A stretch of 63,934 nt of DNA, filler included, from Ministeria vibrans ATCC 50519 (Eukaryota; Protista; Filasterea), in NCBI GenBank assembly GCA_943704425.1. It is 7 parts of 7 records of this genome, joined end to end, with 100 filler letters (N's around TTAATTAATTAA, not from the genome) between each part and the next. Parts side by side here need not be neighbours in the genome. Positions count along the whole stretch, not along the records: positions 19,849 to 26,844 come from CALSCP010002854.1; 6 more parts are not named here. The stretch is one strand, 5' to 3'. The notes beneath the pieces are model-generated. The model saw only the letters and a program-made list of their open reading frames with translations. It searched no databases and had not been told where the DNA came from. The translations under genes were made by a program, and so were the position numbers. Shown one piece after another: positions 1-63,934 of this stretch (positions are counted from its first letter, which is position 1; every line of letters begins with the position of its first letter).

Positions 1-63
1 GCGTACCTGGGCGTGTCGGTGGTCGGTCGCAGTGGGCGCAAACGGAGCAGAGAGTGCAGTTCG
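1..63 (-). repeat. Dispersed repeat / paralogous exon, inverted copy of 19640-19702
   Basis: Reverse complement of 1-63 matches 19640-19702 with one mismatch; both copies end in CCCAG|GTACGC (splice-donor-like). Confidence 0.85.
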
Positions 64-387
64 TGGCGGAAAAGAAGTCACACTCTACAACACACCATCA
101 GCATCACTGCGCTGCTGCAAACGGTGCACAACAGCCAATGCCTACCTGTAGCTGCCGAGTGTGCAGTGTCCGTCAAATGATTAAAATAATCTGAGTGACT
201 GACAAATCTGAATCAGAGTGAAATGAGTCTGAATTCTTTTCTTTTATTTGAGACGGCTGAGTCATCGTTTTAGAATTTTTGATCTCTTTCGTTTTTCATT
301 TGTGTGGTCTTGATGCAACCCTTTCACTAAAGTTTAAGTTGAAGCCGACTCTCATATATGTTCGGTGTAATTTGGTTTTCCGTATGT

Positions 388-2533
<2,146 letters not shown>

Positions 2534-2697
2534 TGCGTAAAGAGAGAGTGTTGGTGGGGGTGTTGGTACACACACGGAGAAAAAAAGAACTGATCAAGTA
2601 AATTATTCACTCAATCAGGTTTCAATTCGTCTTTGAGACTCAAACTCAACTCAGAATCTCTGATCTGAGATCTCAGATCCAATACTAAATAGCATAA

Positions 2698-3828
<1,131 letters not shown>

Positions 3829-3960
3829 ACTTGAGAGAGAAATAATAATAATAGCTATTATAATAATAAGAAGAAGAACGTGTTTCCAAATAATAATATA
3901 AATAGACAGAGTTACACTCAAGTCACTCTGAATTTGATCAGTCACTTTCACACTTTTATT

Positions 3961-4464
3961 ATGCGCGTCACCTTACTCTTACCCGGCTCCTTTTGCCCCA
4001 TTCACAATGAACACATTGCAGTCATGGAGGAGGCGCGGAGGCAGGTGCTTGAGCGGGGCGATGAGGTTGTAGGAGGCTATTTGCTTCCGTCGTCGGATGA
4101 TTGGGTTGGTGGCAAAGTGGGACACTCATACCCACTCGTGCCGCTCGATCGGCGGGTGGAGCTGTGCCGCATGGCATTGGCCGATGCGGAGTGGATAACA
4201 GTGCTGGACTGGGGGTGGGCGAGCGGGAATAGAGCGGCTGTACGGCTCGCAGAGGAACATCAAGTTCATGTGCTCATTGTAGCGGGAAGCGACACCTCCC
4301 GCCGACCGCATCCCGAGAAAAACATTGTTCTTGACCGTGGCACACTGAGCAGCACGCGCGTGAGAGCCGCACTGCTTGCCAATCGCTGGGACACGGTCGA
4401 GCAACTGTGCCCCCGCAGAGTCGCTTGCCGTCTCCGCGACATGCTGAGCCCCATCCCCACGTAG
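3961..4464 (+). CDS. NMNAT-like / cytidylyltransferase-family nucleotidyltransferase (intronless)
   Basis: LLPGSFCPIHNEH (GSFxPxHxxH motif), VVGGYLLPSSD, RRVELCRMA, AGSD and LSSTRVR (ISST motif). Confidence 0.8.
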   Translation: MRVTLLLPGSFCPIHNEHIAVMEEARRQVLERGDEVVGGYLLPSSDDWVGGKVGHSYPLVPLDRRVELCRMALADAEWITVLDWGWASGNRAAVRLAEEHQVHVLIVAGSDTSRRPHPEKNIVLDRGTLSSTRVRAALLANRWDTVEQLCPRRVACRLRDMLSPIPT

Positions 4465-4646
4465 CCCGCCTTACGCGCCTCGTCAAAGCTATTGAGATTG
4501 CAGGGCTGTGCGATCATCAGCAGCACATTGTCATAAAGTGGTGTATCGTTCATTAAGAAGATATTGTAATCACCAAACTTTTTAACCTCCAAAGCAAAAA
4601 CTTAAAACTTCAATAGTTCAATTTTCCTTATTGTAACACTTCCTGC

Positions 4647-5656
4647 ATGTCGAGCGATGATCCTCCCATGAAGTCGATTGCTCGCCTTGCAGTCGAGCGT
4701 GTGGCGCAGCTTGATGCCGACACTCTCGACGATGCTCTTGAGACTCTTCTTTACGACGGCATTTCCCCCATTCTCCCGCCCTGGATCGTCGCTCGCTGGC
4801 AACCCGAGGTTCAGGCATCCCTTCAGGTACCCACTGACGCTCAATTGTACCCTTTATAATTCGTTTCGTGTGTTTTCTGTTCGTTCAGGTTTTTGTCCAT
4901 CTTTTAAGTGTCTCGTCCACTGGCGCCTCCTATGGCCAGAGCGTTCTGGGCATGCGCCTTGTCGATGCATTCTCCCGATCCAAACAGTCGCAGAAGATCT
5001 CGCGGGGCGTTCGTCTGCTCCATCTCATTCTGACGGTCATTCTGCCGTATGTCCATCGACGAGTCGTACTCGCCTCGCACAGCGAAGACTGGCTCAACTC
5101 CGACCGTCGCCGGCTTCGATACCGACTAGCAGTCCTTCTCAGACAAGTAGACAGTGCCGTGCGGGCTGCACGACTCGTCAATCTCTTCCTATTTCTCCGC
5201 GACGGCACATTCGCCTCGCTCGTCGACCGTCTTCTTGGCCTCCGTCGCTGCTCAGCCGCCGCCTCGCCCGCCTCGCCCTCATCCCCTTACGCCCTCTCTC
5301 TTGCCAGTCGTCAACTTCTCTGGCACGGCTGCATTGTAACTACGTCCCAATCAAACCGACAAAGCGAAGAAACTCATACTTTTTGTCTTTTGTAGCAAGC
5401 ACTGCGCTATCTCATTCCCCTCCTGCGCTCCCTCAACCTCACGTCACTCCTCCTGCACCGCCCCACACCACCCTCCTCTCCACCCTCCACTAGCCCCGTT
5501 CCCCTTCACCCGCTCACCCCGGACACTGTCTGTGCTGCGTGTGCTCTCTCTCCCTTTGTCCTCCCTCAACCCTCCCGTACAAACCCAAAATGCCCGCACC
5601 CCATGTGCTATCATTGTAATACTGCAAACGCCAAATGTACCCTTTGTCAACAATAA
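4647..5656 (+). CDS. PEX2: Peroxin PEX2 (Pex2/12 N-terminal domain plus RING finger), 3 exons
   Basis: RVAQLDADTLD, WQPEV, GASYGQSVLGMR, LVNLFLFLRDGTFASLVDRLLGLR, RQLLWHG and a C-terminal CAAC...CPHPMCYHC...CTLC RING. Confidence 0.9.
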
Positions 5657-5735
5657 AAGACCACAATACGCAACTTTTTTTTTGTTTTTTGATTTGTTTT
5701 GCTTTGTTTCGGTTTCTCTCTTCTCTCGCTCTCTC

Positions 5736-9324
<3,589 letters not shown>

Positions 9325-9581
9325 TTTGGAAAGAAAAAAATGTGGGCGATCAATTTTCGTAATTGAATAAGTTTTTTTAAAAAAAATAACAAAAAGAATT
9401 GTCTGTTTTAGTGTTGGCCCTGTAGTTACTGATTGTCAATTGCTAGACAGTAGACACTAGCTCGTGGTCGTGACTGATTAGTGAGTGAATAGTTTATAAT
9501 TCACTCTGATCAGATTCCTTCATGATCATTCATCATCACTCTTTCTTTAGTCACTTTTGTTTTCTCAGCTTGCTACTTCCC

Positions 9582-12500
9582 ATGACTGACTTGAGCCAGG
9601 ACGCGCTCGTCGTCGAGAAGCGAAAGGCCGACGCGTTCTTTTCATCAGCATTCTCATCTCCGCCATGTATCACTTCTCCGCCCCATTCTTGCTTACCCCT
9701 CTCCCTCTCTCTTCCCCCCCACACCACTCCCCGTCTCGCTGCTTCTCTAAAACCCCTTTATTTCGTCGTTTTCCAGCGACTTCGGTTCAACTCGAGTTTC
9801 CCCAGATCGACCCTTGGCTCATCTCTGCTTTTGTCGCTTCTTCATGTGACACATGCGCAGTCCTTCTCAACGATGGCCGCATTTTGGTGACACGTCCCGC
9901 GTCGTCCGACTGTCCTGAGAAGGTACAACATTGAAAAAAAAAAAACGAAACCCCAAACTCACAATCTTCTCGCTCACTCTAGAGCGAATGGAAGGCAACC
10001 GACGACCAAGGCGGCAGCGGCTTTGTGGCAATTGCATCGTCGTACACCCACCTGCTTGCTGTTGGCGCCGACGGCCAACTCTACAGTGCGCTTTGGTCCG
10101 ATCCGCACTCGCGCGTTCTTCATCGCCGCACTGTCGAGCTTCTGGCGTCTGCCTCCTCCGCCGACCCCATCGTCCATCTTGCATCGTCTTTGATGCGCAC
10201 TACAGTCATCACTCGCAGCGGAAAGGCCGCGACCCTCATCGACGACGAGTACCACAGCACCGTCGCCACACACGGTGAGGGCACTGCGAGTCTCATCCCC
10301 TCGCTTGAGCACAGCCTCGACGCCTTCGCTCCCTTTGACAGCCCTGTCACATCCCTTGCCGTCAGTCTCTTTACAACCACCGTCACGCTTGCCGACGGCT
10401 CTGCTCACTGGTGGGGCCTTGGCCATCCAGACGGCCTTGCCGCCATTCACCAGACTCCAAACACTTCCACCTTTGCACCAGCAGCAACAACGGCCACGCC
10501 AACCAACACATCGACCGCGTCCACGCCGTCCTTTGATGTCTTTGCCGATGCCGTTGAAGAGGCCCTTGTTCTCGCCAGCCAACTTCCAGACACACCTACC
10601 GTACCTAGCACCACCAATATCGAGGTGGGTGACCTGGTTTCTCGCAAAAAGCCAACAAACGACACGGCTGCTGACACACCATCAGCAACAACGGGTCTTG
10701 TGGGCGTGCTATTGACCACAGGACGTCCAATCGTCGCCACAAAAGCCTCGCCGCTCTTCTACTACACTGCCGACACGGCGGAGACGAGTCCCATTCCACG
10801 CGCCTCATTCGTACCCCTCACTCGTGGCAAACACACCAAGCACGCACCCCTTGGGTGTGTCGTCACCATTGATGGTCCCTTTGCCGTCGTTCGGTCCACA
10901 GAGCAGAGTCCGTCTTCTAGCTCAGAGGAAGAGACAACAGCAATAGTGCCTCGCGGCGAGCTGCAGTATGTATGTGCGCTCGCCGACCTTGAACTCGCCT
11001 CGAGCGACGCGGGCCTCCATAAGAACACTGGTGATTGCTTTACCAACGTTGTTGCACAGCCGCGTGCCTTGGACATTCCATCCACCCTCTTTGCTCATTC
11101 TGCTGTTGCGTCTGAAGTCTTCTCGGTCGCTGTCGTCTCAGTGCGCAACAAGCCCGCACGCGAAACTGACGAACGGCCACTCTTTGTGTACGCGCCCTTC
11201 CTGAAGAAATCTTCCTCTGGTAGTGCTGCTGCTGCTGCCTCTGAATCTGCATCGTCCTCCGGATCGCATTGCTGTCGTGTCTGCTCTGCCACCTTTCCCT
11301 CGCGCAACAAACTCTTCAAACACATTCACGAGTTGCAACACGAAGAGACCAATGCAATGGCCCAGCTGACCGCGTTGTGTCCCGCTCTTGCCGGCACCAT
11401 TCCGCTCGGCACACTCGCTCCCGTCAGCTCAGACTCGCATCCTCGTCGTATCACCCCTTTCCTCCGTCGTCAGGATCCCTCCAATGCCGCCAAGTGGGCC
11501 ATGACAATCGTCGACGCACACGGTTACGCTCTCAACATTGCATCTCCGCTCCTTGCCGGCGGCAAGATTGTCATCGAGGAGTCTTCGCTTCCGCCTACCC
11601 TTGCCACACCCGTCATTGCTGATTTCTCCGACACCTATCTTTTGCCTGTGTGCAGAAACCCTCTTTTCGCCACGCTTCTCGACACTGTCCCGCCGAAGCA
11701 TATCAACAACAACGTCAGCAACAATAACAGCAATGGTAACGACGAGGAGTCAGCTGTTGCCAGTGCTCTCAGTGCCATCCCCGATGCCGTCTTTACGCCA
11801 GCACTGTCAGCACGCGCACTCGCAGGCATGTCCCCGTTTCATCTTGTGAGCGGCGCTGCACTGCGTGCCCTTCTGAAAGAACCCCGCTTCACACAGTTGC
11901 CCGACGCTACGCGTGCTCACTTGCTCGGCTCGGTTAATCGTGCTGGCTGCACGCCTCTTGCAAAGCTGCTCCATTCGAACCACTACGAAGAGGCGACTTT
12001 CCTCCTCAATGCTATTCTGCACGCCTCCGCTGACAACGTAGACACGGCGAGTCTTCGGCAGTCCCTCATGACCCTCTTCGAACAGCACGCCAAATCCCGT
12101 CCGCACTTCTCCGAGCAACTCGCAACACTCGCTTCGCTTAGTGAGGACATCAACGCGTCGCGCATCGTCAAGTACGGCACCGCCGAAATCGAAGAGACCG
12201 TCCCCGTCGGTGTCAATCTTTTCGGGTCATCGCCAAGGTCGTCTGGTAGCTTCTTTTCCTCGTCGCCCGTCCACGTTGTTGACGGATTTACTGCCAAGTT
12301 CACGTACACTGTGTCGCGACCAGATGGCATTGATAGCTTTGCCTTTGTCATGGCCAACTCCACGCAGCCCGCCATCGCCAACGGCAACCATACCACCGGC
12401 AAACGCACAGTTGCTCTGCAGTTTAGCGTCAATCACCGCACCTACAACGATGCCCACTCTCCCTCCGTGAGCCTTTTCCGCTATGACGCTTACGGAGCCA

Positions 12501-15500
12501 AGGCAGAAATCGACAAAAGTCCGCCGAAAAGCAGTCAGCCAGAGCGTCGAGTGCGCGCCCGAAACAAGAACGAAACATGCGTCACGATCACCTACCAGTC
12601 GTTTCCCAACTGGACAAGTGAAAAGAAGAAGAGCGCCCTCAAGTCGCGCTTGTTTCCGACCGCAACTCTTGCCAACAACAAGGCCAAACATGATCGCGAC
12701 GTTGGCGGTCTGCTCTCCGTCGACATTGACGGTACACACATTGCTGAATTTATCCTCAACCTCGAGAATCTTCTTGACGCCAATTCTTCGGCTGCCTCCG
12801 TGGGCTTTACGGGTCGCTCTCGTACCCGCAACGCCGCCGTCAAGATCACCTCATGGACCCTCAGCGAAACCAACGAATCGCGCGCACTCACCACCCTTCG
12901 TCATCTTCTCCTTGACTCGCCACATGCCATTAACATGCCTCTCTCGTTGATCCCTTTTGGCGCCCTCATCAAGCCTCTGTCCTTCAAGTCAACTGGAATA
13001 GACCTCACGGACGATCCTACCTTTGCCCCCTTGGCAGCGGCTCCTCCGGCTGAGTTGCCTCCAACTCCACCTCTTCAACCAGATTACAGTGGCTCTTGGT
13101 CTATTATGCCTGGCACTATTGCTCAGGCGGCATCCGCCTCTGCAACAACAACAACTGCTGCTGCTGCTACCGCAACCACCACCGCCGCAAAGGTGAACGA
13201 GATGATCAACGCTGCGCGTGCGCTCCACTCGTCCGCGCCACCCTCTCCGCTCGCCACTGACCCGCCTATTCAACGCTTTCAAGCACGCGTTGCCCTCACT
13301 CTTCCCTCTTCCGGTCCCGGTTCGCTTGCGCTCAACGAAGGCGACATCATCAAAGACATCATCAAGACTGACGACGTGACCTGGTCCGGCACTCTCAATG
13401 GCGTCCGCGGAGACTTTGAGGCCAACTTTGTGTGTGATGTCGTGCCCGACAATGTTGCCACATCGGTCGCGCGTGACAGTCAATTGAGCTTTCCCTCTAG
13501 TTTGCCCAGCATGTCGTCCACGCCGAGACTATTTGCTTCACAGGCTGGTAGTGACATGATGGCATCTCTCTTTGCCGCGTTCAATACGAGTGCCACTAGC
13601 ATTCCAACAACCAAATCCACAATTCCAACACCCACGACGACGACTATTACAACCGCAACTCAACCCACAACAACAACGACAACTACCACTACCACAACAA
13701 CTACCACTACTACTGACGAGCCCTCTCTTGCATCTCTGGCGGCCTCCACCGAAATTTACACACTGCTGCTTCGCATGCACACCTGTCTCTATCCGCCTGT
13801 GCCGCCTTCGTCGTTCTCTTCACCACCCGACATCTCCAAAAAGGCGTTGCCCTCCCTCTCGATGCGGGACGCATACTCGTGGAGCAGTACTCCCAATCTT
13901 GCCGCCTCAACAAACGTCTCGGATCTGTTCCCCACGAGTCTCCTACCGTATGGCGCACTCGAGAAACTCTACACCAAGTACACCAAACAGAGCGACTTTC
14001 GCCAACACCCTTTGCTCCCAGTCTACTTGCGCACCATTGGCGTCACACTCGACGATCTCAAGCCCACGACGCTCGTGCCGTTTGCTTTGCTGTTGGGCGA
14101 CGGATTCGCGTGCCACACTGTCGTGCGTCAAAGTGCTCAAAGGCTCCTCTCGATGCGCATCCTAGACGCACTCGCTGAACACGACCCGTCCGTCCTCGTG
14201 ACGTGCTCTGACAACGACACTACTTTGTCGTCGTCGTCATCGTCGTCGTCGTCGCCATTCACCCTTGCACTCGCCTCAGGTGTTGTGGATCTTGCAGTAC
14301 ACATGGTCAACGCGACCGACGGCAAGATTCCCCTTGTGGACTTTTTCAAGACTCTCACCCCCGCCACCCAGACCGCCGAGAGTCCTCTCCACCTACTGTT
14401 GCGTCAGCCATCGAGTCCCGAGCGTTTGCAGCTTTTTGAGTATGGCTGTCGCGCCGTCAAGGAGTCGTCTGACCCCTCGTTGCTGCTCGAACGTGACTCG
14501 CTGGGCCAGACACTCCTCTCAAAGTGTTTCCAGGAGAACAGTTACGACGTTGCACTGGGTCTGATCAATTTTGCACAGACATTCATTGCCGAGGACACCT
14601 CTGACTCGCTCAGCTGGGCACAACTCTTGGATCTTGACACAGCCACGGAAGACAACCAACTGACTGCCGAGTCAGCCAAAGAATCTGACACACGCAATCC
14701 CGACACTGACCCTGAACTTCTTCACCGTGTGACGTCGCCAACCACGTCAGCCGCAGCCGCATCCCAGCCGCATCCCCCGCCGTCTGTGCGTGTCGACCGT
14801 ATTCCTATTATGCATCGCATTGTGTCCCAAACGGCCAACCCACTTGCCACTGCGCTCCTTCATAGCCGTGACATGAACGAGGGAGCCCAGTCCCTGATGT
14901 TGCTCAACTACTGTTCGTTTCCGGCGACCAAGCGCCAGTACACGCGCCAACGGTACTACGTGTGTGCCGACTGTATGCCCAACTACCGTCGACAGTCGCG
15001 CAAAATTGCCGCCTGTGAAGCGTGCGTGTCGACGTGCCATCGTGGCCATCGCATCACCCGCGAGTACTTTGGTCTCTTCTTCTGCGACTGTGGCGCCGGT
15101 GAAATGCCAAAGCCGTGCACATGCATGCCGACGGAGACCACGCGTGCTCAAGCGCCCAGCGAGGCAAACGCCAAGGCATCCGACCACCAACTCGATTCCA
15201 AAGTATCCTTGGGCGCCACTCTGCTGCGCATTGCCCTGAAGGAACGGTTTATTGAGGCACTGCTGACATCGCTCGACCCCAACGGTCTCACGCCCTTCTT
15301 CTCTGCCTGCGTCACCGGCCAGTTTACCCTCGCCCTCACCATCCTCGGCCTAGTGCAAGATCTGGGCAAGGATCGCACCGAAAACACGCTTTTGGAGCGA
15401 GCTGTGTGTCGAGTGGACGCGCGCGGCAACACCCCTCTGCACGCTCTGGCGGCCATGTCGGTGCACTTGCCTCGCTCGCTTGAGCTCAAGGAGCTGCTGG

Positions 15501-18500
15501 ACGCTCTTGCCGATGCGACCGGCATGTGTGCGCGCACCAACCTCAGCGACGAGACACCCTTGCAACTGTTTGCGAGTGGTCGCTCTGCTGGACTGGCAGA
15601 AACGCAAAAGGGAAACACACGCAACAACACACAGTCGGACGACGAAGAGGACGAGTACTACACCGACTCGGAAGACTACGACGAAGAGGACGACGACTAC
15701 TACGACGAAGAGGACGACGAAGAGGAGGAAGACGATGACGATGAAGATGACGATGAGGTGTACGATGACGATGAGGAGGAGATTGTGTCGAATACGGACG
15801 ATGAGTTTGACTTTGAAGGCGAAGAAGAAGAAGAAGATGATGACGATGAGGAGGAGGAGGAGGAAGAGGAGGAGGAGGAAGGGATTACGGTGGACGATGC
15901 GTTTGTGGAGGGCGCTTCTGGATTCGATAGCGATGATGAGGATGAGGGTGAGACTCGACTTGATGATTTTGATACGGAGGATGCGTGGGAGACTGCGGAT
16001 GATGATGAAGATGAAGAGGAGAACAACTACAATTATGAGAGTGGTAATTATGATAGTGACAGGGACGCAACGGAGACGGATGATGAGGAGGAGCAGGGCA
16101 AGGAAGTTCCTGTAGAGTTGGTGTGGGCTTGTTTGCTGTCGTGGCCGTCGCTGCAGCGCTCGATTGTTGATCTGGCAGACAAGAGCAACAGCAAGACGGA
16201 GACGGCAGCGCGTCTGGATCATATGGTGAACATTCTCATGACATTGCCCGAGACATCATTCTACGCCACGGTGATTCGTCTGCTTGCGGAGCGCATTGCG
16301 GTGGAGGAGACCGGTGCGATTGCCGATTATGGTGGTTGGCCAGCGGAGCGTGTGGCGCGACGCTTTGTGCGCTCCTCGGTGCGTGTGCTTGTATTGCGTG
16401 TGCTTGAGCCGCGTGAGCCCAAGAGTGGCGAACGATTGGCCGGCGATGCGGCAGCCATCAAAGCGTGTCTGGCAGCGAGTCGTGCGCTGTTTGAGACATT
16501 CCCGGTGGTGGCAGCAGAAGAGTTGGCGGAGACAGCGCGAGCACTTGTGACGCCTGTGGTGATGGGTGTGGTAGTGGGACGCAAGGCTACCTCAGGCGAC
16601 CACCTCGATGCACTCTCGGCGCGTCGCTTTGTGTATCACAACAACGCATCCGACGACCGCTTGACAGCGGCGCGCACACTCACTGCAACCGAGGCCGAGG
16701 ACCCTGACTCGGACATGACAGCGTGGGTGCACGCGCGCGAGAATGTTTCGTCGCACTCGACGCAGATGGCACTGGCGCGTCTCTACTCGCGCATTGTTAA
16801 GCTTCTCACTGACATTGCCTGTGGCACACCACTCGGTGAAGTATTTTCCGAGTCAATCAATGGCGGTACAGCAACTTCGCTTGTGTCGGATCTGCAGGAC
16901 GACGCGAGTACTTTGGATGCGACCAACACCAACGAAGAAGATGGCGAGTGTCGCGGTGGACAGCCGCAGCAGCAGCAGCGAAAAGGACGAGGGATGAAGG
17001 CCAATGTGAACATGCGACTAGTCGAAACGTTGCAGAGTGTTGTAGATGAGGTGTGGTCGTGGCTTGTGAGCAGCATGGACGTCCTTGAGGCGGGCATTGA
17101 GACAGGCTGTTCGCTTGAGATGCCCACTTCAACGTCGAGCCTCTCGAGTTACGCCCTCTATCTTATGCGAGCACACAGCAATGAACATGGACGTGTGCTG
17201 CCCCCGCTCAATGTGCGTCAGATGGGCCATGTTGCACTGATTCTTGACCCGATTCTTTACTTTTTGCGTCACCGTCCCTTCCTCTACTGGACCGCTGCGC
17301 GCAGTTCGTCTCTCTCCTGTAGCACTGCCGCTGTGCCTCCCCCCACACCACCAACAACAACAACAACACCAAGTGTCAGTGCCAAGGGCAAGGGACCTGC
17401 TACGGGTAATGGCGCGGCTGTGGTCGCCCAGCGACGTGTGGTGCCGCGTCGTGGCGCCGGTAACTTCTTCAAGAAGAGCGCCTCTATTGCACCCTATGTG
17501 GCCACCAAGTCGGACACGTACGTGTGGGAGTCGCCTTTGTCGCGCGCACTTCCTCTTGCCGTTAATCCGACGCTCCTGGGGATGCGACGACTGCGACGTG
17601 ATAGCGACAATGACTCCGCGAATGTATCGACCCCAGATGGCAGCTCGTCGGCACGTTCGTCCGCCCTGCTGTCGTCCCTGTCGCGGCGGCGACGTCGCCA
17701 GAGCCGTTCGTCTGCATCGTTGCGTGGACGCCACTTGTCGTATGGAGATGACGACGACGAAGACGAAGGCGAAGGAGACGACGATGAAGTGGAAACAAGT
17801 GAGGTGAGTATGACGGAATACGATGAAGAAGAAGAGGAGGAGGAGGAGGAGGAGGAGCGCAGCAGTGGACTGTTGTGCGATGGGTCGTGGACTCCGGAGA
17901 GACTGATGGAGCGATGGGGATTGTCTGGACGAGTGCTTGCGCGCAACTTTTTTGCGGAACTGTCGGGTGAGAAGGACTCGTTTGCGATTCAAATGGCAGA
18001 CTTTGCGGTGAAGGCGAAAGGTTTCCGACGGGACATGTCGGACTTGCTGGACGGATCGTCTGCGGGTAATTGGTCCATACGGGTGAAGCGGTCATCGCTG
18101 GCGGCCACGACCTTCCGACAGCTGGCCAAGAAGCGCAAGTCATACCGTGCCGGCTATGTGAGTGTGAGTTTTGTGCGTGAGCAAGGGATTGGGGCAGGAG
18201 TGGATCGTGGGTGGTTCTCGGCGTTTGCCGAGGCGCTTGTCGCTGCCTCGACGGCTAAGACCGAGCCAGTGACACTGCCAATGGAGAAGAGTGATGGAAC
18301 TACAAGTGAGGAGAAGACGGGTGGAACAACGAGCGAGGAGAAGACGAAGAAGACGGAGGAGAGTGGCGACGATGGAGATGCGATGTTGTTGAAGGAGAAG
18401 AAGCTTGAGCGGGAGAGGGAGTTGGAGGAGACATTTGCACTGTTTCACGAGCCGGGACAACCGGGATTTTTTGCGCCGCGACAGCATCCGCACTTGCTTG

Positions 18501-19431
18501 AGCCGGCGGGGTCGCACAAGCGGCGGTTGATTGTGCAGCGCTATCGGTGTGTTGGGCGATTTATTGCTCTTGCGTTTGCGTCCGAGTGTGTCATCCCAAT
18601 GTCCTTCTCGCGCCACGTGCTCAAGTATGTGCTGGGGCGTCCGCTGTACGCACACGACTTTGCGTTCTACAGTGCATCCAAGTATGAGACGCTGCGCAAG
18701 TTGCTTGTGATGGACGGGAGTGAGCTTGAGGCGTGTGGGCTCACCTTTGAGATTCCGCTGTCGGCAGGTGAGGGAGGTGGTACACACGTGTTGTGTGCAG
18801 GCGGGAGTGAGCGGGACGTCACGCGCGACAATGTGATGGAGTATGTGAAGCTGCACGCGCGCTACTGCATGCTGGAGAGTGTCAAGGGCGCACTCGATGC
18901 GATGCGCACGGGCTTCCAAGAGGTGCTCCCCATCGCCCCCTTCCGTCTTCTCACTCCCGAGGAGATACATTTGCTACTCAATGGCCGAGGCGCTGACCTT
19001 GACGTTGACTCGCTGCGCGCTCACTGCCGCATTACCAGCTCGGCTGGTGCGCGTGTCGCACTCCCCGAGGTGGAGACGTGGTTCTGGAACATCATGAAGG
19101 AGCTCACGAGCGAACAGCGCTCGCAATTTCTCTACTTTGCGACGGGTGGTGCACGCCTCGCTGCCGACAACACCGAGCAAACGACCATCCAGCTGGCCTT
19201 TCAGACCTGCCCAAACCACACCTGTGCCTTCCGCAAGTGCACTCACTTGATTTCCGCTGCCGCTTGTTTTATGAGAGTAAGAAATCGGATGTTTTGGAGG
19301 TGAAGAAGAGAAAACGATTCATTTGTGTTTGTTTGTTGTAGGTGAACATTCCGTTGTATGAGAGCCAGCAGGTGTTCAAGGAGAAGATGTTGCTTGCTAT
19401 TACGAATTGTGTATCATATCAGCTGTGTTAG
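9582..19431 (+). CDS. UBR5: UBR5/EDD-like HECT E3 ubiquitin ligase (about 3200 aa) with UBR-box, ankyrin-like repeats, C2H2 finger, L-type lectin-like and SH3 insertions, and an acidic tract
   Basis: UBR5-type motifs AVLLNDGRI, FVAIASSYTHLLAVGADGQLY, ARRFVRSSVRVLVL and YALYLMRAHSNEHGRVLPPL; UBR box CSF...YYVCADC...CEACVSTCHRGH...FFCDCGAG; HECT with FVREQGIGAGVDRGWF, WFWNIM...RSQFLYFATG and catalytic region AAACFMR|VNIPLY across a final intron. Confidence 0.92.
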
Positions 19432-19639
19432 AGAGAGAATCTGTCATATTGAATCCTAAATATTTGATAATGAATAAATTGAAATTGAAATTCTGAAATC
19501 TGAACACATTATTTCTGTAATTTCAACATCAGTTGTTGTAAGGTACATATTGTCATACTTCTTAGATCGGCGACAGGCCGTAGCGTAGTGATGCTAATTG
19601 TTTTTCTTTTGTTTTGTTGTTTTTTGTAGAATTTTACTC

Positions 19640-19702
19640 CGAACTGCACTCTCTGCTCCGTTTGCGCCCACTGCCACCGACCACCGACACGCCCAGGTAC
19701 GC
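19640..19702 (+). repeat. Copy of the exon-like segment at 1-63 (inverted)
   Basis: 62 of 63 nt identical to the reverse complement of 1-63; an upstream TTTTTGTAG acceptor-like site and a terminal GTACGC donor-like site. Confidence 0.85.
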
Positions 19703-20627
19703 ATGTTTGTATTGTGCGTTGTGCCAGTGTGTGTCTGTGCGTCCTGAGNNNNNNNNNNNNNNNNNNNNNNNNNNNNNNNNNNNNNNNNNNNNTTAATTAA
19801 TTAANNNNNNNNNNNNNNNNNNNNNNNNNNNNNNNNNNNNNNNNNNNNGGAGGGCGCCGGTGGACTCGGTGCAGTACAGCGTGCAGCTGCCGAGGAAGCC
19901 CACGGCCTCGTCGACGTGTTAGATGATGATCTCGTCAAAATGAACACGACTTGAAATTTTTTTTATTTTATTTTTTCAATTTTTTTTTTTTTCAATTTTG
20001 AATGTCTAAAGTCGCCCTATCGTCAGTAGGCTACATGAATGAGTGTTGTAGAAGCCTCCGATGAGGGTAAAAGGTACTTTTCTTGCTCCTCAACGAGGTA
20101 CCAGGTCAGAAATCCGATTTTGGTTATAACCGGAGTGGGACAGAGTCCGGCGCACTCCGGGAATCCTTACAATATTAACTGATTTTACTGAAGTGTCTTC
20201 AATGAGTGTCTCCCCTACTGGTCAATCGTGTAAGAGAGACCATGTATGTATAGCTTTCCTTGTCTTATCCATCATCCATGTCTGTCGACGAACTTTCCTC
20301 GTTGCCCTCTCTCTCTAGCAGCCAAGTAGCCCCCTCTGTCGTTCCAACACCTGCATTATTTTATCCCTAACCCTACCCCCAACACCTGCATTATTCTATT
20401 CACCGCAGAGGAAGCTAAACCGTTCATCTTCTGTGGTGTTTTACTGCTTTTTTTTTTTTTTTTCTCGTCTGTTCCGTGCTTTCTCAGGGATCGATTCAAC
20501 GAACCTTTCCTTCCACCATCCATGTATCAATCTTTGCTTCGTTGACGTAGCAGGCCTAATCGTTCTGTTGCGGTTTAGCTTTTTTCTTTTTTCTTTTCTC
20601 TTTAAACATAATTCATCCTCTTCTCAG

Positions 20628-23600
20628 GGATCGCCAGTCTGCGACGGCCCTATCGCCAAGGCCTTGTTCTCGCCCGCTGCGACTACAGCAAACCAGTCTA
20701 CCCGCACACTGCGAATACACCGACGCCCCAGGCCTATCTTAGCAATTTGAAGGGTGCTTTGATTGCTGCTCGCAACACTGCGATTGGCATGCTTCAGAAC
20801 GGATACGACATTGTCTCCGTGCTCGCCGACAAGGCCCTCGCCCCAGACGGATCCCTGCCCTACGGCGATGCGACGTCATTCTTTGGCGAGAAACCCCAGT
20901 TGGCGCCAATGAAGGAGGCAGACGAGCATTTGCGCGCAGCGTTCGCCAAGGACGCGATCATCACCGGTCGCCTCCTCTGGCATGTTGCACCAGAACTCCC
21001 GCGCGTCGACATTGTCACATGCATTGACACATTGGCAAAGGCGAAACCTACCGTCAACGGCCAGGTCAAGGGCCCCGCCGGCACCACCACCGAGCTTACA
21101 GTCTACCTTGTTGGGCACGGCATCAAGGACGCACAGGAGCGCTTCACTCTCGCCTATGATGTGACTCTGGCGCCCTACCTCGCCGGTGTGAAGGTTCTTG
21201 GCGGCTACACCATTTCACAGCTGCTCGAGGATCTCGCGCTCAACACACGCTGGCAGCATCTGCTCATCATTGCGGACGCGTGCAACGCCGGTGCGGCTCT
21301 CAACAACGACTGCTACGTGCCAGAGAAGGCAGAGACGTTCATTGACTCGCATTGGCACTCTGCGTACCACCGTGCGTCGTACCAGTTCATTGGATCGTCG
21401 CTCAACGACACACAGGGACAGTCAGCGGAGGCGTGGCAGGGGACCCTCTTCTCGATGGCAATGGACGGAGTACTCTGGTGCACTGACCCGACCGCGTTTG
21501 CTGGTGGGGCCAGCACACAGCCGTACAACTGGGCGACAGCGAGCTATGTTGGAGATAAGCTGCGCGACAGCATTAACTCAATCATGCAGCAACTCTACCC
21601 TGGTGCCACCGACCTTGCACCTACGTGTGTGCACGGGCGTCTCAACCTCGCTGAGCACGCACCCACGCTCTTCAAGTTGCGCAACCTGGGCCAGTTTCTA
21701 TTTGTCCGTCACAACGCACTGGCACAGTGGCCCTACGAGGAAGTCAACCATCCACCTATTCAGGTGAGTGGAGCGACTTACTGTGAAGGATAGCGCTTCA
21801 GTTCTTAACCACCTTCATAGGGTCTTCATCCGATGGCAGGTGCCACTGCCATTACAACCACCTGCCATGGCAACCAAGTGTCGTACCAATCCGCTGCCGA
21901 TCCCTCCTGGAATCGACAGGTGGATTTTGGCCGCTACGACTCCAGTCGCTTTATCACCATAGTTTTTCCTCAGACGAGTCTGAGCGGCGAAGATCTCATC
22001 GAGCGTGTGAAAAAAAGCTTTGACCTTTGCACCCTCCCTCACCTCCCGTCGGACCTGCGATGGCAAGCGCGAGACGACATCACCTGTACTCTTCTCACGG
22101 ACCTACCTTTTGGCGACTCTGAGCGGCGTTTCGTGCTGCTTGCTGTGTGCACCAGTGATGAATACGAGACTGCTCTTCGCTTTGTCACCAAGGCGTATCA
22201 ACCTGGCCTCGTCCTCGCCTTTTCACCTTCCCCTAACACAGACAGCGTCGACGTCCTCTTTGGGTCGTCCTTCACCCCCTCAACACATCACATGCCTCAG
22301 CCTCTTTCCGCAGAGATGACTGATATTCTCTCCAACGTGCGGCTCACACGCTTCAGTGATCACCAAGCCCTTGCTCATCTGTCGCCCAACGTCCGATGCA
22401 TTGATGTCGCACAAACCCAACCCACCTCTACCGAGCCTCTCTGCATCACTCTCTCTTCAGTGTGGGATATGTTCAAGTTTCTCAACCATCGTCATTCCGA
22501 CTCTCCGATGAGGTCACCGCTCGAAAACTTTCTTGCCAATATCCGTTGGCTCTTATCCTTGCCTGCCGTCACCCCGACATGCACATTGTGCAACATCATT
22601 CCAGCGTGTGTGATCGTTCCTTTTCCTACGGATGTGCTCTTCCGCAATGACGACACAATTCGCGCCGGTCTCTATGCAGCTGCCCCGCTTTTTACGTCCC
22701 CGATGTCTTTGCCACACATCCCTGTGAAGCTAGTGGAGTTCTCGCTGACACTCAACACCGATCTTACAGTTGACGTCACTGAAGTGCAGATGGCGCTGAG
22801 AAACCTTACCTTCCGAAACCTTGCCCACAATGGCGGATTCCTGTACCACGCTGGTACTCGTCCTGGTTGCGTCATTCTTGACTTTATTGGTTCACTGAGC
22901 TACGTCTGGGCCCTACGAGCACACCTTGCCTGCAATGGTGGGTTGCTTGAGGGCATGGAGGTCATGGACATTGTGGTGGTTGGTGCCGGTGAGTGCAAGG
23001 CAATTGAGCACCAGAAAGTTTTCGAAACTCAAATTGGCACCTCAAGTCAGAGCGAAGTACGGGTGACAGAATCTGCTCGTAAGAAACCCAACAGAACCAC
23101 TCGCACCAAACTGTCTTCTGATCACATCTATTCACACGATAGCAACTCGGAGCTCCGTTGACTCATCGATTGATGCGACGCTTGGAGAGCTTCAAACAAT
23201 GAGTATGGGCGTGAGCGTTGGACGAAAAGAAAAAAAAACAGAAAAAATACGCTACAGTTTCGACGTCAAATGCGTCCGTCCCGGCGTGAGTGGAGCAAGC
23301 GAAACAACACTGACGGTGCTTTCAGATGCCGTTGATGTGATAGTGAACCGAGAGGTAAGAGTGAACCATTGCACTTTCGTCTTTTGGAGACGAAAAAGTT
23401 TTTTTTTTCTCAGTTCGAGACGATTCCCATGCGTCAAATCTGGGCCATAGACGGATTGGCTGAAGAGGCCAACCATGGCCGCATCAGTGGTGAGCATATT
23501 TTTGCGATTTGGACGGGATGCAGCTTTCTGCCACCAACCAAGGAACGTCCGCTTTCTGCTCACTACTTCGCGGTGAAGTCTCGTGACGAACGCAGCGAGA

Positions 23601-24266
23601 TCATCCAAACCCTTCGCCACAGTAGGAGCAACTCAATTTCATCGTCAGTACTTGTCGTTTCATTCCTTCTCGTTTGTCTAGAATGGGCCGAATTGTGCGG
23701 TAAAAATCTTTTGAAGAATACCCATGTTGATTTTTTTTGCAACGGAAAGGTACGAAAGAGTACGCCTGGACAAGAATGTCTCACAAAAGTGATGAACACC
23801 GTGCATCCCGCTCACTTGAATGTACCCTTTGCAGTATCGGTGTTGTCACGGCGCGCTTGGCAGTGCAGGGTGCAAGTGGGTCGTGCTTCCGCACGCACAG
23901 ACGTTCACCAAAACCTATTCGCCAGCAGTCGAATTCTCGGTCCGCTACCGCATTCTGAAGACAGGCCGTCTGGATCGCGACGAGGAGGTTGGCACACTCA
24001 CGACGGGAACGCTGGTGATTCGTCCACAGCACAGCGTTGCCCTCTTTGACGCCCGTGATCGCCTCGTGCCCGTCCAAGAAGAAAACCACGCAGCTCTGGG
24101 TGCACTATGGGACTGCACTCCAACGTCTGGCAAGCGCCACACCCACAGCATCACGGGCTTCACTGTGAAGAATGAGAGCGATCCTGAGAATGGTACCGTT
24201 GTGATCACTGTGGGCGTGCCTCCCGAACAACACACCTACAGGGTTTTGGTGAGAATGACAATATAG
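20628..24266 (+). CDS. Caspase-like peptidase C14 fused to an uncharacterised middle region, a PH domain and a BTK-type zinc finger (5' end unresolved)
   Basis: C14 motifs GLVLARCDY, LSNLKGA, VYLVGHG (His), IIADACNAG (Cys) and GTLFSMAM. Introns 21764-21820, 23079-23142, 23355-23413, 23622-23681 and 23750-23834 are all GT-AG and keep frame. PH-like end HYFAVKSRDERSEIIQTLRH is followed by THVDFFCNGK|YRCCHGALGSAGC. Confidence 0.8.
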
Positions 24267-24636
24267 CACTCACACTTGATAAATAAACCACGTTCTCTTG
24301 TAGCACATTCGGCCGGACACTGTGCTCTGTGTCTTCAATGGAGACGAAACAGAAGGGAAGATCCTGGATCAGTCGGTTCATCTTTCAGCGGTAAGTCCCA
24401 ATGATGAAGCAGACAGTTTTTCCATTTCCAAAGGTACTCACAGTCAGGTTTATCGGCCTTTAGGCGGGTGGTACACTGAAAGGTGAAATTCGCGTGATTG
24501 TCGAACCCGGGAAATATGGGGATGTGAGGGAGGGCAGGTACAGGGAGGAGTTGGCGCGACGGGGCTATGATGATGCAGAGCCAAATATTCATGTTGGTGG
24601 CACGCGTGCTGAAGATCGTGTGTCATCTCATGCGCC

Positions 24637-24934
24637 CGCGGCTGCGGCTGCGGCTGCGGCTGCGGCTGCAGGCCGTGCATCCCCGGCAGCACAGGGTCGC
24701 TACGATCAGGCTGAAGGGCGTGCGTCACCTCGTGCGGCTGCTGCTGCGGCTGCGGCTGCAGGCCGTGCATCCCCGGCAGCACAGGGTCGCTACGATCAGG
24801 CTGAAGGGCGTGCATCACCTCGTGCGGCTGCGGCTGCGGCTGCAGGCCGTGCATCCCCGGCAGCACAGGGTCGCTACGATCAGGCTGAAGGGCGTGCGTC
24901 ACCTCGTGCGGCTGCGGCTGCGGCGGCTGCTGCA
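24637..24934. repeat. GC-rich minisatellite, 3 units of about 87-93 bp with variable (GCGGCT)n tracts; open in several frames
   Basis: GGCCGTGCATCCCCGGCAGCACAGGGTCGCTACGATCAGGCTGAAGGGCGTGC occurs three times; coding strand uncertain. Confidence 0.85.
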
Positions 24935-25205
24935 GACGCACCTTCCCGTCCTTCTCATAGCAGTATGGCTGAGGCCCTCGCCTCTGAGAAGAAGTAGAAT
25001 GAAAGCCCCACTATTCTCTATATCCCGGCACAGCTACTGGAGCAAGAAGATCTAGTTGTGTTGTGACTTTGCGAAACAGAAAATGGCGCGCAATGTGACT
25101 CAGTGTGTTTTCAATGTGTATCGAACGGGTCGAGTGGTGGAGTAAACAAAAAAAAAATTGTGTTTTTGAATGAATACTTTTTCTTCTCTGTTTGAAATTT
25201 TGCAA

Positions 25206-25589
25206 ATGAGCGACTCTGACTCAGTACTAGAAACCTCCGACGACATATTTTACCACACTGGACCAAGAGAACTTGTCGACACGGCCACTCTCTTCGCCGA
25301 CGAAGCGAAATTTCTGTCTTCTACCACCGAGCAAGTGTTTCATCCTATGAAGTCACTTGAGCTGCTTCCGCACACTGCGAGTGTTACCAGCAACGGCAAA
25401 ACCATGACCATCAAGATTCAAACAGAGAGGGCCGAGTTTAGCGAGAGCTTTGAACTACCGGACCATGACCGATCGGAAAACATCGAAACACGCGTTTCAC
25501 GTTGCGCACACAAGTGCATTAAGCAGGTTGGATACCAAGATTCTCGTCTGGCTTGCTTCGCACCCCCCCTGCAAATTCATCAATTGTAG
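25206..25589 (+). CDS. Hypothetical intronless protein (about 127 aa)
   Basis: ATG-initiated ORF with protein-like composition (MSDSDSVLETSDDIFYHTGPRELV...); no recognisable motif. Confidence 0.35.
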   Translation: MSDSDSVLETSDDIFYHTGPRELVDTATLFADEAKFLSSTTEQVFHPMKSLELLPHTASVTSNGKTMTIKIQTERAEFSESFELPDHDRSENIETRVSRCAHKCIKQVGYQDSRLACFAPPLQIHQL

Positions 25590-25665
25590 ATCAATAAATA
25601 CACACATTCTCGGGAAATCCCAAATTCAGCCGCTCGATGCACGGTAGCTCGATGCACGGTACGGA

Positions 25666-26530
25666 GTAATCGCCTTCTTTTGATTGTTTTTTGTTGTTTT
25701 TGCGACCACAGGAGAAATCGCCTTTGGCACTTTTTCTGATTTCTCTTATAAGACGTAGATGGGGAAAAAGTGCCAGAGCTAAACATAGACACCCACACAT
25801 TCACGGATAAAAGTCACAAAATTGATCAAAAAATATCCAAACAAGCAGAAAGTAATCGCCTTCTTTTGACTGATTTTTGTTGTTTTTGCGGCCACAGGTT
25901 TGGCACTTTTTCTGATTTCTCTTATAAGACGTAGATGGGGAAAAAGTGCCAGAGCTAAACATAGACACCCANNNNNNNNTTCTTTTGACTGATTTTTGTT
26001 GTTTTTGCGGCCACAGGTTTGGCACTTTTTCTGATTTCTCTTATAAGACGTAGATGGGGAAAAAGTGCCAGAGCTAAACATAGACACCCTCACATTCACG
26101 GATAAAAGTCACAAAATTGATCAAAAAATATCCAAACAAGCAGAAAGTAATCGCCTTCTTTTGATTGTTTTTTGTTGTTTTTGCGACCACAGGAAATCGC
26201 CTTTGGCACTTTTTCTGATTTCTCTTATAAGACGTAGATGGAGAAAAAGTGCCAGAGCTAAACATAGACACCCACACATTCACGGATAAAAGTCACAAAG
26301 TTGATCAAAAAATATCCAAACAAGCAGAAAGTAATCGCCTTCTTTTGATTGTTTTTTGTTGTTTTTGCGACCACAGGAGAAATCGCCTTTGGCACTTTTT
26401 CTGATTTCTCTTATAAGACGTAGATGGAGAAAAAGTGCCAGAGCTAAACATTGACACCCACACATTCACGGATAAAAGTCACAAAGTTGATCAAAAAATA
26501 TCCAAACAAGCAGAAAGTAATCGCCTTCTT
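25666..26530. repeat. Tandem satellite, about 5 units of 176-186 bp, each with an internal inverted repeat
   Basis: GTAATCGCCTTCTT starts at 25666, 25852, 26147, 26331 and 26517 (one more unit is broken by a small gap); each unit has TGGCACTTTTTC...TCTTATAAGA...GAAAAAGTGCCA. Confidence 0.95.
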
Positions 26531-26844
26531 GTGTTCTTCTTTGCATTGTCTTAGGGAGTAAGATTTGTGAATAGTGAGAAATCGTGAGTGACTGATTTGG
26601 ACTGTGTTTTGGACTCTTGTGTTCTTCTTTGCATTGTCTTAGCATGGGTAAGATTTGTCAATAGTGAGAAATCGTGAGTGCCTGATTTAGACTGTGTTTT
26701 GGACTCTTGTGTTCTTCTTTGCATTGTCTTAGCATGTAAGATTTGTCAATAGTGAGAAATCGTGAGTGACTGATTTGGACTGTGTTTTGGACTCTTGTGT
26801 TCTTCTTTTCATTGTCTTAGGGTGTAAGATTTGTCAATAGTGAG
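26529..26844. repeat. Second tandem satellite, about 3.5 units of 88-90 bp, running into a gap
   Basis: GTGTTCTTCTTT starts at 26531, 26619, 26709 and 26797. Confidence 0.95.
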
Positions 26845-26982
26845 NNNNNNNNNNNNNNNNNNNNNNNNNNNNNNNNNNNNNNNNNNNNTTAATTAATTAA
26901 NNNNNNNNNNNNNNNNNNNNNNNNNNNNNNNNNNNNNNNNNNNNGGGGGGGGGGGGGGGGGGGAAGAAAGGAAACCTCTTTT

Positions 26983-29276
26983 TCATTGGGTCGTCTTCTT
27001 AAAAAGACGATTAATGTCGACAACAGAGGCGAGCGACAGCATCGCATGTTGGTAGGCTTTGATGGAGGAGATGGAATAGGTCGCTTCTTCTGGTGTCGCC
27101 GCACGCTTAATCATAAACTGGTTGCGCGCAAAGTCGAGAGCGCACACGACGGCGGGCGGGTCTCGCAGACCCAGAGTGCGTAGTGCTCCCAGCTCGAGGG
27201 TCGGGCGGTGGGCGGGGACCACGTCGCACTCGAACATGGATAGTGTCGGTTGAACTGGGTGAGTAGGTGGCAGTTGCTGCGAGCGTATTTGGCGAACCGT
27301 GTCATCACCGAGACGAAAGGTGAAGCGACGCTCTCGACGACGGATACACACACGCGACGACGGGCCCAACACGGAGAAGCGCGTGTCGTCTGGCACACCG
27401 CCGAAGAGCACGCCCACATTAATGAGGCCCACTCGCTGTCCGTGCACCGTCGTGAAGCGCGACTCGTAATGTCCGGCACGGTTGCTGTACTGCACTCCAT
27501 CGAGTGTGTTCGCCCCACACCGCTCCGCCACCACCACATGCGGCACTGCCGCTCCATACTGGGCGTTCCACACCGCCACACCACCCATAATGCCTCGCGC
27601 ACACTCCAGTCGCTCAGCAAGCGTTCGCTTCCCGTCGCCCAGAATCTCGGCACCCGAGGCAAGGCAGTCGAGTACAGTCCAGACACGCGAGGGGTGCTGC
27701 TGTTGCTGTTGCTGTTTCGATTGTTGTGCATCGCAAGGCAGCACATCAGGGCCCGACGACTCCACCACGAGGAATACCGTCGCGCGGGGCAGCGTTACAC
27801 AGGGCTCGGGGCGCGTGTAAAGCATGCCCTGTTCACGTTGCGACTGCTCCAATGGCACAAAGTACGTCGTGGTCAACGTGTGATCGCCGTGGAAACCCAT
27901 AACGCCCGACACAAGCAGACCCAGACGGCCACGAGGCAACAACAGCGGCTCCGATAACATAGGCGGTTTGCCCTGGTTGTTCACGCTGAGATCGCTGATC
28001 GCAGGCGTGAGGTACACGTTACGCATGGAGAGACGGCACGCGTCGAGCAGAAAGTGCAGCATGGGCCGGAGAGGCTCGGCAAAGCGCCTCTCTAGGCACC
28101 CCTTGTCGTCGGGAATACGCCAACGACGCAACGCCGCAAGTCGCACGGCTGCTTGGTCAACGGGCGGCGCCAGGTTGAGGTCACGATAGTAGCGCGACAG
28201 GTCCTGCAACGCAACCACCTGTCCCTTAATCTGGCGCTCGTTGGTCCGGCGAATGTACTCGGTGAGAGTCGTGGCGCCGCGCACCGCCTCCAACGGCACC
28301 ACCGACACAATATCGCGCACTCGCGCCGACATGGGCAGACTAGAAGGGCGTTCAAGCGAGCGCAGACGGTCTTGGACCGACAAAAGGTACTGCACAACGG
28401 GCGGAGAGCGCACAACAAACCCGCGACAAACAATGTAACGCTCGCTGTTGGCCGGACGCGACTGTACGGGCTTGATGATCGCCACCGAGTCAAAGTGCAG
28501 GTACATCAGGTAAATCATGCTCACGGTAAACTCGGTAAACACGTCAAAGATTTTGCAGACAAACGAACCGCCCTACGACAATATTGAGTGGGAATAAGTC
28601 AGACATTGCGATGAAAGCCTCTTACGGCTCTGAGGGTCGCCAGCGCAGAGAGAAACTGACCCACAAGAATGTGCTTGCTCAGCCACTCTTGACGATTCTC
28701 CTGGCCATCCACCGAGATGCCACCGTCGGCCATAAGCAGCGCAAGGCCACGGTGGCGAGTGCCGCGCGCAACAGACTCGGCAAAGGCACGCACATTGTCG
28801 CTGAAGGTGACATCGCCGTCGTTTTGCGAACCACTGCCGCCAGCAGGACTCTTGTACGGGCGACTGTGCTGTCGTGTATCCACTGATGTTAGATTTGATG
28901 ATTTTGATGCTGGTGCTGGCGATGATGCTGACGGTGGTGCTGCTGCAGCAGACGTTGACTCTCCTGCAGACGAGGCTGTTGCTGCAGCAGATTTTGACTC
29001 TCCTGCAGACGAGGCTGATGTTGGTACTGCCTCTGTGGTGTGGTGTACAGGCAAAACGGGCACATCATTCGGTCCGTACACCCGATAGAAGGTCTCCACG
29101 GGCGTCTCTGTGTTGCCCTTGTTCAGTTTGAAGTCTAAATCACCGGCCAGTGTGAAGCCCCATCCGCGCGCCAGTCCCTTCCGTCGCCAGTACACATACT
29201 CTGTAAACCCACCAGGCCCTAAACCCCAGACACACCAAATGAATCCACAAACCCAGAAAAAAAACCAAATCACACA

Positions 29277-29352
<76 letters not shown>

Positions 29353-30430
29353 TACCAGCACACACATCGGCAAAGTAGAGCACATTGTGCTCCTCCGGCA
29401 ACAGTGGCAAAGATGTCAGATTCAAGTGCGCGTCCAGTTCGGCAATCTTAAGAGCGGCTCGATTCATAAAAATACCCTTGGCAATCGTTTCAAAAGGATT
29501 ACTTTGCGTTCGAGCCTAGAAGAGAGAACAACAAAGAAAAACGAATGAGGTTTGTGTTTGTACTTATTTTGTTCTTTTTTCTCTCCCGCTTCCTCGTACG
29601 TCGACAAAGCGCTTTCGGTCGGTGAGATTGTCAAGGGACGTTTTTGCAGCAAAGACGGCATTGATGCTGTCGGTAGAGCAATAGGGTGAGCCTGTGAGAG
29701 AGATGTCGGGCGACAGGTCTTCGACGACGGGTCCGTGTGAGTAGTCCATCGCCAGCAGGTCGTCGGCCGAGCGCGCCCCCGACACCCACTCGATTTCAAT
29801 CTCAAGGCCCCACTCACGCGCCTCCCATGTCTGTTCTTCTGCCACCACTCCGTCGCCGGTGACACCGAGACCAGCATTGCCAAGGCGCTGCTCAACACGC
29901 AGCGGCGCCGTCATGCCCTGCCCCTGCGCGCCCAGCCCACTGCCACTCGTGTAGTTCATTTTGCGCATCATGTTCAACACCTTGGGATTGACCGCGCCAG
30001 CAACGGCCTCGCCAGGCGCATCCACACCCGCACTCGCCGCCGCTGCCGCCGTCGCCGTCGCGTCTGGCTGTCTCTGCTGCTGTTTGTCGTCGCGCGCCTT
30101 GGCTTCGTCGCGCGTCATTCCAAGACCCATTTTGCGGTAGATCCCGCGCCGTTCGGGTCGCCCGGCGTCCTCCACATCGTCGTAGTCGACATCATTGCCG
30201 TCCTGGCTGTCGGCGGGGGGCGCTGGGAACGTCGGCAGGCTGGAGGGAGTGCCAAACGACGGACGGGTGTCAAAGTCGACGTCGTCATTGTCGTTCTCGT
30301 CGTCAAAGGCACTGCTGCCAACGCTGCCCTCCGCTGCGCCGCGACCAAACGACGTGTATGCTCCTCGCGATCGTTTCAGATCGGGGATGCCAGCGTCGTC
30401 GTGATCATCTTCGAGTTGTCTTTTCGACAT
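26983..30430 (-). CDS. CMTR1: Cap-specific mRNA 2'-O-methyltransferase 1 (G-patch plus FtsJ-like MTase plus degenerate C-terminal domain)
   Basis: G-patch VLNMMRKMNYTSGSGLGAQGQGMTAPL...GLG; MTase motifs MNRAALKIAELD, YFADVCAG|PGGFTEYV, GWGFTL, LMADGGISVDGQENRQE, FVCKIFDVFTEFTV and KPVQSRPANSERYIVC. Confidence 0.95.
29279..29349. repeat. (CA)n microsatellite in a CMTR1 intron
   Basis: Directly visible. Confidence 0.95.
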
Positions 30431-30554
30431 GAGGAATTATTATTACTCGAACGAGATGAGTAATTTGATTCTTCTGATCTCTTCCGCGATCGCATCAACT
30501 CAGAGTGTTCCATTTTTTTATTTATTTTTGCTGAGTGAGACGTGACTCGTGGCA

Positions 30555-31154
30555 ATGAGCGTGCGCATGAGTGTGCGTCTTGCCGCTGTTGCGATCGCAC
30601 TGATCAGTGTCGTTGCAAGTGACGAACCCGCACAGCTCGCCGAGGTCGAAGGCGTGCTGCATCTGAGTGCTGGTGAGCTCAATGGCGTCCGTGGGCGCAT
30701 CTGGATCAACGGCACGCTGGCCGTGACACACGGTACGGTCGCACAAGCGGAATTGGGGTCATTTCATCACTTTGTTTCTTTCTCACTCTCTCTTTCTCGC
30801 AGACCTTTCGACAAACTCGCCTGCAGCCCTTACAGTGGATGGACAGAGTGTGTACAAGACGTATCTGAAAACGAGGAGCGCCATTGCATTGGCACAATTC
30901 GAGATAGCGCGACTGGAAGACGCTCTGGCTCAGCTTGACGGTTGCGACCAGTCATCCTGCTCCATTGGCGACTGTCGTCAGCGCACTCTTACCGACGCCG
31001 TGTGCGCCTGCAGTGTCGGTATCACAGGGAGGTTTTGCGAGACTGTTGTTTCGCCGCCGTAAGCGTGTGTGTCTGTCGTCGTGTAATATGCAAATACAAT
31101 CATCTTAATATCTTAATGTCTTTTATGCATTGTAGTATACTATTACAAGGGTGA
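30555..31154 (+). CDS. Small secreted protein: signal peptide, coiled coil, one EGF-like domain
   Basis: Hydrophobic leader MSVRLAAVAIALISVVAS; ALAQFEIARLEDALAQL helix; EGF pattern CDQSSCSIGDC...CACSVGITGRFCE. The last micro-exon is tentative. Confidence 0.75.
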
Positions 31155-32979
31155 CTCGATTTGATTAAGAATCAGTGAAGGGTACGCCTGACGAAGGTGT
31201 TGGCGGATGGCGGGGAAGCAACCGTGAACGTTGAGGGCGGATGCATTCGAATTGGGCACAATGTGTGCGGCCATTTTGCGAATGAGATCAAAACTAACGT
31301 GACGACAGCGCGACAGAGAGATGCGCTGGAGCGAGGGACAGTGCAGAAGAATAAGTTCAAGGCAAGCATCGTCGACATGAATGCAGTCACTATCAACAGA
31401 GTTGAGGTTAGAATTAGAGTCAATGCGGGGAGGGGGCTAAGTGGGCACCTGAGGTCAATGGAGGTGAGTCGCGGGTAGAGGGCACTGAATATCGCATGGT
31501 AGCTCTCGGGTGAGCCGCGCATTGCCATTCCGCTAAGGTCAAGCTTCTCCAACACCCCACAATGGCCACTGAGTCCATGAAAACTAGTATTCAAAGAACA
31601 TTAATAAATTATTATTATTGATTAGTATGCAATCAGCTACACACACAGTCAACGCGCGTACCTGTCGGGAGAGATGGCAGTCCAACCAACACACAAATCG
31701 CGGACGGGTCGTGTTTCATACAGACGCGCAATGATTTCACCAGTCAGCTAAATGTGTTACAAAGTGGTCAGTTGCGTTGTGTTGTCAGAGGGATTATCAT
31801 TTGCGGCAGGGATGAGAGGCTGGGTTCCAATGTAGTAAGGGATAAGGATGTCACTAAAGTTAGGGTTCGGGTACGAAACAAACACACACAATGCCACGTA
31901 CACCATCGCATAGCTTGGCATAGAGAGAGACAAGAAGCGGACAGGCTTCAACAAGCACGCTGAAGGCATGGGTGTTGATCTGCAGACACCCTTCGACATT
32001 AAGATGGGTCAGATTAGGCGCACCACTCACGAGCGCACAAAAGATTGATGTGTCATCAATCAACGTGTTAGACAGATTCAGCGTGGTCAGTCCAACAGCC
32101 TACATGTACACCACACCAACACACATACATAAAAATAAAATATGAGATTGAAATACGGACAGGCCTTCGATTGCGTACGCGAAAGCTGATGGGTTGGTCG
32201 GGTGAAGAGAGCAATTTGCCACCGGAATAGGAAAGGCAGCGAACACGACGAAGTAATAAAGTGTTGAGACGCATGGCACTGACCTGGCGCACCTTGCGCG
32301 ACTTGATGTCGACGGTGCGCCAGAGTGTTGCGTCGTACGCAACATTGCGCCAGCGCCGACACACTCCCGCGCACTTTTCCAGTTGCGCCTTGGTGAGAAA
32401 GGTGAAGATGCGGACGAGAAGTTCGTCGGGGAAGAACATGAGACGGCCCGGCCGTGTCTGGTCAGCAGTCCCTCTTGAGTCTGAAACACCAGAGAGTCGT
32501 CAATCAACACACAAAGACACACAAAAGAAGAAGAAGAAGAAGTCACCGGAATGAGAGAGCACACGCCGCACGGGAGGCGGCAGCATGGCAAGCGACTGAG
32601 CGGCCGACAGGGAGACGGAGCGGCTGAGCAGCCTGGGCGTCGTTTCGGCGTCGTCTTCGGCATCCAGTTCTGCTTCGTTGGACTCGGCACAGTCCCATTC
32701 GGTGACGGCCCCTGCGTCGAATCCAGCGTCTAGCAGCTCCGCTTGCGACGCAGCACTGACTGTTGCTGGGCTCTGCCGCCGGTCCACCGCGTCGCGCGCG
32801 CGCTCGCCCTCGTGGCGCAGCACAGCAGGCGGATTTGCTTCGTCGACAACCGACAAGGCGTTTTTGCCGCGCAATTCCGACCCAGTCGAAGCGGCGGCAG
32901 ACTGGCTCGGGCGCTTCCTGTATGTGCAGCAGACGTTAGTAGCGTGTGGGCCAAAGCAAATGCGAACATACGCGCTCAT
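31143..32979 (-). CDS. SKP2: F-box/LRR protein, SKP2-like (multi-exon)
   Basis: F-box FFPDELLVRIFTFL...AGVCRRWRNVAYDATLWRTVDI; LRRs LTHLNVEGC and LEKLDLSG; SKP2-like C-terminus SLSRC...LNVHGC...LRQAYPSLILN. Confidence 0.75.
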
Positions 32980-33357
32980 TCTTGTGGGCGTTTGAATTGC
33001 GCGCCGAAAAAGAGTAAATCGAAAAAAAAAGTCGAAAGTCGATTATTATTATTATTATTATTAGTTTTAATCGAATTATTTTCCTTAGGGACACCTGAGA
33101 GTGACTGAGTGATCCCGGCAGCGAGCACCTCATGTCCTATGCCTCATGACTCATGACTGTCTGACAGTCTGACTGCAGACTGACTAACAGCCAAGTGAGC
33201 CAACAGAATTAAGGATTTACTGTATTTTAAACTTTTTAGTAAGAGGAAATTTTCTATTTCTGTTTCGGATCACCGATCGCGATCCGAATCGCCAATCGGA
33301 CATTGCCCCATCGGCATTATTTTCTTTTCTTTCGTCCTCCACCCTACGTCTGCCACA

Positions 33358-36300
33358 ATGTCACGAGTAAGCCTGGGTGTGCGCTGCCTCCCCTCCCCCC
33401 CCTCTGACCTGATTCTCCGTCGTCTAGGTTGTCCGATTCGATCCCAACAATGATCCGGCGTTGCGTCACTACAAAATTGGCAAAACACGTAAGATTGGCG
33501 CCGCTCCAACACCCACGCCCGTCCCCACACCACCCCAACGACACCCTGATCCTGCCTTCGAGTCGTCGCACACACGCACACTCTCATACACACTCACACA
33601 CACTCACTCACATAAAAAAGACATCACTCAATGTGACTCTTCAACTCAATCCACACTCCCCGCCGCCCCCTCCTCCGATCGCACATGCTCTCTAACCCTC
33701 CCTCTCTCCCATCCAGTGGGCGAAGGGTCCTTTGCCAAGGTCAAACTCGCCACTCACATTCTCACGCAGAAAAAGGTAACTTGCCATGTCATCTTTTGGC
33801 TCTCTCGCTTCTCCGCTGTCCGATTTCCCCCGGCGTTGCCTTACCCCCTGTGTTTTTGCCACGTCTATCGCTGTGCTGCGTGTGTGCGCCTCAGCACTGT
33901 CTCTCTTATTTTTCATACGTCATTCGATTTTTTTTTTTGTCGTTTTTTGCTCTTGATCACTCTATTGAGAGCACCCGTCCATGTGAGCATGCGTGCCCAT
34001 GCCTCTTGCGCCGGCCGCGGTGCTGTTTCGGTGCGCGCAAAGGGCCCGTGAGGGCTCTTCTGTCGCTTATCTCAAGTTCCTCCCTCGCCGCTCTCCTGCG
34101 GCCCCCCCGCGACGCTGCTTGGCGTCCCCTGTTGCCTTGACGTCTACCACGGATTGCCTCGTCGAGGAGTTCCATGTCTCGTTGCGCTTCGCTCACTTTT
34201 TTTGGTTCTTTTTTTTTATTGTGCGTAGGTCGCATTGAAGATTCTCGACAAATTGGCCATCACCGACAAATATGTGTTAAAAAACATGCATCGCGAGGCG
34301 GAAATCATGCAGCGGTTGAACCATCCCAATATTGCAAAGATTTACGAGGTGATTGAGACGCCCGATCGCTACATTTTGGTGATTGAGCACTGTGGCGGTG
34401 GCGAAATGCTCGACTATATCATTACGCGCGATCGCCTGCATGAACGCGAGGCGCGCCGTTTTGTGCGACAAATTGCGTCGGCCCTCAACCACATGCACCA
34501 GAAGGGCGTGACCCACCGCGACATGAAGCCCGAGAACTTGCTGCTTGACGAACAGCTTAACGTCAAACTCATCGACTTTGGCTTGTCCAACATGTTTGAG
34601 GGCGAACAGCACAACTTGACGACACGCTGCGGCTCGTTCGAGTACAGCGCGCCCGAGCTCATTGGCGCCAAGCCCTACTTTGGGCCCGAAGTCGACTACT
34701 ACACCATGGGCGTCAACCTGTACGCCATGCTGACGGGCGAACTGCCCTTCCAGAGCGACAACATCTCAGTCGTCTACCGCCTCCAGCTCCGCGAGGAGTT
34801 CCCCATTCCTTTCTACCTTACAAACGGTAATCACACAAATAACAACAAGAAAAAAGAGGAACAACCACAAAAAGAGAGCCATGAGTGTGCCTCTTGTGAT
34901 CCTCTCGTGTCGCTTCGGGCGTTTTTGCCACTGTCCATTAAACAAAATTGTGTGTATTGTTTTGATCGTACAGATTGCCAGAACCTGATCAGACGGATGC
35001 TCAAGGCTGACCCACGCAAGCGAATTACGCCACAAGAGCTGGCGGAACACCCGTGGATCGTGGCGGGGGGCGGTGTGCTGGTGCCGCACGTCGAAGACGG
35101 GTACTTGGACACGGTGGACGAGGACGTTGCACAGGCTATGCTGGCCATGAATATGGCTGAGTCGATGGAACAGATCACCCAGTCGGTCCTCGAGCGCCGT
35201 CTTGACAAGACTTTTGCCACCTACCGCTTGCTCTACCCCGACATCCAGCGGGCGCGTCTGGAAATGGCGCACAGCGAAGAAGTGTCCATGTCGCCCGCCC
35301 TCCAAACGACTCGTCCCGTCTGGGCCGGCGCCATCCCCAACTACGACGAGCGCTGTGCGGCCGCCACCAGTGGCCCCGCACCCGTGCCCGCCATGAAGAA
35401 GGCGTACACAGTGGGCGTTGACCGCCACCAGATGAACCTCGACACGCCCGCCGAAGCACTTCCTGTCTTCTCGCTGGGACTTGAGCAGCACACCACGAAC
35501 GAATCGGCCGGCATGGAGGCTCTCAAGGCCGCCCAGGCTGCTGCCGCCGCTGCCGAGCAGCAGCAGCAGCACATGCTTGTGGCTGCTGCCGAGGCTGCGG
35601 CCGCCGAGAGTGGCGGTGGCATTGCCATGGCTGTGTCTGAGGTGGAGCAGGAGCAAGCGCACATAATGGACATGGAATCAGATGTGGCAGTCGCCGCCAC
35701 GCCCGCCGACGCAACTACTGGCGACGATGGGCCGCCGCAGTTTTCCATGCTGGGTGGAGCTATGCTGGGCGACGGTGCGGCAGGCGGGACCCTGGGCGAG
35801 GGTCTGTCGTTTGGCCTCGAGGGCGGTCTGGGCGCCGTCGGTGGCTTTGGCTTTGGCAACAGTGTGCCGGTGGAGGCGGAGGAGGCCGAGCCGCGTGGAC
35901 TGATGGAGATGGCGCGCGAGAAGGAAAAGCAGGACAATGAGATGCAGCAGCAGCAGCAGCAAATGACCTCATCCGGCTCATCGCCAAACGGCAGCTCGTC
36001 GCCGGCCTCTGGCCCGGGCAACGGCACCGCTCGCAAGGGCAAGACGGGTCTGTTCAGCAACCTGCTCGACAAGATGCCAGGTGGCATTGCGCGCGTCATG
36101 GGCATGAAGCGCGCCGCCACCATTGAGGTGGACTTCTCCAGCCGTGTGTTGCCCATCGATCGCGGACGCTTTGACGCGGCGCAGAACCAGCAGCAAAGCA
36201 TGCAAGGGATGGACAGCGGCGAGTCGAGTGCGCGCAACTCGCCGACGCTTGACGAATCGGCGGCCGCTGCGTCGGGCAAGTCCAAGCGCAACAAGAAGGA

Positions 36301-36619
36301 GAAGAAAGAGAAGGGTCCCACGCAGAAGTTGCAGTCGGCGCGTTTTGCCCTCTCCTGCCAGACCATCTCGGCGGAGAAGCCTGCAGTGATCCTGGACGCA
36401 GTCAAGGCAGCGCTCGCCAGCAACGACGTCGCGTTCTCGCCCGTCGCCGACAACGAGTTCATGTTGTCGTGCACAGACAAACGCATGCGCTTCGAGGTCG
36501 AGGTATGTAAGATTCCCGGCCTGCGCGACATGAACGGTGTGCGATTCAACCGCATTGCTGGAGAGATGTGGTACTACAAGGACCGCAGTCGCAAGATTGT
36601 CAACTCGATGAAGCTGTGA
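33358..36619 (+). CDS. CAMKL-family (MARK/HUNK/MELK-like) Ser/Thr kinase with UBA-like and C-terminal KA1 domains, 5 exons
   Basis: YKIGKTLGEGSFAKVKLATH, VALKILDK, HRDMKPENLLLD, DFGLSN and TRCGSFEYSAPE; KA1 RFEVEVCKIPGLRDMNGVRFNRIAGEMWYYK. Confidence 0.93.
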
Positions 36620-36776
36620 GACGACTCCACAGTGTGTCACTGAGAGAGTCTAGAGGGTTGGAGAGGAGAGTTTTCTCATTACAATAAATGAACAAATCAT
36701 AATAATAATAATAGAAATTTAATATAAATGAAATGAATAACATTCAATACAGAAAAATACAGAAACGAGCAAATAA

Positions 36777-37285
36777 TCACTCTTGCAGAGAGTCCGTGTC
36801 CATTGGCGTCTTGGCGCTCGGCTGCAGCATTGTCGTAGTGGTGCTTGATCTACTCCCAGCGCGCTCCATCCAAGTCATCTGTCAATCATACAATTATAAG
36901 AAAACATACGAATCAATAACATATTTAATTTAGAATTCGCAACTTTTCCTCTGGAGAAAACACACAATGAATGCAACTGACCCACTTCTCGGCAACCGAC
37001 ATCATGGACGCCTGCATGCGCTGCACCTCGTGGACGTTGCTCACCAGCTGCTTCACTTCGTTCTGTAGCGTCGCAACGTTCGTTTGAACCTCTACTAAGA
37101 CAAGTTGATCAAGTGAGAATGCGAAGAACACGCTATGTCGCCCATGCGAGCATGCGACGCACCCAGCATCGCTGTGGGGCGTGATGGTGGGTGGGTGGGA
37201 GAGCGCGGAGAGGCGAGCGGATAAGACAGGAGGAGAGAAAAAGAGGATTGTGTGTTGAGATCGTACCCGCGACAGCACGTTCCAT
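36777..37285 (-). CDS. Small spliced coiled-coil protein (possible DASH/Dam1-complex Dad1/Dad4-like subunit)
   Basis: Exon EVQTNVATLQNEVKQLVSNVHEVQRMQASMMSVAEKW is bounded by AG/GT and continues MTWMER...DSLQE*; family assignment rests on heptad pattern only. Confidence 0.45.
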
Positions 37286-37530
37286 ACCAACAGACTCTGA
37301 AGAGTGGAGTGAGACGTGACAACAGCGAGAGAGGGCCAGAGGGGCGGGGAAAATGAGTTGCGATTAACTATTATGATTGATCAGTTTGATCTTGATTGTG
37401 AAATGTGAATACACAACACAATTGTGACATGCACACCATCTCTACTTTTTGACTACCAACATCACAGATCACATAAAAAAGTAAAGACCCGCTTGAATGG
37501 CGCGTGTAATAGGTAGCGACTTAATATTAT

Positions 37531-40500
37531 TTACTTTTTACTTTCGAGAACATGAAGGGCACCTTTCGCATTGTGAGACCCCGAGGCTTCCATTGCAGAC
37601 AAGAGAGGAAGAGCACCTGCGCGTGCAATCGTCACTTTGTTGTCAGTGTTGACGGCCAGGTTCCACAGCGCACCCACCGCATTCTCCTTGGCAGTGTCAG
37701 TTCCACCGCGCAACACAGCAATCAGTGGCTCAATCGCACCTGCGCGTGCAATCGTCACTTTGTTGTCAGTGTTGTTGGCCAGGTTCCACAGCGCACCCGC
37801 CGCATTCTCCTTGGCAGTGTCAGTTCCACCGCGCAACACAGCAATCAGTGGCTCAATCGCACCTGCGCGTGCAATCGTCACTTCGTTGTCGGTGTTGACG
37901 GCCAGGCTCCACAGCGCAGCCGCCGCATTCTCCTTGGCAGTGTCAGTTCCACTGCGCAACACAGCAATCAGTGGCTCAATCGCACCTGCGCGTGCAATCG
38001 TCACTTTGTTGTCGGTGTTGACGGCCAGGCTCCACAGCGCACACGCCGCATTCTCCTTGGCAGTGTCAGTTCCACTGCGCAACACAGCAATCAGTGGCTC
38101 AATCGCACCTGCGCGTGCAATCGTCACTTTGTTGTCGGTGTTGAGGGCCAGGTTCGCCAGCGCAGCCGCCGCATTCTCCTTGGCAGTGTCAGTTCCACTG
38201 CGCAACACAGCAATCAGTGGCTCAATCGCACCTGCGCGTGCAATCGTCACTTGGTTGTCACTGTTGTTGGCCAGGTTCCGCAGCGCACACGCCGCATTCT
38301 CCTTGGCAGTGTCAGTTCCACTGCGCAACACAGCAATCAGTGGCTCAATCGCACCTGCGCGTGCAATCGTCACTTGATTGTCAGTGTTGTTGGCCAGGTT
38401 CCACAGCGCACCCGCCGCATTCTCCTTGGCAGTGTCAGTTCCACCGCGCAACACAGCAATCAGTGGCTCAATCGCACCTGCGCGTGCAATCGTCACTTCG
38501 TTGTCGGTGTTGACGGCCAGGCTCCACAGCGCAGCCGCCGCATTCTCCTTGGCAGTGTCAGTTCCACTGCGCAACACAGCAATCAGTGGCTCAATCGCAC
38601 CTGCGCGTGCAATCGTCACTTTGTTGTCGGTGTTGAGGGCCAGGTTCGCCAGCGCAGCCGCCGCATTCTCCTTGGCAGTGTCAGTTCCACTGCGCAACAC
38701 AGCAATCAGTGGCTCAATCGCACCTGCGCGTGCAATCGTCACTTGGTTGTCACTGTTGTTGGCCAGGTTCCGCAGCGCACACGCCGCATTCTCCTTGGCA
38801 GTGTCAGTTCCACTGCGCAACACAGCAATCAGTGGCTCAATCGCACCTGCGCGTGCAATCGTCACTTGANNNNNNNNNNNNNNNNNNNNNNNNNNNNNNN
38901 NTGGCCAGGTTCCGCAGCGCACACGCCGCATTCTCCTTGGCAGTGTCAGTTCCACTGCGCAACACAGCAATCAGTGGCTCAATCGCACCTGCGCGTGCAA
39001 TCGTCACTTGGTTGTCGGTGTTGAGGGCCAGGTTCCGCAGCGCACACGCCGCATTCTCCTTGGCAGTGTCAGTTCCACTGCGCAACACAGCAATCAGTGG
39101 CTCAATCGCACCTGCGCGTGCAATCGTCACTTTGTTCTCGGTGTTGACGGCCAGGTTCGCCAGCGCACCCGCCGCATTCTCCTTGGCAGTGTCAGTTCCA
39201 CCGCGCACCTCACTGATAATCAACGTCAGTTCTTGCTCGGACACGTTCGTCTTCATCGCTTCCGCCACCGACAGAGTTGCCAGTCTTTTCATTAAACCAA
39301 TCAGCTCTGCACAACCCCAAAACGCAAATCAGATTCATTGATTACTCAATCACTTACCAGCGCTAACAGGAACTACGCCAGGATTGACACCGTTTGACGA
39401 TGCAACAACTACCTCTCCACTGACTGGCTTGCTCGCAACAGACCCTAAAAGAAAACGGATACATCAACAGACTAATTTCGCTCTCCATTTGCTCACCCAT
39501 CATCTGCAGTGCCATCTCATCGCATGACGGACGCGCTTCTGGCTTGACTGCAAGACACGCTCGCGCCAACTCCCGCACATCCAACGGCAGCAGTGCAAAG
39601 TCCACTGGTGGAGAGTGCTCGCGCATGGCCGCTCTCGCCTGCTCGTCGCTCATTCCGTCAAACGGTCGCTTTCCGCTGAACAGCTCGCACACAATCACGC
39701 CCAGTGAGTACACATCTCCCGCCCGCGAGTACACCGCCTGTGTCCCGACAACCAGCTCGGGCGCCATATAGCGCATTGTGCCCGCTCCTCCCTTGGCCGT
39801 CGACTCGGAACGGTACTTGCTGCCCTCTTTGGCGCGCGCCAGACCAAAGTCAACAATAATCGGGTCAATGCTGCTCTCCGTCAGAAACATAATGTTGCTC
39901 GGCTTGAGGTCACGGTGGATAATGGGGTTGAGCTGGTCGAGGTGCAGGTAGCGAAGTGCGCCGACAATGCAACGCAGAATGTGTCGCTGAACGCTGTCCG
40001 TGAGCGCTTGTGTGTGGATGCGCTTGTCGAGACCGCCGCCTTGCAGTTGCGCCATCACCAATCGTAGACGCACACCTCCGTTGGCGTTCGTCTTGGTTGC
40101 GTACCCGATCATGCGAATGACGCCCTTGTGCGAGAGGGGTCCGACCATCTCGACTTCGCGACGCACACTCTCAATGGTCTCCGTCGCACCAAGCACAATC
40201 TGCTTCACGGCGACCGGCTCAGCGTCCAGCGTACCCGCGTACACAACACCAAACGACCCGCGCCCCAGCTCAACCTCTTCGTCGTCGTCGTCCTTGCATA
40301 TCTTGATGTCGCGCCAAGGAATTTCCCATTTCTCCGACACGGAAAATTGGCTCACATCCACCGACGGCCGCAGTTGCTTGAGTGTAGCGCTGATGTTGCG
40401 CATGTCCTCCTCGTGAGCCTTTGCCATGGCTGCCCGCTCGGCTGCTGCGCTGTTGGCCAGCTCAATGTGGAGATCGTTGACGGCCGTTGACAAGTGTTCG

Positions 40501-40790
40501 GTAACGACGCAAAACGCTGTCTGAAAGGTACCGCCACGCACAAGACGTCCGAACAGGCTCTTCTCGTTGTGTTCCGTGATGATCTGCAGGGAAGCCTCGA
40601 GCGCACAGTGCAGGCGGCCCAGCAAGAGTCCTTCCGTGTGTTTGCTTCGTTGCTTTTTCAGCGCTTCTGAAATCGCGTCGACGCGTGCAGAGAGCGCCCG
40701 GCACTGCGCCGCATTGCCTTTGACCGTTTCGAGTGCCTGGTGGATCGCTTGGGCAATCTTAAAAATGGCCGAGAGTGCTTGTTCAGCCAT
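37531..40790 (-). CDS. MLKL-like four-helix-bundle + Ser/Thr (TKL/RIPK-like) kinase + armadillo-repeat protein, 3 exons
   Basis: N-terminus IFKIAQAIHQALETVKGNAAQCRALSARV...LGRLHCALEASLQIITEH...FGRLVRG...F...L resembles the MLKL N-terminal domain. Kinase motifs LGRGSFGVVY, VAVK, HRDLKPSNIM, DFG and GTMRYMAPE are intact. GT-AG introns 39445-39496 and 39307-39357 join the kinase in frame to the ARM array. Confidence 0.9.
37613..39207 (-). repeat. Coding tandem array of 123-bp (41-aa) armadillo repeats, at least 13 units, interrupted by a 32-N gap
   Basis: Unit AKENAAxALxxLAxNxDNxVTIARAGAIEPLIAVLR[S/G]GTDT, near-identical at DNA level. Confidence 0.97.
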
Positions 40791-40940
40791 AAGGAATTAA
40801 AGGAAAAAATAAATTGATTTTTCCTGAAAAAAAATTATAATTATTCTAATAAATTTATTATTAATAATAATAATAATAATAATAATTATTAGTATTATTA
40901 TTATTCTTAATAATAATTCCTTAAAACTTATTTTACGCCT

Positions 40941-43900
40941 TTACAAAAGATCGCGAATGCGAACGGTCCGCCTCACGGCATTGGTGAAACCTTCGTGGAA
41001 CTTGAACATAATAGTGGGTGGAGGAGGTGCTTGGCCTTGCTCGTCGTCGTCCTCGCCCATGTCCTCGTCGGCAGTGTCACTCTGTGCCACCGCACTCTCC
41101 TGTGTCGCCTCCACAAGACGCCCAAAAAAGTCTCTCTCCACCTTGGGCTCAATCTTGACTTTTTTAGCCATGGACGCAGCAGTGGTGCCCAACTCAACAA
41201 TACGTCGTTTGCTCGCCGTCAGCGCTTTCTGCCTTTCACTCTCGCCCAGCCCACTACCACCTGCTCCCCCCGCCCCTTTCACCACCATCGTCTTCCCACC
41301 ACCACCACCACTACCTGCACTCCCAACCATCCGCCGGTGCGTCAGCGCATGTGCAATGTACTGTCGAAGCACGTACGGCAGCTTCCGGTGCGTGTTAGGC
41401 AAGTCAGGAAACATCACGGCACTTTCAAAGTCGCTGGTAAAAAAATCCGTGTCAGATACACCAATTCAATTTGCCTGGCACACAAACACTCAACCCTAAA
41501 CACACTGAACACATACTAAACACACTAAACACACACTAAACACACTTAAAACACACACACACACACACACACACTCGGCACACGAAAAAAAAACACACAC
41601 ACACGCATATAAAATATTACTATCTCTACTCTTACGGTTCCATTGTGTAAAAGTACTGACTTTCCTGCCCTTTTTTCTGCGCATACGTAAGCGAAAACAT
41701 ACTCATGACATTGACCAGTTGCTCGAGTGTCTCCTTCTCTTGCGCATTGTACAACTGAGTGTTGACCTGACACACAAGAAGAAGAAGAAGAAGAAAGCGA
41801 GTGAGTGTGAGGGAGCGAATAAGAAACAAGTGGACACTATACAGGTCTGAGAGTGGGCGAGAGCAGATCAAGAAAGTGAGGAGCGCAGTCGAGAACAAAT
41901 GCACGAGGGGTGAAGAGAGCACGGATGCGAGCGCGTGCAGACCCGCCACCGACATCGCGCGCACCCGAGCCGTCGTCGTCGAGACCCAGCATCATTGCAA
42001 TAGTTGACTCGGTCTGGCGTTGATGCTGCTGTGCGGCCGTAAACGACGTCGGATAACGCAGAAAGGGCGCTCGTTGCCGCATGTTAGTGTGTGCTTGAGT
42101 GCAATGCTGCGGGTTGTGTGTGTGTGTGTGAGCGAAACGTCCGTGACATACATCTTAATATTTGCGCATTACCAGATGAACAGCGGCTGAGACAAACGGA
42201 AGAAAGCGCATGAGATTGAATTGTTGGGAGCGATGAATCCGCTCGGTGAGTATGTCGTGCAAATGAAGCCACTCGGTGACATCCACAAGCTAAAAGACCG
42301 ACTTATAAGTACACAGAGACTCGCCCACACTCAAATTTTATGTGTTTCTTTGTGCATACCGTTTGCAATGGGCTTGTAAACTGTCCATAGGTCAGACCCA
42401 AATAGTTCTCAAAGCACCCTAACAACGACAAGAAAAACGACACACACACACACAACAATACACACACACACACAACAATCAATCAACCCCCCCTTCAGCT
42501 CTGCACTCTCGTTCTGCGTACCCTTGGCAATGCGATCATAATCATCTGCGCCGCCCCCCACCAAATCCACCACATCCATGACAATGCGTTTCTTCGTGCC
42601 CTTGCGTGTGCGACTACCCCCACTCTTTCCGCTCTCCAGCTCCTCTGCACCCTTGATGCGCGCACCACTCGGCGTCGAGAACACCGTGTTGAGCAGCGCA
42701 AAAAGGTCCTTTTGTCCGGCGTCCTTGCGCCCAATCGGAACTGCGCGCAGTGCCTCGAGCGTGACCACTGCATCGTTCTGACCCGTCCCACTTGTCAGCA
42801 GTTCATGTTTGCGCTGCATAAACTGAAGTGTGTGCAAACACGACCGAATGTCGTTGCCCGTCAGCTCAGCCAATCCCACAAGCGCACGTCGCTCCACACT
42901 CAGTCGCTCACTCTCACAAATGAACTTTACAGAGCGAGGAAGAGAAAGAAAGAAGAAAAAAAACCAAAAGCGTTTGTTAGAGAGCGAAGAAGACAATGCA
43001 TCGATTGATAAAGCGAAGAAAAATTTTTCGCTCTTATCCATCAATCTCACCTGTAATCGATCAATCAGCACATTTTGAGCAGTGGGCTTCATCTGCAACA
43101 CAAGCGCCACTTTCCTCAGTGACCTCAAAGAAGGAGCAAACCTACGCCATGACACACTGAGACATCTGCACTTCGAAGTTCGATTTGAAAATTGTCGTAC
43201 AAATCATTGCAAATGCAAATGATAGGCCTGCGCAATTGACCCGCTCCCGTCGCTTTCTTTCCCCCTTTGCTCTTTTTGTTGGACGTGCGTCCCTCAATGT
43301 GCGACAGTAGAAATGCAATGCACGCCTGAAACGTCCGTGAGTCAGACTAAGACCACCATGACAAATATATGTTGTTACCTTTGTGGTTCCATCAATTTCG
43401 TCAATGATAAGACAGTTTGGACGTGTGTCTTTGCTTGTGACAGAGCGCATTTGAGTCGCAGCAACAACAGTATTGCGAAAGAGCTCCTCCGCGCGATCAT
43501 CACTACGTGCAACTCGTCAGGTGAGTCGGTACAGTCAGTTGAGTGTACGTACCTCGCGTTCATCTCAACGGGATGGTAGCCGCAGTGGACAGCACACACA
43601 TGCGCCAGAGTGGTTTTGCCCAGCCCGGGAGGTCCGCTGAGCAGAATGACGCGCGGCATGGGCCGATGGTGCACGTCGGAAGGAGCCGAACTCGCACCCG
43701 TATACGGCGCACGCCCGCCACTGCGACTGTTGCTCCCGTGGCCGCTGCTGTTGTTGCTCCGAAACACCCCGCTGGCGCCTTTGGTGCTCCCAGCACCTTG
43801 CACTGCATCACTCTCCTACGCAGATAGAGAGAGTACTCTCTTCAGCACACACACGCGCGCGCTCTCTCACACATCATATCGTCTTACGCGTGGTTTCATA

Positions 43901-45140
43901 TTAGGTCGTCCAAACACACAGTAGTCCCACTCGCGCAGCCACATGAGCAGCGCGCGGTTTGTTTCCTCGTCGCTAATCAGGTCAACGTACGACTTTGATG
44001 CGTACTTGTTGACCCAAAGCAGTCGCTCGCCTGCAGTCCCACTCGTCGTGTCCTCCTCCAGTGCACCGTTTGTCGCACTGCCCAGTGTGCGTCGTGCGCC
44101 TACTCCTTTCTGTCGCTCTTTCTTGTCCTCTTGTTGTGCCGTTGCTTCAATGGCTTCCGCAACACGAGCCGTCTCAAGGTCACCCAACAGCTGTGCAATG
44201 GGCGCGCTTAGCAGCTGCGTGGTGGGCTCACTGGCGTTGTCGCTGCCGCTGATGTTGTTGTTGCTGGTGGTAGTCGCCTCTGTAATTGTTGTTGTGCAGC
44301 TACCCTTGTTACTGTACGTGGTGGTGCTGGTAGTGGCACTCTTGTCGCGCACACGCACATAGACGCGTCGACCATCCGACGCAGTCACGGTAAACTGTCG
44401 CCCGGGGTATGGACGATTTGCGACGGCGCCGCTGCCAAAGCTGATACGATCACGGTTCACAAGACTGAATTTGTGCTGACGCAGTCGTTCGCGCGACTCC
44501 TCCTGTCGCTTCGCCTCCTCGCGCTTGTTGGCGGCGTCAATCTCGGCACGCGTCGGCATGCGTGCGTACACATCGCCAAAGTTGCCGGGAACCCCACGCG
44601 CGTGAAACTCGTCGTAGCCTCCGTCATCGTTGATGTCGTCGATACAACCGCTGGCTATCTCCGACCGACGCTTGGAGCGACGGTAGGCGGAGCGTGACGC
44701 CGGAATGTTCCATGCGACCGTCTCGTCCCCTTTGGAGAGCAGTCGTCGCGCTCGCACCATGTCCGCCTCGGACGGACCGCCCGTCTCGAGCTCCTCGTCG
44801 TCGTCACTAATGTTGTAGTCGAAGGCGTCGGGTGAACCGCGAGCCGTGGGGCTCTTGGGAGGCCGTACTGGCGAGGGCGACGCTACACAACACGAACCGT
44901 TACTTACGCGGTCGCCCCATCGGTGCACACAGCGATACACGCACATACCTTCCGATGCAAAGTCACCTTCGTCAAACACCAGCACCTCTCCTAGGTTGCG
45001 TTCTACGCACAGAGGTCCGTTACCGACGGAAACGCCGACAGACGTTTCACGCGCCAAAACATCAAAAGTTCAAACCCCCCTCAAAACGAGTGCCAGTTCC
45101 CACTCCACACCGCCATGCGACGGACAAGACACGCACAATA

Positions 45141-45178
<38 letters not shown>

Positions 45179-45327
45179 CCCAACAACGTACGAGAATGCG
45201 CAAACCCTTCGCCAGCATTTGCATCGTCCTCATCGCCATAAACAAGCGCCTCTTCCTCCTCCGCCACCGCCGCTGGCTGCTGCGAATCCAGCCAGGCACT
45301 CTCGTCGCCCAATTCCCAGTCCGCCAT
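40941..45327 (-). CDS. CHTF18: Chromosome transmission fidelity protein 18 (alternative RFC clamp-loader subunit), multi-exon
   Basis: LWVNKYASKSYVDLISDEETNRALLMWLREWDYCVFG, ILLSGPPGLGKTTLAHVCAVHCGY, PNCLIIDEIDG, NDIRSCLHTLQF and C-terminal FKFHEGFTNAVRR. Confidence 0.96.
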
Positions 45328-45556
45328 AGCAAAGGAGGAACAAGAGTGCCTTGTAAATTAATTGTAATAGTTGTAAATTGAAACTAATCGAAATTGAATA
45401 GTCACTACATTATTCGTGTTGAAAAAAATATATATTCTCCGTGTAGTGGCTGCAGTCACAATGCTGCATGCTGATGGGCGTGTCAAGAGTAGGGAAGTCA
45501 TCCTTTTTTTTTCAATATGATCTCTATCTACAATCGCAATGTGCACTCGTCTTCCC

Positions 45557-46916
45557 TTATGCGTTCGAGAGAGAGTCGATAAACTCTATACCCTCAAACT
45601 TCTCCGCAATGACAAACTCCTCCTTGAGCAGCACATTTCCGTCCGTATCCACAATTGTCACATACGACGCAACCACATCCACTTCACCTGTTGTCCAGTC
45701 GGTCACTTCCTCCGTCTTCAGCGCAATCAGTTCACGGTCGTCCGTAAACGGAATCGCCTTGAACGAACTGAACCCCCTCTGAAGGTTCAGGTCGCCCACT
45801 TTCACTCGTCGGATCTACATTGAAGGGAAAGCGTTAAGGCAAATCAAGACAGACAGACAGACAAGCAAACAGACGGAAAATAAGACAGACGGACGGACAA
45901 AGTGAGGCAGAGTCAGAAAAACAAAGTGTAAAAACAACAATAGAATGCGTTTCTTTCGCCCACACGGTATTTCTTTCTCTCGTATCGTACGGTTGTAAAC
46001 GACTCGTCGGTCATCAACAGATCGTTTCCACAGCGCGCTTCGTCCTTGCGCTCACAGTACGCCTCAGTGCTGACTCGGCGCGGCAGAAACAGCCACTCGC
46101 GTCGCACTTGGCTCCAAATGGCACTCTCGTGCAACAAATAGCCCGGATACGACGTGCCGGTCGACACTCGCAGCGCCTCGTACTCGTTTATCCAGTTGAT
46201 GTGTCGGATTTGACCCGACGTGTCAATCGTCTAAGTAACGCACAATGAACCGTCATGTCACTCTCTCCTCGCTTAGCTGTACCTTGATCCACTGCGGATT
46301 CAGATGCACAATGTTCCCTTTCAGATCGGCCCATTCTTTGCCCATGCCACCGACCACAAGTTGTCCGTCCTTTACGGTCATCCACTCTGCTTTGAAGCCT
46401 GACACAAACACACACACAACGTGTCACATCACCACACTAATAATATTATAACAATATGATTAAGATGTGTCTGTGTGTCTTACCTTTCGCCACTTCTCCA
46501 CTGCCGTCTGTGAGCATGAAGCGTGGCACCGCCGTGGCCGTGTCCACGTTGATCTCAAAGACCGTTCCGGAGCGATCATCGACTGAGTAGAGACGACCGT
46601 TCCACACACACAGATCAGACAATTCCATTCCGCGTCCCTTCTCCGACAGCGTCGACGAGACGACGCGAGGAGCGTCAAGGTTGTCCCACTCCAGCGCATA
46701 CGACCCGTTGCTGCGGCGCACCAGCGTGCCCGTGATCAGCCACGAATGCCATTCGAATGAATCGCTCACTCGCGATCGAATGTCCTTATCCGCAATAATC
46801 GCAATCCGATAGCGCACCTCGCCCGCCAGACCATCCATCGCCGACGGCACATCAAACGCCCCAGATGCAGATGCAACAGCAGCAAGCGCGCTGAGCAGCA
46901 CAGCCACAGAGCGCAT
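45557..46916 (-). CDS. CANT1: Calcium-activated nucleotidase / apyrase (CANT1 family) with signal peptide
   Basis: [65 protein letters not shown] and KFEGIEFI. Confidence 0.95.
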
Positions 46917-47104
46917 CTCAATAATCACAAAGTAAAGTACAGTAATTATTTGATGATTTTGAAAAAATTTGATCTTGTCGAAATCGAAGATTAATTATTT
47001 TTTAATTACTTAATATTATCCTGATTTTTGTTTCGATGCTTTTTTTTGTTACTTTTGAGTCGATATTGTTGTTTGATCTTATATTTTGTTGAGTTTTGAT
47101 TCAT

Positions 47105-47869
47105 TCACCATTTGAACTTTTTTCCACCCATTTTCTTCGGCTGCATCTTCTTCTGCCCGCAATCTTTACAATGAGGTAGGTTGTTGATGCGGGTGAAGGC
47201 CACACCGCTCAAATTGACTTGGCAATTATGACATGTGAAGCACTAAAATGACAAAAGATTAATAAGTGTACGAGAGAGAGAGTGAGAGTGAGAGTGAGTG
47301 ACCTCAGGGTGCAACTGGCCACCGTCCAGATCAAGGAACTGGCCCTCAATGGGTTTGGCGCACTTGGTACAGCGGGGCAGGAGTGTCTCGCGCGCACAGT
47401 CGGCATGGAACACGCGCGTGTACCGCTCGTCGTGCTTCTCCACAATGTCGCCTCCTGCACACATACACACACAGAGAGGCAGACACATAGATTAAGAAAC
47501 AACAGATAAACAACGAAACAGAGTCAGAAAAGATGTTTTGGAATATGCAATACTGATTTATGTACCTCCCTTAATGTTCTCTCCACATCCATCGCACACA
47601 AAACATTTCTCATGATAAATGCCCTAAAAATCCAGTGACACAATGAGTCCTCTCTCTATCAGTTGCTTTTTTTTTTTCTCTCTCTCAGACAGACTATTAA
47701 TTTTTACCGATTCCGTTTTGTGTCCGTTTGTGTTCATTACTTCTCCACAACGCAAACAGTTTGCGCCATAATCAATCGTTTCTTGCATCTAAAAGAACAA
47801 TCAATCAGGCCCACCGACTCACTCACTATATCACTTTGTTTCTTTCTCTCTATCACTTTGTTTCTCTCT

Positions 47870-47918
<49 letters not shown>

Positions 47919-47942
47919 CCTCCTCCTCCTCCTCTCCTCCTC

Positions 47943-48029
<87 letters not shown>

Positions 48030-48154
48030 CTCTCTCTCTCTCTCTCCGTTTGTCTTACTTTTTTTGAGCCGTCTTGATCAACCGAGCCCTTTTCAACAAT
48101 CAGCACTGGCTTTGGTGGCCGTGCCGGTGCTCGCCCATTGCGCTTCTCCGCCTA

Positions 48155-48234
<80 letters not shown>

Positions 48235-49276
48235 TAATAATTACAATGCTCGACTTTCCACTTGTTTCCTTCCCCCCTCTCAATAGTGCTCTTGTTTCTT
48301 GTTCTCACTTCGTCTGTTTTCTTTTTCATGCATTTCATGCACACAGGTCGTCCGTCGACTTTGTGAAATCCGCCCGAGATAAGCGATTTACACTCAATGC
48401 ACTTGAAGCAGTCCGGATGGAATGACAGGTCCAGCGCATTGAGAACATCTCCAAAAATGACCTAAACAGACACACAATGATAAATTTTATTAACATGAAA
48501 TTAGTATGATGTTTATAGAGTGTTTAGCCTTGCTTTCGTACTGTCATGCACGCATCACACGCGGTGCCCTTGTAGCATTTCTTGTGCCAGAACAACCCTG
48601 CCTCTTTGACGTACATATCATCTAAGTCAAACACATTTAGAACATGACAAGTACCATTCATACACACAGACACAGACAGACACACAAAGACACACACAAA
48701 CGAACACGCACACATAAACAGAGACAGACAGACAAACAGGACACATAGACAGAGACAGACACACAAACACGCACACATAGACAGAGACAGACAGACAGAG
48801 AGACGAACACACGCACACACACACACACACACACACTTCTCTCTCTCACACACACACACTCTCTCTCTCTCTCGCTCTCATACCCAGATGCCCCAAGACT
48901 TTCTCGCCGCACTCAACACACGTGCCAAGAGCAAATTTCTTTGAGTAGCATTCAAGGCAGTAGGGCTTGGCATCGCCGCCGGCGTACACGTCGCGCTGAG
49001 GGAAAATGTTTGAGTGTGGGACAAAAGTGGTTGAGACATAATAATGACAGGACCAAAAAAAAAAAGAAAAAACGATTTAGTGTGAAAGCGCCGTCGCTCG
49101 CTGGCTGTCGCTCTGCTGCACCTTACCATGGGCTTGACTGCCTTGCATCCGTGGCACTTGGCCTCCGTTTTGCCGACCTTGCCAATCTTCTTGGCGACCT
49201 TTTGCTCTTGCGGAACCGCATAGTCGTCCACGTCGAACTGCAGCGCGTCCGCCGGATCCATGTACTCGTCGCCCAT
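47105..49276 (-). CDS. Multi-LIM-domain protein (paxillin/FHL-like), multi-exon
   Basis: Repeated LIM patterns such as [26 protein letters not shown] and [25 protein letters not shown]|CFTCHNC...PHCKDC. Confidence 0.85.
47872..48232. repeat. Intronic (CA)n, (CCT)n and (CT)n microsatellites in the LIM gene (two introns, with a short exon between)
   Basis: Directly visible. Confidence 0.9.
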
Positions 49277-49500
49277 CGTGCAGCCTTCTGGAACGTGAAA
49301 AAATGTGGAAAGTTACGATTGATCAATGAGAAGAGAGGAAATCTCAAATCGGTGGGCAATCGAATGATTCTGATCGCACTCACGCATCAGTCATCGCGAC
49401 ACGCATCACTGATCTGTGACCTTTTAACTTTTTATAATCTATTAGTCGCATTGATCCGAAGCAATCGTAGCAGCACGGGTGCAGCGTAGGCGTCGAATCA

Positions 49501-50649
49501 ATGGACTCGATGTTTCGGTTCATGTTTGGCCGAAAAGGTCCCTCCATTCCGTCTGCAACGCACGCCATCGTGCGCGGCATCCCGGACTCATTCACACACG
49601 CGTTGAAAATGTCCAAGACGGCTCCCGCCGTCGACATCAAGCGAGTACGACCTTCCAATATCAAATCAGAAAAGGTCCGACTTGCGCTCAACATTTTTTC
49701 GCCAGGCCCGACGTCAACATTTCAGCTATGTGGCTGCACTGCGCCGCCTTGTTCCCACCGTGATCGAGCTTGATCCCGACGAGGCTCACCCCGACTGCTG
49801 CTTCGTCGAGGACACCGCTGTGGCCGTCCACAATCGCGTGGTCGTCACTGCGCCGGGACACGCGTCGCGGCGAAACGAAGGCGGTCCACTCCAGCGCACT
49901 CTCGCCGACCTTGGTACGGACACACGGCGGAGAGGCGACTGAGAGAGACGCAGACGGAGGGAGGAGGGGGGGGGTGGTCTCTTTCTCACACACTCGTAGG
50001 TGTCGAGGTGTTTGCAATGCGCGACATGAACACAGACGCGCGATGTGATGGCGGGTATGTCATTCTCATCGTATCACGACAATGATTAAAACGATATTGG
50101 TACTGCAGTGACGTTCTGGTACTCCACTCTCGAAAGCACATCTTCTGCGGTATTTCCTCGCGAACCAACGTCGCCGGGGCGGAAGTGCTGCGTGCCGTGT
50201 TTGAACCAGTGGGATACCGTGTCACAGATGTGCTTGTGCCAAAGGGTCTCCATTTGAAGAGTGCCGTCACGGAACTTACCAGTGACCATCTATTGTGTGC
50301 GGGAAATAGGTATGTTCACTGACACAATCAACACAAATGCCATTCGTTTTGCTCATGGGCATTTCTCTCTCCATCTCTTTGTGCACGCAGTGCGGGCGTC
50401 ATTCTGTACAAGGCCATCAGCGAACTAGAGCCGTACGAGGGGGTGTTTGTGCCTGAAGAGCAGTCCAACGTGGTCGCAGTAAACAACGGGCTGCTCGTGC
50501 CGCGGCCGCTGCATCCGGGCATCATGCGCGTATTGCGCTCTGTCATCGACAGTCGCAATGTGCTGCTTGTCGATAAAAGTGAAGTCGCAAAGGTCGACGG
50601 CGCTCTCACCTGCGGTTGTCTCCTCTTTGATGTCGAGCCACCTGCATAG
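49501..50649 (+). CDS. DDAH: Dimethylarginine dimethylaminohydrolase (amidinotransferase fold), multi-exon
   Basis: THAIVRGIPDSF, PDEAHPDCCFVEDTAV, GHASRRNE, CDGG|DVL, LHLKS and EVAKVDGALTCGCLL (catalytic Cys). Confidence 0.93.
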
Positions 50650-50751
50650 TCGATGTTTCTCCCTACCTCTCTATCCGAAATGTGTACTTGAAAAAAATTG
50701 TAAATGTAACCTCATACGTGTAAAAAAAAAAAGAAAATAACAAACAAGTGT

Positions 50752-51879
50752 CTACTTGCGACCAAAACGCATCTGACGATCGCCCTGTTGACGCACAAGT
50801 ATCATGGAATCATTGGAACGGGGTGAATGGGCAGGGAATGAGCCATAGGGAGTGACAGTGGCCGCACGGGTGGGAGTCGTCAGACGCGTCTGACCTTGTG
50901 GTAGTGTCGCTCGCTTCTCAAACATTAGACGATAGGGCGACTCTTCTGTTGCCTGGTGCCATGGACGAACTCGCTCCCCACTTGCACTGCTACTGATCCC
51001 CGACAGTCTAGTTCCACTTCTACTTCCGCCGTCGCCGCCGCTGCTGCTACTACCGCTGCTGCTGTTGCCACCCCCACCACCCTTGCTGAAGAGCACCTCT
51101 TGACGTCGTTGCCACCGTTGTCCCGTCTCCTCCTCATCCTCTTCCGTCTCAATCCCAACCCGATTCAATTGTGGCGTCACTGCATCTTCTCCGGACCGTT
51201 GAGTCAAAACGCTCACTCCAGATTGCGGAACAACCTGTGCAAAAATAAAAATAATTATAAAATTATCAGACGTCGCAATTTTTCGAGCAATACAACGTAA
51301 CAATAAATGTCATGTTATATTGTTATCATTTTGCTTGTTAAGTACGTTGTCTGCATCGCCTGGAACTTGCATGTTGCACATGTCGACGAAATGGGCTCTT
51401 TGACTCGCCGAGAGACGATCAAACGTCTCCGTGGCCTGCGCCAGATCGAGCTGCATGAGGTCACGCAAAGGACCACTCGAAAGAATGATCTGGATGGCAA
51501 AGGCATTGAGAAAGGGCATGGTTTGCAAAAGGAACCATTCGTGCTACACAAACAGAAATAAAAGAATCAAAAAATTAAAATTAATAATGATAGTATAATA
51601 TTTTTGTTATAATTATTGTTATTCGATACCGTTGTGAGCTGTCTGGGAATCCAATCACGATTGCCATAGTCTTCGAGAGACCACACAGATGAAGTGCGCA
51701 TGGCACGAGTGCACAGCTGACGAACGCGCAGTGCCGTCTGCTCCATCGAGAAGGTGTGCTCCACCACAAAATCACACTGTCCGCCCCCACGGTATTGCTC
51801 CAGCTGAGCATGCAGCAATACCATTGCTTCCGTAAAAGCAGGTCCAATGAGACTACTCAATGAATATATAATAGATAAA

Positions 51880-51918
<39 letters not shown>

Positions 51919-53395
51919 TATTATTATTAATAATAATTTCACGCGAGCCACTTTCTGTTTTACCTTTCTGGCTCGAGAAGGCGCGCGGTCGATGAGGCGA
52001 CGGGAAACACTTCGACAAGGACGTGAACACGTTCGTAAGCGGGTGAAATCAATTGCAAAAGAGCTCCAATGGACTTGCGATTGCTCTCACGTGTGCCGTG
52101 AGTCAGAGCTTCGGCAGAACACATAACAACGGCAGTGCGCTCGTCAATAATAAGATCTTCCGCAATGTCACTGTTCAGTTGCTAAAAATTGAATTTAATT
52201 ACATCAAATTAATCAGCTGTTATTGTCTTTTTATAATTACCGGTCGAACTCCACTGAGGTTGCGGTCAATAACGGAGATAGAGTAATGCTCTTGGAGAAG
52301 ACGCAAAAGGCGATAGCGCGCAAGGATTGCATTCTAAAGAAGAGAATTTAAAACCGGTAAAATTAATAATAATAATAATAATTTCAACGATAATTATACG
52401 TACCGTAGCAATGATGGTACATGGCATCATTTCATCTCGCTGTGCACTGAGTTGCTGGGTCTGCAACTGCATTTCAACTTGATCCACAGCAAAGCAAAGT
52501 GCATCAACATCCATGCCATCATCAAGGGCATCTTCAATGTCGCTGTTCGCGGCATTTGTAATGGTCGTTGGCTCAGACTGATGGTGTTGCTGCTGTTGAC
52601 GAGACAACGGTGGTGCGCTCACGAGAGACTGTTGACCACGCATGAGCAAGTACTCGTCGAGGGGGTTGCTAGAAACTGCCTTCCACTTGTCACGTTGCAT
52701 TTTCGACTGTTGCTGTTGATGACGCACTGCACTCGTCGAGTCCAGGTGCGCATTCGCAACCGCCGACGCCATGCGATACTGGGCAGCCGACGAAACTGTT
52801 GAGAAAAGTGAGTCAGATAAAATTATTAGTATAATAATTAGGTTAATTATGTCATTATTTCCGCAACAACTTCGTACATCGCTTCTGTTCGGCACTCAAC
52901 TGCTCGGCCGTCGCTCCGTTGTGGTATGAAGGGGCGCGTCGCGGCACAAGCAGCGTGTCTTTTGACCAATGCAATGGAATCCGCTTGAGTGCACCAACAC
53001 TTTCGATACCATCCGCCTCAACCGTCCCTCGCACAATTTCCCTTTCGTCCTTCTTCGTCTGTTCCACATGAAAAAAATACAAGGTATCAAAAAATGCAAC
53101 AAAGTGTGGACGTATTGAGTTTACCATCAGCGTTGGTACACGTTGAATGCGTCGTCGCAGCAAATTCAGCTGTGCGTCTGTTGGAACAGGATTCCACACC
53201 ATTGACTCGTCCAGTCTTAAAAAAAAAAAGCAAGACAAGGTGAGGAGGGTATTAATTACAGCATGTATATGGCTGGAATTTATCTCACTTGCGCGAGTCT
53301 GCCTTGGAAAACATCTTGACCGACGCACACAACCGTACGAAGGAGGCCAGTTGCTCTTGCCCGCTAGGAGGTTCTTCTTCAACTTCTGGGGGTCC
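50752..53395 (-). CDS. SHOC1: SHOC1/Zip2-like meiotic XPF-domain protein, 3' part (5' part lost in gap)
   Basis: YSISVIDR...DLIIDERTAVVM, EQTALRVRQL, RDWIP...EWFLLQTMPFLNAFAIQIILSSGPL and LMFEK...GQTRL follow the order of conserved SHOC1 XPF/HhH motifs as recalled. Confidence 0.72.
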
Positions 53396-53527
53396 TACCA
53401 AAACAAAAAAAAAAAAAAAAAAAAAAANNNNNNNNNNNNNNNNNNNNNNNNNNNNNNNNNNNNNNNNNNNNTTAATTAATTAANNNNNNNNNNNNNNNNN
53501 NNNNNNNNNNNNNNNNNNNNNNNNNNN

Positions 53528-54279
53528 TACCACTGCTCTTCCATGGGATACCTCGAGCTCCTACTTGGAGTGTCAGCTGAGTTCGCAAATTACGGCGGTC
53601 TGTTCGCGATTTGCACGTTAATGTCTCTAGTTTGCGTGGCGACTCCTCGCTTTTGACACGCTCCTCGAACTCGAGGAGGTTTCCCTCACAGCACGTCGTT
53701 TGGACGTTTGTCTGAATCGCGCGCATGCCTTTTCGAATCGTGTGACAATAGAGAGCTTGTTATACCGGCCGACGAGTACGTTCATGTTTGTGGGCTGTGG
53801 CGGAAGTACCGACAGCGCGACCCTGGTGTGGCCACAGCTCTAGAAGATGTGATGTTGGCAATGGTGCAGCGCAAGGAGGCCACATGGGCGAAGAAAAAGG
53901 AGGAGGCGGTGGTGGGCGAGCTGGAAGCGAGTACCAGAGAGGGAAATGTAGATGAGGAGGAAGAGTAAATCAATACAATTTTTTGTGTTCATAATAAATT
54001 TCTCACGCACGTTCTGAGGCATGATTTTTCTCACGTCTTCAAATCAGGCCTGGGGCCCCGACCCTCTTCACCACCCCTGGGCTAAGTAGTAGCTGGGTCC
54101 GCACCCTGCCGGCCTGCCCGAAAAATGAAGTGTCCGGGGGTTTGCTCTCGTAATAGGATCGTAGATTTCTCTGTCCAGTGTAGCAAAACTTTATTTTATT
54201 GGTAATAATAATAATTATTGTTATTATTATTTTTGTGGTCACTTTTTGAGATAATTATTTGAAAAATCGCACTTGGACT
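53528..54279. mobile_element. Dispersed element, copy 1 (conserved end blocks shared with 56777-57667); possibly a non-autonomous Helitron-like element
   Basis: 53528-53653 matches 56777-56902; 54024-54170 matches 57478-57624; weaker match continues to about 54279. Confidence 0.55.
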
Positions 54280-55603
54280 TTCCAGCCAAGTGGCTTCGTA
54301 GTGGCCAACTCGTAGTATTTCTTGCATCTGCGCTTCTTCTTCATGCACACTTTGCTCTCTGATTCATTTGCATCGTCAGTGTCCTCATCTGGGAACTCTG
54401 TCGTATCAAATCGGGTAACAAGTGACTAACAACCAACAAGCTTGAAGCCAAGGTTTCTTTTCTGTGCGAATTCTTTGAAAATATCTAACATCTTTACAGT
54501 GTAGAGTGAAGTTGAAACATGTCACCTCAAGGATTGTTCAATGAGATTTATGATTGATGAATTATGAGGGGGCGAAGGGGCACTGGCCATGGGCACATCA
54601 TTTTAGGGCGTGTACGGAGTATTCTGCGAGATTTTCTTCGTGCAAATTTAGGGTGTGAATTCTGCGGTTTCCCTTCTTTCCTTGGACTTCTTCTAATTCA
54701 AATAACTCACTTCTTCTTCTTCAAATTTAACTCATTCTNNNNNNNNNNNNNNNNNNNNNNNNNNNNNNNNNNNNNNNNNNNNNNNNNNNNNNNNNNNNNN
54801 NNNNNNNNNNNNNNNNNNNNNNNNNNNNNNNNNNNNNNNNNNNNNNNNNNNNNNNNNNNNNNNNNNNNNNNNNNNNNNNNNNNNNNNNNNNNNNNNNNNN
54901 NNNNNNNNNNNNNNNNNNNNNNNNNNNNNNNNNNNNNNNNNNNNNNNNNNNNNNNNNNNNNNNNNNNNNNNNNNNNNNNNNNNNNNNNNNNNNNNNNNNN
55001 NNNNNNNNNNNNNNNNNNNNNNNNNNNNNNNNNNNNNNNNNNNNNNNNNNNNNNNNNNNNNNNNNNNNNNNNNNNNNNNNNNNNNNNNNNNNNNNNNNNN
55101 NNNNNNNNNNNNNNNNNNNNNNNNNNNNNNNNNNNNNNNNNNNNNNNNNNNNNNNNNNNNNNNNNNNNNNNNNNNNNNNNNNNNNNNNNNNNNNNNNNNN
55201 NNNNNNNNNNNNNNNNNNNNNNNNNNNNNNNNNNNNNNNNNNNNNNNNNNNNNNNNNNNNNNNNNNNNNNNNNNNNNNNNNNNNNNNNNNNNNNNNNNNN
55301 NNNNNNNNNNNNNNNNNNNNNNNNNNNNNNNNNNNNNNNNNNNNNNNNNNNNNNNNNNNNNNNNNNNNNNNNNNNNNNNNNNNNNNNNNNNNNNNNNNNN
55401 NNNNNNNNNNNNNNNNNNNNNNNNNNNNNNNNNNNNNNNNNNNNNNNNNNNNNNNNNNNNNNNNNNNNNNNNNNNNNNNNNNNNNNNNNNNNNNNNNNNN
55501 NNNNNNNNNNNNNNNNNNNNNNNNNNNNNNNNNNNNNNNNNNNNNNNNNNNNNNNNNNNNNNNNNNNNNNNNNNNNNNNNNNNNNNNNNNNNNNNNNNNN
55601 NNN

Positions 55604-56656
55604 AGTCGAATGTTTCCCCGACGACGCCATCGTCACGCTGCAGTCGGGCGAAGAGCGTCGGATGGATCAGATCGAGATTGGCGACGAGGTGCGTTGCCTC
55701 AAGGGCAACCAAGTGAGCTCGTGCACTGTCACCACCTTCACCGACCGCATGGTGGGCAAACCAAGCGTGTTCCATCGCCTTGTGCACGCTCACGGTGCAC
55801 TGGAGCTTTCGCGACGTCACATGGTCTACGTGGTGCCGACGAACATCACGGCGACGTGCCGCCAGGTCGAGATTGACGACGCGGCGCTGTCGCCGATGCC
55901 GCACGCCAACGCCTGCTACACGTATGCCGAGCGGGTGCGTGTTGGCGACCGCATTGCCGTCTTCTCCAAGGACGCCACGGTGATGACTCTGGAGCCTGTC
56001 GCGGCCATTGAGACCGTGAGCAAGACGGGCATCATTTCGCCGATGACCACTGGAGGAGGTACTATTTTTGAGAGGACGCAAACTTTGAGAGATCGAGGAG
56101 GGATATATACACCCTCAAGGCGAGAGAGAGAGAGAGAGCACAAAATTAATGGTGTACTTTCGCTTTACTTTGCTGTCATCGTTTAGCTCGCATCATTGTC
56201 AACAATGTGCTGACCACGTGCATCAGTGATGCGCCGGCGGGCGAAGTGCGCTCTGTGCTGTTCTTGCTGCCGCTGACTCAGTCGCTGGACACGCGTCGTG
56301 CCCAGGACATCCACGGGATCCATCCGTACTGCCAGCCCTTCCTGAGCAGCGTTCCTTTGCTCAAGGAAGCGTACGAGTCGGGGGCGGTTGATCCGCTGAC
56401 GATGGCGCGTGCGCTGCAGCGGGTCAATGGGACTGGCGAGCTGGTTGAGTTTGCCGACATCTCGGCGTACTCGGTGCTGCACCAGTCGCTGGGACTGCCC
56501 GTCGACAGCACCGTCGCGTGGCTGGCCAAGCCGGTGTTGCGCACTTTGTTTGCAGCTCTCGAGTGGACTGTGGGCCGCGAGTCCATGGTTGACTCGATGA
56601 ATCGTCGTCTGGCGCTGCTTCTTCACAAGCAGTCAAAGTTTTTCAGTTCAACATGA
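55604..56656 (+). CDS. Hedgehog-type Hint/Hog autoprocessing domain protein, C-terminal part (N-terminus in gap)
   Basis: CFPDDAIVTLQSGEERRMDQIEIGDEV, FTDR, LELSRRHMVYV, AERVRVGD, GIISPMT, IIVNNVLTTC and GIHPY; intron 56059-56186 keeps frame. Confidence 0.92.
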
Positions 56657-56776
56657 ATGAAGTCAAAACGTTTTACGACTTAAGCGGAGATTAAGTTCCC
56701 CTATTAGAGGGTATGGCGTACCGTTGCGATTGCCTCTCTGGGATAAAGACGACGATCAATCGACATACCTCTGACG

Positions 56777-57667
56777 TACCACTGCTCTTCCATGGGATAC
56801 CTCGAGCTCCTACTTGGAGTGTCAGCTGAGTTCGCAAATTACGGCGGTCTGTTCGCGATTTGCACGTTAATGTCTCTAGTTTGCGCGGCGACTCCTCGCT
56901 TTATATATTATGGGAGGCGTCATAGTGCACGTCCATGGACACACCTTCACGCTCCAAAGAGTATCGAATGCCGAAACACAACCATGTCACCACAAGGGGG
57001 ACGATATTGATCACGATGATACATTTCGGGAACAACTCAGTTCAGGGATGAGAAATAATATCCTCGGAGTAACGTTGAGAGCAGAAGACTCCCACACACT
57101 GGCGCGCACGAGAGGTCGCCGGCCTGGGCGGAGATTAATTTGAGCTTAGTTCTGGTTTCAGGCGGAGGCTGTGGTGATGCGGAGTTCCAGGCAGGGGGCA
57201 GACTCTTCGGAGACTTTGTTCGGATCTCTCGGCCGGATCTATATTTGTCTTAACGTTTTCCGGAAGTAGAGGTTATAAACCCCACGCACGAAGGCGTCTG
57301 TCGAAAGGAGGGGCGGGAGACGGGGCAGAGCACGAGATGCACTTGTCGAGAACTAGGAAGCCGCATAGAAACCGCCATCAATTTCATACGAACCGCATTC
57401 TTCCCGCAATTTTCCCACACCTTGCATGGGGGTTCCGAGCGATAGCACTAATTCATATATGCATGTTGTTTTTTCAAATTTTTCTCACGTCTTCAAATCA
57501 GGCCTGGGGCCCCGACCCTCTTCACCGCCCCTGGGCTAGCTAGTAGCTGGATATGCACCCTGCCGGCTTGCCCGAAAAATGAAGTGTCCGGGGGTTTGCT
57601 CTCGTATAGGATCATAGATTTCTCCTTGTGGTTAGTATTTGAGATCTTTGAAAATCGCACTTGGACT
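56777..57667. mobile_element. Dispersed element, copy 2
   Basis: Same end blocks as 53528-54279 in direct orientation, with an unrelated interior. Confidence 0.55.
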
Positions 57668-57702
57668 CTACTCACTCTCATTCGTCTTCTCTCGAACTCA
57701 CC

Positions 57703-58475
57703 ATGCAAAGCATTCTCTTCAATATCTTGCTTGTGTCAGTTGTGTGTCTCTCTATTGGCTGCGTTAGTGCCGATGCTGATCCTCACGCGCGAATGAAGTA
57801 AGTATTACTTTTCCTTATTGCAATTTCTCGCAATTTCAGCGCATCACGCGCTGCCCGTCCGTGTGTGTGTGTGTGTGTTACGCAATGGCTGTAATGCGCA
57901 AAAGTTACAGACTGGCGGTAATATCGTCCTTTGGAAACATGTGGTTGAAGGAAGAGAGAGAGGAGGAAGAAAAAGATCAAAAAAAGAGAAGTAAAAAGCA
58001 GTGCAGTGCCGTCTGAGCGTCCTCGGCTGTGACAAACGCACAGTTGACTCCGCTGTGGCTCATTATGACGTTGTATCTCTGCCGTTCTTGTGTTTTACTA
58101 TGCCTCACTGTTTTTCACTTTCGTTTTTTTTTTTCGTTTTTTTGTTTGTTCTTTTTTGTTACTTCAGAGTTGACCTGTACTGCAGCACCACGGGCGCGGC
58201 CGTCACTGCAACGCAGACCTCTGCGTTAACAGCGCGCTACATGCAAACCTACGTTAAAGCGCTTGCCACCAATCATTATTTTGTTCGTGTTGACATGACG
58301 TTACTCTACGGCGGACTGGACGGTGTTCTGTCGGCTGTCATCCAGATCGGATCCGACACGGCCGTTACGGTGACGTGGTTGAAGAACGGAGCACCTGAGT
58401 TTGATGTTGACGATGCCTCTGACGCAACCCTGTCGCCAGGCGGCGTCTCGACGGTGGCTGGCGGCTCGTGCGTCC
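57703..58475 (+). CDS. Secreted protein, 5' fragment truncated by a gap
   Basis: Signal peptide MQSILFNILLVSVVCLSIGCVSA ending at a GTAAGT donor; a later exon reads VDLYCSTTGAAVTATQTSALTARYMQ...GGSCV. Confidence 0.55.
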
Positions 58476-58608
58476 NNNNNNNNNNNNNNNNNNNNNNNNN
58501 NNNNNNNNNNNNNNNNNNNTTAATTAATTAANNNNNNNNNNNNNNNNNNNNNNNNNNNNNNNNNNNNNNNNNNNNAAAGAAAAAAAAAAAAAAAAAAAAA
58601 AAAAGTAC

Positions 58609-58738
58609 CGAGAAGAATGGAAATGCCACTCTCGTGCATAAAGCGCGAGCGATACACTTTGAATATCCATACAATGCCAATCACGCCCATCATCATCACG
58701 ATCATCGTCAAAAGCGCCACAGAGTCCTCCGTGTGCGT
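58609..58738 (-). CDS. Exon of an endosomal-type Na+/H+ exchanger (NHE6-9/NHX-like); rest truncated by gap or unresolved
   Basis: HTEDSVALLTMIVMMMGVIGIVWIFKVYRSRFMHESGISILLG matches the TM1-2 signature (DSxxLL...WxFK...RFxHExG), bounded by AG/GT. Confidence 0.8.
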
Positions 58739-59611
58739 CTGGGTGGAGTAGAGAGAAGAGTATCAATCAAAAGTGTACGAAAAGCGCGATGCTTCGCTGA
58801 GAACCCCTCCCCCACACAATGCAGAACAGCTACTTAGAAATAAACATCAAGGAAAAGCGCAAGACAAGACGTTGCAGGGAAGAGAGAGAGAGACAGACAG
58901 ACAGACAGAGGAGACGTAAAAAAGAAATAGATCAACGTTGACTCTCTCCGCCATCAGAGGCATTCAAATAGCCAGCTGTGTCCTCGATCGTCGACAAAGT
59001 CCACAGGCGTGTCGGTGAGCAAGCGGATTGTGGCAAAAGCGTGTCGGGATTGACGCCAATGCCGCGACGAAAACGAAACGACAACAACTCGCCTTTCTGC
59101 GCACAGTGCGACACGCGCTCGACTCCCCAGCGTTCCCCGTCCCCACACAACACAGCACGCGCAAGGAATGTGATATCGGGGACGCTGGAACAGCCGTATT
59201 TTGGGACGCACGGGAGAAGGCAAGAAAGTGCGAACGACTTCCGATCACCGGAACAACACGCAATAAAAGAGGACGAGAGCAGAGTCTTTCATCGACATCA
59301 TATGCAACACCATGTAGGATGTCGGCGTGAGGGCGAACCAGCCCTCGCCACACTGGTGGAGTGAGTTCGCGCGACGAAATAACGCGTTTTTTAACGGTAC
59401 CTCTTCGACGATCACGTCGGGATCCACCGAGAGCAAGTGGCGAGCGGACATGATCCAACAGCGACACAAAAAATATAATAATAATAATATTATGACTTTT
59501 TATTTTTATTCTTATTTTTATTTTTCCGTTCGTTTCGATCGTTTGACTTTTGACCCGTTTCGATTTTTCGACGAATATTTTTTTTTCTTTCTCCCTACCT
59601 CTATTGTCGCA

Positions 59612-59703
59612 ATGGGTCGCTCAGCAATTCACCGAAAGAAGAAATATGTGATCAACAAGAAGTCAAAGCGTTCAAACTCCACGTCGCAACATCGCCATTA
59701 CAA
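59612..59703 (+). CDS. First exon of a basic protein (possibly a ZNF593/Bud20-like ribosome-biogenesis factor)
   Basis: MGRSAIHRKKKYVINKKSKRSNSTSQHRHY followed by a GTAAG donor; identity guessed from N-terminal character only. Confidence 0.35.
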
Positions 59704-60190
59704 GTAAGAATGGCTTTTCGGTTTTGTGCCACGCGTGGACAGACACTGCGGGCGCGTCGTGACACTGCATGTGCACTGGGTGTGCCGTTGGCGTGCGTTT
59801 CATGTGGTACCAAGTCGTGGTGGCGGTGGGGGTGGTGTTGGAATGAGCTGTGCGACGAACACACTAACCGGTGTCGTTTTGCTCTCGGTTTTGCTCTCGT
59901 CTCCCTCTTACTCACTCACCCACTCTCTGTCTGTCTCTGTCTGTTTCTGTCTCTCTCTCTATCACTTTGTTTCTTTCTCCTTCTCTCTCTCTCTATCACT
60001 TTGTTTCTTTCTCCTTCTCTCTCTCTCTCTCTATCACTTTGTTTCTTTCTCCTTCTCTCTCTCTCTCTCTATCACTTTGTTTCTTTCTCCNNNNNNNNNN
60101 NNNNNNNNNNNNNNNNNNNNNNNNNNNNNNNNNNTTAATTAATTAANNNNNNNNNNNNNNNNNNNNNNNNNNNNNNNNNNNNNNNNNNNN

Positions 60191-61068
60191 TTTGTCTCAC
60201 CTGCTGTGGTCTGTATCGTCGCGATGTGAGCTACGAAGATCGCGAGGACCGCCGTAATGCTTGCACTAGCAAGCACACCATTGTTGAGCAGGCGACACCG
60301 CGGAGTAGTTTAGGCAGTCGCAAGTCAGGCTTTGGCGGCTCTAATACGAGTTTCTCTCTCGTGCCCACCATCAACATGATGGAAGCGAATCTGGTGTCGA
60401 GCGGTCGGGGTGGGATGCAGGCGCACGAAAGCTGGCGCGACGTATCCACGGGCATGTCCACGAGTCACTTACGTAACTTCGGCGGGGGCGTGCCCGACCT
60501 GGTTTTGCTCACCAATGAGGATCTCACCGATGACCACGCGCAGTTTGGACTGACTGTTCGCAGTCGCGCGCACATCCTGCGCCGTCCGTTACTGTTTGAC
60601 CGACTGAAGGAATTGGTAGTGGGGACCAGCGCGCACTCCGTAGATTGCTCCTTGTCTTCTGCAAATGCCACACCCAGTGGGGTCAACAATGCTGTCACGT
60701 ACGGCGCCACGATCAGCACAGAGGCGCCAGACTCAGCGTCGAGTCGCAACACTAGCATCTCTGAATCACTGCGTTCACACCAGATGTTGCTTGATCCTCG
60801 TCGTCCTTCGCTCATTGCTGATCGTCTGTGCTGGTCTTCGTCTCGTTCATCGTTCCATCACGCCGAGAGCACCGAGAGTCTTGATCGAGCGCTTGGTATT
60901 TCCGTCAAGAAACACCCAGCGTCGCGCGCCAATCCGGCAGAAGAACTGATTCCTATGCGCGACCTCGCCAACGAGCCTTTGACTACTGTTGACACGGGCC
61001 ATGTTTGGTTTGGCGAGCGGCTTCAGCGCAATACGTCTCCCAAAGACTCAATCTGGGAGGAAATTTAA
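60191..61068 (+). CDS. C-terminal fragment of an unknown Ser-rich protein
   Basis: At least 280 open codons after the gap, ending KDSIWEEI*; no family recognised. Confidence 0.6.
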
Positions 61069-62137
61069 GCAGTGTTCCTGAGAGAGGGAAGAATATATAG
61101 AGAGTGATAAGTGATAAGTGAGAGTGAGAGTGAATGTCAATGAGAGGGAGAGTGTGTACATGAGACTGATTGTGTGTGCGTTGCTTGTGCTGGTGCGACA
61201 CAGTCCAGTGTTTTTTTGTAGTGGCATATTTGACTATTTTCATCCATTTCATTAAAGTAAACATAAACTCATGACTGTAACGTTTACATCTCAAAGTCGA
61301 AGTATCACAGAGAGAAATGTGATACTGTATGCGCAAAAATAACTGTATGTCAAACAGCGACAGCACAGAATCACCATATGAACTGCGAAGAGGTTGTGAA
61401 GCAGAGCGGAGACATAATAATTATTATGTGTAATGATAAAAATAAGACAGTGAGAGTTCAGTGAGAGTACTCAGATTTGATCCAAGCGGAGTACAGTGGA
61501 AACAATGTTGGAGTGGGCACACCCGGGCGTGATATCTCAAGCAGCGACGATGAAACCCATCGTAGCCGCGACGCAAATGGTGTCTATTGTTTATACGACG
61601 GGTTGACTTGTCAGAATAAGGTTGCCAGTTTCCACTGTTATCCTTTTGGGTCGCGCTCTTTAGTTCATGAATTATTGTTAGCGAGTCGTTAGTCGTTACA
61701 CTTGAAGACACCTCGTTGTGTCTTGAGGCTAATGATGCTAATGATCAGCGAGGAACCGTAGATCTCACAGAATTGAAAATACTCAGTCAGAAACCTGTCA
61801 AGTGGAGATTTCCCTTTTGAGCCACCCAAAAACAACCCTTCCGCTAAGATCGAGAGGATCGGGAGGACCGCTGACACCTACACACACCTCGTTGTGCCTT
61901 GAGGCCAATGATTAACGACCAGTCTGAGATTTGGTTCCCGATTGATAAGAGAGATAAGGCCCAGGAATGAGGCACCACGTCAGAATAAATAAGTCCCTTC
62001 CCTAAAGAATAACGGATAACCGATAACCGATAACCACCAATTTTTTTGAAGACCACACTGGCTGTTTAGTGTGACTCAGAGCAGTCCGACAGCCTCCAGT
62101 TCTAGTTTCGAACTTTAGACAGCGCGAGAGAGAGACA

Positions 62138-62781
62138 ATGAGACGTTTAGCGCTGCTCGTGCTCGTTTCCCACTTTCTCGTCCCACTCGGTACGCCGTCC
62201 TTTCTTGCTAGCCACGCTCCCGCATGCCACTACTCTACTGAGCATCTCTTCACACGCAAACACCTGCAGTGTTCTCGCAATGTCTCTGAAAGCTGATTTT
62301 TTCTCGAATTTTTTCTCTCTTTAGTGTGCTCTGCGGCCGTTCCAGCCACTGTCTTGTCGGGGCTGAATGCCCAGACATTGGCGGGCTCGTCGGTCGCCCT
62401 GGGCCTCAGTGTCTCCAACAGCGGAACGGAGGTTGGTTACAGGTAGGAAGCGTTGTGGCTGATGTTGGGGAAATGGAGCCCGATACAACGGAGATGGCAT
62501 CGGAGTTACCGTGGCAAAGCAACCACGAGGGTATCTTGCGTATGTGTGTGGTGTCTTGTGGTGGAAAATGGCACAGCGGTGACGTTTTGCGTTGTGGGTT
62601 TCGTTCTGACGATGTCATGACTTTCTGACGTGGGAACCTGTGAATGGCGACCCTGTTTTGTGTCCAAACGAAGAGATCCTTCTCTAAGTCTCATCTTCTG
62701 CATGTCCGTAGACCATTTCTCGACCTGGCCATTCCCACGGAGCAAATTACAGGAGTGTCAAGCCCGACTGCCTTTGGCGCT
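62138..62781 (+). CDS. Secreted/surface protein 5' fragment with an Ig-like (DUF11-type) first domain
   Basis: Three in-frame exons: MRRLALLVLVSHFLVPL|VCSAAVPATVLSGLNAQTLAGSSVALGLSVSNSGTEVGY|RPFLDLAIPTEQITGVSSPTAFGA. Confidence 0.55.
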
Positions 62782-62881
62782 NNNNNNNNNNNNNNNNNNN
62801 NNNNNNNNNNNNNNNNNNNNNNNNNTTAATTAATTAANNNNNNNNNNNNNNNNNNNNNNNNNNNNNNNNNNNNNNNNNNNN

Positions 62882-63934
62882 TGCCGCCGGGACACACGAC
62901 GGGCGCAGCACCTCCGGCGCAGGTTGAGCCGGCCGGACACGCAATGCAGGAGGTCTTGCCAGTGGCAGGCTGGTACTGGCCGCCTGGGCAGGGGGTACGC
63001 ACGCCGCTGTTGCACTTGTGGTGGACAGGACAGGCTCCACACACGGACTTGCCGGTGGTATCGGTGTACTTGCCGGCGGCACACGTGAGGCGGTTGCCGC
63101 CAACACAGTAGCTGTTGGTGGTACAGGTGGTACACGACGACTGGCCCGTTGCCAGCTGGTACTGACCAGCGGCGCACACGACAGCCTTGCCGCTGCTGCC
63201 GGCACAATAGTGGTAGATAGGGCAGGAAGCGCAGACCGAGGCGCCCGTGCTGCTGGTATGAGTTCCAGCGGAACAGCTCTTGATGCTGCCACCTGTACAA
63301 TACTTGTTGATGGGACAAGCATCGCAGGTGGGATCGCCAGCAGTAGTGGTGGCTGTGCCTGCAGCACAGGTGGTGCACGCACTGGCACCCGCTGAAGAGG
63401 ACGTCGTGGCGGCGCAAGCGGTCTTGACACCGCCCACGCAAGAGCTGCCAGCGGGGCACGAGATGCACGAGGACTGTGCTGTCTGTGTTTGGTACTGACC
63501 AGCAATGCACGTTTTGCAGGCAGTCTGACCCACCGAGTTCTGGTACTGCGTGGCGGGGCACGCGGTGCGTGCGCCATCGACACACTTGTAGCCCGCTTCG
63601 CACCTGACGCACGATGTGCCGGAAATGTAGAAGCCAGTGTCGCAGCCGGTCTTGACGCCATCGACGCAGATTGAGCCAGAGGGGCATGCCAAGCAGCCAG
63701 TGTTGGCCGTGCCCTCCGAGTAGGTTCCCAAGGGGCACGTGGGGCACGTTGCCTGACCGGTTTGGCTCTGGTAAGTGGCAGCAGGGCAAGCGGTTTGGGA
63801 GGTGTGTGGCGAGGGGCACTTGTAGCCCTTGGAGCAAGTGGTGCACGCATAGGCGCCAGTGGACGAAGTGTAAGTACCATCAAGGCAGCCTGAGCGAAGA
63901 CCATTCACGCACTTGTAGCCCTTTTGACAAAGGG
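62882..63934 (-). CDS. Cys-rich extracellular repeat protein (ephrin-receptor-like / GCC2-GCC3 repeats), internal fragment
   Basis: Recurrent CPAxTYQxxTGQxxCxxCPxG units over about 350 aa. Confidence 0.88.

Follow-up and report, generated by a model that had tools for sequence, protein, structure and literature searches.

Exon structure and extent of the locus

In the window, a stretch of 63,934 nucleotides from the filasterean Ministeria vibrans ATCC 50519 (assembly GCA_943704425.1), a caspase-like region is followed on the same strand by a PH-like region and a BTK-type zinc motif. The question raised by this locus is whether the two halves are made as one protein, as the initial annotation had claimed for positions 20628-24266, or belong to two abutting genes. 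The exon structure is real, as the exons are kept and the introns lost in the comparison with relatives on four contigs (L001-L004) from two ENA metagenomes. The features are as follows:

20039..20229, plus strand: candidate first mini-exons within this interval (ATG 20039 with donor 20067, or ATG 20202 with donor 20230)
20628..21763, plus strand: exon 1, divergent caspase-like (clan CD) domain
20660-20686, plus strand: strand 1 of exon 1, GLVLARCDY
21764..21820, plus strand: intron 1 (GTGAGT...ATAG, 57 nt), containing an in-frame stop
21821..23078, plus strand: exon 2, orphan region of about 390-420 residues; may end at the stronger donor 22989
23079..23142, plus strand: putative intron 2 of 64 nt (alternatively 154 nt, 22989-23142)
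23143..23354, plus strand: exon 3, linker containing a run rich in Lys; from about 23244 to 23354, the PH-like domain (N-terminal half)
23355-23413, plus strand: intron 3, 59 nt
23414..23621, plus strand: exon 4, C-terminal half of the PH-like domain and closing helix
23622-23681, plus strand: intron 4, 60 nt
23682..23749, plus strand: exon 5, first BTK half, Hx2Fx3GK (His codon 23723-23725)
23750..23834, plus strand: intron 5, 85 nt, GT-AG, dividing the BTK motif between GK and Y
23835..24248, plus strand: exon 6, second BTK half (Cys codons 23841-23846 and 23871-23873), then a strand-rich domain
24249-24303 and 24391-24463, plus strand: introns 6 and 7, GT-AG, flanking exon 7
24304..24390, plus strand: exon 7, strand-rich domain continued, 100% (L003) and 69% (L004) identical
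24464..24997, plus strand: exon 8, last part of the strand-rich domain, Ala-rich repeats of 28-30 residues (about 3.3 copies), stop TAG 24995-24997

Neither of the boundaries first proposed could be kept. Position 20628 is an acceptor site rather than a start codon, and a 3' end at 24266 arises from reading through into intron 6, beyond which lie exons 7 and 8. Exon 1 must be preceded by a small upstream exon, since its first in-frame ATG does not occur before residue 54 and yet residues 1-53 are conserved in L001. This relative has an acceptor at the identical place and phase, with an ATG mini-exon upstream. Both mini-exon candidates in the window leave one base, which matches the need of the exon-1 acceptor; their donors score low (4.4 and 3.9). 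An Rfam search gave no match. Taken as a whole, a single gene of at least nine exons, running from about 20039 or 20202 to 24997 and encoding a soluble protein of about 1,300 residues, is a tentative model to which we give slightly less than an even chance.

The five GT-AG introns described between the protease part and the second BTK half are all present, but the claim that they preserve the frame holds only for the first and fourth, whose lengths are multiples of three; introns 2, 3 and 5 (64, 59 and 85 nt) do not preserve the frame but restore it. Support is good for four of the five, the weak one being the second, which would fuse the two halves. In L002, intron 1 is found at an identical position in phase 0, and the protein similarity picks up directly after it. 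Introns 3, 4 and 5 agree in position and phase with those of L004, in which the intron sequences are unrelated; for intron 5, in phase 0, the counterparts measure 85 nt in L003 and 99 nt in L004.

The caspase-like domain

The two motifs on which the protease assignment had been based were located as described: VYLVGHG at 21101-21121, with the His163 codon at 21116-21118, and IADACNAG at 21269-21292, with the Cys218 codon at 21281-21283. Clan CD is characterised by a His and then a Cys at the ends of hydrophobic strands, about 40-60 residues apart, and this is the arrangement of exon 1, in which both residues stand behind hydrophobic strands, 55 residues apart; the two motifs are invariant in L001 and L002. 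Further downstream are the p10-like blocks YQFIGSS and GTLFSMAMD.

Among the library models, only NCBIfam NF047832 ('caspase, EACC1-associated type') matched exon 1 (E=8.2e-6, residues 145-232, profile positions 61-144 of 211), over a stretch that includes both catalytic residues. The paralogous copy on L001 matched the same model with E=7.4e-7. However, the score for exon 1 (25.5 bits) is far under the curated cut-off of 140 bits, and the match supports homology at the level of the superfamily rather than membership of the family. No open reading frame for an EACC1 transmembrane partner was found in the upstream 780 nt, and the context is eukaryotic. Pfam returned zero families for exon 1 and its homologues at E<=10, PF00656 (Peptidase C14) included, and PDB sequence searches with exon 1 (phmmer and profile) gave no real match. 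The AF2 model of exon 1, built on a four-sequence alignment, was unusable (pLDDT 31.8), and only the order of strands and helices fits the caspase-hemoglobinase fold. The C14 assignment is supported in the sense of a bacterial-type caspase-superfamily domain, whose dyad is conserved in three homologues, and is not established in the Pfam sense of PF00656. That the domain is of bacterial type rather than a classical caspase was borne out, NF047832 being the only model to detect it.

The domain is also very rare. A full HMMER search with exon 1 retrieved just two proteins (P0001 and P0002) among 1.84 billion representatives, and a profile word search at E<=10 returned the same two. No bacterial relative was found by HMMER or in a scan of GTDB genomes; tblastn against plasmids gave noise only, and degenerate-pattern scans of JGI metagenomes, GTDB genomes and IMG/VR gave nothing.

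Such extreme divergence would fit a domain that is caspase-like in fold yet inactive, serving as a pseudo-enzyme or scaffold. Many caspase domains of bacterial conflict systems are inactive, and about 70% of those in the effector position of vWA-MoxR systems are reported to be catalytically so (PMC7159879). Against this, the three copies show no change in the His, the Cys, the neighbouring Gly residues or the downstream blocks, although overall identity is only 57-62%. We regard an inactive domain as unlikely.

The middle region encoded by exon 2 is 44-46% identical to L002:922-2079, the likeness ending near 22988. It matched no protein family, PDB entry or defence-library model, the sole PADLOC match (NsnC, E=0.054) being at chance level, and its AF2 model was likewise unusable (pLDDT 34.4).

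The PH-like domain and the BTK motif

The landmarks given for the second half of the locus were all recovered: HYFAVKSRDERSEIIQTLRH is the end of exon 4, at 23620, THVDFFCNGK closes exon 5 at 23749, and YRCCHGALGSAGC is the start of exon 6, at 23835. The BTK motif (PF00779 / IPR001562) is defined by one His and three Cys ligands in the arrangement H-x11-CC-x10-C. Counted across exons 5 and 6, the window has these four ligands as H-x10-CC-x8-C, with 11 residues from His to the first Cys and 9 from the second Cys to the last. In BTK itself, the distance from His143 to Cys154 is likewise 11 residues and the second spacer is 10 (PMC3836457). Chance would yield 0.0175 occurrences of the half motif [YFW]xCCx6-10GC in the six frames of this sequence piece. 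There is one, immediately downstream of an acceptor AG and 85 nt downstream of the donor that closes the Hx2[FYW]x3Gx half. A chance origin of the motif is excluded.

Conservation in the relatives points in the same direction. In exon 5, neither L003 nor L004 differs from the window at the H, F, G and K, and the Cys that is not a ligand is not conserved; in exon 6, the Y, CC and GC are invariant in both. Ligands, spacing and intron position remain unchanged in L004, a homologue with only 57% identity. A word search with exon 6 gave two more relatives. The dN/dS ratio was 0.28 for exon 6 against L003 and 0.2-0.28 on the exons carrying the BTK motif; on the PH exons it was about 1 or higher, as calculated from few sites. 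Exon 8, in which a tandem repeat with a period of 84/90 nt occupies 24643-24935, is 84% identical in L003.

PH domains fold into a sandwich of seven strands, closed off by a C-terminal helix that bears a conserved Trp. A pattern of strands and helix can be read by eye in exons 3 and 4, neither of which matched a profile on its own, and the Trp position is occupied by Ile in the window and L003 and by Thr in L004. For exon 3, identity to L003 is 81% and the likeness to L004 is recognisable; exon 4 is 84% and 57% identical in L003 and L004, respectively, with IFAIWTGCSF and HYF..KS.DER invariant. A putative 40-nt intron at 23286-23325 was considered and rejected, since its removal would shift the frame and L003 and L004 conserve the protein sequence encoded there. 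No Pfam model, those for PH and BTK included, matched any single exon, nor did reading from exon 4 through intron 4 into exon 5 give a match; as intron 5 splits the BTK motif, the BTK profile was scanned against single exons only. PDB sequence and profile searches of the exons gave only chance matches, to fem-1 ankyrin and NR1D2. The motif begins about 20 residues after a PH-type closing helix, and since the TH zinc finger belongs to the PH fold itself (PMC13648279), a PH domain ahead of it is favoured. Of the PH and BTK assignment, then, the BTK-type zinc motif after a PH-like helix, conserved in L004, stands, and the PH fold did not find support in the single-exon model searches.

The missing model and PDB matches, the second spacer being one residue shorter than that of BTK, and the absent helix Trp might be taken to mean that the H...CC...GC pattern is a convergent zinc knuckle, preceded by something other than a PH domain and only superficially like the PH-TH module of Tec kinases. 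The misses say little, however, because matches of half length to a 30-residue model cannot reach significance. Six motif positions beyond the four ligands agree (F, G, K/Q-like, Y, G, GC), and the distance from His to Cys is that of BTK. In Tec kinases the motif lies about 20 residues past an amphipathic helix of the 'S.eER.e.i..l' type, and so it does here. Convergence is very improbable in our judgement.

A basic signature spread over strands 1 and 2, K-xn-(K/R)-x-R, marks phosphoinositide-binding PH domains. In the window and L003 there is only K..R at this place; L004 has K-x7-RAR. The recruitment to membrane lipids proposed in the initial annotation is an inference.

One protein or two genes

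The fused reading depends on intron 2, or on its 154-nt alternative, since nothing else connects the protease half with the PH-BTK half. Its two possible donors lie at the 95th and 98th percentile and its acceptor at only the 57th. When the exon-2 frame is read through, it reaches a stop (TGA) at 23159-23161, and exon 3 contains in-frame ATGs at 23199 and 23205. Nor is the fusion seen in the relatives: L002 has a different C-terminus with no PH-BTK within 1,250 bp, and the 93% identity between L003 and the window breaks off right upstream of the PH domain, where L003 shares TTCGGAAAAATG with L004. In view of the weak acceptor, the stop at 23159, the ATG at 23199 and these relatives, the claim that protease and PH-BTK form one polypeptide is not established. 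L002 and L004 were also considered as the two ends of one gene; this was rejected, as the contigs do not overlap and L002 closes with a different domain and a stop.

According to the alternative reading, gene A (caspase-like domain and middle region) ends at TGA 23159-23161 and gene B (PH-like domain, BTK motif, strand-rich domain and Ala-rich tail) begins at ATG 23199; their adjacency would be fortuitous or due to co-regulation, and no fused protein would be made. Both the stop and the ATG exist, the interval 22990-23325 contains no good acceptor, and the caspase gene on L002 has another C-terminus. In L003 and L004 an ATG lies directly before the PH domain, in L004 after more than 300 nt of low-complexity sequence. 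Moreover, 23226-23250 is an A-rich run like those between genes in this piece, and the codon usage of 23199-23249 is not coding-like. On the other side, the spacer between stop and ATG would measure just 37 nt, compared with about 170-210 nt to the next downstream gene, and it lacks the T/A-run, low-GC signature of intergenic sequence. The segment 23145-23198 is coding-like in the PH frame, and 23078-23158 is not coding-like in the exon-2 frame. The sequence TTCGGAAAA ahead of the ATG in L003 and L004 resembles conserved coding sequence, which suggests that the genes on these contigs have upstream exons too, and donor-like GTGAGT repeats open the L004 contig. Two separate genes are a serious possibility, to which we would give somewhat better than one chance in three.

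One gene is favoured because the gap is only 37 nt, two strong in-phase donors are available for the fusing intron, the acceptor side is coding-like, the putative intron is of typical size (64 nt, as against 55-85 nt for the other introns), and the ancestral ATG just before the PH domain, present in L003 and L004, is ATA in the window. We consider it slightly more likely than not that the caspase-like half and the PH-BTK half are in one protein.

Comparison with known systems and a possible mechanism

In bacterial EACC1 two-gene conflict systems, a constant caspase component occurs with varying C-terminal parts (Kaur et al. 2020, PMC7159879). The window gene resembles the EACC1 caspase (NF047832) in its N-terminal constant caspase, in C-terminal regions that vary between members and in its GHG / DAC-type dyad; it differs in being eukaryotic with introns, in scoring about 25 bits against a cut-off of 140, and in having no EACC1-like transmembrane partner upstream. 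Metacaspases and orthocaspases (Peptidase C14B) have a His-Cys dyad after hydrophobic strands, no long inter-subunit linker and a downstream 'Q.S.E ... G.F(S/T)' block. The domain in the window shares these features, with its 55-residue spacing, but it has VGHG and DACNAG instead of SGHG and DSCHSG, carries about 60 inserted residues ahead of the His strand and does not match PF00656.

The PH-TH module of Tec kinases (BTK, ITK, TEC; Monosiga MbTEC) likewise has Hx2Fx3GxYxCC...GC after the C-terminal PH helix, with His and Cys 11 residues apart. In contrast to these kinases, the window gene has no SH3-SH2-kinase part, its second spacer is 9 instead of 10, the helix Trp is replaced and the basic lipid-binding signature is absent. 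A further parallel is offered by the GAP1-family RasGAPs (RASA2, RASA3, RASA4), in which PH and Btk-type zinc finger form a portable targeting cassette on a non-kinase enzyme (PMC7588890). Here, too, the cassette would be joined to a non-kinase enzyme; the partner, however, would be a protease, and neither a C2 nor a RasGAP domain was found by Pfam.

The motifs, their conservation, the exon structure and the HMM likeness to a bacterial caspase family were observed; the following scheme infers in addition a fused transcript, the fold, zinc binding, lipid binding and activity. The protein would consist of a divergent bacterial-type caspase-superfamily domain with His163 and Cys218 intact, an orphan region of about 400 residues, a PH-TH module in which the BTK-type zinc finger stabilises the PH-like domain, a strand-rich domain and an Ala-rich tail. 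The PH-TH module might anchor the protein to a phosphoinositide in a membrane, to a soluble inositol phosphate or to a partner, and the resulting crowding or dimerisation could switch the protease on. Initiator caspases and metacaspases are activated by proximity, and BTK is activated by PIP3-driven dimerisation of its PH-TH module. The protease domain also stays constant across a small family in which the C-terminal parts vary from paralogue to paralogue (L001 and L002).

More speculatively, the locus could represent a eukaryotic family of a constant caspase with swappable C-terminal sensors, descended from or convergent with EACC1-type systems. The PH-TH cassette would then have been recombined recently onto the protease, with a breakpoint near 23243 and the old ATG now ATA, to give a proteolytic switch gated by phosphoinositide or inositol phosphate and possibly acting in cell death or immunity. 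We hold this extended scenario to be improbable in its entirety.

Significance

If the one-protein reading is correct, on which this point hinges, the locus combines known parts into a pair that, as far as we know, is new, a caspase-type protease with PH-BTK, and we lean slightly towards this conclusion. Caspase-type proteases are normally activated by protein scaffolds such as the apoptosome, the inflammasome and the CBM complex. A caspase-like enzyme wired to a PH-TH sensor of lipids or inositol phosphates would be a new coupling of second-messenger lipids to irreversible proteolysis. To our knowledge, the BTK zinc finger has so far been described in Tec kinases and GAP1 RasGAPs, and its occurrence here would place it on a third kind of enzyme. 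Moreover, the only detectable kin of this rare protease domain, apart from its two relatives among the representatives searched, are caspases of bacterial conflict systems. If the fusion is real, this combination of rarity and bacterial kinship would bear on the movement of cell-death machinery between bacteria and eukaryotes.

Gene structure and relatives

The piece at 19849-26844 appears to be nuclear DNA from a microbial eukaryote, and it shows no sign of being human. Its coding stretches are 54-60% G+C, with a high G+C share at third codon positions, its introns (55-85 nt) have GT-AG ends, and its AT-rich spacers contain long runs of T or A. Rfam gave no match in the piece.

Gene model of the caspase-like gene
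20628-21763, +, exon 1 (caspase-like domain)
21764-21820, +, intron 1
21821-23078, +, exon 2 (middle region)
23079-23142, +, intron 2 (putative)
23143-23354, +, exon 3 (PH-like)
23355-23413, +, intron 3
23414-23621, +, exon 4 (PH-like)
23622-23681, +, intron 4
23682-23749, +, exon 5 (BTK motif, first half)
23750-23834, +, intron 5
23835-24248, +, exon 6 (BTK motif, second half)
24249-24303, +, intron 6
24304-24390, +, exon 7
24391-24463, +, intron 7
24464-24997, +, exon 8, stop TAG

All sequence strings cited in the initial annotation were found in the window. It had ended the gene at 24266, but the model extends about 730 nt further, to the stop TAG of exon 8. Its five introns between the protease part and the second half of the BTK motif are retained; they had been called frame-preserving, but only two have lengths that are multiples of three. 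Exon 1 begins at an acceptor. An acceptor at the equivalent place and phase, with an ATG mini-exon upstream, is found in L001, a short metagenome contig carrying a paralogue, and the window holds two phase-compatible candidates for a first mini-exon (ATG at 20039 and 20202).

With exon 1 as query, a word search and a full HMMER search (1.84 billion representatives) returned only two related proteins (P0001 and P0002), and a word search with exon 6 returned P0003 and P0004. All four are encoded on short contigs (L001-L004) belonging to two ENA metagenome assemblies; no relatives were found in JGI metagenomes, GTDB prokaryotic genomes or IMG/VR. L001 has a protease domain 60% identical to that of the window, followed by unrelated sequence, and L002 is 58% identical in exon 1 and 44-46% in exon 2, with intron 1 at the equivalent place. 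L003 shows 93% DNA identity over 23243-24827, including introns. L004 encodes a protein homologue of exons 4-7 (55-69% identical), with exon blocks in the same order and introns unrelated in sequence that match in position and phase. The comparisons indicate that the gene family is real, conserved and under selection; with relatives limited to these contigs among the collections searched, it is extremely rare in current data.

An ORF of 139 aa with coding-like codon usage (25170-25589) lies on the same strand about 170-210 nt past the stop of the main gene; it has no family match and may continue beyond a GT at about 25527. At the left edge (19849-19921), about 22 codons of a minus-strand frame all have G or C as their third base, which probably marks the truncated end of an adjacent gene. 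The piece ends in two satellite-like tandem arrays, both AT-rich (about 37-38% G+C), at 25650-26530 (184-bp unit, at least 2.8 copies, 98% identity) and 26527-26844 (88-bp unit, 3.6 copies). Earlier copies of the 184-bp unit begin near 25650, and an N gap at 25973-25980 interrupts the array.

The caspase-like domain and the middle region

The NCBIfam model NF047832 ('caspase, EACC1-associated type') matched residues 145-232 (E=8.2e-6), a stretch that includes both catalytic motifs, and the L001 copy (E=7.4e-7). The protease domain had no match in Pfam, even at E<=10, or in PDB sequence and profile searches. A hydrophobic strand precedes each of His163 and Cys218, which are 55 residues apart. 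Neither residue varies among the three copies, nor do the downstream blocks YQFIGSS and GTLFSMAMD, which we take to be the counterpart of the metacaspase p10-like part. AlphaFold2 on exon 1 with a four-sequence alignment gave a model too poor to use (pLDDT 31.8), agreement with the fold being limited to strand and helix order. Judged by sequence, exon 1 is a predicted caspase-superfamily domain of bacterial type, for which membership of Pfam C14 or the EACC1 family cannot be demonstrated. The C14 protease of the initial annotation is thus upheld at superfamily level, by NF047832 and the conserved His and Cys, but not as Pfam C14, and its resemblance to bacterial types agrees with the sole library match being a bacterial EACC1-associated caspase family.

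The middle region encoded by exon 2 (about 400 aa) has a conserved counterpart in L002. It had no match among families, PDB or the defence library, and its AF2 model was likewise too poor to use (pLDDT 34.4).

The PH-like domain and BTK motif

The pattern in exons 3 and 4, where strands lead into a closing helix ('S.DER.e.i..L' type), resembles a PH domain, with Ile or Thr in place of the usual helix Trp; neither exon alone was recognised in profile searches. The BTK motif proposed initially is indeed present, divided into Hx2Fx3GK in exon 5 and YxCCx7GC in exon 6, and none of its H, F, G, K, Y, CC and GC positions differs in the L004 copy (57% identical), in which a non-ligand Cys is substituted and the motif-splitting intron has a matching phase-0 position. 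The expected number of occurrences of the second half-motif across six reading frames of the piece is 0.0175; it was observed once, exactly at an exon start. Counted across exons 5 and 6 without joining them, the His lies 11 residues from the first Cys, equal to the distance between the BTK zinc ligands His143 and Cys154 (PMC3836457), whereas the second and last Cys are 9 residues apart here and 10 in BTK. Since published work treats the TH zinc finger as intrinsic to the PH fold (PMC13648279), the conserved motif argues for a predicted PH-TH module in exons 3-6.

Between the window and L003, dN/dS was 0.2-0.28 on exons 5 and 6, and about 0.9-2.4, from few sites, on the PH exons (23244-23620). 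Amino-acid changes cluster in the PH-like exons, and the BTK motif and strand-rich domain are constrained (0.2-0.28); selection on the PH surface that is relaxed or diversifying may account for this. The Ala-rich tail contains a coding tandem repeat (24643-24935; unit 84/90 nt, 3.3 copies, 'GRASPAAQGRYDQAEGRASPR'), which is present in L003 and absent from L004.

One protein or two

The BTK-type zinc motif and the caspase-like domain are both credible, and their fusion hangs on one splice, that of putative intron 2. Counting against one protein, the exon-2 frame meets a stop at 23159-23161, and the PH frame, open from 23067 onwards, has an ATG at 23199. In-phase donors GTGAGT (22989) and GTAAGA (23079) rank at the 98th and 95th percentiles of all GTs in the piece; the compatible acceptors, chiefly 23142, have scores close to the median over all AGs, and none before 23325 is good. 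Codon usage over 23199-23249, which is not coding-like, also speaks for two proteins. In favour of one protein, 23078-23158 does not look coding when read in the exon-2 frame, and 23145-23198 does when read in the PH frame, with a score reached by just 1% of off-frame windows, so that the 64-nt intron is mildly favoured. The stop-to-ATG gap of 37 nt, against a spacer of 170-210 nt to the next gene, likewise supports one protein.

The relatives bear on the same question. The L002 gene has a different terminal domain and no PH-BTK, which counts against one protein and indicates that C-terminal parts vary within the family. In L002:2127-3111 the middle region is followed by a Ser/Pro-rich linker and this C-terminal domain of about 150 aa, which has no family match; the stop lies near 3109-3111. 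The identity with L003 ends abruptly at window 23243 / L003:36, just upstream of the PH-like domain, again unfavourable to one protein. Both L003 and L004 carry TTCGGAAAAATG upstream of the PH domain, and in the window ATA replaces its ATG. This end of identity has the appearance of a breakpoint of a recombination by which the PH-BTK cassette was moved. Taken together, the evidence for and against suggests a cassette that is mobile between genes and has only recently been joined to the protease gene here, and we lean slightly towards a single fused protein.

Parallels and proposed function

The N-terminal caspase domain is constant among the paralogues and the C-terminal parts are variable. 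This layout is like that of bacterial EACC1 conflict systems, for whose caspase component about 50 alternative C-terminal domains are described (PMC7159879), and NF047832, the only library match, points to the EACC1-associated caspase family too. The initial annotation had not recognised the architecture, and as far as our searches went, a caspase-like protease plus PH-BTK is unreported within the literature searched.

If one protein is made, the PH-TH module would recruit it to a membrane lipid, an inositol phosphate or a partner, and the ensuing proximity or dimerisation would activate the caspase-like domain. Caspases are activated by proximity, which the proposed scheme resembles. It would also resemble BTK, in which PH-TH dimerisation is driven by PIP3 (PMC10945472). 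We consider this the most likely working mechanism for a single protein. The basic lipid-binding signature is kept in L004 and absent from the window copy.

A P-loop NTPase fragment (L001:545-1072, minus strand) lies head-to-head with the caspase-like paralogue on L001, the first exon of that paralogue being a few hundred bases away, and matches AAA_16 (E=1.7e-5) and, faintly, nSTAND6. A STAND-type NTPase adjoining a caspase-like gene would suit a role in cell death or immunity.

Follow-up and report, generated by a model that had tools for sequence, protein, structure and literature searches.

A spliced Ministeria vibrans gene for an MLKL-family protein that joins an MLKL_N-type helical bundle, a kinase with a full catalytic motif set and armadillo repeats

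In the window analysed here (the whole stretch of 63,934 nucleotides, filler included, from Ministeria vibrans ATCC 50519), there is one spliced and apparently transcribed gene whose product, 1045 aa or longer, belongs to the MLKL family. The gene lies on the minus strand in three exons (40790-39497, 39444-39358 and 39306-37531), and its product carries an N-terminal four-helix domain, a kinase domain and a C-terminal array of armadillo (Arm) repeats. This combination is uncharacterised, and the protein is one member of a wider, likewise uncharacterised set in which MLKL_N and a kinase are followed by repeats. The features are as follows.

40790-39497, minus strand: exon 1, 1294 nt, with the ATG at 40790
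40446..40790, minus strand: MLKL_N-type four-helix bundle, codons 1-115 from that ATG
40296..40445, minus strand: brace-like extension of helix 4, codons 116-165, with AHEEDM at aa 125 and WEIP at aa 155
39513..40277, minus strand: TKL-type Ser/Thr kinase, codons 172-426; Pkinase E 1.6e-45
39496-39445, minus strand: intron 1, 52 nt, phase 1, GTGAGC...TTTTAG; absent in the X1 and X2 contigs, kept in X6
39444-39358, minus strand: exon 2, 87 nt, a Ser/Val/Gly/Pro-rich linker from the kinase to the Arm array
39357-39307, minus strand: intron 2, 51 nt, phase 1, GTAAGT...GTGCAG; absent in the X1 and X2 contigs, kept in X6
39306-37531, minus strand: exon 3, opening with an N-terminal cap and closing with a diverged C-terminal cap and TAA; between the caps, at least 12 near-identical Arm units of 41 aa
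38870-38901, no strand: assembly gap, 32 N as written, inside the Arm array

The original prediction, that two phase-1 GT-AG introns link a helical N-terminus, a kinase and an Arm array in one ORF, agrees with the sequencing runs. Contigs from runs X1 and X2, which come from a single study and whose status as RNA is a guess, though a probable one, leave out precisely these introns (51 and 52 nt), which show CT..AC ends on the plus strand, and the contig from the DNA run X6 retains both introns. A scripted check found the frame open after excision; the spliced exons were joined solely for that check, and the exons were searched one by one. In the spliced contigs, whose 5' ends lie at 40784-40787, exon 2 is connected on both sides, and exon 3 is reached as far as 39172 or 39178. 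The fusion of the Arm array to the C-terminal side of the kinase, also predicted, lies within one spliced transcript model. No exact database match was found for the 475-aa ORF read without splicing.

The N-terminus had been assigned to the MLKL four-helix domain from its motifs, and this assignment is borne out by the Pfam profile MLKL_N (PF22215), which matches aa 8-112 with an E-value of 5.5e-10 and 39.4 bits against a curated cut-off of 27. The AlphaFold model of the bundle (pLDDT 85.8) has helices at residues 2-22, 27-46, 54-76, 79-84 and from 86 onward, and its best VIA-align match is MLKL (6zz1; Z 13.3 and 24% identity, with an rmsd of 2.5 A across 114 residues). The Foldseek comparison that had been proposed for this region also gives the MLKL N-terminal domain as the top match (E = 0.017); the six best PDB sequence matches to the N-terminus are all MLKL, at weak E-values of 0.11-1, and the best PDB match of a 431-aa two-domain model is full-length mouse MLKL (4btf, E 6e-18). 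The structural background of four-helix bundles is high, with unrelated designed bundles reaching Z 12.9 in VIA-align, and the Foldseek E-value is weak; the homology thus rests mainly on the Pfam profile. N26, L33 and R36 are invariant among the bundles of the relatives, which were gathered by a search of 1.84 billion representatives. In the model a single long helix, rather than a resolved pair of brace helices, spans residues 86-154 and contains a conserved acidic motif, and both AHEEDM and WEIP, the motifs quoted beforehand, are found ahead of the kinase, within a brace region about 45 aa shorter than that of the relatives. The bundle has a pLDDT of just 56-75 in the two-domain model, so that docking of bundle and kinase is without support there. 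The protein has no Pfam match to HeLo or RPW8.

The kinase is apparently a working enzyme, to judge from its full set of catalytic motifs. The intact VAVK, HRDLKPSN and DFG reported earlier are all present, and the classical MLKL trait of a pseudokinase without catalytic residues is not found here: the G-loop (G176xG178xxG181), K196, E212, HRD (H292-R293-D294), N299, DFG (D314-F-G) and APE (A343-P-E) are retained. By sequence, the nearest solved kinases are a plant lectin-type kinase, ASK1, MLK1/MLK4 and RIPK1, and the nearest neighbour by structure is BRAF. The accompanying statement that animal and plant MLKLs carry a pseudokinase is outdated, since an MLKL with a predicted active kinase has already been published: wheat Pm13 is reported to keep all key catalytic residues (PMC10951266).

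The Arm array consists of at least 14 units of 41 aa in exon 3, 93-100% identical at the DNA level; the Pfam Arm profile (PF00514) matches in 2 + 10 stretches (E 6.7e-22 and 3.6e-84), and the period given by TRF is 123 nt (95% matches). Differences between units are restricted to codons 18-41 (clustering P = 0.008). Most fall in codons 29, 32, 33 and 36, whose i, i+3, i+4, i+7 spacing sets them on a single face of helix H3. Codons 29 and 33 align with Trp and Asn in the Pfam profile, at positions that line the ligand groove in the established importin-alpha and beta-catenin structures. Eleven of the 13 variable nucleotide columns change an amino acid and 2 are silent, an excess that is not significant (P = 0.33), and positive selection on the repeats is not claimed. 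Merely four to five repeat types occur, recurring in a four-unit pattern, which block duplication would fit as well as diversifying selection. In the DNA run the repeat-core unitig has 11-19x the depth of the single-copy part, against 13 assembled copies; depth is not copy number, and no repeat count is drawn from it.

With four copies of aa 1-165, the predicted association score is 0.71, against 0.00 for the best control, in a test that was calibrated on two copies and not four, in which long helices readily pair, and whose model possibly remembers the solved MLKL tetramers. Of 30 proteins solved as pairs of one chain, 21 attained the mark for association; of 23 solved as single chains, none did. 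The runs share at least 74% of contacts with a partner pLDDT of at least 64, and the copies are predicted to meet along a helix of about residues 97-141, parallel and in register.

We give a probability of about one half to the explanation that this is a single-chain MLKL-family protein in which binding by the Arm array switches the kinase and the kinase sends the bundle to the membrane. At rest, by analogy with MLKL, the bundle would be kept inactive against the kinase and brace. The armadillo groove would take up a peptide-like ligand or partner, and binding would bring copies together, so that each kinase could trans-phosphorylate the Ser/Thr/Tyr-rich activation loop (aa 314-345) of another copy; the brace helices would subsequently zip into a parallel oligomer, and the released bundles would act on the membrane. 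Pore formation, autophosphorylation, ligand sensing and an immune role are in this sense what we infer for the protein.

It is possible, though we hold it to be the less probable case, that the protein is an ordinary signalling kinase of TKL/MAP3K type and not a killer, its bundle and brace serving to oligomerise it or to recruit it reversibly to membrane or cytoskeleton, and its Arm array serving as a substrate scaffold, as the repeats do in other repeat-bearing TKL kinases. Catalytic motifs that are intact, unlike those of classical MLKL, fit such a role, as do the MAP3Ks (ASK1, MLK1/4) and RIPK1 among the nearest solved sequences and a predicted interface that looks like a plain parallel coiled coil. 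Animal MLKL, moreover, has non-lethal roles in endosomal trafficking. The genomic surroundings point the same way: neighbouring genes are housekeeping-like and the gene shows no local expansion, so that the label of candidate immune receptor given in the original prediction receives no support from context. However, MLKL_N is a membrane-acting executioner in all studied cases (animal MLKL, plant MLKLs and R3AK), and the conservation of the bundle among relatives, with its three invariant residues, speaks against a bundle that is just a generic coiled coil. One of the neighbouring genes has its best match in Capsaspora, which points to a filasterean-like holozoan, probably marine and single-celled, as the source. 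An Rfam search of the piece gave no match.

An allorecognition or kin-discrimination factor, with the Arm array recognising a polymorphic partner of same-species cells and the same MLKL-like output, seems improbable to us. Fungal HeLo and HELL bundle proteins govern allorecognition death, the probable source is a filasterean-like holozoan, aggregating species are reported among filastereans, and the variation between Arm units falls on the groove face; but no partner gene lies nearby, and the repeat types recur in blocks instead of varying freely. Still more improbable is a partly artefactual fusion, in which the array beyond the gap comes from another locus or is mis-assembled and the real product is shorter or differently built. 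The gap does lie within a nearly identical tandem array in which short-read contigs fragment, and a fill of 32 N, as now written, would break the frame (32 mod 3 = 2; 1 is needed). Against this, the spliced contigs connect the kinase exon with exon 3 over its first 129-135 nt, both gap flanks fall in a single 123-nt Arm unit on one strand and in one register, and the diverged C-terminal cap and the stop codon stand in the same frame. The left flank stops one base into codon 36 and the right flank begins at the third base of codon 40, so the true fill would be 13+123n nt and the frame would be kept; we infer continuity of the reading frame across the gap from these flanking sequences.

As in vertebrate MLKL (4btf, 6zz1, 2msv), an MLKL_N four-helix bundle, here with a brace-like helix, is followed by a domain of kinase fold. 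Vertebrate MLKL is, however, a pseudokinase that requires RIPK3 and ends after the kinase fold, whereas the present protein, at about 24% identity, has all catalytic residues and continues through a linker into 14 or more Arm repeats. The plant MLKLs wheat Pm13 and R3AK (Rwt3.6.8-associated kinase) likewise fuse an MLKL_NTD bundle to a kinase, but they lack a fused repeat array and did not come up among the nearest relatives by sequence; in the case of R3AK, a separate NLR is the proposed sensor. A plant MLKL with a kinase causes cell death through its four-helix bundle and forms a higher oligomer once activated (bioRxiv 10.64898/2026.08.07.743466). Fungal HeLo/HELL proteins and bundle-NLRs and plant CC-R NLRs (NRG1/ADR1) resemble this protein as all-in-one receptors that unite an N-terminal helical bundle of membrane-targeting type with C-terminal repeats in one chain, and the CC-R of NRG1.1 matches the bundle with Z 11.8 in VIA-align. 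Those proteins have a central NACHT or NB-ARC ATPase, in contrast to this one: no exon has a Pfam match to either domain with an E-value of 0.1 or below, and a reading as an NLR was rejected on that ground. A TKL-group kinase and armadillo or LRR solenoids also share one chain in LRRK2 and other ROCO proteins, which have a ROC-COR GTPase, lack the MLKL_N bundle and carry their repeats N-terminal to the kinase.

If the single-chain reading is true, one chain senses, switches and executes; in animals RIPK3 and MLKL share out this work, and in wheat an NLR and an MLKL do. If the source is a filasterean-like holozoan, as that neighbouring gene suggests, the sequence places an MLKL-family protein with an intact-motif kinase and a built-in binding array close to the animal root. 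The protein offers a compact system in which to study how a kinase governs an MLKL bundle when no second kinase acts above it. A survey of 67 protists found no homologues of necroptosis regulators and judged the pathway likely exclusive to vertebrates (PMC7539657). We consider it rather unlikely, but worth stating, that a self-contained MLKL in a unicellular relative of animals means that vertebrates later split an older one-chain design into RIPK3 and pseudokinase MLKL, and that regulated lytic death of the necroptosis type predates animals.

The tripartite plan itself is not confined to Ministeria. All 27 of the 27 relatives carry MLKL_N; four of them (P0002, P0015, P0016 and P0021) have MLKL_N, kinase and Sel1 repeats, and one (P0011) has MLKL_N, kinase and LRR, with an N-terminal identity to the present protein of about 27-31%. 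MLKL homologues with Sel1 repeats have been described in Glomeromycotina (PMC8778642). These Glomeromycotina proteins and the five relatives share with ours the order of MLKL_N, kinase and C-terminal solenoid repeats, and differ from it in that their repeats are Sel1 or LRR and not armadillo. With the bundle-kinase core present in Sel1 and LRR relatives, the plan has appeared repeatedly, and what is new here is confined to the armadillo version; none of the five relatives has been characterised. Together, the proteins point to a widespread and unstudied class of bundle-kinase-repeat proteins, which could be a kinase-switched counterpart of NLRs.

In the database searches made, the MLKL_N-kinase-Arm architecture was not found elsewhere, and no paper naming both MLKL and Holozoa was found. 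A word-indexed search with the exon-1 protein (among proteins of 237-754 aa, a range too short to include full-length kin) gave kinase-domain matches only, with identity of at most 36% among the strongest matches and no close homologue; a metagenome scan with the same query gave 80 loci, every one a generic kinase match. No second copy of the gene was detected by tblastn of aa 1-165 against those 80 loci and the remainder of the piece. A query with the first 200 aa of P0011 matched solely P0011 itself. Cluster look-ups of the relatives named Zizania latifolia and the rotifer Adineta steineri.

The gene is transcribed from the minus strand and is made up of three exons:

40790-39497, minus strand: exon 1, 1294 nt, opened by the ATG at 40790
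39496-39445, minus strand: intron 1, 52 nt, GTGAGC...TTTTAG
39444-39358, minus strand: exon 2, 87 nt
39357-39307, minus strand: intron 2, 51 nt, GTAAGT...GTGCAG
39306-37531, minus strand: exon 3, with a TAA at its end

Both introns are in phase 1, and without them the frame is uninterrupted into the start of exon 3. Public sequencing runs were ranked with 39210-40800 as the query, and the contigs of four runs were aligned to 38910-41100. X1 and X2 belong to one study and count as one source, and their label as RNA is a guess. In both, a contig of about 1.5 kb spans 40784/40787 to 39172/39178 with zero mismatches; the stretches that it omits are exactly 39307-39357 and 39444/5-39495/6, which have CT..AC ends on the plus strand. 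Because these contigs (the evidence is of contigs, not reads) skip the introns exactly, and a contig of the DNA run X6, from a separate study, retains both (39179-40846), the two short GT-AG introns of the original prediction are real. The spliced contigs also show that the kinase exon and the armadillo exon share a molecule, over the first 129-135 nt of the latter. They stop at the ATG (40784-40787), so that the 5' untranslated region is either unseen or very short. The spacer at 40788-40940 is AT-rich and of low complexity, with AAT/ATT runs, and a contig of the upstream gene in the probable RNA runs starts at 40922, about 20 nt beyond the stop of that gene. With intron 1 left in, translation would end at a stop at 39363-39365, giving a predicted 475-aa bundle-kinase protein without the armadillo (Arm) array.

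Based on domain searches made with each exon separately, exon 1 (431 aa) matches the Pfam profile MLKL_N (PF22215) at aa 8-112 (E = 5.5e-10; 39.4 bits, against a curated cut-off of 27), and no HeLo, RPW8, NACHT or NB-ARC match was found in it in Pfam up to E = 0.1. The six top matches of aa 1-165 among PDB sequences were all MLKL, at weak E-values (0.11-1). A HMMER search over 1.84 billion representatives gave 27 relatives (top E = 1.9e-8, about 30% identity), all of which carry MLKL_N; N26, L33 and R36 are invariant in their alignment with the gene, and the N-terminal pattern picked out earlier from the sequence alone proved to be its consensus, LxxIxxxAxxIxxxxxxVKxNxxQCxxLxxRV. An AlphaFold model made from this alignment (pLDDT 85.8) has helices at 2-22, 27-46, 54-76 and 79-84 and a long helix at 86-154, and Foldseek ranked the MLKL N-terminal domain 2msv first (E = 0.017, TM 0.55-0.59). 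In VIA-align, the MLKL structures 6zz1 and 6zvo scored Z = 13.3 and 13.1 (rmsd 2.5 A over 114 residues, 24% identity), AtMLKL2 12.1 and the CC-R domain of NRG1.1 11.8. However, a designed protein reached 12.9 in the same list, so that the background of helical bundles is high and the fold alone is insufficient for MLKL homology. This homology is argued for by the Pfam profile together with the identity to MLKL chains, which is 21-27%, versus mostly 5-15% to other bundles. For the model of the whole of exon 1 (pLDDT 79.5), the best PDB match was full-length mouse MLKL, 4btf (E = 6e-18), with BRAF kinase domains ranking next. The N-terminal domain thus appears to be of the MLKL four-helix type, as had been proposed, and the protein is very probably a member of the MLKL family as Pfam defines it.

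The Pkinase match on exon 1 covers aa 172-426 (E = 1.6e-45). Among solved sequences it lies closest to a plant lectin-type kinase, ASK1, MLK1/MLK4 and RIPK1, and the domain is therefore TKL-like. Its catalytic elements are complete: G176-R-G178-S-F-G181, K196, E212, H292-R293-D294-L-K-P-S-N299, D314-F-G and A343-P-E, so that the VAVK, HRDLKPSN and DFG motifs reported at the outset are all intact. The activation segment has 32 residues, Ser, Thr and Tyr among them. From these motifs we infer that the kinase is catalytically active.

Exon 3 encodes an N-terminal cap, 12 units of 41 aa beginning VTIARAGAIEPLIAVLR (one of them broken by an assembly gap) and a diverged C-terminal cap, VTIARAGALPLLSAMEASGSHNAKGALHVLESKK. 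The gap (38870-38901) falls within the 123-nt tandem array; the unit before it ends one base into codon 36 (...ACALRNLA), and the sequence past it resumes at base 3 of codon 40, continuing QVTIARAG.... From this register, the fill should be 13+123n nt, which equals 1 mod 3 and would keep the frame as far as the TAA at 37531-37533; continuity across the gap is accordingly a well-founded inference. The minimum product is 1045 aa, with 41 aa more for each hidden unit. The list of ORFs was split here because the 32 N as written equal 2 mod 3 and shift the frame, a shift that is uninformative on the real sequence since the length of the N run is an estimate. Long ORFs of 490, 246, 210 and 163 aa over 37552-39341 on the plus strand, antisense or off-frame, were rejected as genes, since they arise from the lack of stops in the repeat.

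The 11 complete units share 92.7-100% DNA identity, with no difference at all in three pairs. Variation is limited to 13 nucleotide columns, all within codons 18-41, the first 51 nt being invariant in every unit; this clustering is the sole significant pattern (P = 0.008), as the excess of amino acid-changing over silent columns (11 versus 2) is not significant (P = 0.33). To call the units hypervariable would overstate the case. Three states or two-base changes occur in codons 29 (C/A/G), 32 (R/A/W) and 36 (L/N/V), and these, with codon 33 (N/S), lie on one helix face by their i, i+3, i+4, i+7 spacing. Codons 29 and 33 align with the Trp and Asn positions of the Pfam Arm profile, which in importin-alpha and beta-catenin line the ligand groove on helix H3. 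The repeat types at these four codons cycle every four units (CRNN, AANL, AWSV, GWNN; 37613-39207). This recurrence and the identical pairs point to recent block duplication as the way the array grew, which would also account for the gap. Short-read contigs break into pieces of 41-122 nt within the array. Unitig depth of the repeat core in the DNA run, not to be taken as copy number, is 11-19x that of the single-copy part, and 13 copies are assembled.

Kinases are present in 13 of the 27 relatives, and most of these 13 keep HRD/DFG-type motifs. Four (P0002, P0015, P0016 and P0021) are MLKL_N-kinase-Sel1 proteins, and P0017 is MLKL_N-Sel1 without a kinase; relatives with a species name come from, among others, the rotifer Adineta steineri and from the grass Zizania latifolia. 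The closest architectural analogue found is P0011, a protein of 1134 aa encoded by a single exon on an ENA metagenome contig (L081:1483-4887, plus strand), with MLKL_N, a kinase bearing HRD and DFG, and a C-terminal part consisting of a long LRR array of near-identical units. The ESM Atlas neighbours of the exon-1 protein are MLKL_N-kinase clusters from Basidiomycota and from chordates, together with kinase clusters of Mucoromycota and Streptophyta without an MLKL_N annotation. The original prediction took animal and plant MLKLs to be pseudokinases; this fails for wheat Pm13, an MLKL_NTD-kinase protein in which the key catalytic residues are all present (PMC10951266). In fungi, some HELL domains are joined to a kinase or a pseudokinase domain (PMC12881547), and Sel1-repeat MLKL homologues have been noted only in Glomeromycotina (PMC8778642). 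MLKLs with a live kinase and MLKLs with repeats are thus both already on record, as sequence observations only. No Arm-bearing relative was found among the 27, and we found no paper describing one. The gene represents a new version, with armadillo repeats, of a bundle-kinase-repeat design that recurs within the MLKL family, and we place the probability that the three-part protein is real at about 0.9.

Four copies of aa 1-165 were predicted to self-associate with a score of 0.71 (best control 0.00). Of 30 proteins solved as one-chain pairs, 21 reached the mark, and of 23 solved as single chains, none did. This calibration was on two copies instead of four; moreover, long helices pair easily, and the model may have retained the solved MLKL tetramers. 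The runs agreed in at least 74% of contacts with a partner pLDDT of at least 64, and the predicted interface packs helix 97-141 in parallel and in register. Self-association of this region is supported by prediction only. In the wheat MLKL R3AK, the bundle executes death and the protein oligomerises on activation (bioRxiv 10.64898/2026.08.07.743466). In a mechanism modelled on those of MLKL and R3AK, the brace and kinase would hold the bundle in check until a partner bound in the Arm groove clustered the protein; the kinase would then phosphorylate its own activation loop in trans, and the brace would oligomerise and let the bundles act on a membrane. The chief rival reading is that of a signalling kinase that does not kill, its bundle serving in oligomerisation or membrane recruitment. 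The chances that the protein acts on membranes, killing or not, are about even, and a role in defence or non-self recognition is rather unlikely. Of the proposed bundle-kinase-ARM immune or cell-death receptor, the architecture, splicing and intact motifs stood, and its interpretation is supported in part. The neighbourhood offers no immune context:

34235-36619, plus strand: MELK/MARK-like kinase with a C-terminal KA1 domain, 794 aa
26986-30430, 42412-43155 and 46449-46928, minus strand: C-terminal part of an FtsJ-type methyltransferase, a G-patch protein, an RFC1-like AAA lid fragment and an apyrase fragment

None of these neighbours hints at immunity, and those on the minus strand are probably exons of multi-exon housekeeping genes. 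No second copy of the gene exists in the 26-kb piece (CALSCP010001493.1). The MELK/MARK-like ORF best matches Capsaspora owczarzaki CAOG_08549 (48% identity, E = 4e-108), followed in order by a Logan protein, the filasterean-like EukProt entry 'Opistho-1', which we take to be Pigoraptor, and animal MELKs. This single gene, with the seawater contig described below, points to a marine holozoan akin to filastereans as the probable source. Necroptosis homologues were absent from a survey of 67 protists (PMC7539657), and our literature search found no paper naming both MLKL and Holozoa; the gene is of evolutionary interest because it probably belongs to a unicellular relative of animals. In X5, a seawater library labelled metatranscriptomic and flagged as probably DNA, a 154-nt contig is identical to the bundle-coding 40586-40739, which suggests a marine habitat for the organism or for a very close relative.
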